A stretch of DNA of 64,000 nt from Escherichia phage PMBT57, in the sequence record MG770228.1; one strand, written 5' to 3'. The notes under the pieces were generated by a model, which was not told the origin of the DNA, ran no database searches, and saw only the letters and a list, made by a program, of their open reading frames with translations. Both the position numbers and the translations under genes were made by a program. Below are positions 1 to 64,000 of this stretch, piece after piece (positions within the stretch are counted from its first letter, which is position 1; each line of letters begins with the position of its first letter).

Positions 1-8055: not shown

Positions 8056-8166
8056 ATTTGAAAGAACTCTTATTTTGGTTACCGCAAAAGAAGTGAAAAA
8101 TGTTGTGGAAAACTACTTCCCAATTAGGTTCGAATCCTAAACCAGAGTAAGAGTTCTTTCGAATTG
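8054..8166 (+). ncRNA. structured RNA module B: 19-bp closing stem enclosing a tRNA-type T arm
   Basis: 8054-8072 pairs with 8148-8166 (18 Watson-Crick pairs plus one G-U). Inside are TGGTT/AACCA and TTAGG-TTCGAAT-CCTAA. No ORF. It ends 8 nt before tRNA-Pro. Confidence 0.5.
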
Positions 8167-8174
8167 AAGATTTA

Positions 8175-8251
8175 CAGGATATAGCTCAGTTTGGTAGAGC
8201 GTCTGCTTTGGGAGCAGAGTGTCGTAGGTTCGAATCCTGCTATCCTGACCA
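8175..8251 (+). tRNA. tRNA-Pro (TGG), CCA encoded
   Basis: Acceptor CAGGATA/TATCCTG, anticodon arm TCTGC-TTTGGGA-GCAGA, T arm GTAGG-TTCGAAT-CCTGC. Confidence 0.92.
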
Positions 8252-8253
8252 AA

Positions 8254-8337
8254 TTAGTGCTCTGGTATATTACTTTTAACCCCTAGGTTATGCCACAGTA
8301 ATACAACAGATTGGGTCATCTGAAACCAGAGCACTAA
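8254..8337 (+). ncRNA. structured RNA module C: 13-bp closing stem with two internal hairpins
   Basis: 8254-8266 (TTAGTGCTCTGGT) pairs perfectly with 8325-8337 (ACCAGAGCACTAA). Inner stems are TATTACT/AGTAATA and CAGAT/ATCTG. It starts 2 nt after tRNA-Pro. Confidence 0.45.
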
Positions 8338-8455
8338 CCTAATGTGTGGGATGTAACAGTTAAATCCAGTTGCCGGAAGTGCAATTCTAGATACGCTGCC
8401 AATGTGTGAACGGTAAGGCTGTACAGGACTCGGACTCCCATCCCACCTCCTTATT

Positions 8456-8552
8456 TGAACCAGGTATGAACGGCTTACTTAGTATTAACTGCATAGGGGT
8501 ATGTTAGGGATACTTAGGTGGTAAGCAGTTGGTAAGAATCCAACATGGTTCA
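8456..8552 (+). pseudogene. possible decayed or interrupted tRNA-like relic
   Basis: A 7-bp acceptor-like stem TGAACCA/TGGTTCA (8456-62 / 8546-52) has an adjacent 5-bp/7-nt-loop arm GTTGG-TAAGAAT-CCAAC (8528-44). There is no CCA, and I could not fold a convincing D or anticodon arm. Confidence 0.25.
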
Positions 8553-8698
8553 TTCCCTATTAGCAGTAACATAGTCCTGAGTACGTGTGCTCTAAAGACA
8601 ATATTGGTGAGACAGTCCAATAGCTGCTAAATTAAATTCGTCCATTCCTCTTGGATGTGTAGCGAGTGAAGGTAACACTTAAAAATCCATGACCCATA

Positions 8699-8730
8699 GA
8701 AGCCTCCAGGATTAACTGGAGGCTTTTTTA
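8699..8730 (+). terminator. intrinsic terminator closing the tRNA/ncRNA locus
   Basis: AGCCTCCAG (8701-09) pairs with CTGGAGGCT (8716-24), followed by T6. Confidence 0.8.
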
Positions 8731-8752
8731 TTTAATTAAATAAGGAAGCAAG

Positions 8753-9124
8753 ATGAACCGTATTACTGAAGAACATATTGATAGCATCATTGAAGGTGTT
8801 TACTACTTCAATATGGCTAAAGCTGTAGAGAATGAAGCAGTTCTGATTCCTGAAGACCATTTAAAAGCATTGAGTACAACTACTGTTTGTGCACTGGTTA
8901 TTTCTAATGGGTTCACTATTACTGGTAAATCTGCTTGTGTTGACCCTAATACCTTCAATGAGGAGTTAGGTAAGAAATATGCTTACGAACAGGCCATTGA
9001 TAAGGTATGGGAATTGGAAGGCTATCTGCTTAAGCAAAACCTGTATGAGAAAGCTCAGAGCCAGGAAATGCTAAAAGGATTCCTGCAAGATGACAACTGT
9101 GAAGGTGGGGGCTGTAAAATCTAA
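8753..9124 (+). CDS. hypothetical protein (N4 gp48 position)
   Basis: 123 aa with an AAGGAAG RBS. The segment TGKSACVDPNTFNEELGKKYAYEQAIDKVWELEGYLL resembles the conserved phage N4-gp49/Sf6-gp66-type family as I recall it; unverified. Confidence 0.75.
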   Translation: MNRITEEHIDSIIEGVYYFNMAKAVENEAVLIPEDHLKALSTTTVCALVISNGFTITGKSACVDPNTFNEELGKKYAYEQAIDKVWELEGYLLKQNLYEKAQSQEMLKGFLQDDNCEGGGCKI

Positions 9125-9609
9125 TGGAAATTAAAGTTCACTTTACTAATTACATCGGAACCAAATGTGTAAATGGTTTCCCGATGAACAAGGCTGCCTA
9201 CTGCAAACTTCGTGGTTGGGATGTACCTACTAATGAAGACCAGTTAGAAGAGGGTTACTTAGTAGAGTACCCCGATTCTAAACCTAACCATGAACAATTT
9301 CGTGGTTATATTAGCTGGTCACCTAAAGCTGCATTTGAAGAGGCATACTGTGATGTGGACAAAGGCTGCACGTTTGGCCACGCAGTAGAGCTTATGAAAT
9401 CAGGTTTTAGAATGTCCCGTAAGGGCTGGAATGGAAAAGGAATGTATATCACATTGGTATCCGGTGAAAACTGGGCTATGGATAAACATGAAAATACCGT
9501 ATGCATGAAACGGGATTGGCTGGGTATTAAAACCGCTGACAATGAATTTATGCCCTGGGTTCCATCTCAATCAGATGTATTAGCAGAAGATTGGGTACTA
9601 GCTCAGTAA
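9124..9609 (+). CDS. two-domain protein with a C-terminal DUF2829 (Tad2-like) domain (N4 gp49 position)
   Basis: 161 aa with a TAATG overlap upstream. The C-terminal ~80 aa (FGHAVELMKSGFRMSRKGWNGKGMYITL...WVPSQSDVLAEDWVL) matches the DUF2829 hallmark pattern (GWNGKGMY... DxLAEDW). Confidence 0.75.
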   Translation: MEIKVHFTNYIGTKCVNGFPMNKAAYCKLRGWDVPTNEDQLEEGYLVEYPDSKPNHEQFRGYISWSPKAAFEEAYCDVDKGCTFGHAVELMKSGFRMSRKGWNGKGMYITLVSGENWAMDKHENTVCMKRDWLGIKTADNEFMPWVPSQSDVLAEDWVLAQ

Positions 9610-9610
9610 G

Positions 9611-9642
9611 AAATAAAGCCCCTCTAGTGAGGGGCATTTTTT
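9611..9642. terminator. bidirectional intrinsic terminator between convergent genes
   Basis: GCCCCTC (9618-24), TAGT loop, GAGGGGC (9629-35). Flanked by AAATAAA on the left and ATTTTTT on the right. It sits between the + gene ending at 9609 and the vRNAP stop at 9644. Confidence 0.8.
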
Positions 9643-9643
9643 A

Positions 9644-12600
9644 TTAGTGGGTAAGGTTGAACCAAGGGTTGAGGGTAGGTGCTCTTAGTCCTTGTCCGAA
9701 GCCTAATGAGTAATCCAGTCTTCCTTCAGCCAGCATGGTTAGCATGTTGTCCTGAATTGGCAGACCTACATTACCAAACATGGCAGGAGCAGGTACTACT
9801 GTAGCAATCAGAGAATGTACTGGGTTGTTTCTAATCATGCTCATAGCAACTTTAATGGAACGAATCTTAAAGTTGTAGAACCACATCAGACCCACGCTTT
9901 CCATATAACCACGGAAACGACCAGGCAATCTGTCATAGTTAACAAACTCTTCAGTTACCTGACCCAATGCTTCAGAAGAGGATTTCTTCTTACGTTTCAC
10001 TAAATCATCATAGATGATGGCTTTAGCAATGAAGTCTGAATACTCTACTGTTTTCTGGATACCCTGGAACAGAGCAGTGTCCTTAGCAATAAGAGCATAA
10101 CGGCCAGCATTACGTACTTTTTCTGGAAGTTTATTAGCAAGTTTTTCCATGTACTCATAAATCTTACCTTCAGCTACTAACAGGTCATCACGACTAATAC
10201 CAGCATCAGCAATAGAAGAGAACTCACCTGCTTCAATCAAAGGCCAGATGCTCATACGACGATGGCTATCAGTAATAGATTGAATCTCGGTTTTAAGTTT
10301 ACGAACCAGATTAGGATTGCCTTCAGCAGCACGTAATTCTGCTTCTGCATCAATCTGACGTAAGCGAGATTTAATGTACTGATTAATCTCTGACGCCTTA
10401 CGAGGAATATTCACAGCAATATCCTTAACAGGAACACCACGTCCAATCATCTGGTAGATGTTAGCAAGGAAGTTAACTGCCGGTACTACAACAGATTTAA
10501 CAACAATTACTGTCTTAGCATCCTTCACCAAGTTCTGAATGGTATTTTCAGCATTCATTACTACATGATATGCCTTATTACCAAATGCACCGAGGAACAT
10601 CTTCTTAACAGTATCAAGGGTGCTAGGTGACCAACGAGAGTTACCAGTCCATACATCACCAATAGATGCAGCACGATAGCCAAGTGCATCATTCAGCATA
10701 TCCCTACGAACCCATAACTCATCCTTACCAAAGAGTTCTTCAGCCTTACGACGAGTCTCAATGTTCATTAGGTTAATTGCATCAGCCAGTACTGGGTCAT
10801 CAATTTTACCTAACAGGTTTACATATTGAGATTTATTAGCACTGGAGTCTTTAATGTCTTTCTCATACATAGCATGTAATTGCTCAATGAGAATGTCATT
10901 AAAACGTTGTGCTTTAGCCTCTTCCACCTGACGACCACGCCATACACCCACCATCTTAGCAAAATGATTGTCTTGGTTTAGATGCTTCAACATATTAGGG
11001 TCAACGGATTGCTCATAAGCAACTACCTGACCTTTGCTGTTATAAATTGGCATCAGTGGTTCACGCCCACGTTCACCTTTAGCCAGAGCTTTGGTAATAC
11101 GCTCTACGGTTGGTTTGTCAGTAATACGACCAGCAACCATAGTACCTAACGTAAAGCCAGTACCAATATCCACGCCACCAGCAGTATTACGAACGTTCTG
11201 AAGAATACCTTGAGAGTATGGAGCACGGGCAGCTACTGGGCTGAAGTAATAACCTTTAGAACCAGTACGGAAACCAGTGCTTCCCTGATAAGTACCAATA
11301 CGAGTAAAAGATTGGCTATTTAACTTAGCAAACTCTTTATCGTCAGCAATAATCAAATTCACACCTTGCTGGTTCTCTACAGGGATATAGCCCTTAAAGT
11401 GATTCAGCAGAGTACGATTATCGCCTTTAGCTTTACGCATCTCTTCAGTACGTTGACCCACCATATAAGCAATGGAGAACTCCATACCTTCCACTTCTGA
11501 TTGAGCCAATTCTGACAAAAGGTCACGGTCAGACTTATTCATCAATTCCAGAGAGTACAAAGTAGTGAGCTTATCAATAGCAGCTACATCTGCCACAGGA
11601 CTATTAGTAATACGTTCACCTAACAAACGACTAATAGCATGGGCATTACGAAGGAGGTTATTACCTACTTCTCCTGTAATCATGTATTGAGCCAGTTGCT
11701 TAGATTTCTTCTGAACCAGATTCCAGTTTCTACCTGCTTGGTTCTGAATCTCTTTTTCCAGAGTAGAGATTTCATCTTTCACTTTCTTGGATGAAGAGAG
11801 TAAATCTCTAATTTCAGCCATGCTCATAGTTTCACGTAGAACAGCTAAATCTGTTTTACCTAAACCAGTATGCATTGCAGACCACTCGGTATCAGTCAAT
11901 TTACGAGAGAACTTACCAGCAATGACTGTAGGTAAATGCTCACGGAATTGTTGACGGTCTTGAGAAATCTGGCTCTTAACCAATTTGATTAAGTCATAGA
12001 CATTGGCATTAGTCTTAGTACGACCAACAATGTCATTAACTAAGTCATGGAAAGGTTGCCATACTTTACCCTGGTTCATAGCAGTCATAACACCCTGAGC
12101 CACTATTTCACCTTGTTTTTCAGATGCAATAGCAGCAGTCAGTTTAGCCAGATGAGCAACACCTTTAGCAGCTACATTAGAAGGGTTAGCAATTACCTTA
12201 TCTGCCTTTTCAATAACAGTTTCAGATAACCGTTCAATGCTATCCGTTACGTACTGATTAGCACGGTCAATGAAGTTACCGGTAGGGGTTGCTACAGCAT
12301 CATAGAAGGACTCTCGTTTCAGAGCAGCAGCCATGATTGTTTCTGACAGAGCATCAATACTATCCTGAACATTAGTAGCCTTCTGGTCACCCGCCATACG
12401 ACGGTTCAGAGATTCCATTACCTGAGTACCTGCATTGGTAAGCAGAGTATCTACATCATTCCCTAATTTCTTATCTGCTTTAGGTACAGGCATTTCTTTA
12501 ATGATTGAACGTAGTTCTTCATTAACCATAGCCAGACCCAGGAATGTAGGTAACAGACTGGTTCTGCCTTTGGCATCTACTTCAACCAGATTAGCACCAG

Positions 12601-15600
12601 AGATAGTGTCATATTTCTGTTGAGCGTAGTAACGGTCAGCAGGGTTAGTACTATCAGGGTCAGCCATGAAATGTTCTACCGTAAGGTGTTTCATTACATG
12701 GGTATAAAGTTCCTGAGCACGAGCCATAGCGTGTGGGTCAATTGCAGCTTCAGTTGCTAATGCAGCAGTAACCATCTGGAATACAGATTGTTCCTGGGCA
12801 GTCATATTGAAGCCACGAGACTGAACATCACGAACTAGTCGAGTAGCACTCATTAATGCATTAGCCACATTGCCACGACGTTCTACTTCTGTAACTGGGT
12901 CAGTACGAAGGTAATCAGTTACCAGTTTATCGAAGGTCTGATTCAACTGAGACAGACGTTCATTATTACCATATGCTTTGCTATGGAACAGTGTGCCATC
13001 TTTAGCTACTGCCTGAGTTGTAGGTTGGCTACGCATCAAAATTGCAGAATTAAACAGCAGATTAGAGAACATATCTTCTCCCAATGCAGGAGCTTGTTTA
13101 CGTCCCCAAATCAATTTCTTAATGGCCTGATAAACATCTTTCACCATTTGAACCAGTGAAGATGTTCTCTTCTGTTTAGCAGCCAGAGCACGGTTAGCTA
13201 ACCCCCAAGCCATAAACTCATTAAGAGCAGCAGCTTTAGAAATAGCTGGGTCAACAAAGCCATTACTCAAATGACCTTCAATAGTTGCAATAGCATCAGC
13301 ATATGCTTCTCTCATTTCTGGAGAATCTTTGGAAATATCCAGAGAACGGAACTGTTCCATCAGACCTTCCAGGTTCTCAATAGCCTGCTTAGATGTAGGG
13401 CTTACTTCATTACCCTGATAGAAGGAATAAACTTCCTCGAAGGTAGAAGCATGAACCAGTTCATGAATGAGGGTTTCCATAGATGGGCTAACCAGATAAA
13501 TGGTCTTATCGTCGAAGTTAGTCCAGCCATAAATATTACCTGCCTGAGCTTCTTCCATTTCCTGAGAAGTCAATTCAGTAACATTCTTCTGACGAGCATA
13601 TTCTGCAACCTGAGTAGGTGTACCGTAGATAATCTTATAGTCTTTAGCTGCCAGTGATTTCTGAATCTCTGCAAGAGTAGCTGCCTGAGTAGATGGCAGA
13701 TTACTAATCTTAGCCAGGTTACGAATAGCAGTAGCAGACAGGATACGAACACCGGATGCCTTATGCTCACAGCCTACCATACCAAAGTCTGGATTCACTG
13801 GTTCTTTTTCAGAAACAGTTTCTTCTTTGACTTCAGCCTTAGCCTTAGCGACTTTTTGTTTACGGGCTTCTAACTCTTCACGGAAAAGTTTATTCAGTTC
13901 ATCAGCCTGTTGTTCAGGAGTCATATTGCTGAGGTCAATCTTACCGTTGTTCTGATAAGGAGCACCTACAGCAGCCATCTGGTCAATGGACAGATTTACC
14001 TTATCCAGTACCTTATGGCGAATATCTACACCCAGTGCAATATTACGTAAGTTACGTTCAATCAGAGATGCAGCATTAGCAATATCATCTACAGTAGCAT
14101 TCTCACGTTGGTCATATTCCAGGGCAGATTTACCAATTGCTTCCAATGCTTCAGGGGACAACTTGCTGAAATCTACATTCTTCATGAACTTAGCATATGA
14201 TTCGTAAACATTCTTAATAGGGTTACCCTGCCAAGAAGTGTAAACAGCTTCATTAGCCTTACGACTAGCATCAGTAATGTCATTCAAACCAATGTTCATA
14301 CCATCAAAGATTTTGAGGGTATTCTTTGGTGCACCTTTCATAGTGGAAAGAGTTTGCATCATCATGCCATCACCAGTACCAATAGTCATAAATGGAATAC
14401 CTGCTACACCAGCCTGTGCTGGGGCATAGATACTCATTGGTACACGCATACGGTCATCAAGGTTAGTAGCTAATACCTGATTTGCTACTTCTGCATTTTC
14501 TGAGCCAGCAATGTAGAAAGTCTGAGAACCAGTCTCAATCATAGGAGCTAAGTTATTCAGAGAAGCCTGAATATCATTAAGTTCTTTCTGAGTAAGAAAA
14601 TCACCTTTCTTCCATGTCGGGTCTTTAGCCTTCTCTGTCAGTTTCTCCTGTACTCGTTGTTTGAACATATCTTCCAGCACTACAGATTGAATCTGAGTAG
14701 CTTTCTGTAATTGTTCAGTGGAGTACACCAGACTTTCACCTACAGTCTGAGTAATACCATTACGTAGTGGTTCTACAAAGAAGTGCAGCATATTTTCCTG
14801 AAGTGCCTTCAGTTGCTCACCCTTAATGGTATAGGTCTTAGGATTGATTTTCCCTTTGGCTCCTGCACCTGTGGATTGTAGTTCCAGTACACCTTTACGT
14901 TTAACAGGAACAGTAGAAGTCAGTGTTTCCATATCTTTCAGGAAACGAGCAAGAAGTTCTTCAGCATGTGCTTCTGAAGCAGCTTGCTTACCAAACATTG
15001 CCATAGCAGCAGAGATGTTTGGGTCTTTAGCACGAGCTTTCAGCACATCAGACATACGCTCATAGATGGCATCAGTAACAGAACTAACCAGCTTACCTGC
15101 AATACCACGAGCACCAGAACCATAGATGGTAATAGTCAGCGGGTTCTTAGCAATACCACGTTTAAGTTCTAAAGCACCATTCTCACCAAGATTAATATCC
15201 GGTAAGAACAAATCCATCAGAGAAAGAAGACTGTCTATCTGGGACTGAATAGGCATATTAGAAGCGTAGTTACTACGTAACTTACCCAACGATTCCATCA
15301 AAGCATTAGTGGATGCTTGATATAAATCATTATTGTCAGCAGTAGAACGATGCTCATTCATGGTCTTATTTGGAGAACCAATGAACAAGCCACCTTTGGC
15401 AATGTTACGAATCCAGTCAGGGGTAAACAGGCCACCTGTCATTAGCATCATGGCATTGATTGGACCATTAGTAACACCATCTGCTTCTACATACAGTGGG
15501 GTTACAAATGCAGATTTATCCTCTGCTACTAAGTAACGGGAATACTCCATAAGAGCCATCAATGCTACGAATGACTTCCTATCTCCTAATGCTGTATTCA

Positions 15601-18600
15601 GAACATCAACTGCATTTTCTGGTAAGGAACCAGTGGTATTAAACTCAACCATCATATCAATGGCTGGTTTCAGATTACCTTCCAGTAATTTAGTTAACTC
15701 ATCTGACATAACCTCACGAGTCATAGTATGGACTTTAATGTCCAATGCCTGAGCCAGACCTAACTGGAATGCAGAGAAGTCTTCATTGTTCTGGTTCGAT
15801 AAATCCAAAGTAGCTTTAGTAGGTAGGATAGCCTCACGAACCAGTTTGGCTGATTGAGGATTGTATTTACCTAACATCTGCATACGACCAACACGGGTCA
15901 TATTGTATGCATAGTGAATAGGCACAGTAGAGATGTCTTCACTCTGTGCTCTTACCTGCTCAATGACGGAGAACAGTTGGTTGTAAGAGTCCTCTACTGA
16001 ACGGTTCTTACCTTCCAGAGATTTAGCATGATTATCATTAAGTAACTCTTTATTCAGAGTACCAGCACCCATCAGTTCGAGAATACGGTCTTTACCTAAC
16101 GTCTCATAGAATTGAACCATTGGAGTGTGTACATAGAACTCTGTAGCCTGTTCTGCTTTCAATGCAGCCTTCTGTTCTGGAGTATTACGAACAGCAGGAT
16201 TACGAAGCTGAGTATTAGCTACAGGAGGAATGTCATTACCAAAGAACATCTTCTCTGTAGGATTTACTAAAACAGCTTCTTCAATAGCAGTAGGGAAGCT
16301 ATTAATTGGGTCGAAGGAATCCAGTTCAGTAATGGTGTACAGACCAATCGTCTTCTTATTATCTGGGTCAATTTCTGACATATCCACGATGTTCTCTACA
16401 ACATCAGTAGACTCTACAAATGCAGCCAGAATTTCAGCAGCCATTGCTGTAGGGATACCTTTGGTATAACCCAATGGAGCATTTGGATTACGAGATAATC
16501 CCCAGTAAGACTCAATTTTCTGAGCCAGGGAACTAACTGCTTCAGTGAGTGTCATACCAGTATCAAATTGCTCTACTAAACCTTCTGGCAGCAAGGCTTG
16601 GTCAATACCAGTAATAGCAGCAACATCTTTTGCATCTTTGATAGCAGTATTGCTGGTAGCAGTAAGTCTCCACTGAAGACCCGCTAATACAGCAGTCTGT
16701 AGCAATTGCTCATTGTACTTAAAGGTATCCCCATCCTGTTCAACGATGTTAAGTAACTTACCGCCTACCCAACGGTTGGCTTCCGTACCCTGAGCAAAAC
16801 GTTTACCAACATCCTTAGTGTTAAGGAACTTAGCCAGACGGGAACGAAGAATATCAGCAATACCTTCCCCATGTTCCATGAGTTCTTTATATCGCTTAAT
16901 AACTTCCCCATTAAAAGCAGGATTAGCAACTTCTTTCTCAGTAAAGAGTTCATAACGAGCACGAGAAGACAGAGCTTGAGCTACCTCTTTTAGAGGTGCT
17001 TCTGAACCAACAGTACGGGATTTCTGTTCTTCCAGTAAGGTAAAGGACAATTTGAAATAGTTCTTAATACCCTCTGCTTTAGAATCAGCAGTACCTACCA
17101 ATGAGGGGTAAACAGCATCGATACCTTCTCTTAATTCTTCTGTAACTGTACGTTCTTTTACAGAAGTTTCAGTTTCTTTAACAGATTCAGTAGGTTGCTC
17201 GATGGTATCCTCATTAGTGAGGGTAGCATCCTGTTTTTCAGACTGGCTCACAGGTTCTTTTATAGCCTGTGGTCTAGACTCTTTAGTAGTAGGTTCTGTT
17301 TTAACAGGTTCACTAACAGGAGTCTTAGTCTGTACAGTAGATGTAACTGGTTCCTGTTTTGTAACAGGAGTTTCTTTAACCTGATTCACGGAGTCAGCTT
17401 TCTGTTGAGAAGAAGCAACGTCTCGATTGCCTTGACGGAATGCCTTGACCACCTCAGCAGCAGGGGCGTTAAGACGTGAATCCAATGGAGTAACTTTTAT
17501 ATGACTGACCTTCAGTTCCGGGTAAGCCGAAGCGAGGGCATTAGCAATATCCGCTACCGTTTTCGCTTCAAGAGCAACTTGCTGGGCAAATTTAACCGAC
17601 TTAGTGTCATAGGGATTGACCCCCAATCCGGTACGGCTACGAACCCATTCTCTGTCAGCAGTAAGAGCTTGGTAGTGGACAGACTTATTCTTATCCGCAT
17701 TCCCCGTAACAAGATGCTCATTCAACGCTCCAACCTTATTCTGCATGTGCTGGGCGAACTGCATAAAGTCGTTCAGGTAAGCGGAGGCCAACTCGAAATT
17801 ACCAGAGTTATACGCAGACCGAATCCTATTCGCATGTTGCAACGCAGAGTATTGTCCTTCCTGAGTTCTGCTCTCATCCGTCTTAATCTGTTTACTCACA
17901 ATGTCTTGAGGACGTAATCCAAGACGGGCAGCTTCTGCATCATATTCCCGTGCCCCCTTCAGGATTGCAGCAGCATTCTGAAGGGCAGCAATTTGGCGAT
18001 TATTCAGTTTAATACGACCATCAGCAGCATGTTTAAGAACAACATTTACAGATTCTGGATTGAGCTTTTCAGGAGCTACTTCAGCAGCTAATGCTACGTT
18101 CTGCATTTCTTGTGGACTGGATTCTTCAGTCACATCCAAAGAACCATTCTGGGCAGATTCATTAATCATTCGATTAATAACATTCAGTGCACCAATTACT
18201 TTTGGTGTGTTCTGAATATTAGCTGTCAGATTTGTATAACGATTGAGTAACTCAATAGCCGGAGAATCTTTAGGAATGCTATCCAGTGCAGCAGGGTCAC
18301 GGTTAATGAATTGCTCAAACTCTGAAACAGCATCATACATATAAGATGCAGCTTCCATCAGTGCTTGAGGATTAGATTCATCTAATGTGTTAACTAGGTC
18401 TGCTAACTTTTGAATAACCTGTACTTGGTCAGTAGAACCAGCTACAGCATTACGAATATGCTCTGGTGCTTCCTGATAATTTTCAGGATTAAAACGAGTA
18501 GCATTCATTAAGTCAGAAACATACTGGTGTGCTGCAACTTTCTGTTCTGGAGTAGCATCAGTTGCTTCAACAGCATCACGAATAGTAACTTCTGCTTCTG

Positions 18601-20146
18601 GTGCTTGAGCCATAGCTTCTTGTGCTGCCTGTGCAACATAGTCATCAGCAACAGGAGATGCTTCTTCATTCTGCTTCATAACCCGTTCACCACGAGCTAC
18701 CAAAGTGTTCTTAATAGGAGAAACAACCTTACCTGCTACACTACCAGCAGCTTTAACACCAGCCATTGTGGTACGCAATACAGGAGCAGTTGCAGCACCT
18801 GCTAAACGAGCAGCACCAGCCGGAGCCTGTACAACACCAGCAGAACCAAAGCCATAAAGAGCACCTAAACCAGCTTGTGTACCGACACCTTTAAGCAGGT
18901 CTTGGTTCTTATCAATGTTTTGTTGCTGTGCAATATTCTGAGCCAGTTGGCCTGTAGCACCCTGAACACCTTCTTCCACTGTTTCACGGGCAAGGTTCAT
19001 ACCTACAGCACCTAAAGAACCAGCACGGAAAGGAGCCATCTCAAAACGAGATACTAGAGGACCAGTTGCAGCAGCAATAGGTAATTGAATAGCAGCAGCA
19101 GTAAGACCAGTTTCAGATGCAGTTTGACGACGAGCCTGTTCAGGGGACATACCATCTTTAATATGTTGCTGATAAACAGGAGACTTCTCTAAGTCTTTAA
19201 GACTCATCTTCATAATTTCGTCAGCAGTTTGTTGGTATGCACCACCAGCTTCCATTGCACCAACACCAATCATACCTGGTGCAGCTCTGCCTACAGTAGA
19301 GGCAATACGAGCCAGTGACTGAGTACCAGTACCTGCATCAATAGCACCAGCCAATGCAGCACTACGAAGAGTATTTACTGGAACAACTGCTTTACCCAGT
19401 AAAGATGCACCCCTTAATACAGGACCAGCACCTAATAGAGAACCTACCCCTTCCGCTAACCCATCAGAAATAATAGAGTCAGTTTGAGCAGCGTTCTCAA
19501 TTGAACCTACAAAATCACGTCCAAATTTAGATAAGGAAGCTACTATGTCATTAGTGCCTTCTTTCTTATCTGTTTGATACTGACGTTCACTCTCTACTTC
19601 ACTCATTAAATTACGAGCAGCAAAGAGCTTACGTTTATCTTGTAATGCTTGGCTTTGGGTAGCATGGACAGCATCATTAAACTTACTCAATTGTTGGGCA
19701 ATGACAGCACCTGCATCATCGTTGAGTAAGCCTGCCCCAAGAGCACCAATGCCCCCAAGGGTATTAACAAAACCAAGACCAACACCAGTAGCAATATCCC
19801 CCAGTTCTTCCCCAGGAGTTCTTGTAGTAACTGAATCATTAAATACCTGGTTCCCTGCATCAGCACGAGCGTTGATAAGTTGTAAGCCTTGCTCAACCCC
19901 ATACTTATTCATGATTTGCATTGGAGTCAGATTCATGAAATCTGATTGCACTGTCCCTGGTTCAAATGCATTAGCCCCAACATTACCAGTACGGGCAGCT
20001 TGCATTTGATAAGCAGCATCAGGAGAAACAAGAGGAGTAGTGACACCTTGTTCAGCTTTCTTCTGGGCGGTTGCAGTAGAGACGTCAACTTGCTTTGCAT
20101 TGGTTACGCTGTCTGCGAACCCAGCCAGTCTATCAAATACTGACAT
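9644..20146 (-). CDS. gp50: virion-encapsidated RNA polymerase (vRNAP), 3,500 aa
   Basis: Giant ORF. I place the start at the second in-frame ATG (MSVFDRLAG), which has an AGGAAA RBS 8 nt upstream and gives 3,500 aa as in N4. The central region carries T7-like motifs: A (YVEADGVTNGPINA), B (KRGIAKNPLTITIYGSG) and C (LKIFDGMNIG). Confidence 0.95.
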   Translation of the reverse strand: MSVFDRLAGFADSVTNAKQVDVSTATAQKKAEQGVTTPLVSPDAAYQMQAARTGNVGANAFEPGTVQSDFMNLTPMQIMNKYGVEQGLQLINARADAGNQVFNDSVTTRTPGEELGDIATGVGLGFVNTLGGIGALGAGLLNDDAGAVIAQQLSKFNDAVHATQSQALQDKRKLFAARNLMSEVESERQYQTDKKEGTNDIVASLSKFGRDFVGSIENAAQTDSIISDGLAEGVGSLLGAGPVLRGASLLGKAVVPVNTLRSAALAGAIDAGTGTQSLARIASTVGRAAPGMIGVGAMEAGGAYQQTADEIMKMSLKDLEKSPVYQQHIKDGMSPEQARRQTASETGLTAAAIQLPIAAATGPLVSRFEMAPFRAGSLGAVGMNLARETVEEGVQGATGQLAQNIAQQQNIDKNQDLLKGVGTQAGLGALYGFGSAGVVQAPAGAARLAGAATAPVLRTTMAGVKAAGSVAGKVVSPIKNTLVARGERVMKQNEEASPVADDYVAQAAQEAMAQAPEAEVTIRDAVEATDATPEQKVAAHQYVSDLMNATRFNPENYQEAPEHIRNAVAGSTDQVQVIQKLADLVNTLDESNPQALMEAASYMYDAVSEFEQFINRDPAALDSIPKDSPAIELLNRYTNLTANIQNTPKVIGALNVINRMINESAQNGSLDVTEESSPQEMQNVALAAEVAPEKLNPESVNVVLKHAADGRIKLNNRQIAALQNAAAILKGAREYDAEAARLGLRPQDIVSKQIKTDESRTQEGQYSALQHANRIRSAYNSGNFELASAYLNDFMQFAQHMQNKVGALNEHLVTGNADKNKSVHYQALTADREWVRSRTGLGVNPYDTKSVKFAQQVALEAKTVADIANALASAYPELKVSHIKVTPLDSRLNAPAAEVVKAFRQGNRDVASSQQKADSVNQVKETPVTKQEPVTSTVQTKTPVSEPVKTEPTTKESRPQAIKEPVSQSEKQDATLTNEDTIEQPTESVKETETSVKERTVTEELREGIDAVYPSLVGTADSKAEGIKNYFKLSFTLLEEQKSRTVGSEAPLKEVAQALSSRARYELFTEKEVANPAFNGEVIKRYKELMEHGEGIADILRSRLAKFLNTKDVGKRFAQGTEANRWVGGKLLNIVEQDGDTFKYNEQLLQTAVLAGLQWRLTATSNTAIKDAKDVAAITGIDQALLPEGLVEQFDTGMTLTEAVSSLAQKIESYWGLSRNPNAPLGYTKGIPTAMAAEILAAFVESTDVVENIVDMSEIDPDNKKTIGLYTITELDSFDPINSFPTAIEEAVLVNPTEKMFFGNDIPPVANTQLRNPAVRNTPEQKAALKAEQATEFYVHTPMVQFYETLGKDRILELMGAGTLNKELLNDNHAKSLEGKNRSVEDSYNQLFSVIEQVRAQSEDISTVPIHYAYNMTRVGRMQMLGKYNPQSAKLVREAILPTKATLDLSNQNNEDFSAFQLGLAQALDIKVHTMTREVMSDELTKLLEGNLKPAIDMMVEFNTTGSLPENAVDVLNTALGDRKSFVALMALMEYSRYLVAEDKSAFVTPLYVEADGVTNGPINAMMLMTGGLFTPDWIRNIAKGGLFIGSPNKTMNEHRSTADNNDLYQASTNALMESLGKLRSNYASNMPIQSQIDSLLSLMDLFLPDINLGENGALELKRGIAKNPLTITIYGSGARGIAGKLVSSVTDAIYERMSDVLKARAKDPNISAAMAMFGKQAASEAHAEELLARFLKDMETLTSTVPVKRKGVLELQSTGAGAKGKINPKTYTIKGEQLKALQENMLHFFVEPLRNGITQTVGESLVYSTEQLQKATQIQSVVLEDMFKQRVQEKLTEKAKDPTWKKGDFLTQKELNDIQASLNNLAPMIETGSQTFYIAGSENAEVANQVLATNLDDRMRVPMSIYAPAQAGVAGIPFMTIGTGDGMMMQTLSTMKGAPKNTLKIFDGMNIGLNDITDASRKANEAVYTSWQGNPIKNVYESYAKFMKNVDFSKLSPEALEAIGKSALEYDQRENATVDDIANAASLIERNLRNIALGVDIRHKVLDKVNLSIDQMAAVGAPYQNNGKIDLSNMTPEQQADELNKLFREELEARKQKVAKAKAEVKEETVSEKEPVNPDFGMVGCEHKASGVRILSATAIRNLAKISNLPSTQAATLAEIQKSLAAKDYKIIYGTPTQVAEYARQKNVTELTSQEMEEAQAGNIYGWTNFDDKTIYLVSPSMETLIHELVHASTFEEVYSFYQGNEVSPTSKQAIENLEGLMEQFRSLDISKDSPEMREAYADAIATIEGHLSNGFVDPAISKAAALNEFMAWGLANRALAAKQKRTSSLVQMVKDVYQAIKKLIWGRKQAPALGEDMFSNLLFNSAILMRSQPTTQAVAKDGTLFHSKAYGNNERLSQLNQTFDKLVTDYLRTDPVTEVERRGNVANALMSATRLVRDVQSRGFNMTAQEQSVFQMVTAALATEAAIDPHAMARAQELYTHVMKHLTVEHFMADPDSTNPADRYYAQQKYDTISGANLVEVDAKGRTSLLPTFLGLAMVNEELRSIIKEMPVPKADKKLGNDVDTLLTNAGTQVMESLNRRMAGDQKATNVQDSIDALSETIMAAALKRESFYDAVATPTGNFIDRANQYVTDSIERLSETVIEKADKVIANPSNVAAKGVAHLAKLTAAIASEKQGEIVAQGVMTAMNQGKVWQPFHDLVNDIVGRTKTNANVYDLIKLVKSQISQDRQQFREHLPTVIAGKFSRKLTDTEWSAMHTGLGKTDLAVLRETMSMAEIRDLLSSSKKVKDEISTLEKEIQNQAGRNWNLVQKKSKQLAQYMITGEVGNNLLRNAHAISRLLGERITNSPVADVAAIDKLTTLYSLELMNKSDRDLLSELAQSEVEGMEFSIAYMVGQRTEEMRKAKGDNRTLLNHFKGYIPVENQQGVNLIIADDKEFAKLNSQSFTRIGTYQGSTGFRTGSKGYYFSPVAARAPYSQGILQNVRNTAGGVDIGTGFTLGTMVAGRITDKPTVERITKALAKGERGREPLMPIYNSKGQVVAYEQSVDPNMLKHLNQDNHFAKMVGVWRGRQVEEAKAQRFNDILIEQLHAMYEKDIKDSSANKSQYVNLLGKIDDPVLADAINLMNIETRRKAEELFGKDELWVRRDMLNDALGYRAASIGDVWTGNSRWSPSTLDTVKKMFLGAFGNKAYHVVMNAENTIQNLVKDAKTVIVVKSVVVPAVNFLANIYQMIGRGVPVKDIAVNIPRKASEINQYIKSRLRQIDAEAELRAAEGNPNLVRKLKTEIQSITDSHRRMSIWPLIEAGEFSSIADAGISRDDLLVAEGKIYEYMEKLANKLPEKVRNAGRYALIAKDTALFQGIQKTVEYSDFIAKAIIYDDLVKRKKKSSSEALGQVTEEFVNYDRLPGRFRGYMESVGLMWFYNFKIRSIKVAMSMIRNNPVHSLIATVVPAPAMFGNVGLPIQDNMLTMLAEGRLDYSLGFGQGLRAPTLNPWFNLTH

Positions 20147-20204
20147 AGTAGGTTTCCTATACAAACTTATATCTATTAGAAATCACACTATACCTAGTGT
20201 AAGG

Positions 20205-20235
20205 ACGAGAAAAAAGCCCCGAAGGGCTTTTGTAT
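20205..20235 (-). terminator. intrinsic terminator after gp51 (minus strand)
   Basis: The minus strand reads ACAAAAGCCC-TTCG-GGGCTTTTTT, a GC stem with a UUCG loop and a T6 run. Confidence 0.7.
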
Positions 20236-20246
20236 TATGGTAGAAA

Positions 20247-22181
20247 TTAACGAGGAAATATATCAGGGATACCCAATCGACGCCCGGCATCTCTGCCTAA
20301 ACTTCTCCGGTTTGCCTCGCTCTCTTCCTGTTTAATATTTTGTAGGCTCTTAATATCCAAATTCTGAGGGTCAGCAGCTACAGCACTACGAGCACCATCA
20401 AGAAGACGTTTAGCAGTGTTAACTCGCTCCTGATAGCGAGGTAGTACACTTCTAAGGTTTTCCTGACCGGTTTGAATACGACGCTGTACTTCACGTAAAT
20501 CAGCAAGTGCAGTATCTAACGTATTCTGTGCTGCATAGATGTTTGATTGAATTTGAGCAGTAAGCTGATTACGGGCATTCTGTTCAATAGCAGTACCGGT
20601 AGTTGCAAGTTTTGCATTTGCTTCTACGGCTGCTTTATCCAGTTGGTAATCACCACCCAAATCAATAACATCAATATCAAAGGCATTTCGAATACCACTA
20701 AACCATCCCTCTGGTTTACCGGTGATACTACGTTGAATGATTGCTCCTGCCATAGCGGGAGAAATAGCATTCTGTTTTGCTACCTCATTGATTTGTCGAA
20801 CCAGTGCACCTTGGTTAATGCCTTTCAGTTCATTGCTATCAATAATACGTTTAGCCACCTGACCAGTCGTAGAAGGGTCAACAGTAGCAGCTTGGTATTC
20901 AGGCAGCAGAGTATTACCAATATTCTGCATATTACGAGTGCCAACAGTATTACCAGCAACAGAAGTGAATGCTTGTTCCTGTAATGGATTAATAGAATTA
21001 CCTGTTTCTGCTTGAGCAATGTAATCCTTCATTTCATCCCATGACAGGTTCTTATAAGCACCAGGGGTATCATCTGGTAAAGCAGCCCATGTACTCTTCA
21101 GATTACCATTCTTACGAGCATTAAAAATAGCTTCACCCAGTTTGTCTTGGTTCTCCGGAGACATAGGAATGTTCTGCCAATCTTCACCAAATACCTTTGG
21201 AGCAAAGTCTTTAAGGGTATCTTGGTTAATCTGGTATGCACCAACAGGAGAAGCACCTAGTGTCTTCTTCATAGTGTCTTGATGCTGAACCACCTCACCT
21301 AAGTTCATCTGAGTAATAGGTACATCAGTTGGTGTGAACTTATAGGTAGTGTCATATGCAGAACCATTCCGAGTACCCTGAGTACCAGGAGGAGATAGAG
21401 ATGCAGAACCAGTTCCCGGAGTATATGCACCTGGATATGCTCTATCTAACTGAGATAGTGCACGACTTACTGCTCCTGGTGACATTTGGTCGAACGTACC
21501 CTCTGCAAGCATACGAGCATCGTCAGCACTGTATGCACCACGACGAATATTATTCAGTAACTGCATAGCAGCCTGAGTATCCGCATCGTTACGCATATCA
21601 ACACCTAAGTCGAATAAGCTACGACGTTGACCAATACCAGCAGTACCCTGTCCTTGAAGGTTGTTCATGTAGTCCATAACAACACCAGCAGGAAGGGTTT
21701 TTAATACATCCCCATACTGAGCCTGTGCTGCCTGAACCTTTCTTGGGTCACCAGATTGATAAGCCAGAGCCAATTCCTGTAATGCAGGGGCAGCAGCATC
21801 AGTAGCTGCATTTACCTTCATGGTTCTGTCATTACTGTATCGAGTGAAATCCAGATTTTGTTGTTTAGATGCTTGGTCTAACAGATTGCCAGCACGATTA
21901 TCTAAGTTCTCCATAGTACGAGAAGAAATTAGAGAAGGGTCATAGCCAGCAAATAATGCTCCAGAAGCTAAGGCATTACGATACTCATTAGGGTCTTGGT
22001 AACGCATGGCTTCAGCCATAATTGCATCACCAGCTTGCTGTCTTGCAGAGTTTCGAAAATCACCTAATGCATTACTCAATCCGGCAGTGGCATTACCCAG
22101 CATATTGGAGAAAGTACGAATACTATCCCCAACACCAGAGAAAGAAGGAGCATCAACATTACGCCATGTAATTTGAGCCAT
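20247..22181 (-). CDS. virion protein with an internal lambda-R/GH104-like lytic transglycosylase segment (N4 gp51 position)
   Basis: 644 aa with an AAGAGG RBS. Residues ~290-380 (ITQMNLGEVV...GAYQINQDTLKDFAPKVFG...SPENQDKLGEAIF...WAALPDDTPGAY) parallel lambda R (GAGRYQLL...LKDFSPKSQDAVA...WASLPGAGYGQ). Confidence 0.75.
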   Translation of the reverse strand: MAQITWRNVDAPSFSGVGDSIRTFSNMLGNATAGLSNALGDFRNSARQQAGDAIMAEAMRYQDPNEYRNALASGALFAGYDPSLISSRTMENLDNRAGNLLDQASKQQNLDFTRYSNDRTMKVNAATDAAAPALQELALAYQSGDPRKVQAAQAQYGDVLKTLPAGVVMDYMNNLQGQGTAGIGQRRSLFDLGVDMRNDADTQAAMQLLNNIRRGAYSADDARMLAEGTFDQMSPGAVSRALSQLDRAYPGAYTPGTGSASLSPPGTQGTRNGSAYDTTYKFTPTDVPITQMNLGEVVQHQDTMKKTLGASPVGAYQINQDTLKDFAPKVFGEDWQNIPMSPENQDKLGEAIFNARKNGNLKSTWAALPDDTPGAYKNLSWDEMKDYIAQAETGNSINPLQEQAFTSVAGNTVGTRNMQNIGNTLLPEYQAATVDPSTTGQVAKRIIDSNELKGINQGALVRQINEVAKQNAISPAMAGAIIQRSITGKPEGWFSGIRNAFDIDVIDLGGDYQLDKAAVEANAKLATTGTAIEQNARNQLTAQIQSNIYAAQNTLDTALADLREVQRRIQTGQENLRSVLPRYQERVNTAKRLLDGARSAVAADPQNLDIKSLQNIKQEESEANRRSLGRDAGRRLGIPDIFPR

Positions 22182-22191
22182 GTGATACCTC

Positions 22192-22644
22192 TTAACGAGT
22201 TAAGCGATTAGCTGCAATGTAAGCATCAGCCGTAGATTGGTCACGATTTTCTGCAACAGCACGACTACGAGCACGGTCTTCCAGAGCAGTGTTATAGGAC
22301 TTAATCTGGTTATTCAGATTAGTGTTAGTAACATCTTTAGCAAAAGAGAACTGATTCTTAGCTAACTTGTTAGCCTGTAATGCACCATAGATATTACCCA
22401 GTGCATTAAGACCACCTAACCCCAACTGGAAGGTAGGAATGTTCAGACCCAGTTGGTCAGTAAGCCCTTGAGTCTGTCCACCGGTATTCCCTGTAGCACC
22501 ACCAGTAATGTTCTGAAGCCAGTCATTACTAAGGATGCCGGATTGCATAGGGTTATAGTTCATGGTTGGGGTATTAAAGGAACCATATCCATAGCCAAAA
22601 TTGCTTTGTGCAGATGGGGTTCCAAAAAGGAAATTAGTATCCAT
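22192..22644 (-). CDS. virion protein (N4 gp52 position), Gly/Asn/Gln-rich
   Basis: 150 aa with an AGGAGA RBS; within the late structural operon. Confidence 0.75.
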   Translation of the reverse strand: MDTNFLFGTPSAQSNFGYGYGSFNTPTMNYNPMQSGILSNDWLQNITGGATGNTGGQTQGLTDQLGLNIPTFQLGLGGLNALGNIYGALQANKLAKNQFSFAKDVTNTNLNNQIKSYNTALEDRARSRAVAENRDQSTADAYIAANRLTR

Positions 22645-22657
22645 AAGGATTCTCCTG

Positions 22658-25315
22658 TTACGTATCTAAATCAAGCTGCAACGTTATATCTGCAAAGTTG
22701 GTAATCATGTTGTTAGACATATCAGCTATATCATGACCAGTCATAAGAGTACGGCTAAGGAATGAATCCAGTGGTTCAAATTGTTGGCCTACATTAGTTA
22801 GGTTCATTGGGTCAATGTAACCCATGCCCTCAGTGCCAAACATTTCCTCGTACTTTTCCTGAATGGTTTTCATCTGGTCACGGTACTCTGCCATAAGTTT
22901 CTCTGTCTTTTTGACAGTTTCCATAGCAGAAGCATTGATGTAATCACTTATGCCATTTCCTACAGATGAAGTGAGTTTAATGATGTTGTCTGCTTTCATC
23001 ATTTCACCCAGCATCGTAGACATGGATGAACCAGTGGATAAAGCTGTGCCGACATTCATGGCTACCATAGAGGCAATAGTAGCAACAATGATTCCAATCT
23101 TATCCCCAAGCAGACTAACAGAGACTGTTTGAATAATGGACATCAGAATCATAGCTGCAATGGCATTAGCCACAGCCCCAACGATAATAGCAGCTAACCC
23201 TGCAAAACCTAATGCAGCACCAATAGAAGCAGCAGTACCCATTACCCCAGCACCAGCAGCAGGGGTAAAGAACACAGACACCACTACTGCAACAACAACC
23301 ACTACTACTTTAAAGATGCCAGACTGATACCATTTCTTCTTAACTTTCTTATATGAGTTAAGAACCAGATAACAACATGCTGTAGATAACTGAGTACCAT
23401 TTACCAAAGACATACTACGGTAAATGTTGTTATGAAGAGGGATGATAAATCCAGACTCTTCATCATCATTTAGTGCATCTACACCAGAAATGCTTACAGA
23501 TTTATTCTTGTAAACATTATTGTTATGGTTCAGGCCATAGACAGAAATCTTCCTCCATGAGTTATCCCCATCCTGCCAATACATTGTTATCTTATCTAGC
23601 CTGTAGATAGTAAACCCAACTTTGTCATTACCCTTTTCAGAGTACATAACAGCTTTCTGCATAAGGACTACAGTACCTTCATAAGCAAACTTGAGCTGCC
23701 CTTTCTTGGCTCCAGAGAATGCTTTACCTGAACCAACGGACTCTTCAATGAAGTTCCAACTAATAGTCATGTTGTAATGGTATCCACCGTTAGAACGGAT
23801 ATTAATGGATTTAGAAGGTATTGTTGGGTATACGGGTCTTTTAGGGGGCTTCCCTATGGGAATATCCCTATTACCACTACGAGATTCCCACCATTCCTGG
23901 TAAGCATCAAAGTCCCTGTTAGCCTGAGCAAAGCCTTCTACCAAAGCATCCATAGTTGGGTAGTTTGGGTCAGCAGGCATTGACTGATTCACTAACTGGA
24001 AGAATCTGTAGATGTACTCTTTAGCTGTATTTTCAGGACTATTAAGAGAACAACCAAATACAGCATAGATATACTGAATATCACCAATATCTTTGTTCTT
24101 CTTTAGGTCATCCATAATGTCAGAAATCTTACCCCCTGTAGCCTTCTTAAAGGCTTTCTTACAAAGAGTATATGTAGAACCAGAAATCCAGTTCTTATCA
24201 CTACGGATAGGGATGAATGAATAGAATCTGTTATTGGTTGTCTTATTAATAAACAGGGCATCAAGGACGGCATTACCACTGTTCTGTTTATAAATAAACA
24301 GTTGAGGCATACCACCAGCAGACATAGTAGTAACTACATCTGTATTCTGATAAGACCATGTATAACCTAAAGTATCTGTAGTTACTGTAGTAGTTCTGGT
24401 TTCAGTAACCCCACCACCTAAATCAATAACTTCAGTGTTTGTAGTGGAACCAGTGGATACAGTGCCAGTCTGTACCTGGGTCATTGTAGTCTTACGAATA
24501 ATGATTAAGCCTACTTCACTTGGTTCACGAAATTCTTTCTCGTAAACATCTGAGAAGTTAGTCCAACTAACCTGTTCTTCTTCAGTATTGGTACTTTCCT
24601 CATCAGGTCTGCCATCAGAGAATACACTCTTAATATGAGTAACTGTCTTCAGGGTAGCTGACTTAGGAGTATGGTTCTGAGATACCTGAGTCCATTCAGA
24701 AGTAGAAGGTAAGTCATCAGCAGATGATACAGATACAGCAGGGTGAACCACTGGGTCTGCAACACTAGTAGGCTGTATGTAGTAATAGTTCACATACAGA
24801 TACATTGCATCCTGACTGAAATTCTCTGGGTAAAAGGATAACTCACTACCATCAGTAGCAGTGAGTACAATCCTGTCATCATCCATGATGTCTATTTCAA
24901 ACTCTTCAGTAATACGGTCTGGATAATTCTCATAGAGGAATTTATCAGCCCATTCCTCAAAATCACCAAATCCAATCCTACTGCTCTGAACCTGTACCTC
25001 ATAACCTGCTTTTTGAGGAACTTGCCATTTAACTACTTCAGGGTCTATCTGAGACAGTATTGACAAGTTCCCGTAAGCAATACCAATTGAAGGGTCATAG
25101 TTAGTTGCAGCCCAACCAGGGAATCTACGTAAACGAATGCCAGGTCCATTTAAATAAGAGTCAGTGATGGTATCACCCATACTAAAGTCAGATTTACTGA
25201 CGATGTTACCAATCACCGTAGTCTTTAAATAATTTGGACGTTTATGTATATCCCCTGCCAAATTGTAGACAGAGGATGCTACGTAGATTTTAGTCTTACT
25301 GCTAAATAGTCCCAT
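22658..25315 (-). CDS. large virion protein with a C-terminal multi-TM cluster (N4 gp53 position)
   Basis: 885 aa. The C-terminal third contains 3-4 consecutive hydrophobic helices (FKVVVVVVAVVVSVFF, VMGTAASIGAALGFAGLAAIIVGAVANAIAAMILMSII, IGIIVATIASMVAMNVG). Confidence 0.8.
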   Translation of the reverse strand: MGLFSSKTKIYVASSVYNLAGDIHKRPNYLKTTVIGNIVSKSDFSMGDTITDSYLNGPGIRLRRFPGWAATNYDPSIGIAYGNLSILSQIDPEVVKWQVPQKAGYEVQVQSSRIGFGDFEEWADKFLYENYPDRITEEFEIDIMDDDRIVLTATDGSELSFYPENFSQDAMYLYVNYYYIQPTSVADPVVHPAVSVSSADDLPSTSEWTQVSQNHTPKSATLKTVTHIKSVFSDGRPDEESTNTEEEQVSWTNFSDVYEKEFREPSEVGLIIIRKTTMTQVQTGTVSTGSTTNTEVIDLGGGVTETRTTTVTTDTLGYTWSYQNTDVVTTMSAGGMPQLFIYKQNSGNAVLDALFINKTTNNRFYSFIPIRSDKNWISGSTYTLCKKAFKKATGGKISDIMDDLKKNKDIGDIQYIYAVFGCSLNSPENTAKEYIYRFFQLVNQSMPADPNYPTMDALVEGFAQANRDFDAYQEWWESRSGNRDIPIGKPPKRPVYPTIPSKSINIRSNGGYHYNMTISWNFIEESVGSGKAFSGAKKGQLKFAYEGTVVLMQKAVMYSEKGNDKVGFTIYRLDKITMYWQDGDNSWRKISVYGLNHNNNVYKNKSVSISGVDALNDDEESGFIIPLHNNIYRSMSLVNGTQLSTACCYLVLNSYKKVKKKWYQSGIFKVVVVVVAVVVSVFFTPAAGAGVMGTAASIGAALGFAGLAAIIVGAVANAIAAMILMSIIQTVSVSLLGDKIGIIVATIASMVAMNVGTALSTGSSMSTMLGEMMKADNIIKLTSSVGNGISDYINASAMETVKKTEKLMAEYRDQMKTIQEKYEEMFGTEGMGYIDPMNLTNVGQQFEPLDSFLSRTLMTGHDIADMSNNMITNFADITLQLDLDT

Positions 25316-25318
25316 GTA

Positions 25319-26227
<909 letters not shown>

Positions 26228-26239
26228 TCATTGGTTCAT

Positions 26240-26277
26240 TAAAAGAAAACGGCTCACGGTTTTACCCAGTGAGCCGT
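26240..26277 (-). terminator. intrinsic terminator after gp55 (minus strand)
   Basis: The minus strand reads ACGGCTCAC-TGGGTAAAACC-GTGAGCCGT followed by TTTCTTTTAAT. Confidence 0.6.
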
Positions 26278-26297
26278 GCTGACTTACAGATTAACTC

Positions 26298-26924
26298 TTA
26301 TTGAGAGTCTACGCTACCAGCAGCAATCTGAGCAGCAGCCAGAGTTTGCAATTCTTCCTTAGTCAGTGGAGGCAGAACTTCAATGGCAAACTCACGTACC
26401 CATGCAGACGTAATATTAGGCTGACCATTCTTACCTTTGGTAACTCGAATGTTCAGGAACTTACGTTCTTTGAGAAAGTTATAAATACAGTAAGGGATGT
26501 GATAGCCCTCATCAGTAGCTTCACCAAATGGAACGAATTTACGAACAGTACCAATATATTCGTTAGCTACTGTAATAATCTCACCAGGCAGGTCTTTCTT
26601 CTTAGGGTCAAGGTTCTGAATACGTACTCGAACCAGCTTTAATTGTTCTAAGCGTTGCTGGTGACGTAAAGAAGTTGCCGTAGTTACTGTACCTGTAGAC
26701 AGAGCCAGAGGATTAGGCTGAGGTTCTGCTGGTTCCTGAGCTTTATTTTCCTGTGCTGCTTCAATCTTCTTACGAAGAGTTTCAGCACTAATATTATTTG
26801 AGTATGAAATACCCATCATATTAGCTCGTTGTTTCAGCAGAGAAAGTTCATCAACCTTAACTTCATCAACGGTGTCATCGTTGCCCTGAGTTAAATCAGC
26901 GGTCGGTTTATCGTTAATGCTCAT
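26298..26924 (-). CDS. hypothetical late protein (N4 gp55 position)
   Basis: 208 aa, located between the capsid gene and the internal virion protein genes. Confidence 0.75.
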   Translation of the reverse strand: MSINDKPTADLTQGNDDTVDEVKVDELSLLKQRANMMGISYSNNISAETLRKKIEAAQENKAQEPAEPQPNPLALSTGTVTTATSLRHQQRLEQLKLVRVRIQNLDPKKKDLPGEIITVANEYIGTVRKFVPFGEATDEGYHIPYCIYNFLKERKFLNIRVTKGKNGQPNITSAWVREFAIEVLPPLTKEELQTLAAAQIAAGSVDSQ

Positions 26925-26944
26925 GTGTATATATCCTATTCATA

Positions 26945-26970
26945 AAGTAAGGGGAGGTTTCCCTCCCCCT
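26945..26970 (-). terminator. hairpin/attenuator after the major capsid gene (minus strand)
   Basis: The minus-strand GC-rich stem is AGGGGAGG-GAAA-CCTCCCCT (7 bp plus a bulge), followed by TACTTTATG. The T tract is weak. Confidence 0.45.
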
Positions 26971-26986
26971 GATGTTAGCCCAACTA

Positions 26987-28192
26987 TTACAGCGGAGCTA
27001 CAGTTTTAATAAGAGCCAGACGTTCTGGACGTTTAACCAGAATACCGTAGTACCATTTGATGCTGGAGAAGCCAGTTTCACCATATGGGTCATTACGGTC
27101 AGCAGTTTCTTTACCAGGCATCTTAGTCATAACGGTAAATTTAAGTGACTTACCGTCAGTCTGGAAGCCAATGGAGGTAAAGGAATCATCACCTACTACC
27201 AGCATTGGGTAAACGTCATAGTGCTCTTGGCCAGATACCATAGAGGTACGGTAACCAGGGTTAGCTCCAGTAGCCTGTGCACCAGCACCCGCCCAGTGCA
27301 GCATCTCTGGAACCTGAATGATACGGAACTTATCAATAGAACCGACTTCACCATTCATGATAGTACCTGCATCAGCATAGTGCTGAGTTTCGATAAAGGC
27401 TTTATTACCGAACAGGTCTTTCATTGCTTTCAGTTCTGGAACCAGTTCAGAACCTACATACATGACACGAGTAGCACCGATGACTTTAGTATCAATCATA
27501 CGGGAACCAGTGATGATGGTAGTCTGAGTAGGAGTACGGTTCTCCGTCAGAATCTGGTCAAGACGCATCAGGTTCTTATAAGAAACTACAGACGGGGTAG
27601 AACCTTCACCAGTGATGGTGGAATCAGAAGTAGCAGCACCAGCATACAGAACAGTACCAGCAGCAGCCAGCAGGTCTTTTTGCAGTACAGCTTCAGTAAT
27701 CTGAGTAGCACCATTCATCAGTTCACGGGACAGGTGTTCCATCAGGCCATCATCAGAATCGAAGTCAATAGATTCCTGAGTGAACTCATAGAAGAAGCCA
27801 AACTTGTGAATAGAACCTTCACGAGCAATACGAGTAAAGCCAACACGGTTAACTCGACCACCGTTTTCAGTCAGTAGAGGCAGTTTGGAGGTAATGTTAC
27901 CGATGTCTTTGCTGGAACCATACAGGTTACCGTTAACGATGGTAGCACCACTTGCATCAATACCCTGGTCATTGATGTTACGGTCATCCAGCAGAGGAAC
28001 ATATTCATATACCTTGATGGTCTTACCGTAATGCTTCGGCATGTTAGTTACAGAGGCCAGTGGCATGAAGTACTGCTCTTTACGGGCAGTGATGATTGCT
28101 TTCTTCAGCCAGAAGAAGGTTTGCATCTGGTCAGAGTTAGCACCATCAATACTAGATTTCTGACCGTCAGTAGGAGCGTTATAGTTCAACAT
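26987..28192 (-). CDS. gp56: major capsid protein
   Basis: 401 aa with an AAGGAA RBS. Position and size match N4 gp56. It follows the scaffold-like gene and is followed by a strong hairpin. Confidence 0.85.
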
Positions 28193-28203
28193 GTCTCAAT
28201 TCC

Positions 28204-29421
28204 TTATAGGCCGTTCAGCCGAGGTAGTTTCATAAAGTCCTCGTCACTCATTGCAAGAGGATTAACAAGGACTTCTGTCTTACGCGGTGTAACCCGTGAT
28301 GGGGATGCCGCTGCTGCCTGTTGAGTATTAGTGATTTCAGACTTAGGAGTTGCAACACGAGTTGCTACTGGCTGAACCACTGGTTTAGGTTGTTCAACAG
28401 GTTTCTGCTTAATCAAATCATTAAAACCACCATTAGCAGCAAGGTAGTTACCGACTTGATTATAAGCATCCAGGAATGCTGTACCGATTGGGATTTGGCC
28501 TAAGATTTTGAGTCGTTCAATTTCAGAAACAATACGGTCGTAAATACCGTTAGCTTTCTGTTCAACGATGGTATTAACCAGACCACGGTTTTCCAGCAAT
28601 GCCTGTTTGCTGTGGTCATCCCACGTAGTCGAAATTAACTGAAGAGTAGCTTGTCCTTCTGGAGTGGATTTAGCATCTTCCAGTTCGGTTGCAAATGCTG
28701 CTTCAGCATCTGACACACGGTGATTACCAGCTTGGTATTTAACTTCCTCTTCCGGATTAATATCCAGAACATCAATACCAGATTCTTTAACCAACTTCTT
28801 AATAGCATCAGGATTCCCTTTAACTAAATCGATAGCATAAGAGAGTTGCCTTTCATCTAATAATCCGTTGTTTTCTAACATCAGGAGATACTTACGATAC
28901 GGCTGAATCTCCTGCATTTTACGGGTATAGTTAGCTCCCATTTGCATCAGGCTAATGACCTCTTCAGGACTCTGAGGAGTAATCATTTTGCCGTTAGCTT
29001 TAAACGGAGCCATTATCCGTTCATAACCAGCCTTATAGTCGAAGTCAGTTTTCTGGTCTGATACCTGCTTGTCTTCTTCTACTTTTGCTTGGCCTTGCTC
29101 AGTAGTAGAAGATGCATTATCAGTAGCAGGCTTACTGTTGCTGTCAACCTTATTTGGGTCAACTGTAGCACTATCATTACCAGTTGTGAATGCATCTGAA
29201 TTGCTTTCTGATTCAGAAGTATTTTCTACTTCAGTTGGTTCAGTAGTTACTTCTGTTTCATCAGTTTGTTCAACTTCAACAATTGGGTCTGGTTGTGCAG
29301 GAGTATTATTTTCTACCGGTTCCGGGTTGTTCTGAATGCTTGTTGGACCAGGCATGTTCAGAATCTCTTCATCCGACATTTTAAAAATGTCGGAAGCTGT
29401 TTTTGCAGCTTCCGTAGTCAT
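28204..29421 (-). CDS. scaffolding protein candidate (N4 gp57 position)
   Basis: 405 aa. Acidic, low-complexity N-terminal third and a helical remainder. It lies immediately upstream of the capsid gene. Confidence 0.6.
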   Translation of the reverse strand: MTTEAAKTASDIFKMSDEEILNMPGPTSIQNNPEPVENNTPAQPDPIVEVEQTDETEVTTEPTEVENTSESESNSDAFTTGNDSATVDPNKVDSNSKPATDNASSTTEQGQAKVEEDKQVSDQKTDFDYKAGYERIMAPFKANGKMITPQSPEEVISLMQMGANYTRKMQEIQPYRKYLLMLENNGLLDERQLSYAIDLVKGNPDAIKKLVKESGIDVLDINPEEEVKYQAGNHRVSDAEAAFATELEDAKSTPEGQATLQLISTTWDDHSKQALLENRGLVNTIVEQKANGIYDRIVSEIERLKILGQIPIGTAFLDAYNQVGNYLAANGGFNDLIKQKPVEQPKPVVQPVATRVATPKSEITNTQQAAAASPSRVTPRKTEVLVNPLAMSDEDFMKLPRLNGL

Positions 29422-29446
29422 GGGAGTATCTCCGAGTTAGGATTAA

Positions 29447-29794
29447 TTAAACTTCTTCAGGTTCACCACGAGCAACATCCAATGCATTCTCAATATCTGA
29501 TTGGACACCTACCAGTGTTTCTGCTTTCTGAAGAGTAATTTCCAGATAACGTTTTAAACAACCAGCAGCTTGAGCCATAGCAAGAGCATCAGCACGTTGA
29601 CGGTCTTCAAGTAATGGGTCACAGGATTCTTGTACATAACGAGCACAGTCTACAGTACAGAATTGCTCAAGAATTACTTTACGGAAAAGGGAATTACCCA
29701 TCAGCTTACGAACATCTTCTGCATAAGCACGAGCAGCTTTAATACCCTTCAGTTGGTGTTCCAGTCCTTCAATTTCTTTTTCTTTGCTGTACAT
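29447..29794 (-). CDS. hypothetical late protein (N4 gp58 position)
   Basis: 115 aa, between the portal and scaffold genes. Confidence 0.75.
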   Translation of the reverse strand: MYSKEKEIEGLEHQLKGIKAARAYAEDVRKLMGNSLFRKVILEQFCTVDCARYVQESCDPLLEDRQRADALAMAQAAGCLKRYLEITLQKAETLVGVQSDIENALDVARGEPEEV

Positions 29795-29796
29795 AA

Positions 29797-32580
<2,784 letters not shown>

Positions 32581-32600
<20 letters not shown>

Positions 32601-33207
32601 TACACCTCTCCAGAGGGACATTACCAATACGATTAGCAATCCATCCTGTAGTGTACTCAGGCATATTAAGAGATAAATAGTAGTTTAACTGTTTACCATC
32701 TAGAGACTTCAAAATGAGCTTACAGGCTTCTACTTTGCCTCGTTTATTCTGAAGGCTTTTATATGCACTTAGAGTTCCAGAACCGACTTTACCATCAACT
32801 TGTATTTTAGGGTAGTCTTTGCCATTTCTGGAGAAAGCATTAAGAGATTCTTGTAACCAACGAGATGGTCTTGCAGGTCCAGTATTAACACCAGCATCTA
32901 CTAGTTTTTCTGTTACCGCTGGTGATACATCTGCAAACTTAACAAAGCCAGGCTTCAAGATGTAATCGTTGTAATAAATACTTGATGCCATTTCCTGAGT
33001 TAAGTTCTTCATTGAACCATCCCAGTTATACATCGACTCTAGTTCTTGCTTATGCTTTTGAGCAACCTGAATAGTTACACCATGATTAGTTTCACCTCCT
33101 GGGTCTTTGGGGTCATTAACGTATCCACCCTCAACAGCAAATACAGCAGCAATGATTGCTGCAATAACCCCTCCAACACCGCCAACCTTCTTCTTACTTA
33201 TTGCCAC
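32581..33207 (-). CDS. gp61: N-acetylmuramidase endolysin (GH108 plus PG_binding_3-type), with an N-terminal signal-anchor-like helix
   Basis: GTG start with an AGGAGG RBS 6 nt upstream. EGGYVNDPKDPGGETNHGVT is the GH108 hallmark. The N-terminus GGVGGVIAAIIAAVFAV is a Gly/Ala-rich, SAR-like TM. Confidence 0.9.
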
Positions 33208-33457
33208 ACCAATCCTCCTTTGGTTTCAAACGAACCAGTCGGCAAATAATATTCAGCACAAAGAGTGCTATAGCAATGTTATTGCCATGTGGAATATCTT
33301 TGAGGATATGTTGGGGTAATGCAGAGAAAGAACTGGATAAGACATCCACACAAGAGAAGAACAATATTGCTAATGTGCTAATCTGAATAGATGCCCATTT
33401 CCAACAACGTTTCCAATTAGGAACCATTTCCACATGTTTGGTTAACTTGCGAACCAT
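33194..33457 (-). CDS. holin candidate (two TM; N4 gp62 position)
   Basis: 87 aa from the ATG at 33457 (GGGAGA RBS). Hydrophobic segments WASIQISTLAILFFSCV and IAIALFVLNIICRLV, with a charged C-terminus. It overlaps the genes on both sides. Confidence 0.6.
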   Translation of the reverse strand: MVRKLTKHVEMVPNWKRCWKWASIQISTLAILFFSCVDVLSSSFSALPQHILKDIPHGNNIAIALFVLNIICRLVRLKPKEDWCGNK

Positions 33458-33774
33458 GCAAAAATCTCCCGTCTGGCAGCAGCCAGTATACCAATAATGA
33501 TACCCGCTCCAGCCCATACCCATTTACCAAACAATCCAGCACCAACAACTTTGTGTTTGATGGTAATGAACTCTTCAATAGTAGGGGCAGACTCAGCCAG
33601 AGACTTTTCTACATTCTCTAGTCGAGTGTCCATCTTATTAATAGACAGTTGAAGGTTACGTACAGCATCATCTAAATCTTGCCGAGATTTAGCATCACGG
33701 GCATTATTTTCGAAGAGTGTCTTCATACGTTCCTCCATTCGAGCTAGGAGCACCTCTACGGATTCATGACTCAT
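33442..33774 (-). CDS. lysis-cassette membrane protein (coiled coil plus C-terminal TM; N4 gp63 position)
   Basis: 110 aa. The C-terminal segment is GLFGKWVWAGAGIIIGILAAA. It is the first gene after a terminator and is coupled to the holin-like gene. Confidence 0.6.
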   Translation of the reverse strand: MSHESVEVLLARMEERMKTLFENNARDAKSRQDLDDAVRNLQLSINKMDTRLENVEKSLAESAPTIEEFITIKHKVVGAGLFGKWVWAGAGIIIGILAAARREIFAWFAS

Positions 33775-33788
33775 GCTAAATCCTTATT

Positions 33789-33811
33789 GAAAAAGCCGGG
33801 GATACCCGGCT
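33789..33811 (-). terminator. intrinsic terminator after gp64 (minus strand)
   Basis: The minus strand reads GCCGGG-TATC-CCCGGC followed by TTTTT. Confidence 0.75.
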
Positions 33812-33877
33812 CTGTTAGTCCTAATGAACAGAGAGTGTGTTTATACACCCGTCAAATAGTACCGATATTTACTAGTA

Positions 33878-35134
<1,257 letters not shown>

Positions 35135-35163
35135 TTAATACCCCCATTGCTGGGGGTTCCTTG

Positions 35164-41737
<6,574 letters not shown>

Positions 41738-43330
41738 TCACACGATATATGAAGAGAGTGGGTTAACACTTCCAGTATCATCACCATCATCCCACAATGG
41801 GTCACCTGATGTATTAACTGGAACCATACCTGCTTGTGGTTTCCACGGGTTCAGGTAGCCAAGCATTGAAATGGTATCAATACAGTCATCCTTACCTTTA
41901 AGACCATTGATAGTGGCTAAACGAATTTGCCCCATAAAGAGTGTCATGATTGGGCTATCTTTCATCTCAGCAGGAAAATACATCTTACCAGCTTTGAACC
42001 AGGGAACCACGAGGTTAAACCTTGATAGCTTACTGGTTACAGGATGAATACCCGGTTGGCCTCCACGACTGGATGCAAAGTTAAAGAACACATTACGGTT
42101 AAGCATTTCCTTCTGAAGAAGAGAAATAAAACCACCTTGCTGTCCGGTAGTTTCTACACCAACTTGTTGTGGTTGGTATTCCTGAACCAGACGGAATAAG
42201 TCATCAAAGTTCTTATCCATAGTTTGACGGCAAGCAATACCATCTACCCAGAACCAGTCACCGTTAGAACCATATGCCCATACTGATATTACAGAGTAAT
42301 CAGATACCTGCTTCTCGCTGGTAGCAAAGTCAGTGGTGATATAGAAGTTATAACAAGAACGTAGACGTAATAGCTGCGTACGGGAATACCATTTAATCTC
42401 TGAATCTTGAATCAGACGTTCATCTTCAGAGCTGATACGTAACATCAATTCCTGATAAAAGGATGCCAGCTTACCTGTCTTCAATGCCATCTGGTATTGG
42501 TCATTGATGTAGTCATAGGAGAAACGGTCTTCCCAAGCACCTTGAAATTCTTCTCGCGTACATGGGAATTTCTCACATACAGGCCATACGTTGACATCCC
42601 AAGCACCAGATTCAACTGCTTCAATAAGAATGTCTTCCTTATTAAAGGGAGTACCATTAAATATTACCTTGCGTCTTGTTGGGTCAAGAGCATGGTTCAC
42701 GCCCTTATATACCGTGTCTTTAATGGCCTCCATTGATGTACGTGAGCGAGCATCATCATCGCTAACTAAGTCATCCAGTACACAAAGAACGGGACGTTTA
42801 CCAAAAATCTTAGTACCACGAAGACCTGTCTTAGCACCGAACATCTTCACACCAAGACGGTGACCTTCAGCATTTACAAACTCAAGGTAGTTATCTGTGA
42901 AGGTAGCTTTAGGAATCCATTGTTGCAGGAATGGTGAATTGTTGTATCGAAACTCAATGTTCTTACGGGCAGACTTAACACCGTTATCCATAGAGTCAGA
43001 TACATAAATCATTCCTTCTACTTTACCCAAGCTAGGTAGATGCCCAAACACTGCTAAGAACAAAGTAAAGTATTCCATGAACAGAGTTGTCTTTGCTGCA
43101 CCACGGAAACATAAGTTAGCAATGTACTGATTCCTACTGGTTATCTTATCCAGCATCTTTAAGTGAACAGGAGGGGTTTTGTTTGATTCCCCCTCCTTAC
43201 CATTAACCAGCTTAATAAAGTTAGCAAAGGTCAGTGCAAACTCGGTTGGTATATACGTAGGGGTATTCAGAACGGAATAGTCCACTTGGTCTAGCCATTC
43301 ATCCAACTCCTGTTTAATTAGTTCAGACAT
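41738..43330 (-). CDS. gp68: terminase large subunit
   Basis: I prefer the start MSELIKQ at 43330 (GAGGAT RBS, ATGTCTGA overlap with the upstream stop); the track's start at 43372 remains possible. Shows an ATPase-like GAAKTT and a nuclease-type C-terminal half. Confidence 0.8.
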   Translation of the reverse strand: MSELIKQELDEWLDQVDYSVLNTPTYIPTEFALTFANFIKLVNGKEGESNKTPPVHLKMLDKITSRNQYIANLCFRGAAKTTLFMEYFTLFLAVFGHLPSLGKVEGMIYVSDSMDNGVKSARKNIEFRYNNSPFLQQWIPKATFTDNYLEFVNAEGHRLGVKMFGAKTGLRGTKIFGKRPVLCVLDDLVSDDDARSRTSMEAIKDTVYKGVNHALDPTRRKVIFNGTPFNKEDILIEAVESGAWDVNVWPVCEKFPCTREEFQGAWEDRFSYDYINDQYQMALKTGKLASFYQELMLRISSEDERLIQDSEIKWYSRTQLLRLRSCYNFYITTDFATSEKQVSDYSVISVWAYGSNGDWFWVDGIACRQTMDKNFDDLFRLVQEYQPQQVGVETTGQQGGFISLLQKEMLNRNVFFNFASSRGGQPGIHPVTSKLSRFNLVVPWFKAGKMYFPAEMKDSPIMTLFMGQIRLATINGLKGKDDCIDTISMLGYLNPWKPQAGMVPVNTSGDPLWDDGDDTGSVNPLSSYIV

Positions 43331-44015
43331 CAATAATATCCTCGTCTTCTCGAACCAGTGTGGAACCTGCAATTACTTTAGTAGGTGTACCAGCTTCAAT
43401 AGCTGCTTTCTGAGCTTCAGCCAACTGGGTTAGTGTGTTCTTGAGTTCAGTCAATCCAGAGTTTTCTCTCAAATCCAGATTGATATTAGTAACAGCATCC
43501 TTCGGTTTCTGGAGGTGAGTAAGGATAGAGTTGGCAGCATCACACTGTACCTTCTCACTGGTAGCATTCTTCATGAGCCATGCCTGATGGTTCAATGCTT
43601 CCTGAAACAAATCCTGATTAACAATCCATACTGGAATCAGTGATTGTTCCATAATGAGGTTTACTAACTTACCTCTATGGTAAGCAGATACATAAGCAGA
43701 GATGTCCTTCTCACTGGTTCCCCTTGCTACTAATTCAGCTTGTCTGTTGGGGAATGTTTTGAAGTAAGCATCTTTGTTGCTATACCCCATGTGTTTGTAA
43801 GTAACATATTGAACAGCATTAAGATAATCCTGGGTCTTAAACTTCCCATCCTTCATCACCCCAGCATAAGTCACAAAGTTATTTCTAATTTGCTCTGCTG
43901 CTGTCTGGTCTTGGGTCACATTGTTAATCATGTTTACCAGTTGGTCAGTAACACTGCTTTTAAACTGGGGAGGCAATGCAGAAACAATGTCTTTCTTCGT
44001 CAGTAGTGTGCTCAT
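43323..44015 (-). CDS. terminase small subunit candidate (N4 gp69 position)
   Basis: 230 aa with an AGGAAG RBS. It is the first gene of the leftward late operon and is coupled to the large terminase. Confidence 0.55.
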   Translation of the reverse strand: MSTLLTKKDIVSALPPQFKSSVTDQLVNMINNVTQDQTAAEQIRNNFVTYAGVMKDGKFKTQDYLNAVQYVTYKHMGYSNKDAYFKTFPNRQAELVARGTSEKDISAYVSAYHRGKLVNLIMEQSLIPVWIVNQDLFQEALNHQAWLMKNATSEKVQCDAANSILTHLQKPKDAVTNINLDLRENSGLTELKNTLTQLAEAQKAAIEAGTPTKVIAGSTLVREDEDIIDV

Positions 44016-44142
44016 AGTCTTCCTACAAATTATCTAGAGTGAAGAGGATTCTTTTCTTGGGGTTAGCACCCCTTGCAGAAACCTATACATAGATTTAGAC
44101 TTTAGACTTTCTTTAGTCTCCTTACAATAGTAAGACAGAGAC

Positions 44143-44484
44143 ATGGGGAGCCTATTGCCCAAAGGAACCAGTAACATGAGACTATTCTATAGTTTTGACG
44201 GTAATGACCAATGGAATGAGATAGACTTCAGTAAAATAGGTGGAGCTATCCCAGTTGGAGGGGCTATACCAGGTGACCATATCTTATGTCACGATGAGGA
44301 GTCTTTCCATTACATCTCCGGTATGATGTTAATCAATAACGTCACTGGGTTTACTGTCCATAAACCTGCACCAGTACGTGTCATTACCAAGCCTATTGAG
44401 GGTCTTGCATTCTTTACAAGAATACCTCAAAGTATCTCTATCAAACGACAGCGTGACGCCATCGAGATGACCGTGGTTGCTTGA
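44143..44484 (+). CDS. hypothetical protein (N4 gp70 position)
   Basis: 113-aa ORF. An alternative ATG at 44176 (MRLFYSF) has an AAGGA RBS. Divergent from the late operon. Confidence 0.55.
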   Translation: MGSLLPKGTSNMRLFYSFDGNDQWNEIDFSKIGGAIPVGGAIPGDHILCHDEESFHYISGMMLINNVTGFTVHKPAPVRVITKPIEGLAFFTRIPQSISIKRQRDAIEMTVVA

Positions 44485-44647
44485 TAAGCCATTGCCCGCC
44501 CAGGAGTTGGTGGCGGGAAACAGGGAACTGTTTGAATAACCACTCCAGCTACATTCACCCATCTCCAAGACACCTTTGTTATCTGCCATTGGGTGATGAG
44601 TAGTATCAGAGAGAACTGATTTAACAAACACACTCGGTATAGGAATT

Positions 44648-44675
44648 GGGAGCCATTTGGCTCCCTTTTTCTTTT
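44648..44675 (+). terminator. intrinsic terminator
   Basis: GGGAGCC-ATTT-GGCTCCC followed by TTTTTCTTTT. Confidence 0.7.
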
Positions 44676-44694
44676 ATGAACCAAGGAGTTCTAT

Positions 44695-45060
44695 ATGAAC
44701 ATTCGTCCTAATGAAGTTTATGGTATCAACCTAGAATACACTACAAACAAACCTGCTCTATTTCACTGCGGTTCCACCAATCTATTCCATGCTATGTGTG
44801 GTAATACCAAACCTCTTTACTTACCCGAATCGGATGATACCCATGCCCTACTAGGTAACTGGTTCTTAGAAGGTAAAGACATTAGTACCATTCTTCTCGA
44901 ACCAAGGAAGAAAGTAGCAATACCTACTAATGCATGGAATAACGAAGTCATTTACTTCCTAGCACCAGAAGGCTTTGAACCAGTGATAGAACAGAATCAC
45001 TTTAATCATGCAGTTACTTTCTACTTCAGAGAGACTTCAAAGTTATCTGCTTATAAATAA
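44695..45060 (+). CDS. hypothetical protein (N4 gp71 position)
   Basis: 121 aa with a strong AAGGAG RBS 7 nt upstream. Confidence 0.75.
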   Translation: MNIRPNEVYGINLEYTTNKPALFHCGSTNLFHAMCGNTKPLYLPESDDTHALLGNWFLEGKDISTILLEPRKKVAIPTNAWNNEVIYFLAPEGFEPVIEQNHFNHAVTFYFRETSKLSAYK

Positions 45061-45068
45061 GGAAAGCT

Positions 45069-45197
45069 ATGTGGTATATAACAGTTAAAGGTTTATCCGA
45101 ACCAGTGATGATAGATAGCCTGGCATTCGTAGAAGTAGGTCATCCTATTCTTATAGAAGGTAAGTTGTATGAAGTTGTTAGTATTTATAAGAGATAA
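45069..45197 (+). CDS. small hypothetical protein, 42 aa (N4 gp72 position)
   Basis: Hand-translated as MWYITVKGLSEPVMIDSLAFVEVGHPILIEGKLYEVVSIYKR, with an AAGGAAA RBS. Counting it brings the total to the 72 genes known for N4. Confidence 0.45.
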   Translation: MWYITVKGLSEPVMIDSLAFVEVGHPILIEGKLYEVVSIYKR

Positions 45198-45363
45198 ATA
45201 GGAAGTCTATTAGATAGATACCTTATAATTTTTTCTTAGTGAAAATAGTCATAGTTACTTATGAGTTCAGTATTTGGTGGGGCTACACCCCTTACACCAT
45301 AAGCACCCCCCCCCTGTCTTTACTAGTGTAGCCTTAGCCTACCCCACCTTGTACACGTTACAC

Positions 45364-45376
45364 GTTGCTTCGCAAC
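45364..45376 (+). promoter_or_regulatory. vRNAP early hairpin promoter (P1-like)
   Basis: GTTGC-TTC-GCAAC is a 5-bp stem with a 3-nt loop (the template strand forms GTTGC-GAA-GCAAC), followed by TTATGG. The predicted +1 is G45381, 11 nt from the loop centre. Confidence 0.8.
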
Positions 45377-45427
45377 TTATGGACATGTTGTCCGTATCTT
45401 ATCAATCAACTATTGGAGACTAATACT

Positions 45428-45754
45428 ATGACTACTCAGGCTAACGTTCGTATGACTGTAGGAACTCTGTTGGGTACTGTTAACGAAGCAGCAACTACTG
45501 TAGCTGATACATTCGGTACTGCTACTAAAGCAGTAGGTATGCTTAATCGTTATGTAACTAAACAAGCAGATAAACAAATCATTCGTGACAAATTAGAAAT
45601 GCATGAGTTTACCAATAAACTTATTGAAGAAACTGCAATGCAAGAAGCTATTCGTCAGAAACAAATCTTAGACTTCTGCAAAGATGAACAAAACAAAGAA
45701 TTGTTCTCTAATGCCTATGACCGTCTTAGCAAAATCTTAGCAGACTCTAAATAA
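45428..45754 (+). CDS. early protein (N4 gene 1 position)
   Basis: 108 aa from the ATG at 45428 (GGAGA RBS). The track's TTG start at 45365 lies inside or upstream of the promoter hairpin and is rejected. Confidence 0.75.
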   Translation: MTTQANVRMTVGTLLGTVNEAATTVADTFGTATKAVGMLNRYVTKQADKQIIRDKLEMHEFTNKLIEETAMQEAIRQKQILDFCKDEQNKELFSNAYDRLSKILADSK

Positions 45755-45766
45755 CAACAAACAAAT

Positions 45767-45790
45767 GGAGGCTCCTCGGAGTCTCCTTTT
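45767..45790 (+). terminator. hairpin terminator after early gene 1
   Basis: GGAGGCTCC..GGAGTCTCC imperfect stem followed by TTTT. Confidence 0.6.
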
Positions 45791-45830
45791 ACATAGAACC
45801 GATAGTTCAATAACTATCTACTTTAAAGAT

Positions 45831-45847
45831 AAGAAGCTCCGCTTCTT
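45831..45847 (+). promoter_or_regulatory. vRNAP early hairpin promoter (P2-like)
   Basis: AAGAAGC-TCC-GCTTCTT. The template strand reads GAAGC-GGA-GCTTC, the hairpin I recall from N4 P2 structural work. It is followed by TTTTGG, with predicted +1 at G45850. Confidence 0.85.
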
Positions 45848-45958
45848 TTGGATGAAGTAATGCATCCAATCCTGTATGAAATCTTAACCTTTTGTCTGGG
45901 ATTACTTACCGACAAAGTAGTCTCAACTAATCAAAATCAACTATCTGGAGAGTACAAA

Positions 45959-46345
45959 ATGGCTATCACTACTTTTGCTAAAACCTTTGGTCAGACTTCT
46001 ACTAAAACTGAATCCAACAATGGTTCTCGCCCGAAAGCTCAGTTCTGGATTAACGTTGGCTACGTAGCTAATGAAGGCACTGAAGATGAACGTTTCATCT
46101 CTCTGCCTACTGGTATTCCACTGGATACTCAGGAGCATCTGCCAACCAATTCCTCTAACGAAGACTTCCGTGCAATGCGTTGTGCACAGAACGATTTGTT
46201 AGACCAACTGATGGAATTTGCTAAGACTCTGGAACCGGGTCAAGAAGGAGTTATCTCCTTGCAAGTTCAACTTCGTCGAGTTAAAGAAGAAGCTCCTGCT
46301 ATCTCAGCAAGTGAGAATAAATATGCTCGTAAACTGACTTTCTAA
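45959..46345 (+). CDS. early protein at the N4 gene 2 position (gene 2 encodes the RNAP II cofactor in N4)
   Basis: 128 aa from the ATG at 45959 (GGAGAG RBS). The track's start at 45848 precedes the predicted transcription start. The functional assignment rests on gene order only. Confidence 0.65.
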
Positions 46346-46352
46346 TCTCTAT

Positions 46353-46378
46353 AGGACTACCTTCGGGTAGTCCTTTTT
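46353..46378 (+). terminator. intrinsic terminator
   Basis: AGGACTACC-TTCG-GGTAGTCCT followed by TTTTT. Confidence 0.85.
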
Positions 46379-46487
46379 AATTTTAACTATCTAAATACTA
46401 AAGTAGAGATTTTGACCCTTTTCGACGAAGGGATACTAAAAAGTAATGGATAGTTTGAGCAGATGTTTTAGAAGAAGGAGTATACAG

Positions 46488-46802
46488 ATGCATCCTCTTA
46501 TAAAACGATTCCTGATGGACTATCAGGAGTGGTTAGATAATGGAGCCAGTGAACCTCATTACCTGTTTGATAGGGGTAGTGGACTGTGTGTTCAACTAGG
46601 CAAGTATCTTAGAAGACAGCCAATCAGTGAAGAAACAGTAGATGCTCTGTGTAAGAGCTTTACTCATTTACTTCCTGATAATGATACCAATCTACCATTC
46701 AATGTAGATGTTCTCGACTACATGATGGAATGTTCTGATGGAAGATGTCATCTGAACCAAAGTCGAATTAATTGGATTAAGAGTCAGTTGGAGAGTAAGT
46801 AA
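46488..46802 (+). CDS. early hypothetical protein
   Basis: 104 aa from the ATG at 46488, with an AAGGAG RBS 7 nt upstream. Confidence 0.7.
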   Translation: MHPLIKRFLMDYQEWLDNGASEPHYLFDRGSGLCVQLGKYLRRQPISEETVDALCKSFTHLLPDNDTNLPFNVDVLDYMMECSDGRCHLNQSRINWIKSQLESK

Positions 46803-46805
46803 ATT

Positions 46806-47243
46806 ATGTCATATGAAATTGTAAAACATTGGACTTCTAAGGCTGGGCTGAAAGCTTGGGTATTGCTGGTAAATGGTGGTAGTCATCATTGTGGTTACGT
46901 AGAAATACCTGAAGCATTACTGGATAAAAACTTCTATGACTATATCTGTGATGATGAAGAAACACTTCATATTGCAGTACATGGTGGAGTTACCTATCAA
47001 GGTGTTCCTCAGTGGGCTGATGGGATTAAAGTCATAGGTTATGACTGTGCTCATGCAGGGGATAAACTGAAATGTCCTAAACAATTCATTGGCTCTCTTA
47101 GGGAGAGACTCTATGAGGATTCTTATGGAGTATGGCGAGATGAAGAATACTGCATCAATGAATGTGAAAGCATGGCAGACCAGTTAATTAACCTGATACC
47201 AAAATTAGGGTTTAACGATGAAATTCAGAACAGTAATGGTTAA
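46806..47243 (+). CDS. early hypothetical protein with His/Asp-rich motifs
   Basis: 145 aa. The motifs GGSHHCGYVEIP, VHGGVTYQG and IGYDCAHAGD suggest a metal site; the family was not recognised. Confidence 0.75.
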   Translation: MSYEIVKHWTSKAGLKAWVLLVNGGSHHCGYVEIPEALLDKNFYDYICDDEETLHIAVHGGVTYQGVPQWADGIKVIGYDCAHAGDKLKCPKQFIGSLRERLYEDSYGVWRDEEYCINECESMADQLINLIPKLGFNDEIQNSNG

Positions 47244-55011: not shown

Positions 55012-55182
55012 ATGATTAAAAAACTTATTTGTAAACTTATTGCAGCAATCTTAATTAGTATTATTGGTATTGCATGGGTAATTTCTACTCCAGATAACGT
55101 TATGCAACAAATTTATTATGCTGTGTATACATCAACCTCTTTTGTTTGGGTTTATGTAATGTACCGTATTTGTAGCGACTAA
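55012..55182 (+). CDS. small two-TM membrane protein, 56 aa (below the track threshold)
   Basis: Hand-translated as MIKKLICKLIAAILISIIGIAWVISTPDNVMQQIYYAVYTSTSFVWVYVMYRICSD. It starts 1 nt after the HNH stop. Confidence 0.5.
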   Translation: MIKKLICKLIAAILISIIGIAWVISTPDNVMQQIYYAVYTSTSFVWVYVMYRICSD

Positions 55183-55211
55183 TACTTAATATAGCTTAAC
55201 TGGAGAGTAAA

Positions 55212-56270
55212 ATGGCTAGTATTGATTCTATTGCCGTATGTAATCCACGGCAGGTACGTAAATTTGTTGAACACTGTATCCGTTCAGGATTGGTTCCATT
55301 TATCACTTCATCTCCTGGTATGGGTAAATCTGCAATTGTTCATCAGATTGCAGAAGACTTTGGTCTGAAACTGATTGACCATCGTCTGTCTACTTCAGCA
55401 CCAGAAGACCTGTCAGGTCTGCCGCGTTTTAAAGAAAATGGTCGTGCTGAATTTGCTCCATTTGATGAGCTATTCCCACTGGAAGGGGATACTGTACCTG
55501 AAGGATTTAATGGCTGGCTCCTTTTTCTCGATGAGTTTAACTCTGCTCGTAAAGAGATTCAGGCTGCTGCTTATAAACTGGTACTCGACCGTATGACTGG
55601 TCAGAAGAAGCTACATCCTTATGTAGCTATCGTATGTGCTGGTAACAAAGCAACTGACCGTGCCATTACTAATAACCTGTCTACAGCTATGCAATCACGC
55701 CTTATTCATCTGGAAATGGAGACTGATTTTGATGTCTTTATGGAAGATGTAGCTATCCCTAACAAGTGGGATGAACGTGTAATTGCATTCCTGAATGCTA
55801 ACCCAAATAAACTGAATGATTTTGAACCAGACCATCAAGAGAAGACTTTCTGTTGTTCTCGTACATGGGAGTTCGTTAACAAGATTGTTTCCATTCTCCC
55901 ACCGGGACCGATTGATAGTGAAATGACTCTGCTGTTAGCAGGCACTATCACCTCTGGTGTAGCAACATCATTCGTCCAGTTTACTCAGGTCTATAGCAAC
56001 ATGGTGTCTTTGAATGAGATTTTGGATAATCCTAAGAAAGCTCGTATGCCTGAAGACAATAACCTGTTGTGGGCTGTAGTCACTTCACTAATTAACAATA
56101 CTGACGAAGATAATCATTCGAAAATCTTTGATTACGTTGAACGTATGCCGTTTACGTTCAAGGTTTTGTACTACCGTTCTGTAGGTAGTTTGGTTCCAGC
56201 TTTGGTTAAATTACCAAACTGGCGTGTTGCTGCAATCACATTATCTAAATACGTTCATGGTTCCAATTAA
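55212..56270 (+). CDS. MoxR-like AAA+ ATPase
   Basis: 352 aa. Walker A SSPGMGKS, Walker B LLFLDEFN, and sensor-like VCAGNKATD. Confidence 0.8.
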   Translation: MASIDSIAVCNPRQVRKFVEHCIRSGLVPFITSSPGMGKSAIVHQIAEDFGLKLIDHRLSTSAPEDLSGLPRFKENGRAEFAPFDELFPLEGDTVPEGFNGWLLFLDEFNSARKEIQAAAYKLVLDRMTGQKKLHPYVAIVCAGNKATDRAITNNLSTAMQSRLIHLEMETDFDVFMEDVAIPNKWDERVIAFLNANPNKLNDFEPDHQEKTFCCSRTWEFVNKIVSILPPGPIDSEMTLLLAGTITSGVATSFVQFTQVYSNMVSLNEILDNPKKARMPEDNNLLWAVVTSLINNTDEDNHSKIFDYVERMPFTFKVLYYRSVGSLVPALVKLPNWRVAAITLSKYVHGSN

Positions 56271-56436
56271 CAAGAAAGGAGTTACAGACCTCCTGTATGT
56301 TGCTGGCTTTAACGGTGAAGAAATTACCGTATATGCCCCAAGTCTGGCTGCTGCTAAACAAAAGGCAGTTGAATACTTTCGTCCAAAGAAACGTGTAGCC
56401 CATACTATTTGGGTTCATCTCGCAGAGGAAAACTGA
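56257..56436 (+). CDS. small hypothetical protein between the ATPase and VWA genes
   Basis: 59 aa from the ATG at 56257 (the track gives a GTG at 56224). It overlaps the ATPase 3' end, and its stop is adjacent to the next start. Confidence 0.5.
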   Translation: MVPINKKGVTDLLYVAGFNGEEITVYAPSLAAAKQKAVEYFRPKKRVAHTIWVHLAEEN

Positions 56437-56437
56437 T

Positions 56438-57580
56438 ATGTCCATGACAGATGCTCAATTAACCCGTGAATATGACAGATGTCAGGCTAAAGCCTTTATG
56501 GGCAAAACTGCTGCATTCTTTGGTTCACTGTTATGTTCTCTGAAGTTCCGTTGGGTAAAAGATGGCTGTGATACAGCACAAACCGATGGTGAGCATCTCG
56601 AATGGAATCCTGATTGGTTTGAGAGTCTATTACCTGAATCTCGTGTAACAGTACTCATGCATGAACTATGGCATGTCGGCTTACTGCATTCTGTTCGTAT
56701 GGGTTCTCGTGACCCAGAAGTATGGAATTATGCCTGTGATATTTATATCAACAATCAGCTTATTCAGGATGGCTACAGCTTTATAGGAATCGAAAATTGC
56801 TGGAAAGACCCTAAGTATGCTGGTTGGGCTGAAGAACAAATCTATGATGACCTCATGAGCAAACAGATACGTCCTCCTAAAGCATCAGGTGCTTTTGGGA
56901 CTGGCTCAGGTGGTGACATGAAACCTTCCACTTCGAAGGCTAGTCAGGTGAATATTGTCAATAATGTAGTAAGAGCCATGCACCAACAGAAACTATCTGG
57001 TGGTTCTTTGCCTGGGGTATTACCTGGAAAAATGGAAGAAGTTATTACTCAATTCCTGAAACCAGTAGTACCGTGGCAGGTTTTACTTGAACGCTTCTTC
57101 AATGACCTGCAAGAAACTTACTACTCATGGCAACGGCCTAATCGTAGATACCCTGATATGTACCTACCATCCCCTATGGATGATGACGGTAGACTGGAAC
57201 ATCTGGCTTATTTCCTCGATACATCTGGCTCCATTAAACCTAAAGATGCTTTACGCTTTAGCTCTGAAGTGGCCTATGTAAAAGAGAAATATCAGCCTCA
57301 GAAGATGACTCTAGTTCAGTTCACTACAGAGATTGTAGATGAACAAGTCATTGAAGATGGTGATAAGTTTACTGATGTCACTATCAAAGGACGGGGTGGT
57401 ACTAGTCTGGTTCCTGTACGTGAGTGGATTATTAAGCATAAGCCTACTGCTGCCATTATCTTTACTGACTTAGAAGTCAGACCGATGGAACCATTGCCAT
57501 TTGATATTCCTGTCATATGGGTAGTTATTCGTAACCCTGGTGCACAAGTTCCATTTGGGAAAGTTATTAACATTACATGA
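56438..57580 (+). CDS. VWA-domain protein with an N-terminal metallopeptidase-like HExxH domain (DUF2201-type partner of MoxR)
   Basis: 380 aa. Contains VLMHELWHVGLLH (HExxH) and a MIDAS-like FLDTSGS (DxSxS). Confidence 0.8.
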   Translation: MSMTDAQLTREYDRCQAKAFMGKTAAFFGSLLCSLKFRWVKDGCDTAQTDGEHLEWNPDWFESLLPESRVTVLMHELWHVGLLHSVRMGSRDPEVWNYACDIYINNQLIQDGYSFIGIENCWKDPKYAGWAEEQIYDDLMSKQIRPPKASGAFGTGSGGDMKPSTSKASQVNIVNNVVRAMHQQKLSGGSLPGVLPGKMEEVITQFLKPVVPWQVLLERFFNDLQETYYSWQRPNRRYPDMYLPSPMDDDGRLEHLAYFLDTSGSIKPKDALRFSSEVAYVKEKYQPQKMTLVQFTTEIVDEQVIEDGDKFTDVTIKGRGGTSLVPVREWIIKHKPTAAIIFTDLEVRPMEPLPFDIPVIWVVIRNPGAQVPFGKVINIT

Positions 57581-57586
57581 GGTTTT

Positions 57587-58093
57587 ATGGTTGTTAATGG
57601 AAAACTATTGTTAGGTGCTATGCCCATTAAAGGCATGGTCAACAGTAAACTCAGTTCAGGTGAGACTACGTTTGGACTGGGAGAAGCTGGTTATGACATC
57701 CGTATTAAACAGGATGTTACCTTCTACCGATTTCTTGGTTTGATTCCCTGCATCAAGATTAAGGATGAAGGAAAGACCAAGTGGAAGTTTGGCACTTTCA
57801 CATTAGCTTCTGCAATGGAACGTTTCAATGTACCTGCTGGCCTAGTAGGTATTGTCCATGACAAATCTACATGGGCAAGGCGTACATTATCTGTATTCAA
57901 TACCGTTATTGAACCAGGATGGTCAGGCTACCTGACTTTAGAACTGGTTTATCACGGTCGTAAAAAACTTCATATCCCTGCTGGTTCAGGTATTGCTCAG
58001 GTTATCTTCCATGAGACAGTAGAGAATACTGCTTACAATGGACGATACCAGAACCAGCCTAATCAACCTGTAGCTGCTAAGTCAGCTCGTTAA
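57587..58093 (+). CDS. dcd: dCTP deaminase (dUTPase superfamily)
   Basis: 168 aa. Contains GEAGYDIRI and VIEPGWSGYLTLELV, matching the dCTP deaminase IDPGFxGxITLEL signature. Confidence 0.85.
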   Translation: MVVNGKLLLGAMPIKGMVNSKLSSGETTFGLGEAGYDIRIKQDVTFYRFLGLIPCIKIKDEGKTKWKFGTFTLASAMERFNVPAGLVGIVHDKSTWARRTLSVFNTVIEPGWSGYLTLELVYHGRKKLHIPAGSGIAQVIFHETVENTAYNGRYQNQPNQPVAAKSAR

Positions 58094-58106
58094 TTAAGGA
58101 AATATC

Positions 58107-58307
58107 ATGTCTATCTTTACTACTAAGGTTAATGGTCAAAAAGTTACTGTTGTTGCTCGTAACGTAGCTTACGTTACTGAAAACAGTGAAGGCCGTGGTG
58201 TAATTACTTTTACTAACGGTGATTCCATTGATACCCAGGTAGGTTATGACTCTATCCGTCGTAACGTAGCTAAAGCACTTGATGGTGCTAAAGACATCGC
58301 AGAGTAA
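58107..58307 (+). CDS. hypothetical protein
   Basis: 66 aa with an AAGGAAA RBS. Confidence 0.7.
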   Translation: MSIFTTKVNGQKVTVVARNVAYVTENSEGRGVITFTNGDSIDTQVGYDSIRRNVAKALDGAKDIAE

Positions 58308-58320
58308 GGTGTTTACAGTA

Positions 58321-58347
58321 ATGGGGCTACTATATAGCCCCATTTAT
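58321..58347 (+). terminator. hairpin terminator (first of a tandem pair)
   Basis: ATGGGGCTA-CTATA-TAGCCCCAT followed by TTAT. Confidence 0.55.
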
Positions 58348-58382
58348 GGAAATTCCTTTCTCCATTGCTTAGTCCCAACTAT

Positions 58383-58405
58383 GCCCACTTTATGTGGGCT
58401 TTTTT
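58383..58405 (+). terminator. intrinsic terminator (second of a tandem pair)
   Basis: GCCCAC-TTTAT-GTGGGC followed by TTTTTT. Confidence 0.8.
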
Positions 58406-58420
58406 AATTAGAGACTATGT

Positions 58421-58663
58421 ATGAGCAAACTAGGTATACACGTTTACATAGATGAAGCCGAGAAGATATACCCCTATACATTATTTAGTTCCAGTGATTT
58501 ACTTCAGATGAAGGTAAACTCCATCATCGTAAACTACTGGTATAACGATAAGAATTGGGATTACTGGGCTGCACGACAGAAGAGTAAGAACAAGAAAGAT
58601 ATATTCAAAAGCAAATCAACTCCACACATGTTTCCTTGGTATCACAGAAACCGGAGATATTGA
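58421..58663 (+). CDS. hypothetical protein
   Basis: 80-aa ORF with a basic, Trp/Tyr-rich C-terminus. Confidence 0.7.
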   Translation: MSKLGIHVYIDEAEKIYPYTLFSSSDLLQMKVNSIIVNYWYNDKNWDYWAARQKSKNKKDIFKSKSTPHMFPWYHRNRRY

Positions 58664-59124
58664 TGACAAGAATACCATTTTTAAAACCCAGAAAACGAAC
58701 ACCAAAGCTGTATCAAAAGACTTCAGAAGACGGTTTAGCCTTGAACCAGAAAGCTATTAAGGCTGTTAGTGCACTGGTTCAAGGTAAACAGGATGCTGTT
58801 GCTTTACGTCTTGTTGTTGAGCAAATCTTAGTTGCTCTGACACTGGCTCAGGTAGCTAAACAAGAAGGTAAACAAGAAACCTGTAAAACAGCATTAGGTG
58901 CTTTGTACTGGTTGTATAAAGACCTTGCTGACAACTTTGAAATGTCTATGGATAAGTGGCAGGGCATTTCTTGTGTACTTGCTCTTAGAGAAGGGCAGGA
59001 ATTACTGTCTACTCTACCAAAAGCAGAATTTAAACTAGCCTACACTGGAGCACATAAGATTGTTCTTGGTTCCAGTAAGGACATCTTTAACCACCTCAAG
59101 CTATTCAAGGCTTTCTATGATTAA
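58663..59124 (+). CDS. hypothetical protein
   Basis: 153 aa from the ATG at 58663 (GGAGA RBS; TGATG overlap with the upstream stop). Confidence 0.7.
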   Translation: MTRIPFLKPRKRTPKLYQKTSEDGLALNQKAIKAVSALVQGKQDAVALRLVVEQILVALTLAQVAKQEGKQETCKTALGALYWLYKDLADNFEMSMDKWQGISCVLALREGQELLSTLPKAEFKLAYTGAHKIVLGSSKDIFNHLKLFKAFYD

Positions 59125-60058
59125 TGCAAAAATCCTCGCTGATAGTATTACTCTTTCTGGTGACCGTCTGGTAACAATGGAGCTGGTTTATCCACGTTTC
59201 ATTCATTCAGAATTTATGACTCACCGAGCACTTAATCGTAATGCTTCTAGTAGTCGTGCTATTCCTACCCAACGCCTTATTGAGCAAGTTCGTAATGAAC
59301 CAGTAATGCCAGTACATTGGGGTAAGAACCAGAAAGGAATGCAGGCAAGTGAAGAACTCACTCCTATGGAAATTAAGGATGCCGAGTTCATCTGGGAAAA
59401 TGCTGCCTCTGCTGCTGCTGTGTATGCTGAACAACTTCGTCGTGGACAAGTACATAAGCAGATTGTGAATCGTATTCTGGAACCATTCACGCATATCCGT
59501 GTAGTAGTGACAGCTACTCAATGGAATAACTTCTTTGGTTTACGCATTCATCCTGATGCTCAACCAGAGATTTGTGAATTGGCTACTAAGATGAAGGAAC
59601 AGTATGACCAATCAAAATCCCGTACCCTGTTGGCTGGGGAATGGCATTTGCCGTACATCACTAATAGTGATTACCTTGATGCTTACGATTATTGCAAACA
59701 TCAACGAATTACTCGTGATGAACCAAGTAGTGATGAGATTAATTGCCTGTTAGTAAAAATCTCTGCTGCTCGTTGTGCCCGTGCTTCCTATAACAACTTT
59801 AAAGGTACTCCTTCTACTATCGAAGAAGACCTACGTTTGTTCTCTAAATTGGTTGAAAGTAAGCCTGTTCACGCAAGCCCTACTGAACATCAAGCAACTC
59901 CTCAGCATGTAATGAGTAAAGGCTTAAATGAGCCTACTGACCCATCTACATGGGAAAATGGCATTAGCCACATGGACAGAGATTTACGTTTATACTCAGG
60001 TAATCTGTGTGGCTGGATTCAATTCCGTAAGCTGCTTGCAGATGAATGCATCCACTAA
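59117..60058 (+). CDS. thyX: flavin-dependent thymidylate synthase (ThyX)
   Basis: 313 aa from the ATG at 59117 (ATGATTAA overlap). HSEFMTHRALNRNASSSRAIP matches the ThyX RHR-x7-S-type signature. Confidence 0.8.
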   Translation: MINAKILADSITLSGDRLVTMELVYPRFIHSEFMTHRALNRNASSSRAIPTQRLIEQVRNEPVMPVHWGKNQKGMQASEELTPMEIKDAEFIWENAASAAAVYAEQLRRGQVHKQIVNRILEPFTHIRVVVTATQWNNFFGLRIHPDAQPEICELATKMKEQYDQSKSRTLLAGEWHLPYITNSDYLDAYDYCKHQRITRDEPSSDEINCLLVKISAARCARASYNNFKGTPSTIEEDLRLFSKLVESKPVHASPTEHQATPQHVMSKGLNEPTDPSTWENGISHMDRDLRLYSGNLCGWIQFRKLLADECIH

Positions 60059-60103
60059 GTAGGTCTTTTGTGGGTGTAGACCACTCATAATAAACTCCGC
60101 TAT

Positions 60104-60131
60104 TTGCCTCCTACATGGAGGCAATTTTTTT
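60104..60131 (+). terminator. intrinsic terminator
   Basis: TTGCCTCC-TACAT-GGAGGCAA followed by T7. Confidence 0.85.
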
Positions 60132-60155
60132 GATTCCATGTACATAGGAGGCTAT

Positions 60156-60389
60156 ATGGCTAAACCACGTAAATTCCGTATTAAGGATAAGCCTGTAATG
60201 GGTAGTGCTGCTGGTCAGTCACATGAGAAAGGAGACATTGTTTATGAATGCCTTCAGTATGATTACGGCGTTGCTCATGATGACACTCGTGCTACTGGTG
60301 TCCCACATACCTCAGTAACTCTTGAGGAAGATGGTAGTTACCCATTCTTCACTGTTCCTACTCATAACCTGGAAGAAATTCATGATTGA
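60156..60389 (+). CDS. hypothetical protein
   Basis: 77 aa from the ATG at 60156, with an AGGAGG RBS 6 nt upstream. Confidence 0.75.
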   Translation: MAKPRKFRIKDKPVMGSAAGQSHEKGDIVYECLQYDYGVAHDDTRATGVPHTSVTLEEDGSYPFFTVPTHNLEEIHD

Positions 60390-60708
60390 CCCAAATATCA
60401 TCCATGCCAAAACAGGCGAATCCCATAAGCTGTCTGAATATTCCAAAGTAGAAGATATTGCAGTTTGTCCTGCAAATATTGCTTCTCTTTGTATCTGTAT
60501 TGCAGAGCTATCTAAAGAACGCCAACTATGGTTATCTCCTAATAAAACAATGGTTCAGGCAGGTCTGGCAGAAGTACAACGTATGCTGGATGAATGGTCT
60601 GAAGACCAGATGTTCATTGATGGCAATGCAGAAGCAATAACCGATGACATGGCCTCTGATATGGCTGTGTTTGTATTACAAGCAATGGCTGAAAAGCGTA
60701 GTAGTTAA
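60382..60708 (+). CDS. hypothetical protein
   Basis: 108 aa from the ATG at 60382 (ATGATTGA overlap with the upstream stop). Confidence 0.7.
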   Translation: MIDPNIIHAKTGESHKLSEYSKVEDIAVCPANIASLCICIAELSKERQLWLSPNKTMVQAGLAEVQRMLDEWSEDQMFIDGNAEAITDDMASDMAVFVLQAMAEKRSS

Positions 60709-60733
60709 TTAATAATTTACTGGAGAAAATTCG

Positions 60734-63259
60734 ATGCAAGTAGCTGACTCTACTGAACTGACCACATCAGCAACGTTGGGTGCTCAAGATGCTATGGCCT
60801 TCGGTATTTCTGAAGACCCAGCATTCTTCCAAATACTCAGTGCTAACCTCTATTCTAATCAGAAACTGGCAATGGTACGTGAGACATTGTGCAATAGCTG
60901 GGATGCTCATATTGAGGGGAATAAAACAGATATTCCTATCCATGTAACCATTGATAAAGATGGTTTCCTTATCTTCCGTGACTATGGTTCTGGTATTCCT
61001 AAAGATAAGATTCAAGAGGTCTATGGGGTATATGGTGCATCTACCAAGAAAGCTAATACTGCTTCCACCGGTGGCTTTGGCTTAGGATGTAAATCCCCTA
61101 TGGCCTATACAGACAGTTTTACTGTCACATCTATGTGTGACGGAACCAAGACTGTCTATCACATTGCTAAATCTTCTGTTGAGACTAACGGTAAACCAGG
61201 GATTATTCCTATCGTTAGCGTACCTACTGAAGAATCCGGGCTTGAAGTTAAAATTCAGCTTCAGTCAGAAGATATTTTAGAAATTGATTCATATATTCGA
61301 GCCATTGTATTACATGGTGAGATTAAATGTATTTACTGCAATCAGTATACAGGACCAAATACAGTAGAATTACTGCCTGTACTGGGTATGTCTTTTGAAC
61401 CAGGTAGCTATAACCTAGACCATAGCACATGGCATAAATATTACATGGGCAGTCATTCAATATTTATCCGTTATGGTAATGTTATGTACCCTGCTTTGGA
61501 TACCCCTGCTACACATGAAGCATTAAAACTGGTTAAACAGTTTATGCAGGTTATTAACTGTAGCCGTATCGTTGTTCAAGCTGCCCCATCATCACTAGCT
61601 GTAGCACCTAGCCGTGAAACACTGTCATCTCAAAAAATGACCGAAGACGGTATCGTAAATTTGGCTGTAGCTTTAGTAGATAAAATGGAAGCAGATATTA
61701 AAGCTCGTCTTCCAAATGCTATTGAATATATTGGAAAAGCTATTAAAGAATATAGTCCTCACCGTTTTGAAGTAAATAGTTATTTGCCTTACACCAATTT
61801 AGTGCCTGATGTTATTGTCAGTCGTTATATGTCCTCTACTTTATTCAGTAAGCAATATGCTCATCTGTGTAAGAAATGGGGGAATATGGAAATTGACCGT
61901 CAACTAGAACATCCTGCACTGGCTCATTTCTCTGGTTCTCAAAAAGCCCATCTCCGTAAGCATTTAAAGAGGGCTAAGGATTTACGTAATTACAGGGAAT
62001 TAACTAAAGTATTTACTGATATGGCTATTAAGCCGATGTTCAAAACCTTTGCTAAATTAGGGATTACTAAAGGTATTTCTCTATTTCACTATCAATATGG
62101 TGTTGAACTGTGGCGTAATAATATTGTTAATAGTGTCCGTAGAATACACTCATTAAACTTCATGACTTATAGTTCTAAGAAGTGCCGTGTATTTGTTACC
62201 CCACGTATTACCAATATTGAAGATAGTCTGGCTGGGTATCCAGAGTTTGATAATCTTTCTACTGAGACACTGGTGAAATATAACTCAATCATTGTCAAAG
62301 TTGGAACCAAGAAAGGTGAAGCAGAGGCTATGACTAATCTGCTCACTAAAGCAGGATACGAAGTCACTAATATGGCTGAGTATCATGAGTGGGATTGTAT
62401 AGCTCGCAGACGTAAAGAGGAACAAGAGGCTAAATTAGCCATTTCCAAATTACAAGCTAAGAAAGCTACTAATAAGAAAAAGGTTAGTCCTAATCGTCTT
62501 ATTAGTATGAATATCCTTGAAATACCAAAAGAGCATCGTAGCTATTCGAGTGAAGTATGTGGTTCTCACTACGCTTCTCGTTCTCATGACCGAATGGTTG
62601 ATGTAGATACTCCCCAGTATTACATCATGCAGGAAGATATTAATAACTACACAGGAAGGCTTGGTGTTCTTTCTATGTGGCAATTAACCCCTGCTACCAT
62701 TAAAGATGTGACTGTTGTTTGTCGTAATAAAATTGAACGTAATAAAGCTATTAAGCGAGGTGCTGTTCATTTGGATGAATGGACTGCTCCGTATATTGCT
62801 TCAGTTCTTACATCCAAACAATTCATTAAGTATGTCACTAAAGAACGTCAGAAAACGTTAAGTGATATTGGTATTTACTCCAAACACCTCAGATTACTGA
62901 GAGAACTAGATATTACATATGCCCCATTGAAAGGTCTGCGTTATGACCCAGAACTGGAGAATGCTTATCTCTTCTTACAAAGTAGTAGCTACCCTAAGCT
63001 ACGTGCATTGTTAGGGAAGGGTCTGATTACTGAAGAAGAGTATCACTTCCTCAGTGATGTTGATGTGCATTGCAAGACTTTCAGTAAGTACTCGGAACTT
63101 CGTAGGATACCGAAGATGTTCCTTGATATTGATGCTGGGGGTTATATGTTGGCTGCATGTACTGTAGACACATTGCTTCGTGAAATCGAACAATTCCCTG
63201 AATCAATCCCTGCAATCAAACTGCTTGTAAAAGCTGCTCTTAAACGGAATACAGACTGA
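60734..63259 (+). CDS. rIIA: rIIA-like protein (N-terminal GHKL/Bergerat ATPase fold)
   Basis: 841 aa. N-box-like ETLCNSWDAH, G1 DYGSGI and G2 GGFGLG. The large size and pairing with a downstream coupled gene match phage rIIA/rIIB. Confidence 0.7.
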   Translation: MQVADSTELTTSATLGAQDAMAFGISEDPAFFQILSANLYSNQKLAMVRETLCNSWDAHIEGNKTDIPIHVTIDKDGFLIFRDYGSGIPKDKIQEVYGVYGASTKKANTASTGGFGLGCKSPMAYTDSFTVTSMCDGTKTVYHIAKSSVETNGKPGIIPIVSVPTEESGLEVKIQLQSEDILEIDSYIRAIVLHGEIKCIYCNQYTGPNTVELLPVLGMSFEPGSYNLDHSTWHKYYMGSHSIFIRYGNVMYPALDTPATHEALKLVKQFMQVINCSRIVVQAAPSSLAVAPSRETLSSQKMTEDGIVNLAVALVDKMEADIKARLPNAIEYIGKAIKEYSPHRFEVNSYLPYTNLVPDVIVSRYMSSTLFSKQYAHLCKKWGNMEIDRQLEHPALAHFSGSQKAHLRKHLKRAKDLRNYRELTKVFTDMAIKPMFKTFAKLGITKGISLFHYQYGVELWRNNIVNSVRRIHSLNFMTYSSKKCRVFVTPRITNIEDSLAGYPEFDNLSTETLVKYNSIIVKVGTKKGEAEAMTNLLTKAGYEVTNMAEYHEWDCIARRRKEEQEAKLAISKLQAKKATNKKKVSPNRLISMNILEIPKEHRSYSSEVCGSHYASRSHDRMVDVDTPQYYIMQEDINNYTGRLGVLSMWQLTPATIKDVTVVCRNKIERNKAIKRGAVHLDEWTAPYIASVLTSKQFIKYVTKERQKTLSDIGIYSKHLRLLRELDITYAPLKGLRYDPELENAYLFLQSSSYPKLRALLGKGLITEEEYHFLSDVDVHCKTFSKYSELRRIPKMFLDIDAGGYMLAACTVDTLLREIEQFPESIPAIKLLVKAALKRNTD

Positions 63260-64000
63260 TGAAACGAAATTATCTCGCCATTATTGCCCTGTCAGTAGAC
63301 AGCCGTAACCTCACCTTATGGCAACCAGATGGTTCTACTATGGTCATCCCCCAAGGGGATGCCCGTGTACCACGTATTGTTGCTGAAGCAAAAGAAAAGA
63401 ATCTTACCCCAGGTAAGATTATCGAAGTGGATGTCACTATCGAAGCTCAGATTCGTCAGGAGTTTCTGGACGCTGAACGTGATACAGGTGGCTTTGTTAA
63501 ATTCTTCCGTATTACCAAGAAGAAGCTACAAGAGTTCTTCTTAGGGGAAGAGGAAGAACAAGTCCCTCATGTATCACCTGTAGAGTTAGGTGCTAAACCA
63601 ACTGCTTTCAATGCTTTTATTGCTAATGCTGTAGGCAAAACTCTTGCTGTACAACATGCATCGTTAAAAGTACCTGAACCAGAAATGACGGTTACTCATG
63701 AGCGTTTTTACGGTAACTATGCTGTATGGATTACAGATGTAGACCCACGGAATCATCGTATTGAGGTTATTCATGTTATCCGTGAAATCTCAGGAAGAAC
63801 CAGTGAATATGTCAATAACCTGCTGGCTCAACCAACCCCATTCAAAGTATTTGATTGGCTCACAGAGACTCAGGCTAAAGAGTTTGTAAGACGTTTGAAT
63901 AACACTCAGGGTGTTATCTCTGTCTATAACAAACTGGAAGACGGTATTCCTGCTAAGGTTGCTGTAAAGGCCACAGAGCCAACCAATAAGGAAAAGCTAG
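63259..64000 (+). CDS. rIIB: rIIB-like protein, N-terminal fragment (3' end outside the window)
   Basis: The ATG at 63259 overlaps the rIIA stop (TGATG). Frame 1 stays open to the window end (247 codons, hand-translated MKRNYLAIIALSVDSRNLTLWQPDG...). It is absent from the track because no stop is reached. The call rests on synteny. Confidence 0.6.
   Translation, partial: MKRNYLAIIALSVDSRNLTLWQPDGSTMVIPQGDARVPRIVAEAKEKNLTPGKIIEVDVTIEAQIRQEFLDAERDTGGFVKFFRITKKKLQEFFLGEEEEQVPHVSPVELGAKPTAFNAFIANAVGKTLAVQHASLKVPEPEMTVTHERFYGNYAVWITDVDPRNHRIEVIHVIREISGRTSEYVNNLLAQPTPFKVFDWLTETQAKEFVRRLNNTQGVISVYNKLEDGIPAKVAVKATEPTNKEKL

Follow-up and report, generated by a model that had tools for sequence, protein, structure and literature searches.

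The best comparison for the element described here is offered by rnaC (species 1) and rnaD (species 2) of phage T4. Both are non-coding RNAs, tRNA-sized to about 140 nt, which are encoded within the tRNA operon of the phage, in the same orientation as the tRNAs and adjoining tRNA genes (tRNA-Arg in T4). Furthermore, rnaC is strongly folded, with its 5' and 3' ends paired, and has a canonical T-arm. The stability and the processing of these RNAs are proven, and we know of no answer to the question of their function, which has stood for decades. tRNAs themselves (RF00005) also have a terminal helix, of 7 bp, that joins their ends and leads into a four-way junction. RNase III stalks, such as the rRNA flanking stems and the R sites of T7, are long helices around an RNA unit in a polycistronic transcript, and RNase III requires about two turns (at least 20 bp) of near-continuous duplex. 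RNase E, for which a preference for RN|WUU is reported, uses single-stranded A/U-rich sites just downstream of tRNA CCA ends in E. coli operons. Finally, YrlA RNAs (RF02553), some of which occur in phages, combine a long stem formed from the 5' and 3' ends, with a GNCGAA motif in its 5' strand, with T- and D-arm-like stem-loops, and are defined by an adjoining Ro60/Rsr (TROVE) gene (PMC4201824).

The window, i.e. the whole 64-kb stretch of DNA analysed here, is by sequence match that of an N4-type coliphage, as the earlier note had guessed. Over 7823-8700, there is a match of 98-100% to Escherichia phage N4 and to phages closely related to it (AL25, SPSP, VEc25, Jura, OLB145, and others), and the coordinates of record OW991345 are identical to those of the window. 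In N4, this tRNA array is situated between gp47 and gp48 and upstream of the leftward gene for the virion RNA polymerase. From the stop of gp47 to the start of gp48 there are 1.3 kb, in which ARAGORN finds tRNA-Asn, -Ser, -Thr, and -Pro only, all four on the + strand. Neither strand of this interval has a plausible ORF, the scan for ORFs of at least 40 aa and that for small ORFs both being negative at module C, and a promoter scan of the unit returned no internal sigma-70-like promoter. The N4 annotation of the interval has about 0.9 kb carrying just three or four tRNAs, and in some N4-type records "hypothetical proteins" are annotated over the array region. Searchable literature yielded nothing relevant on a transcriptome of N4 infection or on a prior description of this region. 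Local folding splits the non-tRNA part of the array into self-closed modules, named A, X, B, C, D, E, F, and G, which are listed with the other features in Table 1.

Table 1. Features of the tRNA array, with positions in the 64-kb window.
Feature	Position	Strand	Description
Module A	7824-7917	+	Long imperfect hairpin, about 30 bp, directly after tRNA-Thr
tRNA-like X	7989-8055, plus upstream part from 7918	+	Acceptor stem, T-arm, CCA
Module B	8054-8166	+	27-bp closing stem; 5' strand opens with the CCA of X; T-arm enclosed
tRNA-Pro(UGG)	8175-8251	+	Encoded CCA; found by ARAGORN; Rfam tRNA, 68.9 bits; directly 5' of module C
CCAAATT	8249-8255	+	CCA end and A/U linker; direct-repeat family D1
Module C, whole	8254-8337	+	Predicted 84-nt three-way junction, non-coding; from folding, no ORF, no Rfam family
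Closing helix of C, 5' arm TTAGTGCTCTGGT	8254-8266	+	13 nt; includes octamer AGTGCTCT
Closing helix of C, 3' arm ACCAGAGCACTAA	8325-8337	+	CCT comes next
Hairpin 1 of C	8268-8303	+	Outer stem (8268-8274/8297-8303) and apical stem (8277-8281/8286-8290) with an internal loop between them; terminal loop CCTA; in MFE and centroid structure
Hairpin 2 of C	8307-8322	+	CAGAT, loop TGGGTC, ATCTG; 5 bp; in MFE and centroid structure
Module D	8346-8446	+	9 nt downstream of C; in G7C-like phages, not in Pollock
Module E	8456-8553	+	Acceptor-like and T-like arms
Module F	8560-8630		Local folding
Module G	8636-8697		Local folding
Intrinsic terminator	8698-8727	+	Strong; sole one in the scan; closes the tRNA/ncRNA unit

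Module C starts 2 nt after tRNA-Pro, and its two 13-nt arms, TTAGTGCTCTGGT and ACCAGAGCACTAA, are 100% complementary and 58 nt apart. Position and sequences of this perfect closing stem are as first described, and so are the two internal hairpins with their three-way junction. The order in the + strand fold is the 13-bp helix, an unpaired A, hairpin 1, CAA, hairpin 2, and AA, so the junction strands are A / CAA / AA on the + strand and the complements of these on the - strand. Hairpin 1 has a 7-bp outer stem, TATTACT/AGTAATA, to which our folding adds a 5-bp apical stem, TAACC-CCTA-GGTTA (8277-8290). The + strand folds with -29.8 kcal/mol versus -15.05 ± 2.68 kcal/mol for 200 shuffled sequences (z = -5.5), none of which (0/200) is as stable, and the domain is unchanged when the surrounding or downstream 489 nt, or the entire array, are folded with it. 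In a scan of the 64-kb window for perfect inverted repeats of at least 13 bp with a loop of at most 120 nt, only those of modules A (7835-7906), B (8060-8160), and C were found, all of them in the tRNA array and at most 500 bp apart, against a mean of 0.1 in 60 Markov-simulated sequences. The z-score and the three repeats where 0.1 are expected indicate that the structure of module C is real and far beyond chance, and, as RNA, the 84-nt stretch after tRNA-Pro very probably adopts a compact fold with three arms.

Module C shares with the T4 RNAs the context of a non-coding element that lies within the tRNA operon of a phage, has the orientation of the tRNAs, and abuts a tRNA gene, and it resembles rnaC in its strong fold and paired ends. 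Nevertheless, it has no T-arm, a point in which X, B, and E of the same array are closer to rnaC. By analogy, we would group C functionally with those small RNAs of phage tRNA clusters that are not tRNAs. When region 7400-8800 was searched with 4227 Rfam models at E<=10, nothing was found for C but a meaningless microRNA match on the - strand, so C is outside every curated RNA family.

The comparison with tRNAs gives a similar picture. Size, a terminal helix joining the ends, and tRNA spacing after a CCA-AAUU linker, with CC(U) after the helix, are common to both, but C has a three-way junction and a 13-bp terminal helix, and it lacks a D-arm, a 7-nt anticodon loop, and the T-loop consensus (GTTCRANYC), its loops being CCTA and TGGGTC. 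Since neither ARAGORN nor Rfam returned a tRNA match, the latter even at E<=10, C was rejected as a tRNA, and the earlier remark that it lacks a T-loop consensus holds. With YrlA, C shares a modular build and a long stem formed from its ends, and tRNA mimicry is a theme of this locus. However, C contains no T- or D-arm-like stem-loops and no GNCGAA in TTAGTGCTCTGGT, the weak Rfam matches to YrlA in the array lie over tRNA T-arms and none over C, and no Ro60/Rsr gene is annotated near the N4 array, where the neighbours are gp47 and gp48. YrlA was rejected on these grounds; module B, in which a 27-bp stem encloses a T-arm, comes closer to it than C. Modules A and B would also fit RNase III stalks well, whereas C offers 13 bp, which coaxial stacking of hairpin 1 would extend to about 20 bp (13 bp plus the 7 bp of hairpin 1, with one unpaired A between them). 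Self-cleaving ribozymes with a three-way junction (hammerhead, twister-sister) were rejected because the junction strands of C do not fit them and no Rfam match was found at E<=10; a hammerhead-type core has CUGAUGA ... GAAA in its junction strands. C was likewise rejected as an intrinsic terminator, as CCTAATG follows its stem, where a terminator has a U tract after a GC-rich hairpin, and the only terminator in the scan lies downstream of module G.

The position of C within the array follows a recurring order, in which a tRNA or tRNA-like element is followed by a long-stem module. This order had been proposed from the window alone, where A, B, and C contain the sole long perfect inverted repeats, and it extends to related phages: a long stem begins 0-5 nt from a CCA end in G7C, KP8, PBM-2, BaqKoxi, IME11-like phages, and Pollock. 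Its recurrence in all relatives examined indicates a genuine design of these arrays. The stem that follows X in relatives is always CCAAUU...AAUUGG, with very different interiors, and the K and S modules of KP8, BaqKoxi, PBM-2, and Pollock likewise have a long stem at or just after the CCA end, S-type modules keeping the outer stem and swapping the interior. In contrast, tRNA-Asn, -Ser, and -Thr are separated by gaps of only 5 nt (Asn-Ser) and 4 nt (Ser-Thr) according to ARAGORN, within the 4-5 nt given at first reading. The CCAAATT motif at the 3' end of tRNA-Pro is also found 3' of tRNA-Asn, tRNA-Ser, and X, and in the form CCAA(A)TT it ends all the tRNAs as well as X. Its terminal TT already belongs to module C, whose closing stem opens with these two bases. 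This conserved CCA-AAUU linker fits RNase E sites and may be one.

A BLAST search of 50,697 phage records found module C at 100% identity in 16 N4-type records, which represent 15 phages, and at 92% in phage Pollock, of a different subfamily (Humphriesvirinae), and nowhere else. The earlier note had made its reading depend on conservation, which is thus narrow, N4-type genomes and Pollock being the only carriers. In Pollock, the copy lies 3' of tRNA-Leu rather than tRNA-Pro, with the same spacer CCAAA; the homology with N4 reaches precisely to the final base of the closing stem and no further, and module E comes directly next, module D being missing from this locus. G7C-like phages have X, D, E, and F and are missing C. 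A mini tRNA-like element, "Y", which precedes D in these phages, was considered as a homologue of C and rejected because the alignment is unconvincing. As C stands behind different tRNAs, and D or C is missing depending on the phage, the modules behave as independent cassettes, like the tRNA genes of phage arrays. Between N4 and Pollock, the tRNA-Pro genes are alike at 58/77 positions (75%) versus 92% for C, which suggests either a recent cassette exchange between E. coli phages or an unusually strong constraint on the module.

Wider searches returned the same two sources. Pattern scans of IMG/VR with CAGATTGGGTCATCTG and CAACAGNNTGGGTCNNCTGAAA gave N4 and Pollock as the only homologues, the other matches being due to chance, and the closing-stem pattern matched unrelated palindromes or coding sequence in IMG/VR and two unrelated palindromes in JGI metagenomes, with no homologue in either. 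Two scans of GTDB genomes gave no matches or chance matches, 5,426 E. coli genomes gave no match to module C, and plasmids gave short weak matches only (E~9), judged to be chance; an origin of C from the host, or as a host repeat, was rejected accordingly. A covariance model, R1, built from the N4 and Pollock sequences and run with filters off, found no structural homologue in G7C, KP8, PBM-2, BaqKoxi, about 8-12 N4-like loci from IMG/VR, or the siphovirus VLCpiS13c, and nothing in the T4 locus, C being unlike rnaC and rnaD in sequence and model.

These data also bear on a reading of C as a DNA-level element, of which a MITE or other mobile palindrome would be one form. Perfect 13-bp terminal inverted repeats do bound an 84-bp unit, the Pollock homology ends exactly there, presence and absence are cassette-like, and TA stands on both sides of the GTGCTCTGGT...ACCAGAGCAC core, which could be a target duplication. 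However, C is present in one copy per genome, none of the E. coli genomes, GTDB genomes, or JGI metagenomes contains a copy, and no transposase is found nearby. The TA flank is ambiguous, for TA is itself palindromic and cannot be distinguished from a stem extension, and the inverted repeat runs one base further.

Module C differs between N4 and Pollock at seven positions. Three changes, in the closing helix and in the outer and apical stems of hairpin 1, are from C to U at a C-G pair, giving G-U on the + strand and A-C on the - strand. Two lie in a loop or internal loop and do not affect pairing, and two break a pair of the hairpin 1 outer stem in the N4 register, where Pollock re-pairs in a shifted register. 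At paired positions, 3/5 substitutions thus keep the pair, all of them C to U. The closing stem is the best-conserved helix of the module, and in Pollock its 3' arm has ATC in place of ACC, the altered pair being G-U on the + strand. No difference falls within hairpin 2 or either junction, an invariant run of 27 nt that is not statistically significant at 8% divergence. Double compensatory changes number zero in C, because just two distinct sequences are known.

The Pollock copy folds with -27.0 kcal/mol on the + strand versus -22.7 kcal/mol on the - strand. In N4, where the closing stem contains zero G-U pairs, the - strand folds slightly better than the + strand (-32.3 kcal/mol, z = -4.6), so the strand assignment rests on Pollock and on the context. 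The substitution pattern agrees with a structured RNA of the tRNA strand, and the three G-U-preserving changes, read by analogy with the neighbouring modules, hint at structural selection on C, though weakly on their own. The nearly equal folding of the N4 strands would also suit a DNA-level role of C as a cruciform or single-stranded DNA hairpin in recombination or replication, but the Pollock G-U pairs, which are fine in RNA, would be mismatches in the DNA hairpin of the other strand.

The sibling modules favour the transcribed strand as well. Module A folds with -40.4 kcal/mol on the + strand versus -30.6 kcal/mol on the - strand and module B with -44.8 versus -31.2 kcal/mol, and the advantage of the + strand amounts to 8-14 kcal/mol over modules A, B, and E; the siblings contain 4-6 G-U pairs, a feature which again argues against a DNA-level element. 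Their stems also show changes on both sides of a pair. Compensatory changes separate the long stem of module B from that of the G7C homologue (GAAAG/CUUUC versus GUGAG/CUCAC), the closing stem of module D shows compensatory double changes at three pairs (n = 4 sequences) as well as several + strand G-U pairs, and in the T-like arm of module E GUUGG/CCAAC becomes GCUGG/CCAGC in Pollock (U-A to C-G). On this comparative evidence, the sibling modules are predicted RNA-level structures of the + strand.

Our preferred reading, which we hold with moderate confidence, is that module C is a self-closing RNA cassette of about the size of a tRNA, which is transcribed together with the tRNAs and passes through the tRNA-processing machinery of the host. 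It builds on the predicted structure and its statistical strength, the non-coding operon context, the modular presence and absence, and the + strand-compatible substitutions, and from these we infer transcription, excision, stability, and any role in trans. Together with the four tRNAs (Asn, Ser, Thr, and Pro) and six or more further closed modules, C would be part of one left-to-right transcript that ends at the terminator. It would fold by itself, the 13-bp terminal helix joining its 5' and 3' ends in the manner of a tRNA acceptor stem. This helix is about as long as a stacked acceptor/T-arm minihelix, is followed by CC(U), and would define and protect the ends of the module. Given that C stands at tRNA spacing behind a CCA-AA(UU) linker, the host tRNA-processing machinery most likely treats it as another cassette.

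An endonuclease would then cut in the A/U linker, either of the RNase E type or RNase P at the base of the helix, and 3' trimming would follow. The cut would free the 3' end of tRNA-Pro, and the remaining RNA, of about 85-90 nt, would be shielded by its paired ends against exonucleases and persist as a small stable RNA. By analogy with T4 rnaC and rnaD, module C is probably released in this form. It would be an accessory and exchangeable cassette, as it lies behind different tRNAs in N4 and Pollock and is missing from G7C-like relatives. Such an RNA could act in trans, where it might regulate, serve as a decoy, or soak up a protein as a sponge, or in cis, in the maturation of tRNA-Pro or as folding insulation. 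A search for antisense targets gave one 8-nt match only, between the hairpin 2 loop and 8689-8696, which is not kept in Pollock. A stretch of 15 nt that is identical, rather than complementary, to part of a - strand ORF in Pollock was rejected as a target, being due to chance or uninterpretable.

The main rival among the explanations considered, possible although in our view unlikely, is that C is a cis-acting spacer for processing or insulation. Its helix would prevent mispairing with the tRNAs and either set the cut after the CCA of tRNA-Pro or give RNase III a coaxial duplex of about 20 bp, and the excised piece would be functionless and degraded. The long stem that every relative has at or a few nt from a CCA end, whose CCAAUU...AAUUGG outer part is kept while the interior is free, would be expected of such a spacer, as would the S-type modules, the conservation of the closing stem above the other helices of C, and the agreement of the CCAAATT linker with the preference of RNase E. 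Nevertheless, tRNA-Asn, -Ser, and -Thr are processed without any such module, across their short gaps, and G7C-like phages cope without C. Moreover, the 13 bp of C are short for RNase III, and a mere spacer would not need the 27 nt invariant between N4 and Pollock, a run that falls short of significance at this divergence.

It is rather improbable that C is the relic of a decayed tRNA or tRNA-like gene, neutral and tolerated by the array. Degenerate tRNA-like pieces do occur in the array (X, the T-arm inside B, and E with its acceptor and T-like arms), hairpin 2, of 5 bp, followed by the closing 3' strand loosely recalls the topology of a T-arm and acceptor, and the arm AGTGCTCTGGT is similar to AGTGTTCTGGT, which is located at the 5' side of the T-arm in X. 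However, this explanation is disfavoured by the zero tRNA-model signal, by a perfect helix longer than any acceptor stem, which is unexpected in a decaying gene, and by the identity of C in the 16 N4-type records and its conservation in Pollock above that of the functional tRNA-Pro. The bias of paired-site substitutions towards those which preserve the pair speaks against decay as well. A DNA-level element, whether mobile or hairpin-forming, is very unlikely in view of the single copy, the lack of copies elsewhere, and the RNA-type substitutions.

Module C is real, statistically solid, and narrowly distributed, and it matters mainly for drawing attention to an array of ncRNAs that the annotation of a model phage lacks. 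With C and its siblings, the gp47-gp48 stretch of N4, a classic among model phages, is densely packed with structured RNAs. Should C be a stable small RNA, N4 would be a genetically tractable system for the role of non-tRNA RNAs in phage tRNA clusters, and if it is a processing element, it bears on how host enzymes mature packed phage tRNA operons. Either reading corrects the annotation, for example where it has hypothetical proteins over the region.

The closing helix of module C, which carries AGUGCUCU/AGAGCACU, also contains an octamer, AGWGCWCT, that recurs in other phages. We counted 11 occurrences in 10.2 kb of tRNA-array sequence from seven phages, where 0.55 are expected (about 20-fold), and all of these array sites are in closing-stem arms; outside the arrays, there are 3 in 74 kb. 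The carriers are C (N4 and Pollock), K (Pollock and KP8), S (BaqKoxi and Pollock), and one module of VLCpiS13c. In BaqKoxi, an N4-like podovirus, the S module shares 83% identity over its interior with a module found in siphoviruses of Klebsiella and Salmonella, and the BaqKoxi and VLCpiS13c stems, as read from their sequences, differ by three compensatory flips which turn one polarity of the core into the other. This suggests, as a lead only, that several of the closing stems are related, by descent or by common constraint. R1 gives its best match, the BaqKoxi S module, just 18 bits, owing to the shared stem core. It is an improbable extension of our reading that C belongs to a wider, so far undescribed class of modular RNA cassettes in phage tRNA arrays, moving between unrelated phages, with a long closing helix around a shared quasi-palindromic core (AGWGCWCUG / CAGWGCWCU) and freely exchangeable interiors, the helix being the handle for a common processing or mobility factor. 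As a separate observation, counted as a hint of such a class, modules C and E are far more alike between N4 and Pollock than the tRNA-Pro genes are.

The tRNA-like element X, which stands ahead of module B in the array (see table), shares about 95% identity among G7C-like, Klebsiella and other N4-like phages, with flanks that are far less conserved. It was detected neither by ARAGORN nor by Rfam, and some records label it tRNA-Undet or tRNA-OTHER. The tRNA-like domain has an encoded CCA, a canonical T-arm and a 7-bp acceptor stem; the D-arm and the 7-nt anticodon loop are absent.

The long stem that follows X (CCAAUU...AAUUGG), module B in the window, begins on its 5' side with the CCA of X itself. 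The outer part of this stem is kept in all of the relatives, its interior being swapped between phages, and a T-arm lies inside it in N4 and in an IME11-like phage. In this it resembles a processing stalk, or a cassette landing pad.

Octamers of the class AGWGCWCT are enriched about 20-fold in the tRNA arrays of N4, Pollock, KP8, BaqKoxi and VLCpiS13c, and every occurrence in these arrays falls within an arm of a long closing stem. The interior of the S module, a long-stem module of the BaqKoxi array, is 83% identical to a module of unrelated Klebsiella and Salmonella siphoviruses. Two IMG/VR contigs carry, about 1 kb away from a tRNA array, an element in which a 15-bp closing stem (TAGTAAAGTGCTCTG...CAGAGCACTTTACTA) surrounds tRNA-like D- and T-arms.

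Coordinates of structured elements in the window and in other phages.
Feature	Source	Coordinates	Remark
tmRNA-like segment	KP8, L021	1610-1760	unannotated, upstream of X
tmRNA-like segment	PBM-2, L022	1311-1460	unannotated, upstream of X
tmRNA-like segment	BaqKoxi, L023	1330-1400	unannotated, upstream of X
tmRNA-like segment	Pollock, L001	2110-2270	unannotated, upstream of X
tmRNA-like segment	siphovirus VLCpiS13c, L038	1110-1300	unannotated, upstream of X
Element X	window	7918-8058	tRNA-like part 7989-8055
Long stem after X	window	8054-8166	module B
Long stem after X, counterpart	L020	1444-1557	
Long stem after X, counterpart	KP8, L021	2121-2238	
Long stem after X, counterpart	BaqKoxi, L023	1661-1788	
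Long stem after X, counterparts	L044; L046-L048		
Long-stem-enclosed tRNA-like module	IMG/VR contig, L032	2335-2427	
Long-stem-enclosed tRNA-like module	IMG/VR contig, L034	380-472	
Module D	window	8346-8446	multi-branched RNA, conserved, common to G7C-like phages
Module E	window	8456-8553	tRNA-like element
Module E	Pollock, L001	1592-1693	tRNA-like element

The tmRNA-like segments of the relatives contain a tag reading frame, ANDDVVLMAA*, and a GCA resembling a resume codon; in VLCpiS13c the frame reads ANEEMYLAVA*. Against the Rfam family tmRNA_permuted the segments score 27-36 bits, below the threshold of 47, and ARAGORN found no tmRNA. The N4 window has no tmRNA-like tag, the corresponding position being occupied by module A, another structured RNA of the array.

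Downstream of module C, a comparison of four sequences of module D gives three compensatory pairs in the closing stem; this module matched no Rfam family. In module E, common to N4, Pollock and G7C-like phages, the acceptor-like stem reads TGAACCA/TGGTTCA and the loop of the T-like arm TAAGAAT; in the stem of this T-like arm a U-A pair is replaced by C-G in Pollock, a compensatory change.

Two sequences outside module C match its hairpin 2 (the stem-loop at 8307-8322). The octamer ATGACCCA at 8689-8696, which closely precedes the terminator of the array, perfectly complements UGGGUCAU in hairpin 2. This complementarity is not conserved in Pollock, and G7C-like phages, which have no module C, carry AAACCCAC at the same position; the pairing may be due to chance. 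About 5.5 kb from its own module C, Pollock has, within a leftward ORF and in the sense orientation, 15 nt identical to hairpin 2 (ACAGATTGGGTCATC, L009 938-952), a case of identity, perhaps fortuitous, and not of complementarity.

Two records show annotation problems in these regions. In Pollock (KM236242; L001 1171-1500 and 1776-2015), the GenBank strand of the four tRNAs is opposite to that given by ARAGORN and Rfam. CPT_Pollock81, annotated as a hypothetical protein, overlaps strongly structured non-coding modules of the Pollock array and is probably not a gene. The AlfredRasser record likewise has "hypothetical proteins" annotated across 8252-8700.

Follow-up and report, generated by a model that had tools for sequence, protein, structure and literature searches.

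We find that the DNA at 8338-8698 of Escherichia phage PMBT57 (MG770228.1) is probably the distal half of a polycistronic tRNA and small-RNA operon, containing at least three structured RNA genes (M1, M2 and M3) and what is probably a fourth (M4). All coordinates refer to the window, which is the whole 64,000-nt stretch of DNA that was analyzed. Comparison with other phages shows that these modules are conserved separately, that they behave like cassettes between phage genomes, and that their helices are maintained by compensatory changes on the + strand. Each module is predicted to imitate the top half of a tRNA, with a terminal helix lying coaxially with a T-arm-like hairpin, and a long arm standing in for the D and anticodon arms. 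The initial annotation of this DNA had offered two readings, a graveyard of decayed tRNA genes, or at least one novel structured RNA that shares a transcript with the tRNAs and stops at a strong terminator. The second of these is borne out as far as sequence analysis reaches, and the first is not. [quoted passage not shown]

An array of tRNAs and tRNA-like modules

Across window positions 7400-8800, PMBT57 is 99.6% identical to phage VEc25 and 98.6% identical to N4, and so is a close relative of coliphage N4. The gene-free stretch is 1.3 kb long. It has a gp48-like ORF (7257-7421) on one side and a gp49 homolog (8753-9124) on the other, and a convergent gene for the 3,506-aa virion RNA polymerase comes right after the gp49 homolog. 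The absence of ORFs claimed for the 360 nt that we focus on holds, in that the longest ORF in the stretch is at most 38 aa, and none of its ORFs is conserved.

The stretch contains four true tRNAs (Table 1). ARAGORN detected these four at 7573-8251 only, with neither a tRNA nor a tmRNA in 8252-8698. An Rfam search of 7400-8800 at E ≤ 10 similarly returned the four tRNAs and noise only, with nothing of note in 8252-8698, and even at this cutoff there was no tRNA-clan match in that interval (the curated threshold is 29 bits). A global fold and the comparative data divide 8252-8698 into self-closing modules separated by spacers of 6-9 nt, as in tRNA clusters. The first module, M0, begins 2 nt past the CCA of tRNA-Pro, and the upstream half of the array is the same in nature as the distal half.

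Table 1. Positions of the tRNAs, structured modules and terminator in the window.
Feature	Position	Strand	Basis or detail
Upstream part of array	7573-8251	+	ARAGORN, Rfam, folds, module distribution among phages
tRNA-Asn	start 7573	+	ARAGORN, Rfam
tRNA-Ser	start 7653	+	ARAGORN, Rfam
tRNA-Thr	start 7747	+	ARAGORN, Rfam
Hairpin H1	7826-7916	+	fold
X plus tRNA-like tU	7917-8055	+	fold
tRNA-like H2, long stem	8056-8166	+	fold
tRNA-Pro	start 8175	+	ARAGORN, Rfam
M0, 13-bp closing stem, predicted three-way junction	8254-8338	+	z = -4.95; 92% identical in Pollock
M1, predicted three-way-junction RNA, 101 nt	8346-8446	+	RNAalifold on 9 homologs, model R1
M1 P1 closing stem	8346-8353 / 8439-8446	+	
M1 P2	8356-8361 / 8417-8422	+	
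M1 CC/GG pairs	8366-8367 / 8412-8413	+	
M1 P3	8369-8373 / 8406-8411	+	
M1 inner helix	8375-8381 / 8394-8400	+	
M1 T-like hairpin, 7-nt loop CUCGGAC	8426-8428 / 8436-8438	+	directly stacked on 3' strand of P1
M2, predicted tRNA-like RNA, 97 nt	8456-8552	+	covariation over three length subtypes
M2 acceptor-like stem	8456-8462 / 8546-8552	+	
M2 conserved single-stranded linker	8463-8472	+	
M2 base of long arm	8473-8478 / 8521-8526	+	
M2 apical hairpin, GGGG tetraloop 8496-8499	8491-8495 / 8500-8504	+	
M2 T-like arm, 7-nt loop UAAGAAU	8528-8532 / 8540-8544	+	
M2 bulged A	A8545	+	
M3, predicted three-way junction, 71 nt	8560-8630	+	RNAalifold, model R2
M3 P1	8560-8567 / 8623-8630	+	
M3 middle hairpin	8579-8583 / 8588-8592	+	inside GUC/GAC, 8574-8576 / 8597-8599
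M3 6-bp hairpin, 9-nt loop UGAGACAGU	8602-8607 / 8617-8622	+	abuts 3' strand of P1
M4 tail	8631-8698	+	alignment A4
M4 hairpin AGUG-AAGGUAA-CACU, then conserved UUAAAAAUCCA	8665-8679	+	alignment A4
Intrinsic terminator ending tRNA/ncRNA array	8698-8733	+	hairpin and T run

M1, M2 and M3 are all predicted to be three-way junctions, in which a closing helix of 7-8 bp is joined by a hairpin that abuts its 3' strand. From the junction there emerges one long arm or a second hairpin, at the place where a tRNA has its D and anticodon arms. In M1 this is a single long bent arm made up of P2, P3 and the inner helix. The closing helix and the stacked hairpin together amount to 11-14 bp, which is near the 12-bp acceptor/T minihelix of tRNA. 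The resemblance to an acceptor helix with a stacked T arm is apparent in M2 (7-bp helix, 5-bp arm and 7-nt loop, with one bulged A between helix and arm) and in M1 (8-bp helix, an arm of 3-4 bp and a 7-nt loop, stacked flush); in both of these modules the acceptor-like helix and the T-like arm covary. The counterpart of the T arm in M3 has 6 bp and a loop of 9 nt. The T-like loops depart from the tRNA T-loop consensus, C56 being replaced by A in M2 and the loop being 9 nt long in M3, and the predicted folds of M1, M2 and M3 contain no combination of a D arm with an anticodon arm that has a 7-nt loop. The initial annotation had described 8456-8552 as a tRNA-like relic. As a description of architecture "tRNA-like" is apt, but the same covariation speaks against a decayed relic.

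Folding energies gave z-scores of -0.5 for M1 (8346-8446), -2.7 for M2 (8456-8552) and -0.6 for M3 and M4 together (8553-8698). Folding energy alone is therefore not decisive, and the question was settled by comparison with other phages.

The array ends at a terminator, which had been predicted just downstream of the stretch and is indeed present at 8698-8727. It is a G+C-rich hairpin with a T run, as in an intrinsic terminator: a 12-bp stem with 6 G-C pairs and a 6-nt loop, followed by TTTTTTATTT. The records of phages Jura and AL25 mark a terminator at this site, and all aligned relatives have a counterpart of it with an identical T run.

Covariation and conservation of the modules

Four stems had been picked out in this DNA from its sequence, and all four are present at the positions given for them, as helices of the modules. 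The 8-bp stem GTGGGATG/CATCCCAC (inverted repeat I5), whose two strands are 100% complementary, is P1 of M1. TGAACCA/TGGTTCA (within I3) is the acceptor-like stem of M2, GCTTAC/GTAAGC (within I4) is the base of its long arm, and TTAGCAG/CTGCTAA (I9; 8560-8566 / 8624-8630) lies in P1 of M3. Each is kept by compensatory substitutions in the homologs of other phages, and the four stems thus exceed chance. The arm GTTGG-TAAGAAT-CCAAC was also found, at 8528-8544. The direct repeats fared differently. Both are present–AATGTGTG at 8341 and 8401 (D4), and TACTTAG at 8476 and 8511 (inside D1)–but we take both to be chance occurrences because they are not conserved in the homologs: one copy of AATGTGTG sits in a spacer that differs in every relative, and the second copy of TACTTAG is absent in Pollock.

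Model R1, built for M1, found 13 copies (11 distinct) in a first search and 6 further copies in metagenome loci. The metagenome scan yielded 8 loci, of which 6 are true copies; the other two (L036 and L037) are chance 21-mer matches that do not match the model, and were discarded. Model R2, for M3, found 16 copies, 12 of them distinct. Retrieval of loci by means of the gp49 protein gave only 5 loci, which added little. For M2, the homologs fall into three length subtypes: 97-100 nt in N4 and Pollock, 114-117 nt in Gamaleyavirus, and 129 nt in Kaypoctavirus and BaqKoxi. MAFFT misaligned the 5' strand between these subtypes, so we counted only helices whose columns were aligned, which are the acceptor stem, the GGGG hairpin and the T-like arm.

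The covariation statistics come from homologs that stem from three or four phage lineages only, and are somewhat inflated because alignments A7 and A8 were fitted to the models. In all, 99.1% of cells are paired in M1 (11 distinct sequences, 30 pairs), 100% of 192 cells in M2 (16 pairs) and 96.6% of cells in M3 (12 distinct sequences, 20 pairs). Changes on both sides of a pair occur in 9 pairs of M1, 8 of M2 and 10 of M3. When the pairing partners were slid as a control, only 27-44% (M1), 20-35% (M2) and 25-45% (M3) of cells were paired, and none of 500 shuffles equaled the observed values for M1, or for M3. Compensatory changes between subtypes are also seen at the foot of the long arm of M2, which reads GCUUAC/GUAAGC, ACUUAC/GUAAGU, CCUUC/GAAGG or AAGUCU/AGACUU. 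The apical GGGG tetraloop of M2 is invariant, on a stem that shifts from CAUA/UAUG to CCCU/AGGG. The single strands AACAUAGUCCUGA and CUCUAAAGACAA are conserved in M3.

Tolerated wobble pairs reveal the strand. Pair 7/98 in P1 of M1 is G-U in 4 of the 11 sequences, and there are U-G pairs in the M2 acceptor stem of phages St11Ph5 and G7C. Because the pairs alternate between G-C, A-U and G-U on the + strand, changes that make A-C mismatches on the other strand, we conclude that the functional molecule is the tRNA-sense RNA. An apparently opposite orientation of modules and tRNAs in Pollock was rejected, since the strand given in GenBank is wrong according to ARAGORN; the orientation is consistent.

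M4 is tentatively a fourth structured module. Its folding energy is not distinctive (z = -0.3), and in alignment A4 it has two compensatory pairs, both in one small hairpin. This hairpin is the same in G7C, and is GGAG-AAGGGAA-CUCC in BaqKoxi and KP8 and GGAG-AAUAGGAA-CUCC in PBM-2.

The modules are far better conserved than the neighboring protein genes. M1 is 90-94% identical and M3 is 72-82% identical, as against 59-62% for gp49 DNA in comparisons with Gamaleyavirus, KP8 and BaqKoxi, and the DNA of the gp48-like gene is only about 51% identical to that of Gamaleyavirus. M3 is found in nearly all the Enquatrovirinae examined. M1 has 90-98% identity in many Gamaleyavirus and BaqKoxi-type genomes, is absent from G7C and KP8, and recurs with 80-83% identity in the tRNA clusters of Certrevirus (Vequintavirinae), where it is the only one of the modules–for example, in phage KaOmega it lies between tRNA-Glu and tRNA-Asp within a cluster of 20 tRNAs. 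No match to 8252-8735 was found by blastn in 5,426 E. coli genomes, and exact-pattern scans of 185,579 bacterial and archaeal species genomes found neither M1 nor M3, so we regard M1 and M3 as phage genes.

Modules are gained and lost singly among phages. In Pollock (Humphriesvirinae), the last tRNA, tRNA-Leu, is immediately succeeded by M0 and then by M2, with M1 missing exactly from between these two modules; M3 is lacking as well. PBM-2 has two tRNAs (L004, 1791-1950) between M2 and M3, and KP8 and BaqKoxi have an additional CCA-ended tRNA-like module at this point. A comparison with relatives that carry more tRNAs had been proposed as a check on whether intact tRNAs map onto the positions of the modules. 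We found intact tRNAs between modules and none at module positions, and therefore consider tRNAs and modules to be interchangeable cassettes of one array. On this evidence the stretch holds a number of strongly selected RNA genes whose ends resemble those of tRNAs, and unrelated phage families exchange at least one of these genes.

Proposed transcription and processing, and alternative explanations

All four true tRNAs, and the tRNA-like tU upstream, have a terminal CCA and then AAUU or AUU. In relatives, the 3' flank of M1 reads A-CCA-AAG, A-CCA-AAU or A-CC-UUAUUA, some of these M1 copies ending in CUCAA-A-CCA, and that of M2 reads CC-UAUUA or CCC-AUU (for example, UCA-CC-UAUU). The modules that precede M1 or M2 in relatives have the same kind of ending. 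In the window, M1 reads CAC-CUCC-UUAUUU and M2 reads UCA-UUCCC-UAUUA; with the flanks CUCC and UUCCC, it does not encode a CCA for its own M1 and M2. By analogy with the known maturation of tRNA operons in E. coli and T4, spacers of the form CC followed by A/U-rich sequence are what we would expect of RNase E cuts that are trimmed back to a CC(A) end. We propose that transcription would start upstream of tRNA-Asn and run through the array as far as the terminator (8698-8733), and that host tRNA-maturation enzymes would then free each module as a stable RNA. RNase P would act on the 5' flank of each acceptor-like stem, RNase E would cut in the CC-UAUUA spacers, and 3' exonucleases and the CCA-adding enzyme would finish the ends. 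We rate it as somewhat more likely than not that the modules share a transcript with the tRNAs and are cut out of it as stable RNAs of about 70-100 nt.

Among the other explanations, only those of cis-acting elements and of a composite RNA retain appreciable probability. The modules might punctuate processing, stabilize the tRNA transcript at its 3' side, or serve the downstream gp49 operon as a regulatory leader. In the Enquatrovirinae they always lie between the tRNAs and the terminator upstream of the gp49 homologs, and the recurrent CC-UAUUA spacers resemble endonuclease sites. We nevertheless judge a role in cis to be unlikely, because the terminator stands between the array and gp49, the M1 of Certrevirus sits between two tRNAs and far from gp49 homologs, and the modules come and go one by one. 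The conserved elements GUAACAGUUAAAUCC, GGUAAGGCUGUAC and AACAUAGYCCUGA, and the GGGG tetraloop, also exceed what a stabilizer needs.

Alternatively, M1-M4 could fold together into one RNA of about 350 nt, as domains in contact with each other. In its favor, M2 adjoins M3 in N4, and there is a 12-nt complementarity (I1) between the conserved apical motif of M2 (8495-8506) and the conserved junction of M3 (8567-8578). However, each module is closed by its own terminal helix, Pollock carries M0 and M2 without M1 and M3, two tRNAs or another module intervene between M2 and M3 in PBM-2 and in KP8 and BaqKoxi, respectively, and in Certrevirus M1 stands alone, all of which makes a composite RNA quite improbable.

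We give very little credence to features acting at the level of DNA or protein, such as inverted-repeat mobile elements, recombination or replication signals, or small ORFs. The cassette behavior and terminal inverted repeats are what one might expect of the former, and the GenBank record of phage AlfredRasser annotates two hypothetical ORFs of 33-35 aa here (in window positions, 8334-8441 for the minus-strand ORF and 8529-8630 for the plus-strand ORF). However, G-U pairs, which would turn into A-C mismatches if read from the opposite strand or in cruciform DNA, are tolerated only on the + strand; and the presence/absence junction of M1, as compared with Pollock, shows no target-site duplications. 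Neither ORF is conserved: four homologs interrupt the minus-strand ORF of 35 aa in M1 with in-frame stops and some lack its start codon, and the plus-strand ORF crosses the boundary between M2 and M3 and is split by tRNAs or modules in relatives.

Least credible of all is the idea that the stems are leftovers of cloverleaves in tRNA pseudogenes that drift neutrally: descent from tRNAs is plausible in evolutionary terms, given the acceptor-like and T-like arms of M1 and M2 and their site in a tRNA cluster, but we consider decay to be already refuted by covariation and conservation, since 8-10 compensatory pairs per module keep the helices, the modules reach 72-94% identity in relatives where the flanking genes have 51-62%, Vequintavirinae share M1 at 80-83% identity, nothing scores against tRNA models at E ≤ 10, and the intact tRNAs of relatives lie between modules and not in their places.

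Related systems and possible role

The nearest analogs of the modules are RNAC (species 1) and RNAD (species 2) of phage T4, two stable RNAs from the T4 tRNA cluster whose function was called unknown in 2010 and again in 2022 (PMC3014915, PMC9697503). Like them, the modules are non-tRNA, non-decoding RNA genes in a phage tRNA operon, on the same strand as the tRNAs; RNAC and RNAD are placed just after the tRNAs, at the end of the T4 cluster. The T4 RNAs are longer, at 139 and 119 nt compared with 71-101 nt for the N4 modules. A canonical GGGUUCGAAUCCC T arm adjoins the 3' end of RNAC, and RNAD has a terminal CACCA with AAUU after it. The N4-type array has many more such modules, which are shuffled between phages. 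In blastn searches with a word size of 7, rnaC gave only matches the size of a T arm, located elsewhere in the cluster and not within 8338-8698, and rnaD had no match to the window. Model R1 did not match the T4 locus (L022). With no sequence homology between them, we view RNAC/RNAD and the modules as the same kind of thing but different families. In the literature apart from the candidates of a catalog of structured phage RNAs (PMC10690425), we found no description of M1-M4, and we consider the modules to be new RNA families of a known but unexplained kind. N4 thereby joins T4, where 50 years have brought no explanation of RNAC and RNAD, and its short, separable modules with natural presence/absence variants offer handles on that problem.

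The logic of the modules recurs in part in three other systems, namely mascRNA, viral 3' tRNA-like structures and the tRNA-like domain of tmRNA, but the modules are not members of any of them. The tmRNA domain likewise combines an acceptor stem and a T arm with a long helix at the junction and has no anticodon arm; the tmRNA domain ends in CCA. All 11 distinct sequences of M1 have G-C as the third pair of P1 (columns 4/101), unlike tmRNA with its G-U alanine identity pair (G3-U70), there is no ARAGORN or Rfam tmRNA match, and searches of the window by blastn and regular expressions found no tag reading frame with a resume codon and stop codon. mascRNA and menRNA are tRNA-shaped modules that are cut out of a longer transcript by RNase P and given CCA (PMC11693755), which is the same biogenesis by tRNA enzymes that is only proposed here for the modules; they are eukaryotic, form a full cloverleaf with a short anticodon arm, and have no sequence kinship to the modules. 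TLS-Val and TLS-His of plant RNA viruses are viral mimics of the acceptor/T half of tRNA that engage host tRNA enzymes (PMC7749636, PMC8127992). They are the 3' ends of RNA genomes and have a pseudoknotted acceptor, whereas the modules are DNA-encoded, free-standing units in a tRNA operon.

What would such RNAs do? Once freed, they would be expected to engage proteins that read the acceptor/T-arm minihelix or a 3' CCA end. A mimic of this kind could titrate or divert a host factor, or a defense toxin, that acts on tRNA acceptor ends; a role as such a tRNA mimic or decoy is our best guess, but a speculative one that we think rather unlikely to be right. A broader proposal, about which we are equally tentative, is that the genomes of N4-type phages and of some Vequintavirinae hold a shuffled toolkit of "half-tRNA" mimics that would be excised by the host tRNA-processing machinery, be given CCA ends and act in trans. 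M1, M2 and M3 would then be three effectors, and a tmRNA-like tag RNA that relatives encode would be another member. Their targets would be the machinery of tRNA acceptor ends or stalled ribosomes–for example, they might be decoys for toxSAS-type toxins, which are one class among the defense toxins that modify or cleave tRNA 3' ends (PMC11559606). Mimicry of tRNA ends, if true, would add an RNA-based layer to phage tRNAs as tools of counter-defense. Close relatives in the BASEL collection (Bas69) are suited to tests against panels of defense systems.

One further candidate signal in the distal half was rejected. At 8444-8453, CACCTCCTTA is identical to the 3' end of 16S rRNA. It occurs only once, 17 of 100 shuffled sequences have at least one match, so that it is not significant, and relatives lack it.

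Upstream, tU (7990-8055) combines an acceptor stem of 8 bp and a T arm of 5 bp with just one further arm, which is capped by a tetraloop, and it ends in CCA. H2 has a tRNA-like core within a 25-bp stem (z = -8.1), with five compensatory pairs relative to G7C. H2 looks like YrlA RNA (RF02553), which has a tRNA-like domain on a long stem. The best YrlA matches score only 15-19.5 bits, as against a gathering score of 69; none falls within 8338-8698, and each overlaps or adjoins a true tRNA or the T arm of H2. E. coli K-12 is not known to have an Rsr/Ro partner for such an RNA.

Many relatives, unlike the window, have a tmRNA-like tag-coding segment in the same array. It was missed by ARAGORN and scores 31-36 bits with the Rfam permuted-tmRNA model (threshold 47). 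The segment reads GCA AAC GAU GAU GUU GUU CUG AUG GCN GCN UAA, encoding ANDDVVLMAA*. There are synonymous changes between phages in the two Ala codons, and the variants ANEEAYLMVA* and ANDDVVLMVA* also occur.

Structured elements on either side of tRNA-Pro

The upstream half of the tRNA/ncRNA array, which lies on the + strand between tRNA-Asn and the terminator, contains several elements besides its tRNAs, lying before tRNA-Pro and designated H1, X, tU and H2 (see table). H1 is a near-perfect long hairpin and, among the loci that we fetched from other phages, it is limited to N4-type genomes; the corresponding site in relatives is taken up by a tmRNA-like segment plus another long hairpin that resembles H1. 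X and tU are conserved together, with 85-97% identity in Gamaleyavirus, KP8 and BaqKoxi. In the database records of Jura, SPSP and AL25, tU is annotated as 'tRNA-Undet'. It consists of an 8-bp acceptor stem, the dinucleotide UA, a single long hairpin capped by a UGCA tetraloop, a T arm of 5 bp (GGUUCGAGUCC) and a genomically encoded CCA, and therefore has no anticodon loop. In H2, a stem of about 25 bp surrounds a core that resembles a tRNA and includes a T arm (UAGGUUCGAAUCCUA); the H2 homolog in G7C has 81% sequence identity with five compensatory pairs. This architecture is reminiscent of the Y RNA-like YrlA, membership of which has no Rfam support.

M0, the first of the folded modules downstream of the tRNA genes, starts 2 nt 3' of the CCA of tRNA-Pro. 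Its counterpart in Pollock is 92% identical and is located 3' of a tRNA-Leu in an unchanged register, and the differences between the two copies fit G-U pairing on the + strand.

Coordinates of array elements in the window and of the tmRNA-like segment in other phages (z, folding-energy z-score)
Element	Sequence	Position	Description	z
H1	window	7826-7916	91-nt long hairpin	-5.35
X plus tU	window	7917-8055
tU	window	7990-8055
H2	window	8056-8166	111 nt	-8.06
M0	window	8254-8338	13-bp closing stem and three-way junction	-4.95
tmRNA-like segment	L010	~800-985
tmRNA-like segment	KP8 (L008)	773-875 and onward
tmRNA-like segment	PBM-2 (L004)	811-913
tmRNA-like segment	L003	742-845
tmRNA-like segment	Pollock (L006)	~2158
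tmRNA-like segment	L016, L017, L024, L026-L030, L033, L034

A tmRNA-like tag segment in relatives

The same array in relatives includes a tmRNA-like, tag-coding segment that both the window and G7C lack. Its reading frame, GCA AAC GAU GAU GUU GUU CUG AUG GCN GCN UAA, is preceded by AAUAACAUAAAU and specifies the peptide ANDDVVLMAA*. The alanine codons of the tag differ synonymously from phage to phage, and the variants ANEEAYLMVA* and ANDDVVLMVA* also occur. The conserved block closes with a hairpin, after which comes (A/G)CCA. Matches of this segment to the Rfam model tmRNA_permuted score 31-36 bits, and so are below threshold (gathering score 47), and ARAGORN called no tmRNA in the tag segment of the relatives. 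A literature search for tmRNA in N4-like phages yielded no reports of one.

Short sequence matches within M1 to M3

The apical motif of module M2, AGGGGUAUGUUA (8495-8506), and the junction of module M3, UAACAUAGUCCU (8567-8578), are both conserved, and 10 of their 12 positions are complementary. The variable position in the M3 sequence AACAUAGYCCUGA is C in phages that have the third subtype of M2. The complementarity could reflect a loop-junction contact, or it could be chance. At the 3' edge of M1 (8444-8453) is the window's single occurrence of CACCTCCTTA, which is identical to the anti-Shine-Dalgarno sequence at the 3' end of 16S rRNA in E. coli. At least one match was obtained in 17 of 100 shuffles, and this match is probably due to chance, because CACCTCCTTA is missing from the M1 flanks of relatives.

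Arrays and annotation in other phages

The arrays of PBM-2 and KP8 seem to hold a graded series that runs from canonical tRNAs through to unusual tRNA-like RNAs. Each has a gene that ARAGORN reports as 'tRNA-???' with a two-base anticodon (L004 1791-1866 and L008 369-443, respectively), labeled tRNA-OTHER in GenBank. The tRNA cluster of the Klebsiella phage KaOmega (Certrevirus) contains other non-tRNA modules (L005 1540-1698 and 1904-1994). One KaOmega module ends in GGGGCGCACCCAAUU and shows weak colinear matches to the small stable RNA rnaD of T4 (E = 0.008), and another, immediately 5' of M1, has a sub-threshold match to tRNA-Sec (30 bits). In Pollock (NC_027381; L006 1171-1500), the four tRNAs are placed by GenBank on the strand opposite to that indicated by both ARAGORN and Rfam, and the GenBank strand appears to be wrong. 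Comparison of Jura (L001 ~301-600) with window positions 7400-7572 shows an insertion of about 127 bp in Jura, upstream of tRNA-Asn; the match is in two pieces, spanning 1,526 bases of the record versus 1,399 bases of the query.

Follow-up and report, generated by a model that had tools for sequence, protein, structure and literature searches.

Genetic organization of the locus

The DNA analysed here (hereafter the window) is a stretch of 64,000 nucleotides from Escherichia phage PMBT57, sequence record MG770228.1, and all the positions given below refer to it. The phage is of the N4 type, as a first-pass annotation had supposed, and is an Enquatrovirus of E. coli: at the nucleotide level, region 8000-10500 is 97.0% identical to its counterpart in phage N4, and phages SPSP and AL25 reach 98.6%. 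The features of the locus are the following:

7573-8251: four tRNA genes (Asn-GTT, Ser-TGA, Thr-TGT, Pro-TGG)
8698..8727, + strand: terminator-like hairpin with a 12-bp stem followed by a T-run, found by a consensus scan; putative terminator
8753..9124, + strand: gp48 orthologue, Acb4 (PF13876, E = 8.4e-34), a cyclic-nucleotide sponge
9124..9609, + strand: gp49 orthologue, 161 aa, from the ORF list and the annotation of N4 record EF056009
9124..9366, + strand: N-terminal module of gp49, residues 1-81 (core about 8-78), by homology to the RyR Tad N-domain
9367..9606, + strand: Tad2-like domain of gp49 (PF11195/DUF2829), residues 82-161; Pfam match 83-159 (nt 9370-9600)
9618..9635, both strands: bidirectional intrinsic-terminator-like hairpin, 7 bp and GC-rich, scored on both strands
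9644..20164, - strand: virion RNA polymerase (vRNAP), N4 gp50 orthologue, an ORF of 3,506 aa, annotated in N4 and its relatives

The gene under study had been labelled as lying in the gp49 position, in agreement with the N4 GenBank record EF056009, which calls the orthologous gene gp49. The coordinates of the first-pass annotation are also right, with residue 82 beginning at nucleotide 9367 and the stop codon ending at 9609, and the strings that it quoted, FGHAVELMKSGFRMSRKGWNGKGMYITL ... PWVPSQSDVLAEDWVL, are both found verbatim in the translation of ORF 9124..9609. The protein is built from an N-terminal sponge-associated module (hereafter the N-module) and a C-terminal Tad2-like domain; the extra domain of about 80 aa that had been described as fused to the Tad2 half is indeed present and strongly conserved. 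The full-length protein matches phrog_872 (E = 1.4e-66), and its AlphaFold2 model has a mean pLDDT of 89.6. The gene had also been placed just ahead of a convergent terminator, and the GC-rich hairpin at 9618-9635 lies there, within the 34-nt gap that separates gp49 from the convergent vRNAP gene.

The gene immediately upstream, gp48, belongs to PF13876, which is the Acb4 family, and matches PDB entry 9e4w, 'anti-CBASS 4' (Acb4), with E = 4.7e-4. The gp48 protein of N4 was named Acb4 by Doherty et al. and is a published, validated cyclic-nucleotide sponge. The two genes overlap in a TAATG, where the TAA stop of gp48 (9122-9124) shares one base with the ATG of gp49 (9124-9126), an arrangement that is read here as probable termination-reinitiation coupling. 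On the left, the hairpin 8698..8727 closes off the upstream tRNA region and marks the edge of the gp48-gp49 unit. The coupled start, together with the terminator-like hairpins on both sides, indicates that the two genes, gp48 and gp49, constitute a compact cassette, and a knock-down of gp48 may be polar on gp49 through the coupled start. A scan for sigma-70-type promoters, which does not cover N4 middle promoters, gave none for the cassette on the + strand. A programmed frameshift fusing gp48 to gp49 was also considered; it is ruled out by an in-frame TAA at 9115-9117, three codons before the gp49 ATG.

An anti-signalling hotspot between the primase and vRNAP genes

The cassette occupies the vRNAP end of the interval that runs from the primase gene (2435-4582, PriCT_1) to the vRNAP gene. 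In N4-like phages this interval is a conserved hotspot for anti-signalling genes according to Fedorova et al. (2026), who report Tad2, Tad3, Acb4, Sequestin, Bes1 and Bes2 in it and define vRNAP as its right-hand boundary. In the window, the gp46 orthologue (6239-6796, + strand, 185 aa) has no Pfam match and presents 48% identity to Ab09 ORF60, which is Bes1 (E = 4e-54), the RuvC-like 'broad evasion of signaling' protein (Fedorova et al. 2026). The phage therefore probably carries a third anti-signalling gene, gp46/Bes1, in the same hotspot, as judged from this similarity.

The four tRNA genes also lie within the hotspot, between gp47 and the gp48-gp49 cassette. For the gp47 orthologue (6799-7242, + strand, 147 aa) Pfam gave no match; about 50 aa at its N-terminus are structured, and they are followed by a long tail of low complexity, highly acidic and enriched in E, K, T and V. 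A segment of about 450 bp (8252-8697), which separates tRNA-Pro (8175-8251) from the terminator-like hairpin, contains no ORF of at least 40 aa. Related records annotate an undetermined tRNA-like feature near this segment, where ARAGORN finds no tRNA.

The C-terminal half of gp49 belongs to the Tad2 family

The first-pass annotation had assigned the C-terminal half of gp49 to DUF2829, and the profile search bears this out: PF11195 'Tad2-like', the former DUF2829, is recovered over residues 83-159 with E = 1.1e-23. The match scores 83.9 bits against a gathering cut-off of 25, extends over profile positions 2-72 of 73 (71/73) and is far beyond chance. Among PDB sequences, phmmer places gp49 nearest to ModTad2 (9eib, 3.6e-16), Tad2 (8v3e, 3.7e-16) and SPO1 Tad2 (8sme, 3.9e-15), followed by the HgmTad2/AcrIIA7 entries 8kbi (2.3e-10) and 9kzr (1.2e-9). 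It should be noted that the Tad2 call on gp49 is largely public already and adds little beyond existing annotation; in RefSeq, N4 gp49 and several of its orthologues carry the label 'DUF2829 domain-containing protein', and the 2023 table of Tad2 homologues already lists about 100 proteins with the two domains.

The founding member of the Tad2/PF11195 family is SPO1 Tad2 (gp34.65; PDB 8sme, 8wje). It shares with gp49 the Pfam domain, with 45% identity over it, and the predicted fold, a helix alpha1 plus an antiparallel sheet with a short beta2-beta3 insertion. It differs in being a single domain of 89 aa, whereas gp49 has the additional N-terminal module of 81 aa. Furthermore, SPO1 is a Bacillus myovirus, while gp49 comes from an N4-type podovirus of E. 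coli.

The residues of SPO1 Tad2 that contact 1''-3' gcADPR or ordered waters are, according to Yirmiya et al., W25, N26, I63, T65, D67, H71, W73, S76, T78 and D79. To map the pocket, gp49 was aligned with SPO1 Tad2 and two functionally validated homologues, which gave the equivalents W102, N103, I135, T137, D139, M143, W145, S148, S150 and D151, in the same order. Eight of the ten contacts are thus identical, so the conservation of ligand-contacting residues that had been proposed as a check on the domain call is largely found. Of the two positions that change, T78 to S is conservative; the other, H71 to M, falls at a site where the alignment has M in Tad2_70 and V in Tad2_71, and the latter is a demonstrated inhibitor of three Thoeris types. 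Among gp49 relatives, the residues of the predicted pocket are conserved down to about 45% identity to gp49. In addition, the residues altered in the HgmTad2 mutants W21A/N22A and S90A/T92A/D93A, which abolish gcADPR binding (Li et al.), have conserved equivalents in gp49. Li et al. predicted that gcADPR binding fails in only about 1% of Tad2 homologues, and in the founding Tad2 study four of the five homologues tested inhibited Thoeris.

Another aspect of the domain is the stretch between beta2 and beta5, which has about 19 residues in gp49 (S113-D131) compared with 24 in SPO1 Tad2, a protein that did not bind cyclic nucleotides. In HgmTad2/AcrIIA7 (8kbi and others), an insertion of 41 residues at this place forms the pocket for cGG and cGAMP (Li et al.). 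Such a long insertion (about 41 aa, with the CDN-contact residues) is absent from gp49, and binding of CBASS dinucleotides in the manner of HgmTad2 is unlikely for gp49 because the insertion that forms the pocket is missing. Apparently, the sequence of gp49 supports an ADPR-derived TIR signal as ligand, without telling which one. Conservation of the pocket does not by itself identify the ligand, since ModTad2 keeps the canonical residues and yet spares type I Thoeris. This protein, also called MoTad2 (Myroides odoratus prophage; 9eib), is the best PDB match of gp49 and, unlike it, has a single domain; it sequesters His-ADPR and cUMP/cCMP, and blocks type II Thoeris without inhibiting type I. 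Other Tad2 proteins bind N7-cADPR or cUMP. From its sequence, gp49 would not necessarily share the specificity of ModTad2.

The N-module is fused to unrelated sponge families

Residues 1-81 of gp49 gave no match in Pfam, NCBIfam, PADLOC or PDB sequences. Its conservation is no lower than that of the Tad2 half: K14, M21, Y26, R30, P35, G44, L46, E48, Y49, Y62, S64, W65, P67 and F71 are invariant in 38 gp49 homologues, down to about 45% identity to gp49. In the monomer model it has four strands and two helices.

Homology links this module to the N-terminal domain of RyR Tad, a protein of Pectobacterium phage CB1 (gp68). The two were aligned by hhalign over 67 columns with 96.2% probability and E = 2.6e-9, and by BLASTP with E = 5e-5, and they have in common the motif K-x6-PM...EGYLV-x-Y...SWSP-x3-F. 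Furthermore, a Foldseek search of viral models matched the N-module to a Yersinia phage TG1 protein with an RyR domain (E = 2.4e-4, TM 0.73).

The extent of the family was evaluated with a profile search run exhaustively over 1.84 billion cluster representatives, used in place of an earlier word-indexed search that, with the 81-aa N-domain alone, gave 7 proteins. The profile search recovered 3,005 proteins at E <= 1e-3, of which 1,427 at E <= 1e-10. In the best 149 of these 3,005 proteins, the partners recognised by Pfam were PF21825 (in 47), PF11195, that is Tad2 (45), PF13876 or Acb4 (15) and the Acb2/Tad1 hairpin PF24729 (5); the only others were one AP2 and one HNH. The PF21825 domain is that of Sequestin, whose activity as a 3'cADPR sponge has been validated, and in the fusions it lies directly downstream of the N-module. 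Lockin fusions to the N-module are found in Tal et al. (Table S4) and in P0275. With RyR Tad, the sponge families to which the module is joined come to six, and they are structurally unrelated: Tad2, Sequestin, Acb4, Acb2/Tad1, RyR Tad and Lockin. The module is fused almost exclusively to sponge domains, and this distribution, along with the size of the family and its homology to RyR Tad, is what the present analysis adds to the known annotation. Among the same best 149 proteins, three are standalone N-modules, and about 30 have a partner domain without a match to any known family. A standalone N-module ORF, gp22, occupies exactly the gp49 position in Erwinia phage phiEaP8.

When the partner extensions were grouped by single-linkage BLAST clustering, Tad2, Acb4 and Sequestin merged, bridged by multi-domain proteins, and the use made of the clustering was limited to detecting the Lockin fusion and some divergent tails of Tad2-like type. 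Members of the N-module family are located at 9124-9366 of the window, in P0128-P0275, and at L002:12143-12694, L003:2501-2737 and L004:2165-2926. Many metagenomic two-domain homologues of gp49 (P0060-P0118) have an extra hydrophobic N-terminal stretch, MKKLGILLSATVGM..., before the module; it probably reflects a mis-called start codon, the alternative being a signal-like peptide.

Hadary et al. (2025) tested 18 Tad2 proteins, all of which lack the N-module motif, and our literature search found no published test of gp49 or of any two-domain Tad2 homologue.

Other combinations of sponge domains

An architecture of similar logic to that of gp49 is found in RyR Tad. Both proteins place an N-module before a C-terminal sponge for an ADPR-type signal (putative in gp49), both are encoded in the same hotspot of N4-like phages, and their N-modules are homologous. 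On the other hand, the sponge half of RyR Tad is an all-helical, dimer-forming domain resembling RyR Repeat12 and not Tad2, and CB1 gp68 adjoins the primase, whereas gp49 adjoins vRNAP.

The pairing of gp48 with gp49 also has counterparts in single proteins. Acb4-Sequestin and Acb4-Tad2 fusions (Ab09 gp59, Pm86) resemble it in combining Acb4 with a sponge for 3'cADPR, the ligand presumed for gp49. In Pseudomonas phage CL, Acb4, an N-module and Sequestin follow each other in that order within one protein of 253 aa, and its portion with Acb4 and the N-module aligns colinearly across gp48 and gp49 of N4. This colinearity suggests that N4 has the split version, in which Tad2 occupies the slot held in CL by the validated 3'cADPR sponge Sequestin. 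The difference between the two phages is that N4 presents two translationally coupled genes with Tad2 as the third module, while CL presents a single protein with Sequestin as the third module. The Acb4-Sequestin protein Ab09 gp59 was also expected to contain the N-module, and was found to lack it.

Proposed function and alternative explanations

We consider it fairly probable that gp49 is, as a whole, a two-module anti-defence protein: a Tad2 sponge for the Thoeris signal, made together with Acb4, in which the N-module serves for dimerisation. That gp49 might sequester a signal had been put forward in the first-pass annotation, and this candidate role appears plausible, the coupled neighbour being Acb4 and the locus lying in a hotspot with reported Tad2 homologues. 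In our reading, in which the oligomeric state, ligand, phenotype and expression timing of gp49 and the role of the N-module are the parts that we infer, the C-terminal domain (82-161) would most likely be a homotetramer with inter-protomer pockets, and these would sequester an ADPR-derived signal made by the Thoeris TIR protein. The most likely ligand would be 3'cADPR (1''-3' gcADPR), with His-ADPR or N7-cADPR as possible ones. With the signal sequestered, the Thoeris effector would never be switched on; meanwhile Acb4, made from the same message, would sequester cyclic nucleotides. Since gp48 and gp49 would share one transcript, the cassette would blunt cGAS-type (CBASS) and TIR-type (Thoeris) signalling alike. 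Thoeris is not known to be common in E. coli, and for this reason the natural target system of a phage of this host is uncertain.

For the N-module, the most likely role would be that of a dimerising scaffold, interchangeable among many sponge domains, by analogy with the RyR Tad crystal. In this structure the N-domain is a domain-swapped dimer, with beta1 exchanged between protomers, and the N-domain alone had no activity against type I Thoeris (Fedorova et al. 2026). All the partner sponges are even-numbered oligomers (dimers, tetramers or hexamers), so a dimerising module would suit them. Two aspects count against this picture. On the one hand, Tad2 tetramerises via helix alpha1, which in gp49 directly follows the N-module, and this speaks to some extent against the main reading; on the other hand, the N-module is conserved more strongly than a mere scaffold needs.

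The latter aspect bears on another explanation, compatible with the main one, in which the N-module is a second ligand-binding or targeting unit that makes gp49 bifunctional, either as a novel domain that captures another signal or by docking sponges onto a host or phage component. We regard it as possible but rather unlikely. Fusions of one sponge to another are common, and Sequestin itself was found through 'guilt by fusion'; the N-module is fused to six unrelated sponge families and exists on its own in phiEaP8. Its invariant aromatic and charged residues (Y26, Y49, Y62, W65, K14, R30, E48) seem too many for a simple dimeriser. It is also short and, in the RyR Tad crystal, dimeric.

It is less likely still that the Tad2 half captures a cyclic mono- or dinucleotide instead of a Thoeris signal, the candidates being cUMP/cCMP of Pycsar, a CBASS dinucleotide, c-di-GMP or the Panoptes decoy 2'3'-c-di-AMP. 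Homologues of this kind exist: HgmTad2 and SptTad2 bind cGG and cGAMP, MoTad2 and Tad2_70 bind cUMP/cCMP, their cyclic-nucleotide sites are separate from the ADPR pocket, and Panoptes is reportedly triggered by Tad1/2 sponges. However, the insertion that provides the dinucleotide pocket comprises 41 residues in HgmTad2 and the corresponding stretch of gp49 about 19, the canonical ADPR pocket is retained (8/10 contacts identical), and the adjoining Acb4 already covers the cyclic-nucleotide job. A Tad2 domain with no defence role, acting as a small-molecule-binding or structural accessory of the replication/recombination block, would agree with gp49 lying where the replication module (primase, Sak4-like ATPase, SSB) ends. 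We hold it to be very improbable in view of the pocket residues conserved down to about 45% identity to gp49, of the immediate neighbour gp48, which is a validated sponge, of the N-module partners, which are almost all sponges, and of the same interval being an experimentally supported anti-signalling island in related phages. The least credible explanation, to which we give hardly any weight, is that of an AcrIIA7-like anti-CRISPR. It would account for the similarity in sequence to AcrIIA7/HgmTad2 (the 8kbi and 9kzr matches) and for the 'anti-CRISPR protein' annotation of gp49 homologues in phages Huey, Louie, Mimir124 and 24-32N; against it, we know of no type II-A Cas9 system in E. coli. 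Furthermore, inhibition of Cas9 by HgmTad2 or other Tad2 homologues was not reproduced by Li et al., in vitro or in vivo, and in the view of Yirmiya et al. the DUF2829 proteins act against Thoeris and not against CRISPR.

Implications for N4-like phages

Phages of the N4 type have therapeutic use, and N4 itself is a classic model. A cassette that probably neutralises both CBASS-type and Thoeris-type signalling helps to predict the host range of such phages, as well as how sensitive they would be to counter-counter-defences, of which Panoptes, triggered by sponges, is an example. In this respect, gp49 may add to the Panoptes sensitivity of N4, because sponges of the Tad1/2 type have been reported to trigger this system.

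The wider value lies in the N-module, a large family (3,005 representatives) that has no Pfam model and accompanies six unrelated sponge families. As a tentative proposal, which we think of as a minority possibility, this unit of about 75 aa could be more than a passive scaffold and represent a seventh functional unit in phage anti-signalling that has so far escaped notice, acting as a sponge for some as yet untried signal or as an adaptor bringing whatever sponge is attached to it to a common target. If this were true, the N-module would be a beacon for new sponge families among the partner domains without a known match (about 30 of the best 149 proteins).

Finally, the name given in Pfam to PF13876, 'N4 Gp49/Sf6 gene 66', is misleading: the family matches gp48 of the N4 GenBank record and not gp49, and this naming could lead the literature to mix up the two genes.

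Follow-up and report, generated by a model that had tools for sequence, protein, structure and literature searches.

The termini of coliphage N4 were described by Ohmori, Haynes and Rothman-Denes in 1988 and, according to what later papers cite from that work (PMC3715699, PMC5557969, PMC3670811, PMC7650795), consist of a unique left end and variable right ends with short 3' extensions. The direct terminal repeat measures 390-440 bp, again with one left end and several right ends (PMC3715699, PMC5557969, PMC3896407), and the left end is injected first (PMC4496689). Phages T7 and T3, which carry short direct terminal repeats and pac signals, are similar in having fixed ends, a repeat of a few hundred base pairs that contains early promoters and a left end that enters first, and the ends of N4 relatives are classed as 'T7-like short DTR' by PhageTerm. 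However, the two groups share no sequence similarity at the ends, and N4 has a unique end on the left only. The lambda cos site (cosN and cosB) offers a second parallel: the site of cleavage is flanked on one side, a short and constant distance away, by a recognition element, and the terminase genes are close by. Lambda differs in its cohesive ends, in the lack of a repeat and in binding sites that are read by a known small subunit together with IHF, whereas the reader protein of the N4 junction is putative and its sequence is unrelated to cos.

The window, the whole 64-kb stretch of DNA analysed here, comes from an N4-type phage that is 98.5% identical to N4 (98.3-98.6% in a region alignment to EF056009). 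In this alignment the last 2554 bases of the N4 record correspond to window positions 42721-45274 and the first 2500 bases to 45275-47774, without a gap between them. The two ends of N4 are thus joined in the window, which is a rotated form of the genome. BLAST comparison of the N4 left end with the N4 right end revealed no second copy of the terminal repeat in the N4 record; hence, both the N4 record and the window are unit-length sequences. A sequence-only reading had proposed that the window is circularly permuted with collapsed termini, and the deposited N4 sequence bears this out: the ends are contiguous at 45274/45275 and a single copy of the repeat is present. The 166-nt stretch that this reading had flagged (45198-45363) is, as judged from the alignment, probably the junction at which the right and left ends of the linear N4 genome were joined by assembly.

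Position 1 of N4 corresponds to 45275 and position 70153 to 45274, and window positions 45275-45440 are 100% identical to N4 1-166. By this homology, the unique left end of the genome maps between 45274 and 45275, inside the flagged stretch and one base before a GGTGG element (45276). In its true linear form the record would start at 45275 and carry about 410 bp repeated at its right end, which matters for annotation, genome length and engineering. The phage belongs to the same species as N4, and shares its first 166 nt and its biology; the only difference is the notation, a rotated circle that contains the repeat once. Since the N4 terminus and its repeat were already established in 1988, the location of the end as such is not a new finding.

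The junction elements, the repeat, promoter P1 and gene 1 described below lie on the + strand. Gene order at the junction runs from gp68 and gp69 (both on the - strand) through gp70, gp71 and gp72 (stop at 45197) to gene 1 at 45428-45754. No genuine gene occupies 45198-45363, which is overlapped by two short, mechanically called ORFs (30 and 49 aa). Matches to known RNA families were absent from 44900-46000 (Rfam), and neither sigma-70 promoters nor terminators were found within the flagged stretch. The spacer from the gp72 stop to the end (45198-45274), which forms the non-repeat side of the junction, is AT-rich with 24.7% GC, as compared to 54.5% for 45275-45362 and 41.4% for the whole window. 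In the record of phage AlfredRasser (MZ501049, locus 1224-1409), a 61-aa 'hypothetical protein' (bas69_0081) is annotated over the junction, the C run and promoter P1; this is almost certainly a spurious call on non-coding terminal sequence.

The direct terminal repeat is present in the window as a single, collapsed copy at 45275-45686 and spans P1 and most of gene 1. Its right edge at about 45685/6 is placed by homology to the right boundaries of KP8 (404-bp repeat), IME11 and UE-S5b (401 bp), all of which fall inside gene 1; the variable right ends reported for N4 correspond to 45664-45714. The right cut of KP8, IME11 and UE-S5b lies near TTCTGCAAAGAT (45674-45686), which covers the FCKD codons of gene 1 (45674-45685), and that of Achromobacter phage JWAlpha lies a few bases short of it. 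The G7C right boundary, TTTAAGATAA/G (a slash marks the cut here and below), is homologous to window positions 45821-45836, just upstream of promoter P2. In the Pseudomonas phages LIT1 and LUZ7, the right cuts follow G-rich tracts. A motif common to the right-end cuts was looked for and rejected: the sites of the Enquatrovirinae and JWAlpha, of G7C and of LIT1 and LUZ7 differ from each other, and none of them resembles the motif at the left end. The sequence-only reading had placed the physical ends in or around the flagged stretch and had named an end inside gene 1 as the contrary outcome. This is correct for the left end, at 45274/45275, but not for the other edge of the repeat, which by homology lies about 390-440 bp downstream, inside gene 1. 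A right-end signal may be embedded in the coding sequence of gene 1.

The early promoter P1, a target of the virion RNA polymerase, consists of the hairpin GTTGC-TTC-GCAAC at 45364-45376, with a 5-bp stem and a 3-nt loop, and transcription would start at about 45381. Compared to the N4 promoters P1-P3, the hairpin is that of P1, and it agrees with the described architecture of virion RNA polymerase promoters, which are defined as the segment from -17 to +1 (PMC4496689). It also matches the promoters annotated in KP8 and the P1 oligonucleotide of PMC12633501. Two compensatory base-pair changes are found in the stem, which reads CATGC-TCC-GCATG in IME11-type phages. A second hairpin, GGACATGTTGTCC (45381-45393, likewise with a 5-bp stem and a 3-nt loop), begins at the inferred P1 start, with the centre of the P1 loop at 45370 taken as -11. 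It is kept in four genera with a change in the loop only (T/C) and probably forms a 5' stem-loop on the first early mRNA.

The left ends measured or deposited for G7C, KP8, IME11 and UE-S5b correspond to window positions 45273-45276. The annotated 1160-bp repeat of G7C starts at the base homologous to the N4 left end, and the 404-bp repeat of KP8 starts 2 nt earlier. Read-start peaks of IME11 begin with GTGGCTGGGGCTACAC and map to 45273-45275 (PMC3896407), while the 401-bp repeat determined for UE-S5b by PhageTerm starts with TGGCTGGGG. In the records of KP8, G7C and UE-S5b, both repeat copies (404, 1160 and 401 bp, respectively) are present.

Immediately left of the end lies a motif at 45256-45274, comprising a T at -19, TATG at 45260-63 and the heptamer CAGTATT at 45268-74, with the family consensus T..GTAYG-N4-YAGTAYT/. 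TATG-N4-CAGTATT (45260-45274, with four bases between its two parts) is the most informative element of the junction and was absent from the elements listed in the sequence-only reading. The ends of N4, LIT1, LUZ7, Pylas, IME11, G7C and KP8 lie 0-1 nt from the 3' edge of the heptamer; measured ends from three subfamilies coincide with this edge. The junction reads CAGTATT/TGG in N4 and the window (reference record), GCAGTACT/TCAG in LIT1 and GCAGTACTT/CAGT in LUZ7 (both run-off sequencing), TAGTATT/ACTT in Pylas, a member of a third subfamily (PhageTerm; C11 at +31), CAGTGGT/GTGG in IME11 (read starts) and TAGTGGTG/TGAC in G7C (annotated repeat). One record is discordant: the JWAlpha junction has CAGTGTT, 32 nt and C7, but its record opens 5 nt ahead of the C run, which is 27 nt rightward of where the cut is predicted.

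The C9 tract at 45306-45314 starts 32 nt from the end. It is the sole homopolymer of at least 8 and the sole C or G run of at least 7 in the 64 kb, where about 0.07 would be expected, and among all 88-nt segments of the window, the one beginning at 45286 is richest in C (42%). LUZ7 and LIT1, whose ends were mapped by run-off sequencing, carry a C7 run at positions 29-35 and 30-36, respectively. A C run was present in every examined relative that keeps the segment, although its length varies even among near-identical isolates, with C9 in N4 and the window and C10 in AlfredRasser (1291-1300). The family range is 7-13, its lower bound being that of the isolates examined, since both database scans described below demanded at least seven C.

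IMG/VR was scanned with the pattern C7-N15-45-CCTACCCCACC, which combines the C run with a conserved 11-mer designated block C (45338-45348), yielding 72 loci. About 40 of the 72 are immediately preceded by a gp69 homologue and an N4-type terminase of 50-89% identity. About 25-30 loci are chance matches in GC-rich contigs, in agreement with a control scan with the 11-mer reversed, in which none of 25 loci was linked to a terminase. A further scan that required only AGTACTTAC and a C run gave about 35 additional terminase-linked loci. Altogether, the signal TAYG-N4-YAGTAYT/, followed by 28-33 nt and then by C7-13, was found in about 40 distinct N4-like junction sequences (more than 70 terminase-linked loci), the same spacing being seen in the isolates with measured ends from three subfamilies. 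The positions -19, -15, -14, -12 and -8 were chosen by no scan or filter and agree in 13-16 of 16 non-redundant loci (T-15 in 16/16, A-14 in 14/16, G-12 in 14/16 and G-8 in 13/16). N4 itself, with its heptamer CAGTATT and its 31-nt spacer, is slightly off the consensus of YAGTACT and 28-29 nt. The C run is probably part of a DNA-cutting signal, as its fixed distance from the end across the family suggests, and the earlier proposal of the C9 tract as a candidate for terminus or packaging recognition is thereby strengthened.

The scans returned further material. A scan of IMG/VR with block A (GGGGCTACACCCCTTACAC, 45279-45297) gave mostly known isolates and chance coding matches. A set of IMG/VR contigs (L126-L130, L132, L173 and L175) shares CCAGTACTTACGGGTATAAC...GCTAGTACCCCCCCC and has no N4-type terminase or gp69 in the flanks that were fetched; these contigs may hold an unrelated conserved element or represent another phage group with a similar end signal.

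Conservation close to the end was examined in an alignment of 10 sequences from four genera (Enquatrovirus, Gamaleyavirus, Kaypoctavirus and Moovirus); the KP8 and N4 genomes are reported to share 46.6% nucleotide sequence identity (KP8 paper). Invariant columns number 12 of 61 over the 60 nt left of the end versus 53 of 91 on the repeat side (45275-45362). Invariant blocks comprise GGGGCTACA-CCC-TTACAC, which occupies the extreme end, a C run of 7-9, CCTACCCCACCT, a further two TACAC pentamers, the P1 hairpin and the second hairpin. Block A, a terminal block kept in the Enquatrovirinae, is invariant in all 10 sequences and absent from the left ends of the Pseudomonas phages and Pylas. Block C lies about 65 nt inside the end and is kept in part of the family: LIT1 positions 68-82 (CCTACCCCACCTTGT) are an identical 15-mer to window positions 45338-52, and 4 of 20 loci that were found without requiring block C have it within 2 mismatches. 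As block C is kept in a minority only, the core signal consists of the cut motif and the C run. Tandem Repeats Finder reports TACACGT x2.1 at 45352-45366. The tandem ACACGTT at 45353-66, named as a terminus candidate in the sequence-only reading, is present, but a better interpretation takes it as two members of a conserved set of four TACAC pentamers, located next to P1 and restricted to N4's own subfamily. Within 80 nt, this region holds 4 of the 40 TACAC pentamers of the window (including those at 45284 and 45293), and their cores are invariant in the four genera.

Escherichia phage PhAPEC5 (KF192075; our loci L037 and L021, positions 1-200) keeps the cut motif and block A, but has neither C run nor block C, P1 and gene 1. 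Its sequence jumps to a position homologous to about 1194 of G7C, so that it is without almost exactly the interior of the 1160-bp G7C repeat, including two small genes, and tblastn of 1-36000 and 69449-71248 detected no gene 1. The gap may reflect either a genuine deletion or faulty assembly. If PhAPEC5 is a real and viable genome, the C run is dispensable.

The signal adjoins the genes for the terminase and gp69. The large terminase subunit gp68 (41738-43372, - strand), the presumed end-making nuclease, matches PHROG 38 ('terminase large subunit') with E = 1e-105, and a match to the T7 nuclease-domain family was found only below threshold (E = 0.062). The gene for gp69 (43323-44015, - strand) overlaps that of the terminase and encodes a family-core protein. 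Homologues from Achromobacter, Sinorhizobium and Rhizobium phages are 58-65% identical to it, and 1371 matches were found in the database, which makes gp69 unusually well conserved among phage proteins without an assigned function. No match to gp69 was obtained in Pfam or PDB, and a structure model gave weak fold matches only, two of them to small terminases; one source calls the protein a small terminase. We infer that gp69 is a candidate small terminase or DNA-recognition subunit. In many distant loci the gp69 homologue starts about 110-330 nt upstream of the cut or C run, and in the window its start lies about 1.3 kb upstream of the cut.

Conservation is seen to the left as well as to the right of the cut, and the mature left end lacks the outer half of the conserved sequence. 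The signal would hence be read on uncut DNA, which fits a terminase cleavage site, and we consider it likely that the junction signal serves for both terminase cleavage and recognition. Conserved sequence on both sides of the cut in diverged relatives and linkage to the terminase genes, features expected of cos- or pac-like sites, are both seen. The putative signal is composite, with TATG-N4-CAGTATT/ outside the end, a 31-nt spacer, a C run of at least 7 inside and, for part of the family, CCTACCCCACC about 65 nt in. The terminase, predicted to be gp68 and perhaps acting with its neighbour gp69, would recognise this signal on replicated DNA before it is cut and cleave directly after the heptamer, with the C run always about three helical turns away. 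The position of the end, the conservation and the spacing are shown, by identity with N4 and homology to measured ends in the case of the position; the C run is a putative binding element, and the terminase the putative reader of the signal. Besides the JWAlpha record, the PhAPEC5 record and the slight departure of N4 from the consensus, one further point counts against the cleavage model: the first-injected left end is presumably the last to be packaged, so that the exact cut would be the finishing, or termination, cut, which is an unusual carrier of a recognition signal.

On a broader scale, the Schitoviridae may have in common a single ancient signal for the left end (TAYG-N4-YAGTAYT/, a 28-33 bp spacer, poly-C of at least 7 and, in some lineages, CCTACCCCACC) that is read by the terminase with gp69 and yields the unique left end; we regard the case for this as evenly balanced. 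Since the signal is still present where terminase identity has dropped to about 50%, sequence alone should suffice to predict where any N4-like genome has its physical left end. If so, ends could be assigned for many N4-like genomes that have been deposited as arbitrary circles. The heptamer, the spacer length and the C run would provide the bases to mutate for the question, standing since 1988, of how the N4 terminase makes one exact and one ragged end. No description of a family-wide cut motif or of a C run at a fixed position was found in the searchable literature, in which the 1988 termini work is represented by later citations.

Instead of directing a cut, the C run and block C may act at the mature end, as a landing site that holds or protects the end injected first. 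Ejection proteins or the virion RNA polymerase, for example, could then bind there, and gyrase could supercoil the first ~500 bp and extrude the P1 hairpin. The elements do lie inside the repeat, within the first-injected 500 bp and just upstream of P1, the C run is conserved throughout the family, and N4 early transcription needs gyrase on a topologically constrained linear genome whose left end enters first (PMC4496689). However, the conserved motif reaches 19 nt outside the end, into sequence that the mature left end lacks, and the C run is fixed relative to the cut and not to the hairpin, from which it is separated by ~50 nt in N4, 97 in LIT1, 45 in LUZ7 and ~10 in locus L076. Furthermore, no protein is known to bind here. 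We consider a purely mature-end function unlikely; such a role of the inner elements and one in cleavage could possibly coexist.

Cleavage by the terminase also accounts better for the arrangement than a function in transcription, in which block C and the TACAC repeats would form an upstream element of P1 and the C run would merely travel with the module. Block C and two TACAC pentamers abut the P1 hairpin in the Enquatrovirinae and are invariant there, and PhAPEC5, which lacks P1 and gene 1, lacks them as well. Yet, compared to the N4 promoters P1-P3, the C9 tract, the proposed composite stem and block C all lie upstream of the -17 to +1 segment and thus outside the promoter as defined, and P2 (~45833-45845) is without such upstream blocks. 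In LIT1, block C is located ~50 nt upstream of the hairpin, locus L032 keeps the C run and block C with a different hairpin, and the spacing of the C run follows the end and not the promoter. This explanation is accordingly improbable.

Likewise improbable is a role of the region as a DNA structure, either a hairpin or cruciform, or a G-quadruplex on the bottom strand (i-motif on the top strand), in telomere-like replication or protection of the end. The sequence-only reading had described a GC-rich composite stem that loops out the C tract, and complementary arms do exist: GGTGG (45276-80) and GGCTACAC (45281-88) pair with GTGTAGCC (45326-33) and CCACC (45344-48), and energy minimisation of 45275-45362 as DNA yields this stem (-8.58 kcal/mol). 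However, the fold is no more stable than expected by chance, with z = -0.60 and 56 of 200 shuffled sequences folding as well (z = -0.09 for the other strand). Compensatory changes in the stem were absent across 10 relatives, in which the 8-bp helix pairs in 65% of cells. The left arm, part of block A, is invariant, whereas the right arm GTGTAGCC is the least conserved segment of the terminal 90 nt, being absent in the KP8 group and shifted in G7C. The composite stem-loop is not supported as a part of the mechanism. As for a quadruplex, the top G4Hunter score of the window is located here (-1.96 over 25 nt), the minimum C run of 7 could supply two G3 tracts, and N4 ends carry 3' extensions (PMC7650795); against this, no canonical motif of four tracts of 3 or more is present with loops of up to 12 nt, one match being obtained only when loops of up to 30 are allowed, and the flanking C tracts are unconserved outside N4's subfamily.

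That the real ends of this isolate lie elsewhere, and that the match to N4 position 1 is a database convention only, is hardly credible: many N4-like records have been rotated to match N4 without measurement, several of them starting at the same base, but read starts in IME11, PhageTerm in UE-S5b and Pylas and run-off sequencing in LIT1 and LUZ7 converge on the homologous site, the deposited or annotated repeats of G7C and KP8 point to it too, and the window is 100% identical to N4 across it.

The AT-rich spacer outside the end contains a small inverted repeat of A and T runs, TTTTC-TTAGT-GAAAA, at 45231-45245. Its G7C-type counterpart reads TTTTG-CATGT-CAAAA, with the closing pair swapped, and distant relatives have T-run/A-run elements just left of GGGTAYG. 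The inverted repeat at 45231-45245 may bend the DNA or act as an accessory site for binding close to the cut.

Follow-up and report, generated by a model that had tools for sequence, protein, structure and literature searches.

The window, a stretch of 64,000 nucleotides from Escherichia phage PMBT57 (MG770228.1), contains three consecutive open reading frames on its plus strand between positions 55212 and 57580. The locus is that of an Enquatrovirus, with 97.9% DNA identity to phage N4 and 99.7% to vB_Eco_Jura, and the three frames are N4 gp24, an intervening small ORF left without annotation in N4, and N4 gp25 (99.2% protein identity). Gene order and neighbours around gp24 and gp25 match those of N4, and nothing of substance differs between the present locus and that of N4; the 59-residue ORF lacks annotation in the N4 records but has it in sister genomes. 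The gp25 of Bas69 (AlfredRasser) is identical. The pair is already catalogued: gp24 (AAA ATPase) and gp25 (vWFA) belong to the 14 genes that make up the core of N4-like phages (Zhao 2009, PMC2784036; Chan 2014, PMC4193335), and Iyer et al. (2021, PMC7824862) had reported a combination of an ATPase with a metallopeptidase-vWA protein from jumbo phages; the present locus re-describes known genes. Antisense ORFs at the locus were treated as spurious, because strongly supported sense genes overlap them, and the region holds no tRNA, Rfam family or meaningful repeat. None of the three proteins has a match in NCBIfam or in PADLOC, the latter being a library of defence, not counter-defence, proteins. 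A preliminary description of the same DNA had located the three ORFs and four motifs correctly, and its two principal domain assignments are borne out.

The first gene (55212..56270, plus strand) encodes an orthologue of N4 gp24, a 352-residue AAA+ ATPase of the MoxR/AAA_5 clade in which a ~170-residue AAA core precedes an all-helical C-terminal region of about 180 residues that has no Pfam match. In the Walker A motif or P-loop, SSPGMGKS (residues 33-40, with GMGKS at 36-40; 55308..55331, plus strand), Gly38, Lys39 and Ser40 are invariant among 30 close homologues, and GK[ST] is kept in all 92 distinct homologues covering the site. In the Walker B motif, LLFLDE (residues 103-108, with LFLDE at 104-108; 55518..55535, plus strand), Asp107 is present in 93 of 93 homologues and Glu108 in 91, being replaced by Asp in the remaining two. 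The sensor-1 residue Asn145 and Arg163, which complete the MoxR-type set of motifs, are invariant in the 30 close and in about 93 diverse homologues. A helix-2 insert would be compatible with the conserved RLSTSAPEDLSGLP segment and with an insertion, modelled at low confidence, at residues 61-90. The protein scores below the Pfam gathering cutoffs, with 19.3 bits for AAA_5 (cutoff 22) and 19.6 bits for AAA (cutoff 21.2); a single-sequence search of the PDB gave no match, and in a profile search midasin was the sole one. Its nearest structures are dynein and midasin modules, with CbbQ and NorQ ranking just below, and they fall in the MoxR/midasin/dynein group and not in other AAA+ clades. gp24 is thus structurally a MoxR/midasin/dynein-like ATPase, as its earlier assignment to the MoxR type had it.

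The third gene (56438..57580, plus strand) encodes the orthologue of N4 gp25, a 380-residue protein whose AF2 model has a pLDDT of 81. The preliminary description had read it as a fusion of an HExxH domain with a MIDAS-bearing VWA domain, which agrees with its Pfam matches to PF13203 (DUF2201_N; 1.3e-86, 291 bits where the cutoff is 23.2), the zincin-like part, and PF09967 (DUF2201; 1.4e-46). We found no literature on the function of DUF2201, and no report of a peptidase assay on any member. The HNH endonuclease label that gp25 carries in RefSeq and PHROG stems from phrog_1314 and was rejected, as Pfam shows only the two DUF2201 domains and no HNH. Conservation of the HExxH and MIDAS residues, complete among the 30 close homologues, is nearly so among 111 distinct ones. 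In the HExxHxxxxH metal site, HELWHVGLLH (56660..56689, plus strand), His75 is kept in 109 of 109 sequences, His79 in 110 of 110 and His84 in 108 of 110; His84 and the nearly invariant Asp101 (110/110) are both candidates for the third metal ligand. The catalytic Glu76 is kept in 103 of 109, including all phage copies that cover the motif; its loss is confined to chromosomal copies of Campylobacterota, in which the His ligands stay. Proteolysis is therefore probably not universal across the family. The VWA domain (residues 256-380; 57203..57577, plus strand) has the expected alpha/beta fold and a complete MIDAS, DTSGS (57218-57232, plus strand) plus Thr322 and Asp344; Asp261, Ser263, Ser265 and Thr322 are invariant wherever covered and Asp344 is found in 95 of 102 sequences. 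Sequence and profile searches of the PDB gave no match for gp25. Foldseek against the PDB returned VWA domains only, and no solved peptidase for the N-terminal zincin-like domain; the hits of gp25 include the VWA domains of NorD and BchD.

Whether the three genes travel together across Schitoviridae had been raised by the preliminary description, which treated them as a triad. The ATPase and VWA genes do so: they are coupled, as same-strand neighbours, at 93 of 95 informative phage and bacterial loci. The 59-residue ORF between them (56257..56436, plus strand; phrog_19202 at 2e-33) does not. It is annotated in vB_Eco_AL25, has no Pfam match, overlaps gp24 by 14 nucleotides and ends in a TGA just 1 nucleotide before the ATG of gp25, which is preceded by GAGGA. 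An obligate three-gene system, with the small protein acting as adaptor, regulator or substrate of the ATPase and the VWA protein, would account for this tight packing and for homologues of the small ORF being found invariably in this intergenic slot; it is nevertheless very improbable, given that syntenic homologues are found at 6 of 46 N4-like loci and at none of 47 distant ones (40/46 and 47/47 lack them), that the large genes lie no more than 60 nucleotides apart at 30 of the 46, and that unrelated genes fill the slot in other phage lineages. The family comprises just 12 clusters among 5.8 billion proteins. The small ORF is a real but lineage-restricted gene, outside the conserved module. 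In another phage clade the between-gene protein is 218 residues long; a link to DNA modification through this protein was rejected, its Nmad5 match being too weak (22.2 bits where the cutoff is 27).

Terminator-like hairpins flank the pair: one upstream (54373..54395, plus strand), with a 9-bp stem followed by a T-run, and one downstream, past gp27 (58383..58399, plus strand), at a position whose counterpart in vB_Eco_AL25 carries an annotated terminator. They are the probable 5' and 3' boundaries of a transcription unit, gp21-gp27, that includes the pair. The pair lies in a middle-gene module for replication and nucleotide metabolism; a dCTP deaminase gene is probably co-transcribed with it and ThyX is encoded nearby. 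This location bears on the function proposed for group 2.2 jumbo phages, which have the same two-protein architecture of a MoxR AAA+ ATPase and a metallopeptidase-vWA protein. Their authors suggested virion assembly by analogy to the MoxR-vWA system of Acidianus two-tailed virus (Iyer et al. 2021, PMC7824862), so that the pair would act as chaperone and processing protease, folding, assembling or trimming structural proteins. An archaeal phage-tail assembly system is among the MoxR-vWA precedents (Kaur et al. 2020, PMC7159879), a "second structural module" lies near the gp24 and gp25 homologues of roseophage RPP1 (Chan 2014, PMC4193335), and no prohead protease turned up in the examined part of the window. 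By tblastn, jumbo-phage homologues of gp25 include those of PBECO4, Paride and Atu_ph07, the jumbo-phage copies being just ~22-28% identical to the present proteins. However, the gene context here disfavours an assembly role: the pair is away from the late structural genes, and the 25 neighbour families that recur most often at 21 divergent phage loci include no structural one. Nor is either protein among the named N4 virion proteins, gps 52, 54, 56, 59 and 67 (Chan 2014, PMC4193335). Taking these observations with the insertion data given below for distant homologues, we regard virion assembly as improbable.

Pfam, NCBIfam and PDB searches place neither protein, at the sequence level, within the cellular MoxR-VWA systems. 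In CbbQ-CbbO, NorQ-NorD, RavA-ViaA, BchI-BchD and midasin (which has its own MIDAS), the VWA partner lacks an HExxH domain, unlike gp25, and the helical C-terminal region of gp24 is unrelated to these systems. Several of them nevertheless suggest a second function, insertion of a metal cofactor or activation of an enzyme, in which the pair would mature or reactivate a phage or host metalloenzyme as CbbQ-CbbO does for Rubisco and NorQ-NorD for NO reductase, or in the manner of CoxD-CoxE and CobS-CobT; the HExxH motif would then handle metal instead of cutting protein, and the clients might be enzymes of nucleotide metabolism, replication or transcription. The positions of CbbQ and NorQ among the structures nearest to gp24, and the NorD and BchD matches of gp25, are consistent with this, as is a weak match of gp24 to phrog_249 ("porphyrin biosynthesis"), presumably a CobS-like family. 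So are the Campylobacterota homologues, which retain all metal ligands without the catalytic Glu, and the vicinity of the dCTP deaminase and ThyX genes, although neither enzyme is known to need such a chaperone. We nonetheless consider cofactor insertion improbable: no client gene is consistently linked to the pair across phage and bacterial loci, the catalytic Glu, needless for metal delivery, is conserved in every phage copy in which it can be seen, and the phenotype of the homologues described next is host-specific, not general.

In their core of MoxR and vWA proteins, the vWA-MoxR-VMAP conflict systems also resemble the present pair, and their vWA component is sometimes fused to a peptidase, rarely a metallopeptidase (Kaur et al. 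2020, PMC7159879). These are host systems, whereas the pair is phage-encoded and outside any host defence island; assignment to the ternary system was rejected, there being no VMAP or effector, a non-conserved 59-residue ORF as third gene and a blank PADLOC result. A chaperone or remodelling role, or one in conflict, is plausible for the pair, and the conflict role is favoured, indirectly, by data on distant homologues in Bas54 (Escherichia phage MaxBurger), a Vequintavirus in which the MoxR ATPase bas54_0063 is required against the defence system DS-28 (10.1101/2025.11.20.689424). bas54_0063 matches the gp24 profile (E 4e-32, profile positions 28-283) and shares with gp24 the motifs RLSxxxPxDLSGLP and PR(S/T)W; the gp25 homologue is bas54_0055 (E 3.4e-27). 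In both phages the pair lies in early/middle-type regions with rIIA/rIIB near, but the two Bas54 genes are non-adjacent, 3.6 kb apart and on opposite strands, while they are neighbours here. The Bas54 proteins are much diverged from gp24 and gp25 (about 20% identity) and the phenotype is shown for Bas54 alone.

According to the HIDEN-SEQ data for Bas54 on K-12, insertions are tolerated at 94% of TA sites in both homologues, which are thus dispensable there; Bas54 infectious particles therefore form without them. On isolate CFE311, a carrier of DS-28, both are depleted. For the metallopeptidase-VWA gene this depletion is only modest, on a wild isolate that differs in many other ways, and while the ATPase is a validated DS-28 factor, the authors draw no DS-28 link for its partner (10.1101/2025.11.20.689424). 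Essentiality data on N4-like phages themselves were not found in CRISPRi-ART, two phage transposon-mutagenesis studies or HIDEN-SEQ. The transposon data favour a role that is specific to certain hosts, and possibly directed against defence, over virion assembly, and linking the N4 pair to these distant homologues argues against the published assembly proposal.

The reading we prefer, with slightly less than even confidence, is that gp24 and gp25 form a zinc protease or remodeller that is driven by ATP, targeted through the MIDAS and directed at a host target, with the small ORF as an optional passenger. The two proteins would be produced in the middle phase of infection and would assemble into a two-component machine, in which gp24, presumably ring-forming, is the MoxR-type motor and gp25 its VWA co-factor. 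The MIDAS of gp25 would grip an acidic residue on the target protein, ATP hydrolysis by gp24 would supply a pulling or activating force, and the N-terminal HExxH zinc domain may cleave the target or process it in another way; an invariant RPNRR loop (residues 233-237) might enter the pore of the ring. The target would most likely be a host protein that needs to be gone in some hosts only, as in counter-defence or host takeover, and not a virion component. A bolder version, which we think unlikely, is that the pair constitutes a widespread counter-defence machine of Schitoviridae, Vequintavirinae, jumbo phages and cyanophages, a MIDAS-guided and ATP-powered metalloprotease that would seek out an immune component of the host, such as DS-28, and destroy or dismantle it. 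The pair is two of the few genes common to all N4-like phages, and core-gene status of this kind is unusual for anti-defence genes, which suggests a more basic role. Homology ties the N4 pair to two Bas54 genes that gain importance on a DS-28 host; if the counter-defence reading were true, a conserved core-gene system acting through targeted, ATP-dependent proteolysis could emerge as a new anti-defence mechanism.

Relatives of the pair occur in more than 21,000 protein clusters, and 681 cultured phage genomes carry them. At bacterial loci the pair is surrounded by unrelated housekeeping genes; a third ORF of ~235 residues, without a Pfam match, is common to the Campylobacterota loci.

The three open reading frames of the preliminary description are all present on the plus strand and are closely packed in the ORF list of the window. 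The gp24 orthologue (55212-56270, 352 amino acids) is preceded by a GGAG ribosome-binding site 8 nt upstream. The small ORF (56257-56436) encodes 59 amino acids counted from its ATG (70 in the mechanical ORF list, with a GTG start at 56224) and overlaps the 3' end of gp24 by 14 nt. The gp25 orthologue (56438-57580, 380 amino acids) starts one base past the TGA of the small ORF, with GAGGA upstream. The locus is 99.7% identical to that of Escherichia phage vB_Eco_Jura and 97.9% to that of phage N4; the first and third frames are the already known N4 gp24 and gp25. The original N4 record words them as 'similar to S. coel. protein 1' and 'protein 2', and the small ORF lacks annotation in both N4 records, while being annotated in vB_Eco_AL25. 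The N4 pair was described by Zhao 2009 (PMC2784036), and Chan 2014 (PMC4193335) counted both genes in the 14-gene core of N4-like phages, function unknown, and described them as middle transcripts in N4. For the same two-protein architecture in group 2.2 jumbo phages, virion assembly with peptidolytic processing was proposed by analogy with Acidianus two-tailed virus (Iyer 2021, PMC7824862). Neither the observation nor its domain reading is therefore new. The RefSeq label 'HNH endonuclease' for gp25, taken from PHROG 1314, is wrong, as the protein has no HNH domain; the label is common on gp25 homologues in many RefSeq phage records, including N4 itself (NC_008720 gp24, gp25; locus L001, 4213-6581).

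Terminator-like hairpins at 54373-54395 and 58383-58399, on the 5' and 3' sides respectively, probably flank one transcription unit consisting of gp21, gp22 (HNH), gp23, gp24, the small ORF, gp25, gp26 (dCTP deaminase) and gp27. Between 52800 and 60800, 15 such hairpins are found against 4.9 expected from shuffled sequence (about three-fold enrichment) and sigma-70-like promoters are depleted (11 against 22 expected), which fits transcription of these genes by a phage polymerase. The gp24-gp25 region contains no tRNA, Rfam family or meaningful repeat. Within the probable unit, gp22 (54655-55011) is a homing-type endonuclease of the HNH_3 family; gp20 (53530-54366) is an SPFH/Band-7 lipoprotein-like protein (Pfam 1.7e-23).

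All four motifs lie where the preliminary description had placed them. In gp24, GMGKS occupies residues 36-40 and LFLDEFN residues 104-110. The protein is slightly under the Pfam cutoffs for AAA_5 and AAA, has no match in NCBIfam and, in a profile search of the PDB, matches midasin (E 1.3e-3), which makes it a divergent ATPase of the MoxR/AAA_5 clade. Walker A, Walker B, the sensor-1 residue Asn145, Arg163 and Arg217 are invariant among about 93 homologues. Its C-terminal part, of around 180 residues, is entirely helical and matches no Pfam family.

Gp25 consists of a DUF2201_N domain ('putative metallopeptidase domain', 1.3e-86) followed by a DUF2201 domain ('VWA-like domain', 1.4e-46), with HELWH at residues 75-79 and FLDTSGS at 259-265. 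An AlphaFold model from 30 homologues (pLDDT 81) gave only VWA matches in Foldseek, and no solved relative of the N-terminal domain was detected by sequence or whole-chain fold search, so that its assignment as a putative peptidase depends on the Pfam model and the motif. The preliminary description named a lack of conservation of the HExxH or MIDAS residues as something that would refute it, and these residues are clearly kept. In 30 close homologues (51-86% identity), His75, Glu76, His79, His84, Asp101, Asp261, Ser263, Gly264, Ser265, Thr322 and Asp344 are invariant. In a wider set of 111 distinct homologues, which takes in bacteria, Vequintavirus and further phage lineages, the histidine ligands and Asp101 are near-invariant, and the MIDAS residues Asp261, Ser263, Ser265 and Thr322 do not change wherever covered. 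Glu76 is kept by 103 of 109 sequences; the remaining six, with Ile, Thr or Val in its place, coincide with the six copies on Campylobacterota chromosomes (loci L020, L023, L025, L029, L030 and L031), which keep the metal ligands, lack the catalytic base and look like a cellular branch of the family that is not proteolytic. Downstream of the pair, three of these loci (L029, L020 and L023) share an extra ORF of about 235 amino acids that matches no Pfam family. Another family-wide hallmark is the invariant RPNRR (residues 233-237, nt 57134-57148), which falls in the linker that joins the zincin-like domain to the VWA domain and is modelled with low confidence. The motif may act as a pore-docking loop or mark a site of processing.

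Relatives of gp25 were collected from 29 genome and 80 viral loci (104 distinct), 95 of which have enough flank to judge, and ATPase and small-ORF homologues were placed in them by profile searches. A gp24-like ATPase is on the same strand as the gp25 relative in 93 of the 95 and upstream of it in 91, with overlapping reading frames in 22 loci. This coupling is seen in N4-like phages, other phage clades and bacterial chromosomal contigs, for example from Aliarcobacter (1.78 Mb contig), Sulfuricurvum and Spirosoma; the gap is 60 nt or less in 30 of the 46 close N4-like loci. The small ORF, in contrast, has a homologue in just 6 of these 46 and, by profile search, in 0 of 47 distant loci, and its family comprises only 12 clusters in 5.8 billion proteins. 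The conserved unit is thus the gp24-gp25 pair: the domain calls of the preliminary description stand, but its triad does not, as only the ATPase and VWA genes travel together. The same distribution makes an obligate three-gene system very improbable. Where present, the small ORF occupies the slot between gp24 and gp25 every time; it is a real gene and an optional passenger. In other phage clades, unrelated genes fill this slot: a 218-residue protein ('MKTVRLS...') in 15 loci among L085-L110 (e.g. L085:4288-4950), which matches Nmad5 below threshold (22.2 bits, cutoff 27), and a protein of about 300 residues in 6 loci among L080-L094 (e.g. L080:4062-4949).

In the window, the pair neighbours dCTP deaminase, ThyX, HNH endonuclease and rIIA genes. 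In 21 divergent phage loci, the top neighbour families are DNA polymerase A, Dda-like helicase, N4-type RNA polymerase, exonuclease, ThyX, dNMP kinase and HNH, and capsid, portal and tail families are absent from the 25 most frequent in either library; as many of these loci are Schitoviridae-like, the counts partly reflect inherited synteny and are less than fully independent. Both N4 (rIIA at 60734-63259 of the window) and the unrelated Vequintavirus Bas54, Escherichia phage MaxBurger (rIIA at 8356-10338 of its locus, L116), have rIIA/rIIB within a few kb downstream of the gene for the MoxR ATPase, which may be coincidence.

Bas54 encodes homologues of both partners: bas54_0063, a 'MoxR ATPase' (E 4e-32 with gp24; common motifs RLSxxxPxDLSGLP and PR(S/T)W), and bas54_0055, a 'putative metallopeptidase' (E 3.4e-27 with gp25). 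Unlike in N4, they are 3.6 kb apart on opposite strands. In the HIDEN-SEQ preprint (10.1101/2025.11.20.689424), bas54_0063 was specifically needed against DS-28, a predicted defence system carried by E. coli CFE311. Both genes are 'Non-essential' on K-12 (TA sites hit 60/64 for bas54_0063 and 81/86 for bas54_0055; supplement of the same preprint). They are two of the 27 significant genes in the comparison of K-12 with the '311' library, both depleted, with log2FC -7.23 (adjusted p 0) for bas54_0063 and -2.20 (adjusted p 0.009) for bas54_0055; the sheet concerned (supplementary file 9, 'Data S6') is titled 'resampling_K-12_vs_CFE303', yet its TRANSIT command sets the BW library against '311'. 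These data point to a host-conditional role of the two partners and argue against a general virion-assembly role, at least in Bas54. Virion assembly and processing, as Iyer 2021 proposed, is an unlikely explanation of the N4 pair. The HIDEN-SEQ authors discussed only the ATPase, leaving the depletion of bas54_0055 without comment. The Bas54 link, this co-depletion included, offers a concrete test of the function of the pair.

Established MoxR-VWA systems engage their target at an acidic residue with the MIDAS, and remodelling by the AAA+ ring proceeds via the VWA adaptor. CbbQO, NorQD and midasin were found as structural neighbours. From this precedent and the conserved HExxH site, we propose that gp24 and gp25 would form a zinc protease or remodeller that is driven by ATP and targeted by its MIDAS, produced in the middle phase and acting on a host protein important only in some hosts; we give this slightly less than an even chance. 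The domain identities, the conserved residues, the genomic coupling and the module context are shown by the data above; that the two proteins form a complex, that they cleave a protein and what kind of target they act on are inferred. Against this proposal, the pair is a core gene set in all N4-like phages, unusual for anti-defence genes, the Bas54 homologues are distant and the effect on bas54_0055 is modest. The pair might instead insert a metal cofactor or activate an enzyme, which the similarity to CbbQ/NorQ and the Campylobacterota copies would support; we consider this improbable.

At 50% clustering, the gp25 profile matches 21,649 representatives at E <= 1e-3 and 5,150 at E <= 1e-30, and tblastn places gp25 relatives in 681 genomes of cultured phages, among them Schitoviridae, Vequintavirus (rV5-like) and Campylobacter phages, the jumbo phages PBECO4, Paride, Atu_ph07 and XaC1, and cyanophage S-TIM66. 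An N4-like block of gp24, gp25 and dCTP deaminase is present in the isolate genome of Mesorhizobium yinganensis CN2-181 (NZ_JBEBMH010000002.1: 434974-448110, locus L006), on a 727-kb contig on which two housekeeping genes, ribBA and aroC, lie about 1.6 kb away. The block may represent a Schitoviridae-like element, integrated or defective, or else a misassembly. Schitoviridae are regarded as strictly lytic, so an integrated element, if true, would be unexpected. A 296-kb contig of a Roseococcus MAG (locus L005) carries an N4-like block of an RNA polymerase II subunit, gp24, the small ORF, gp25, dCTP deaminase, ligase and ThyX.
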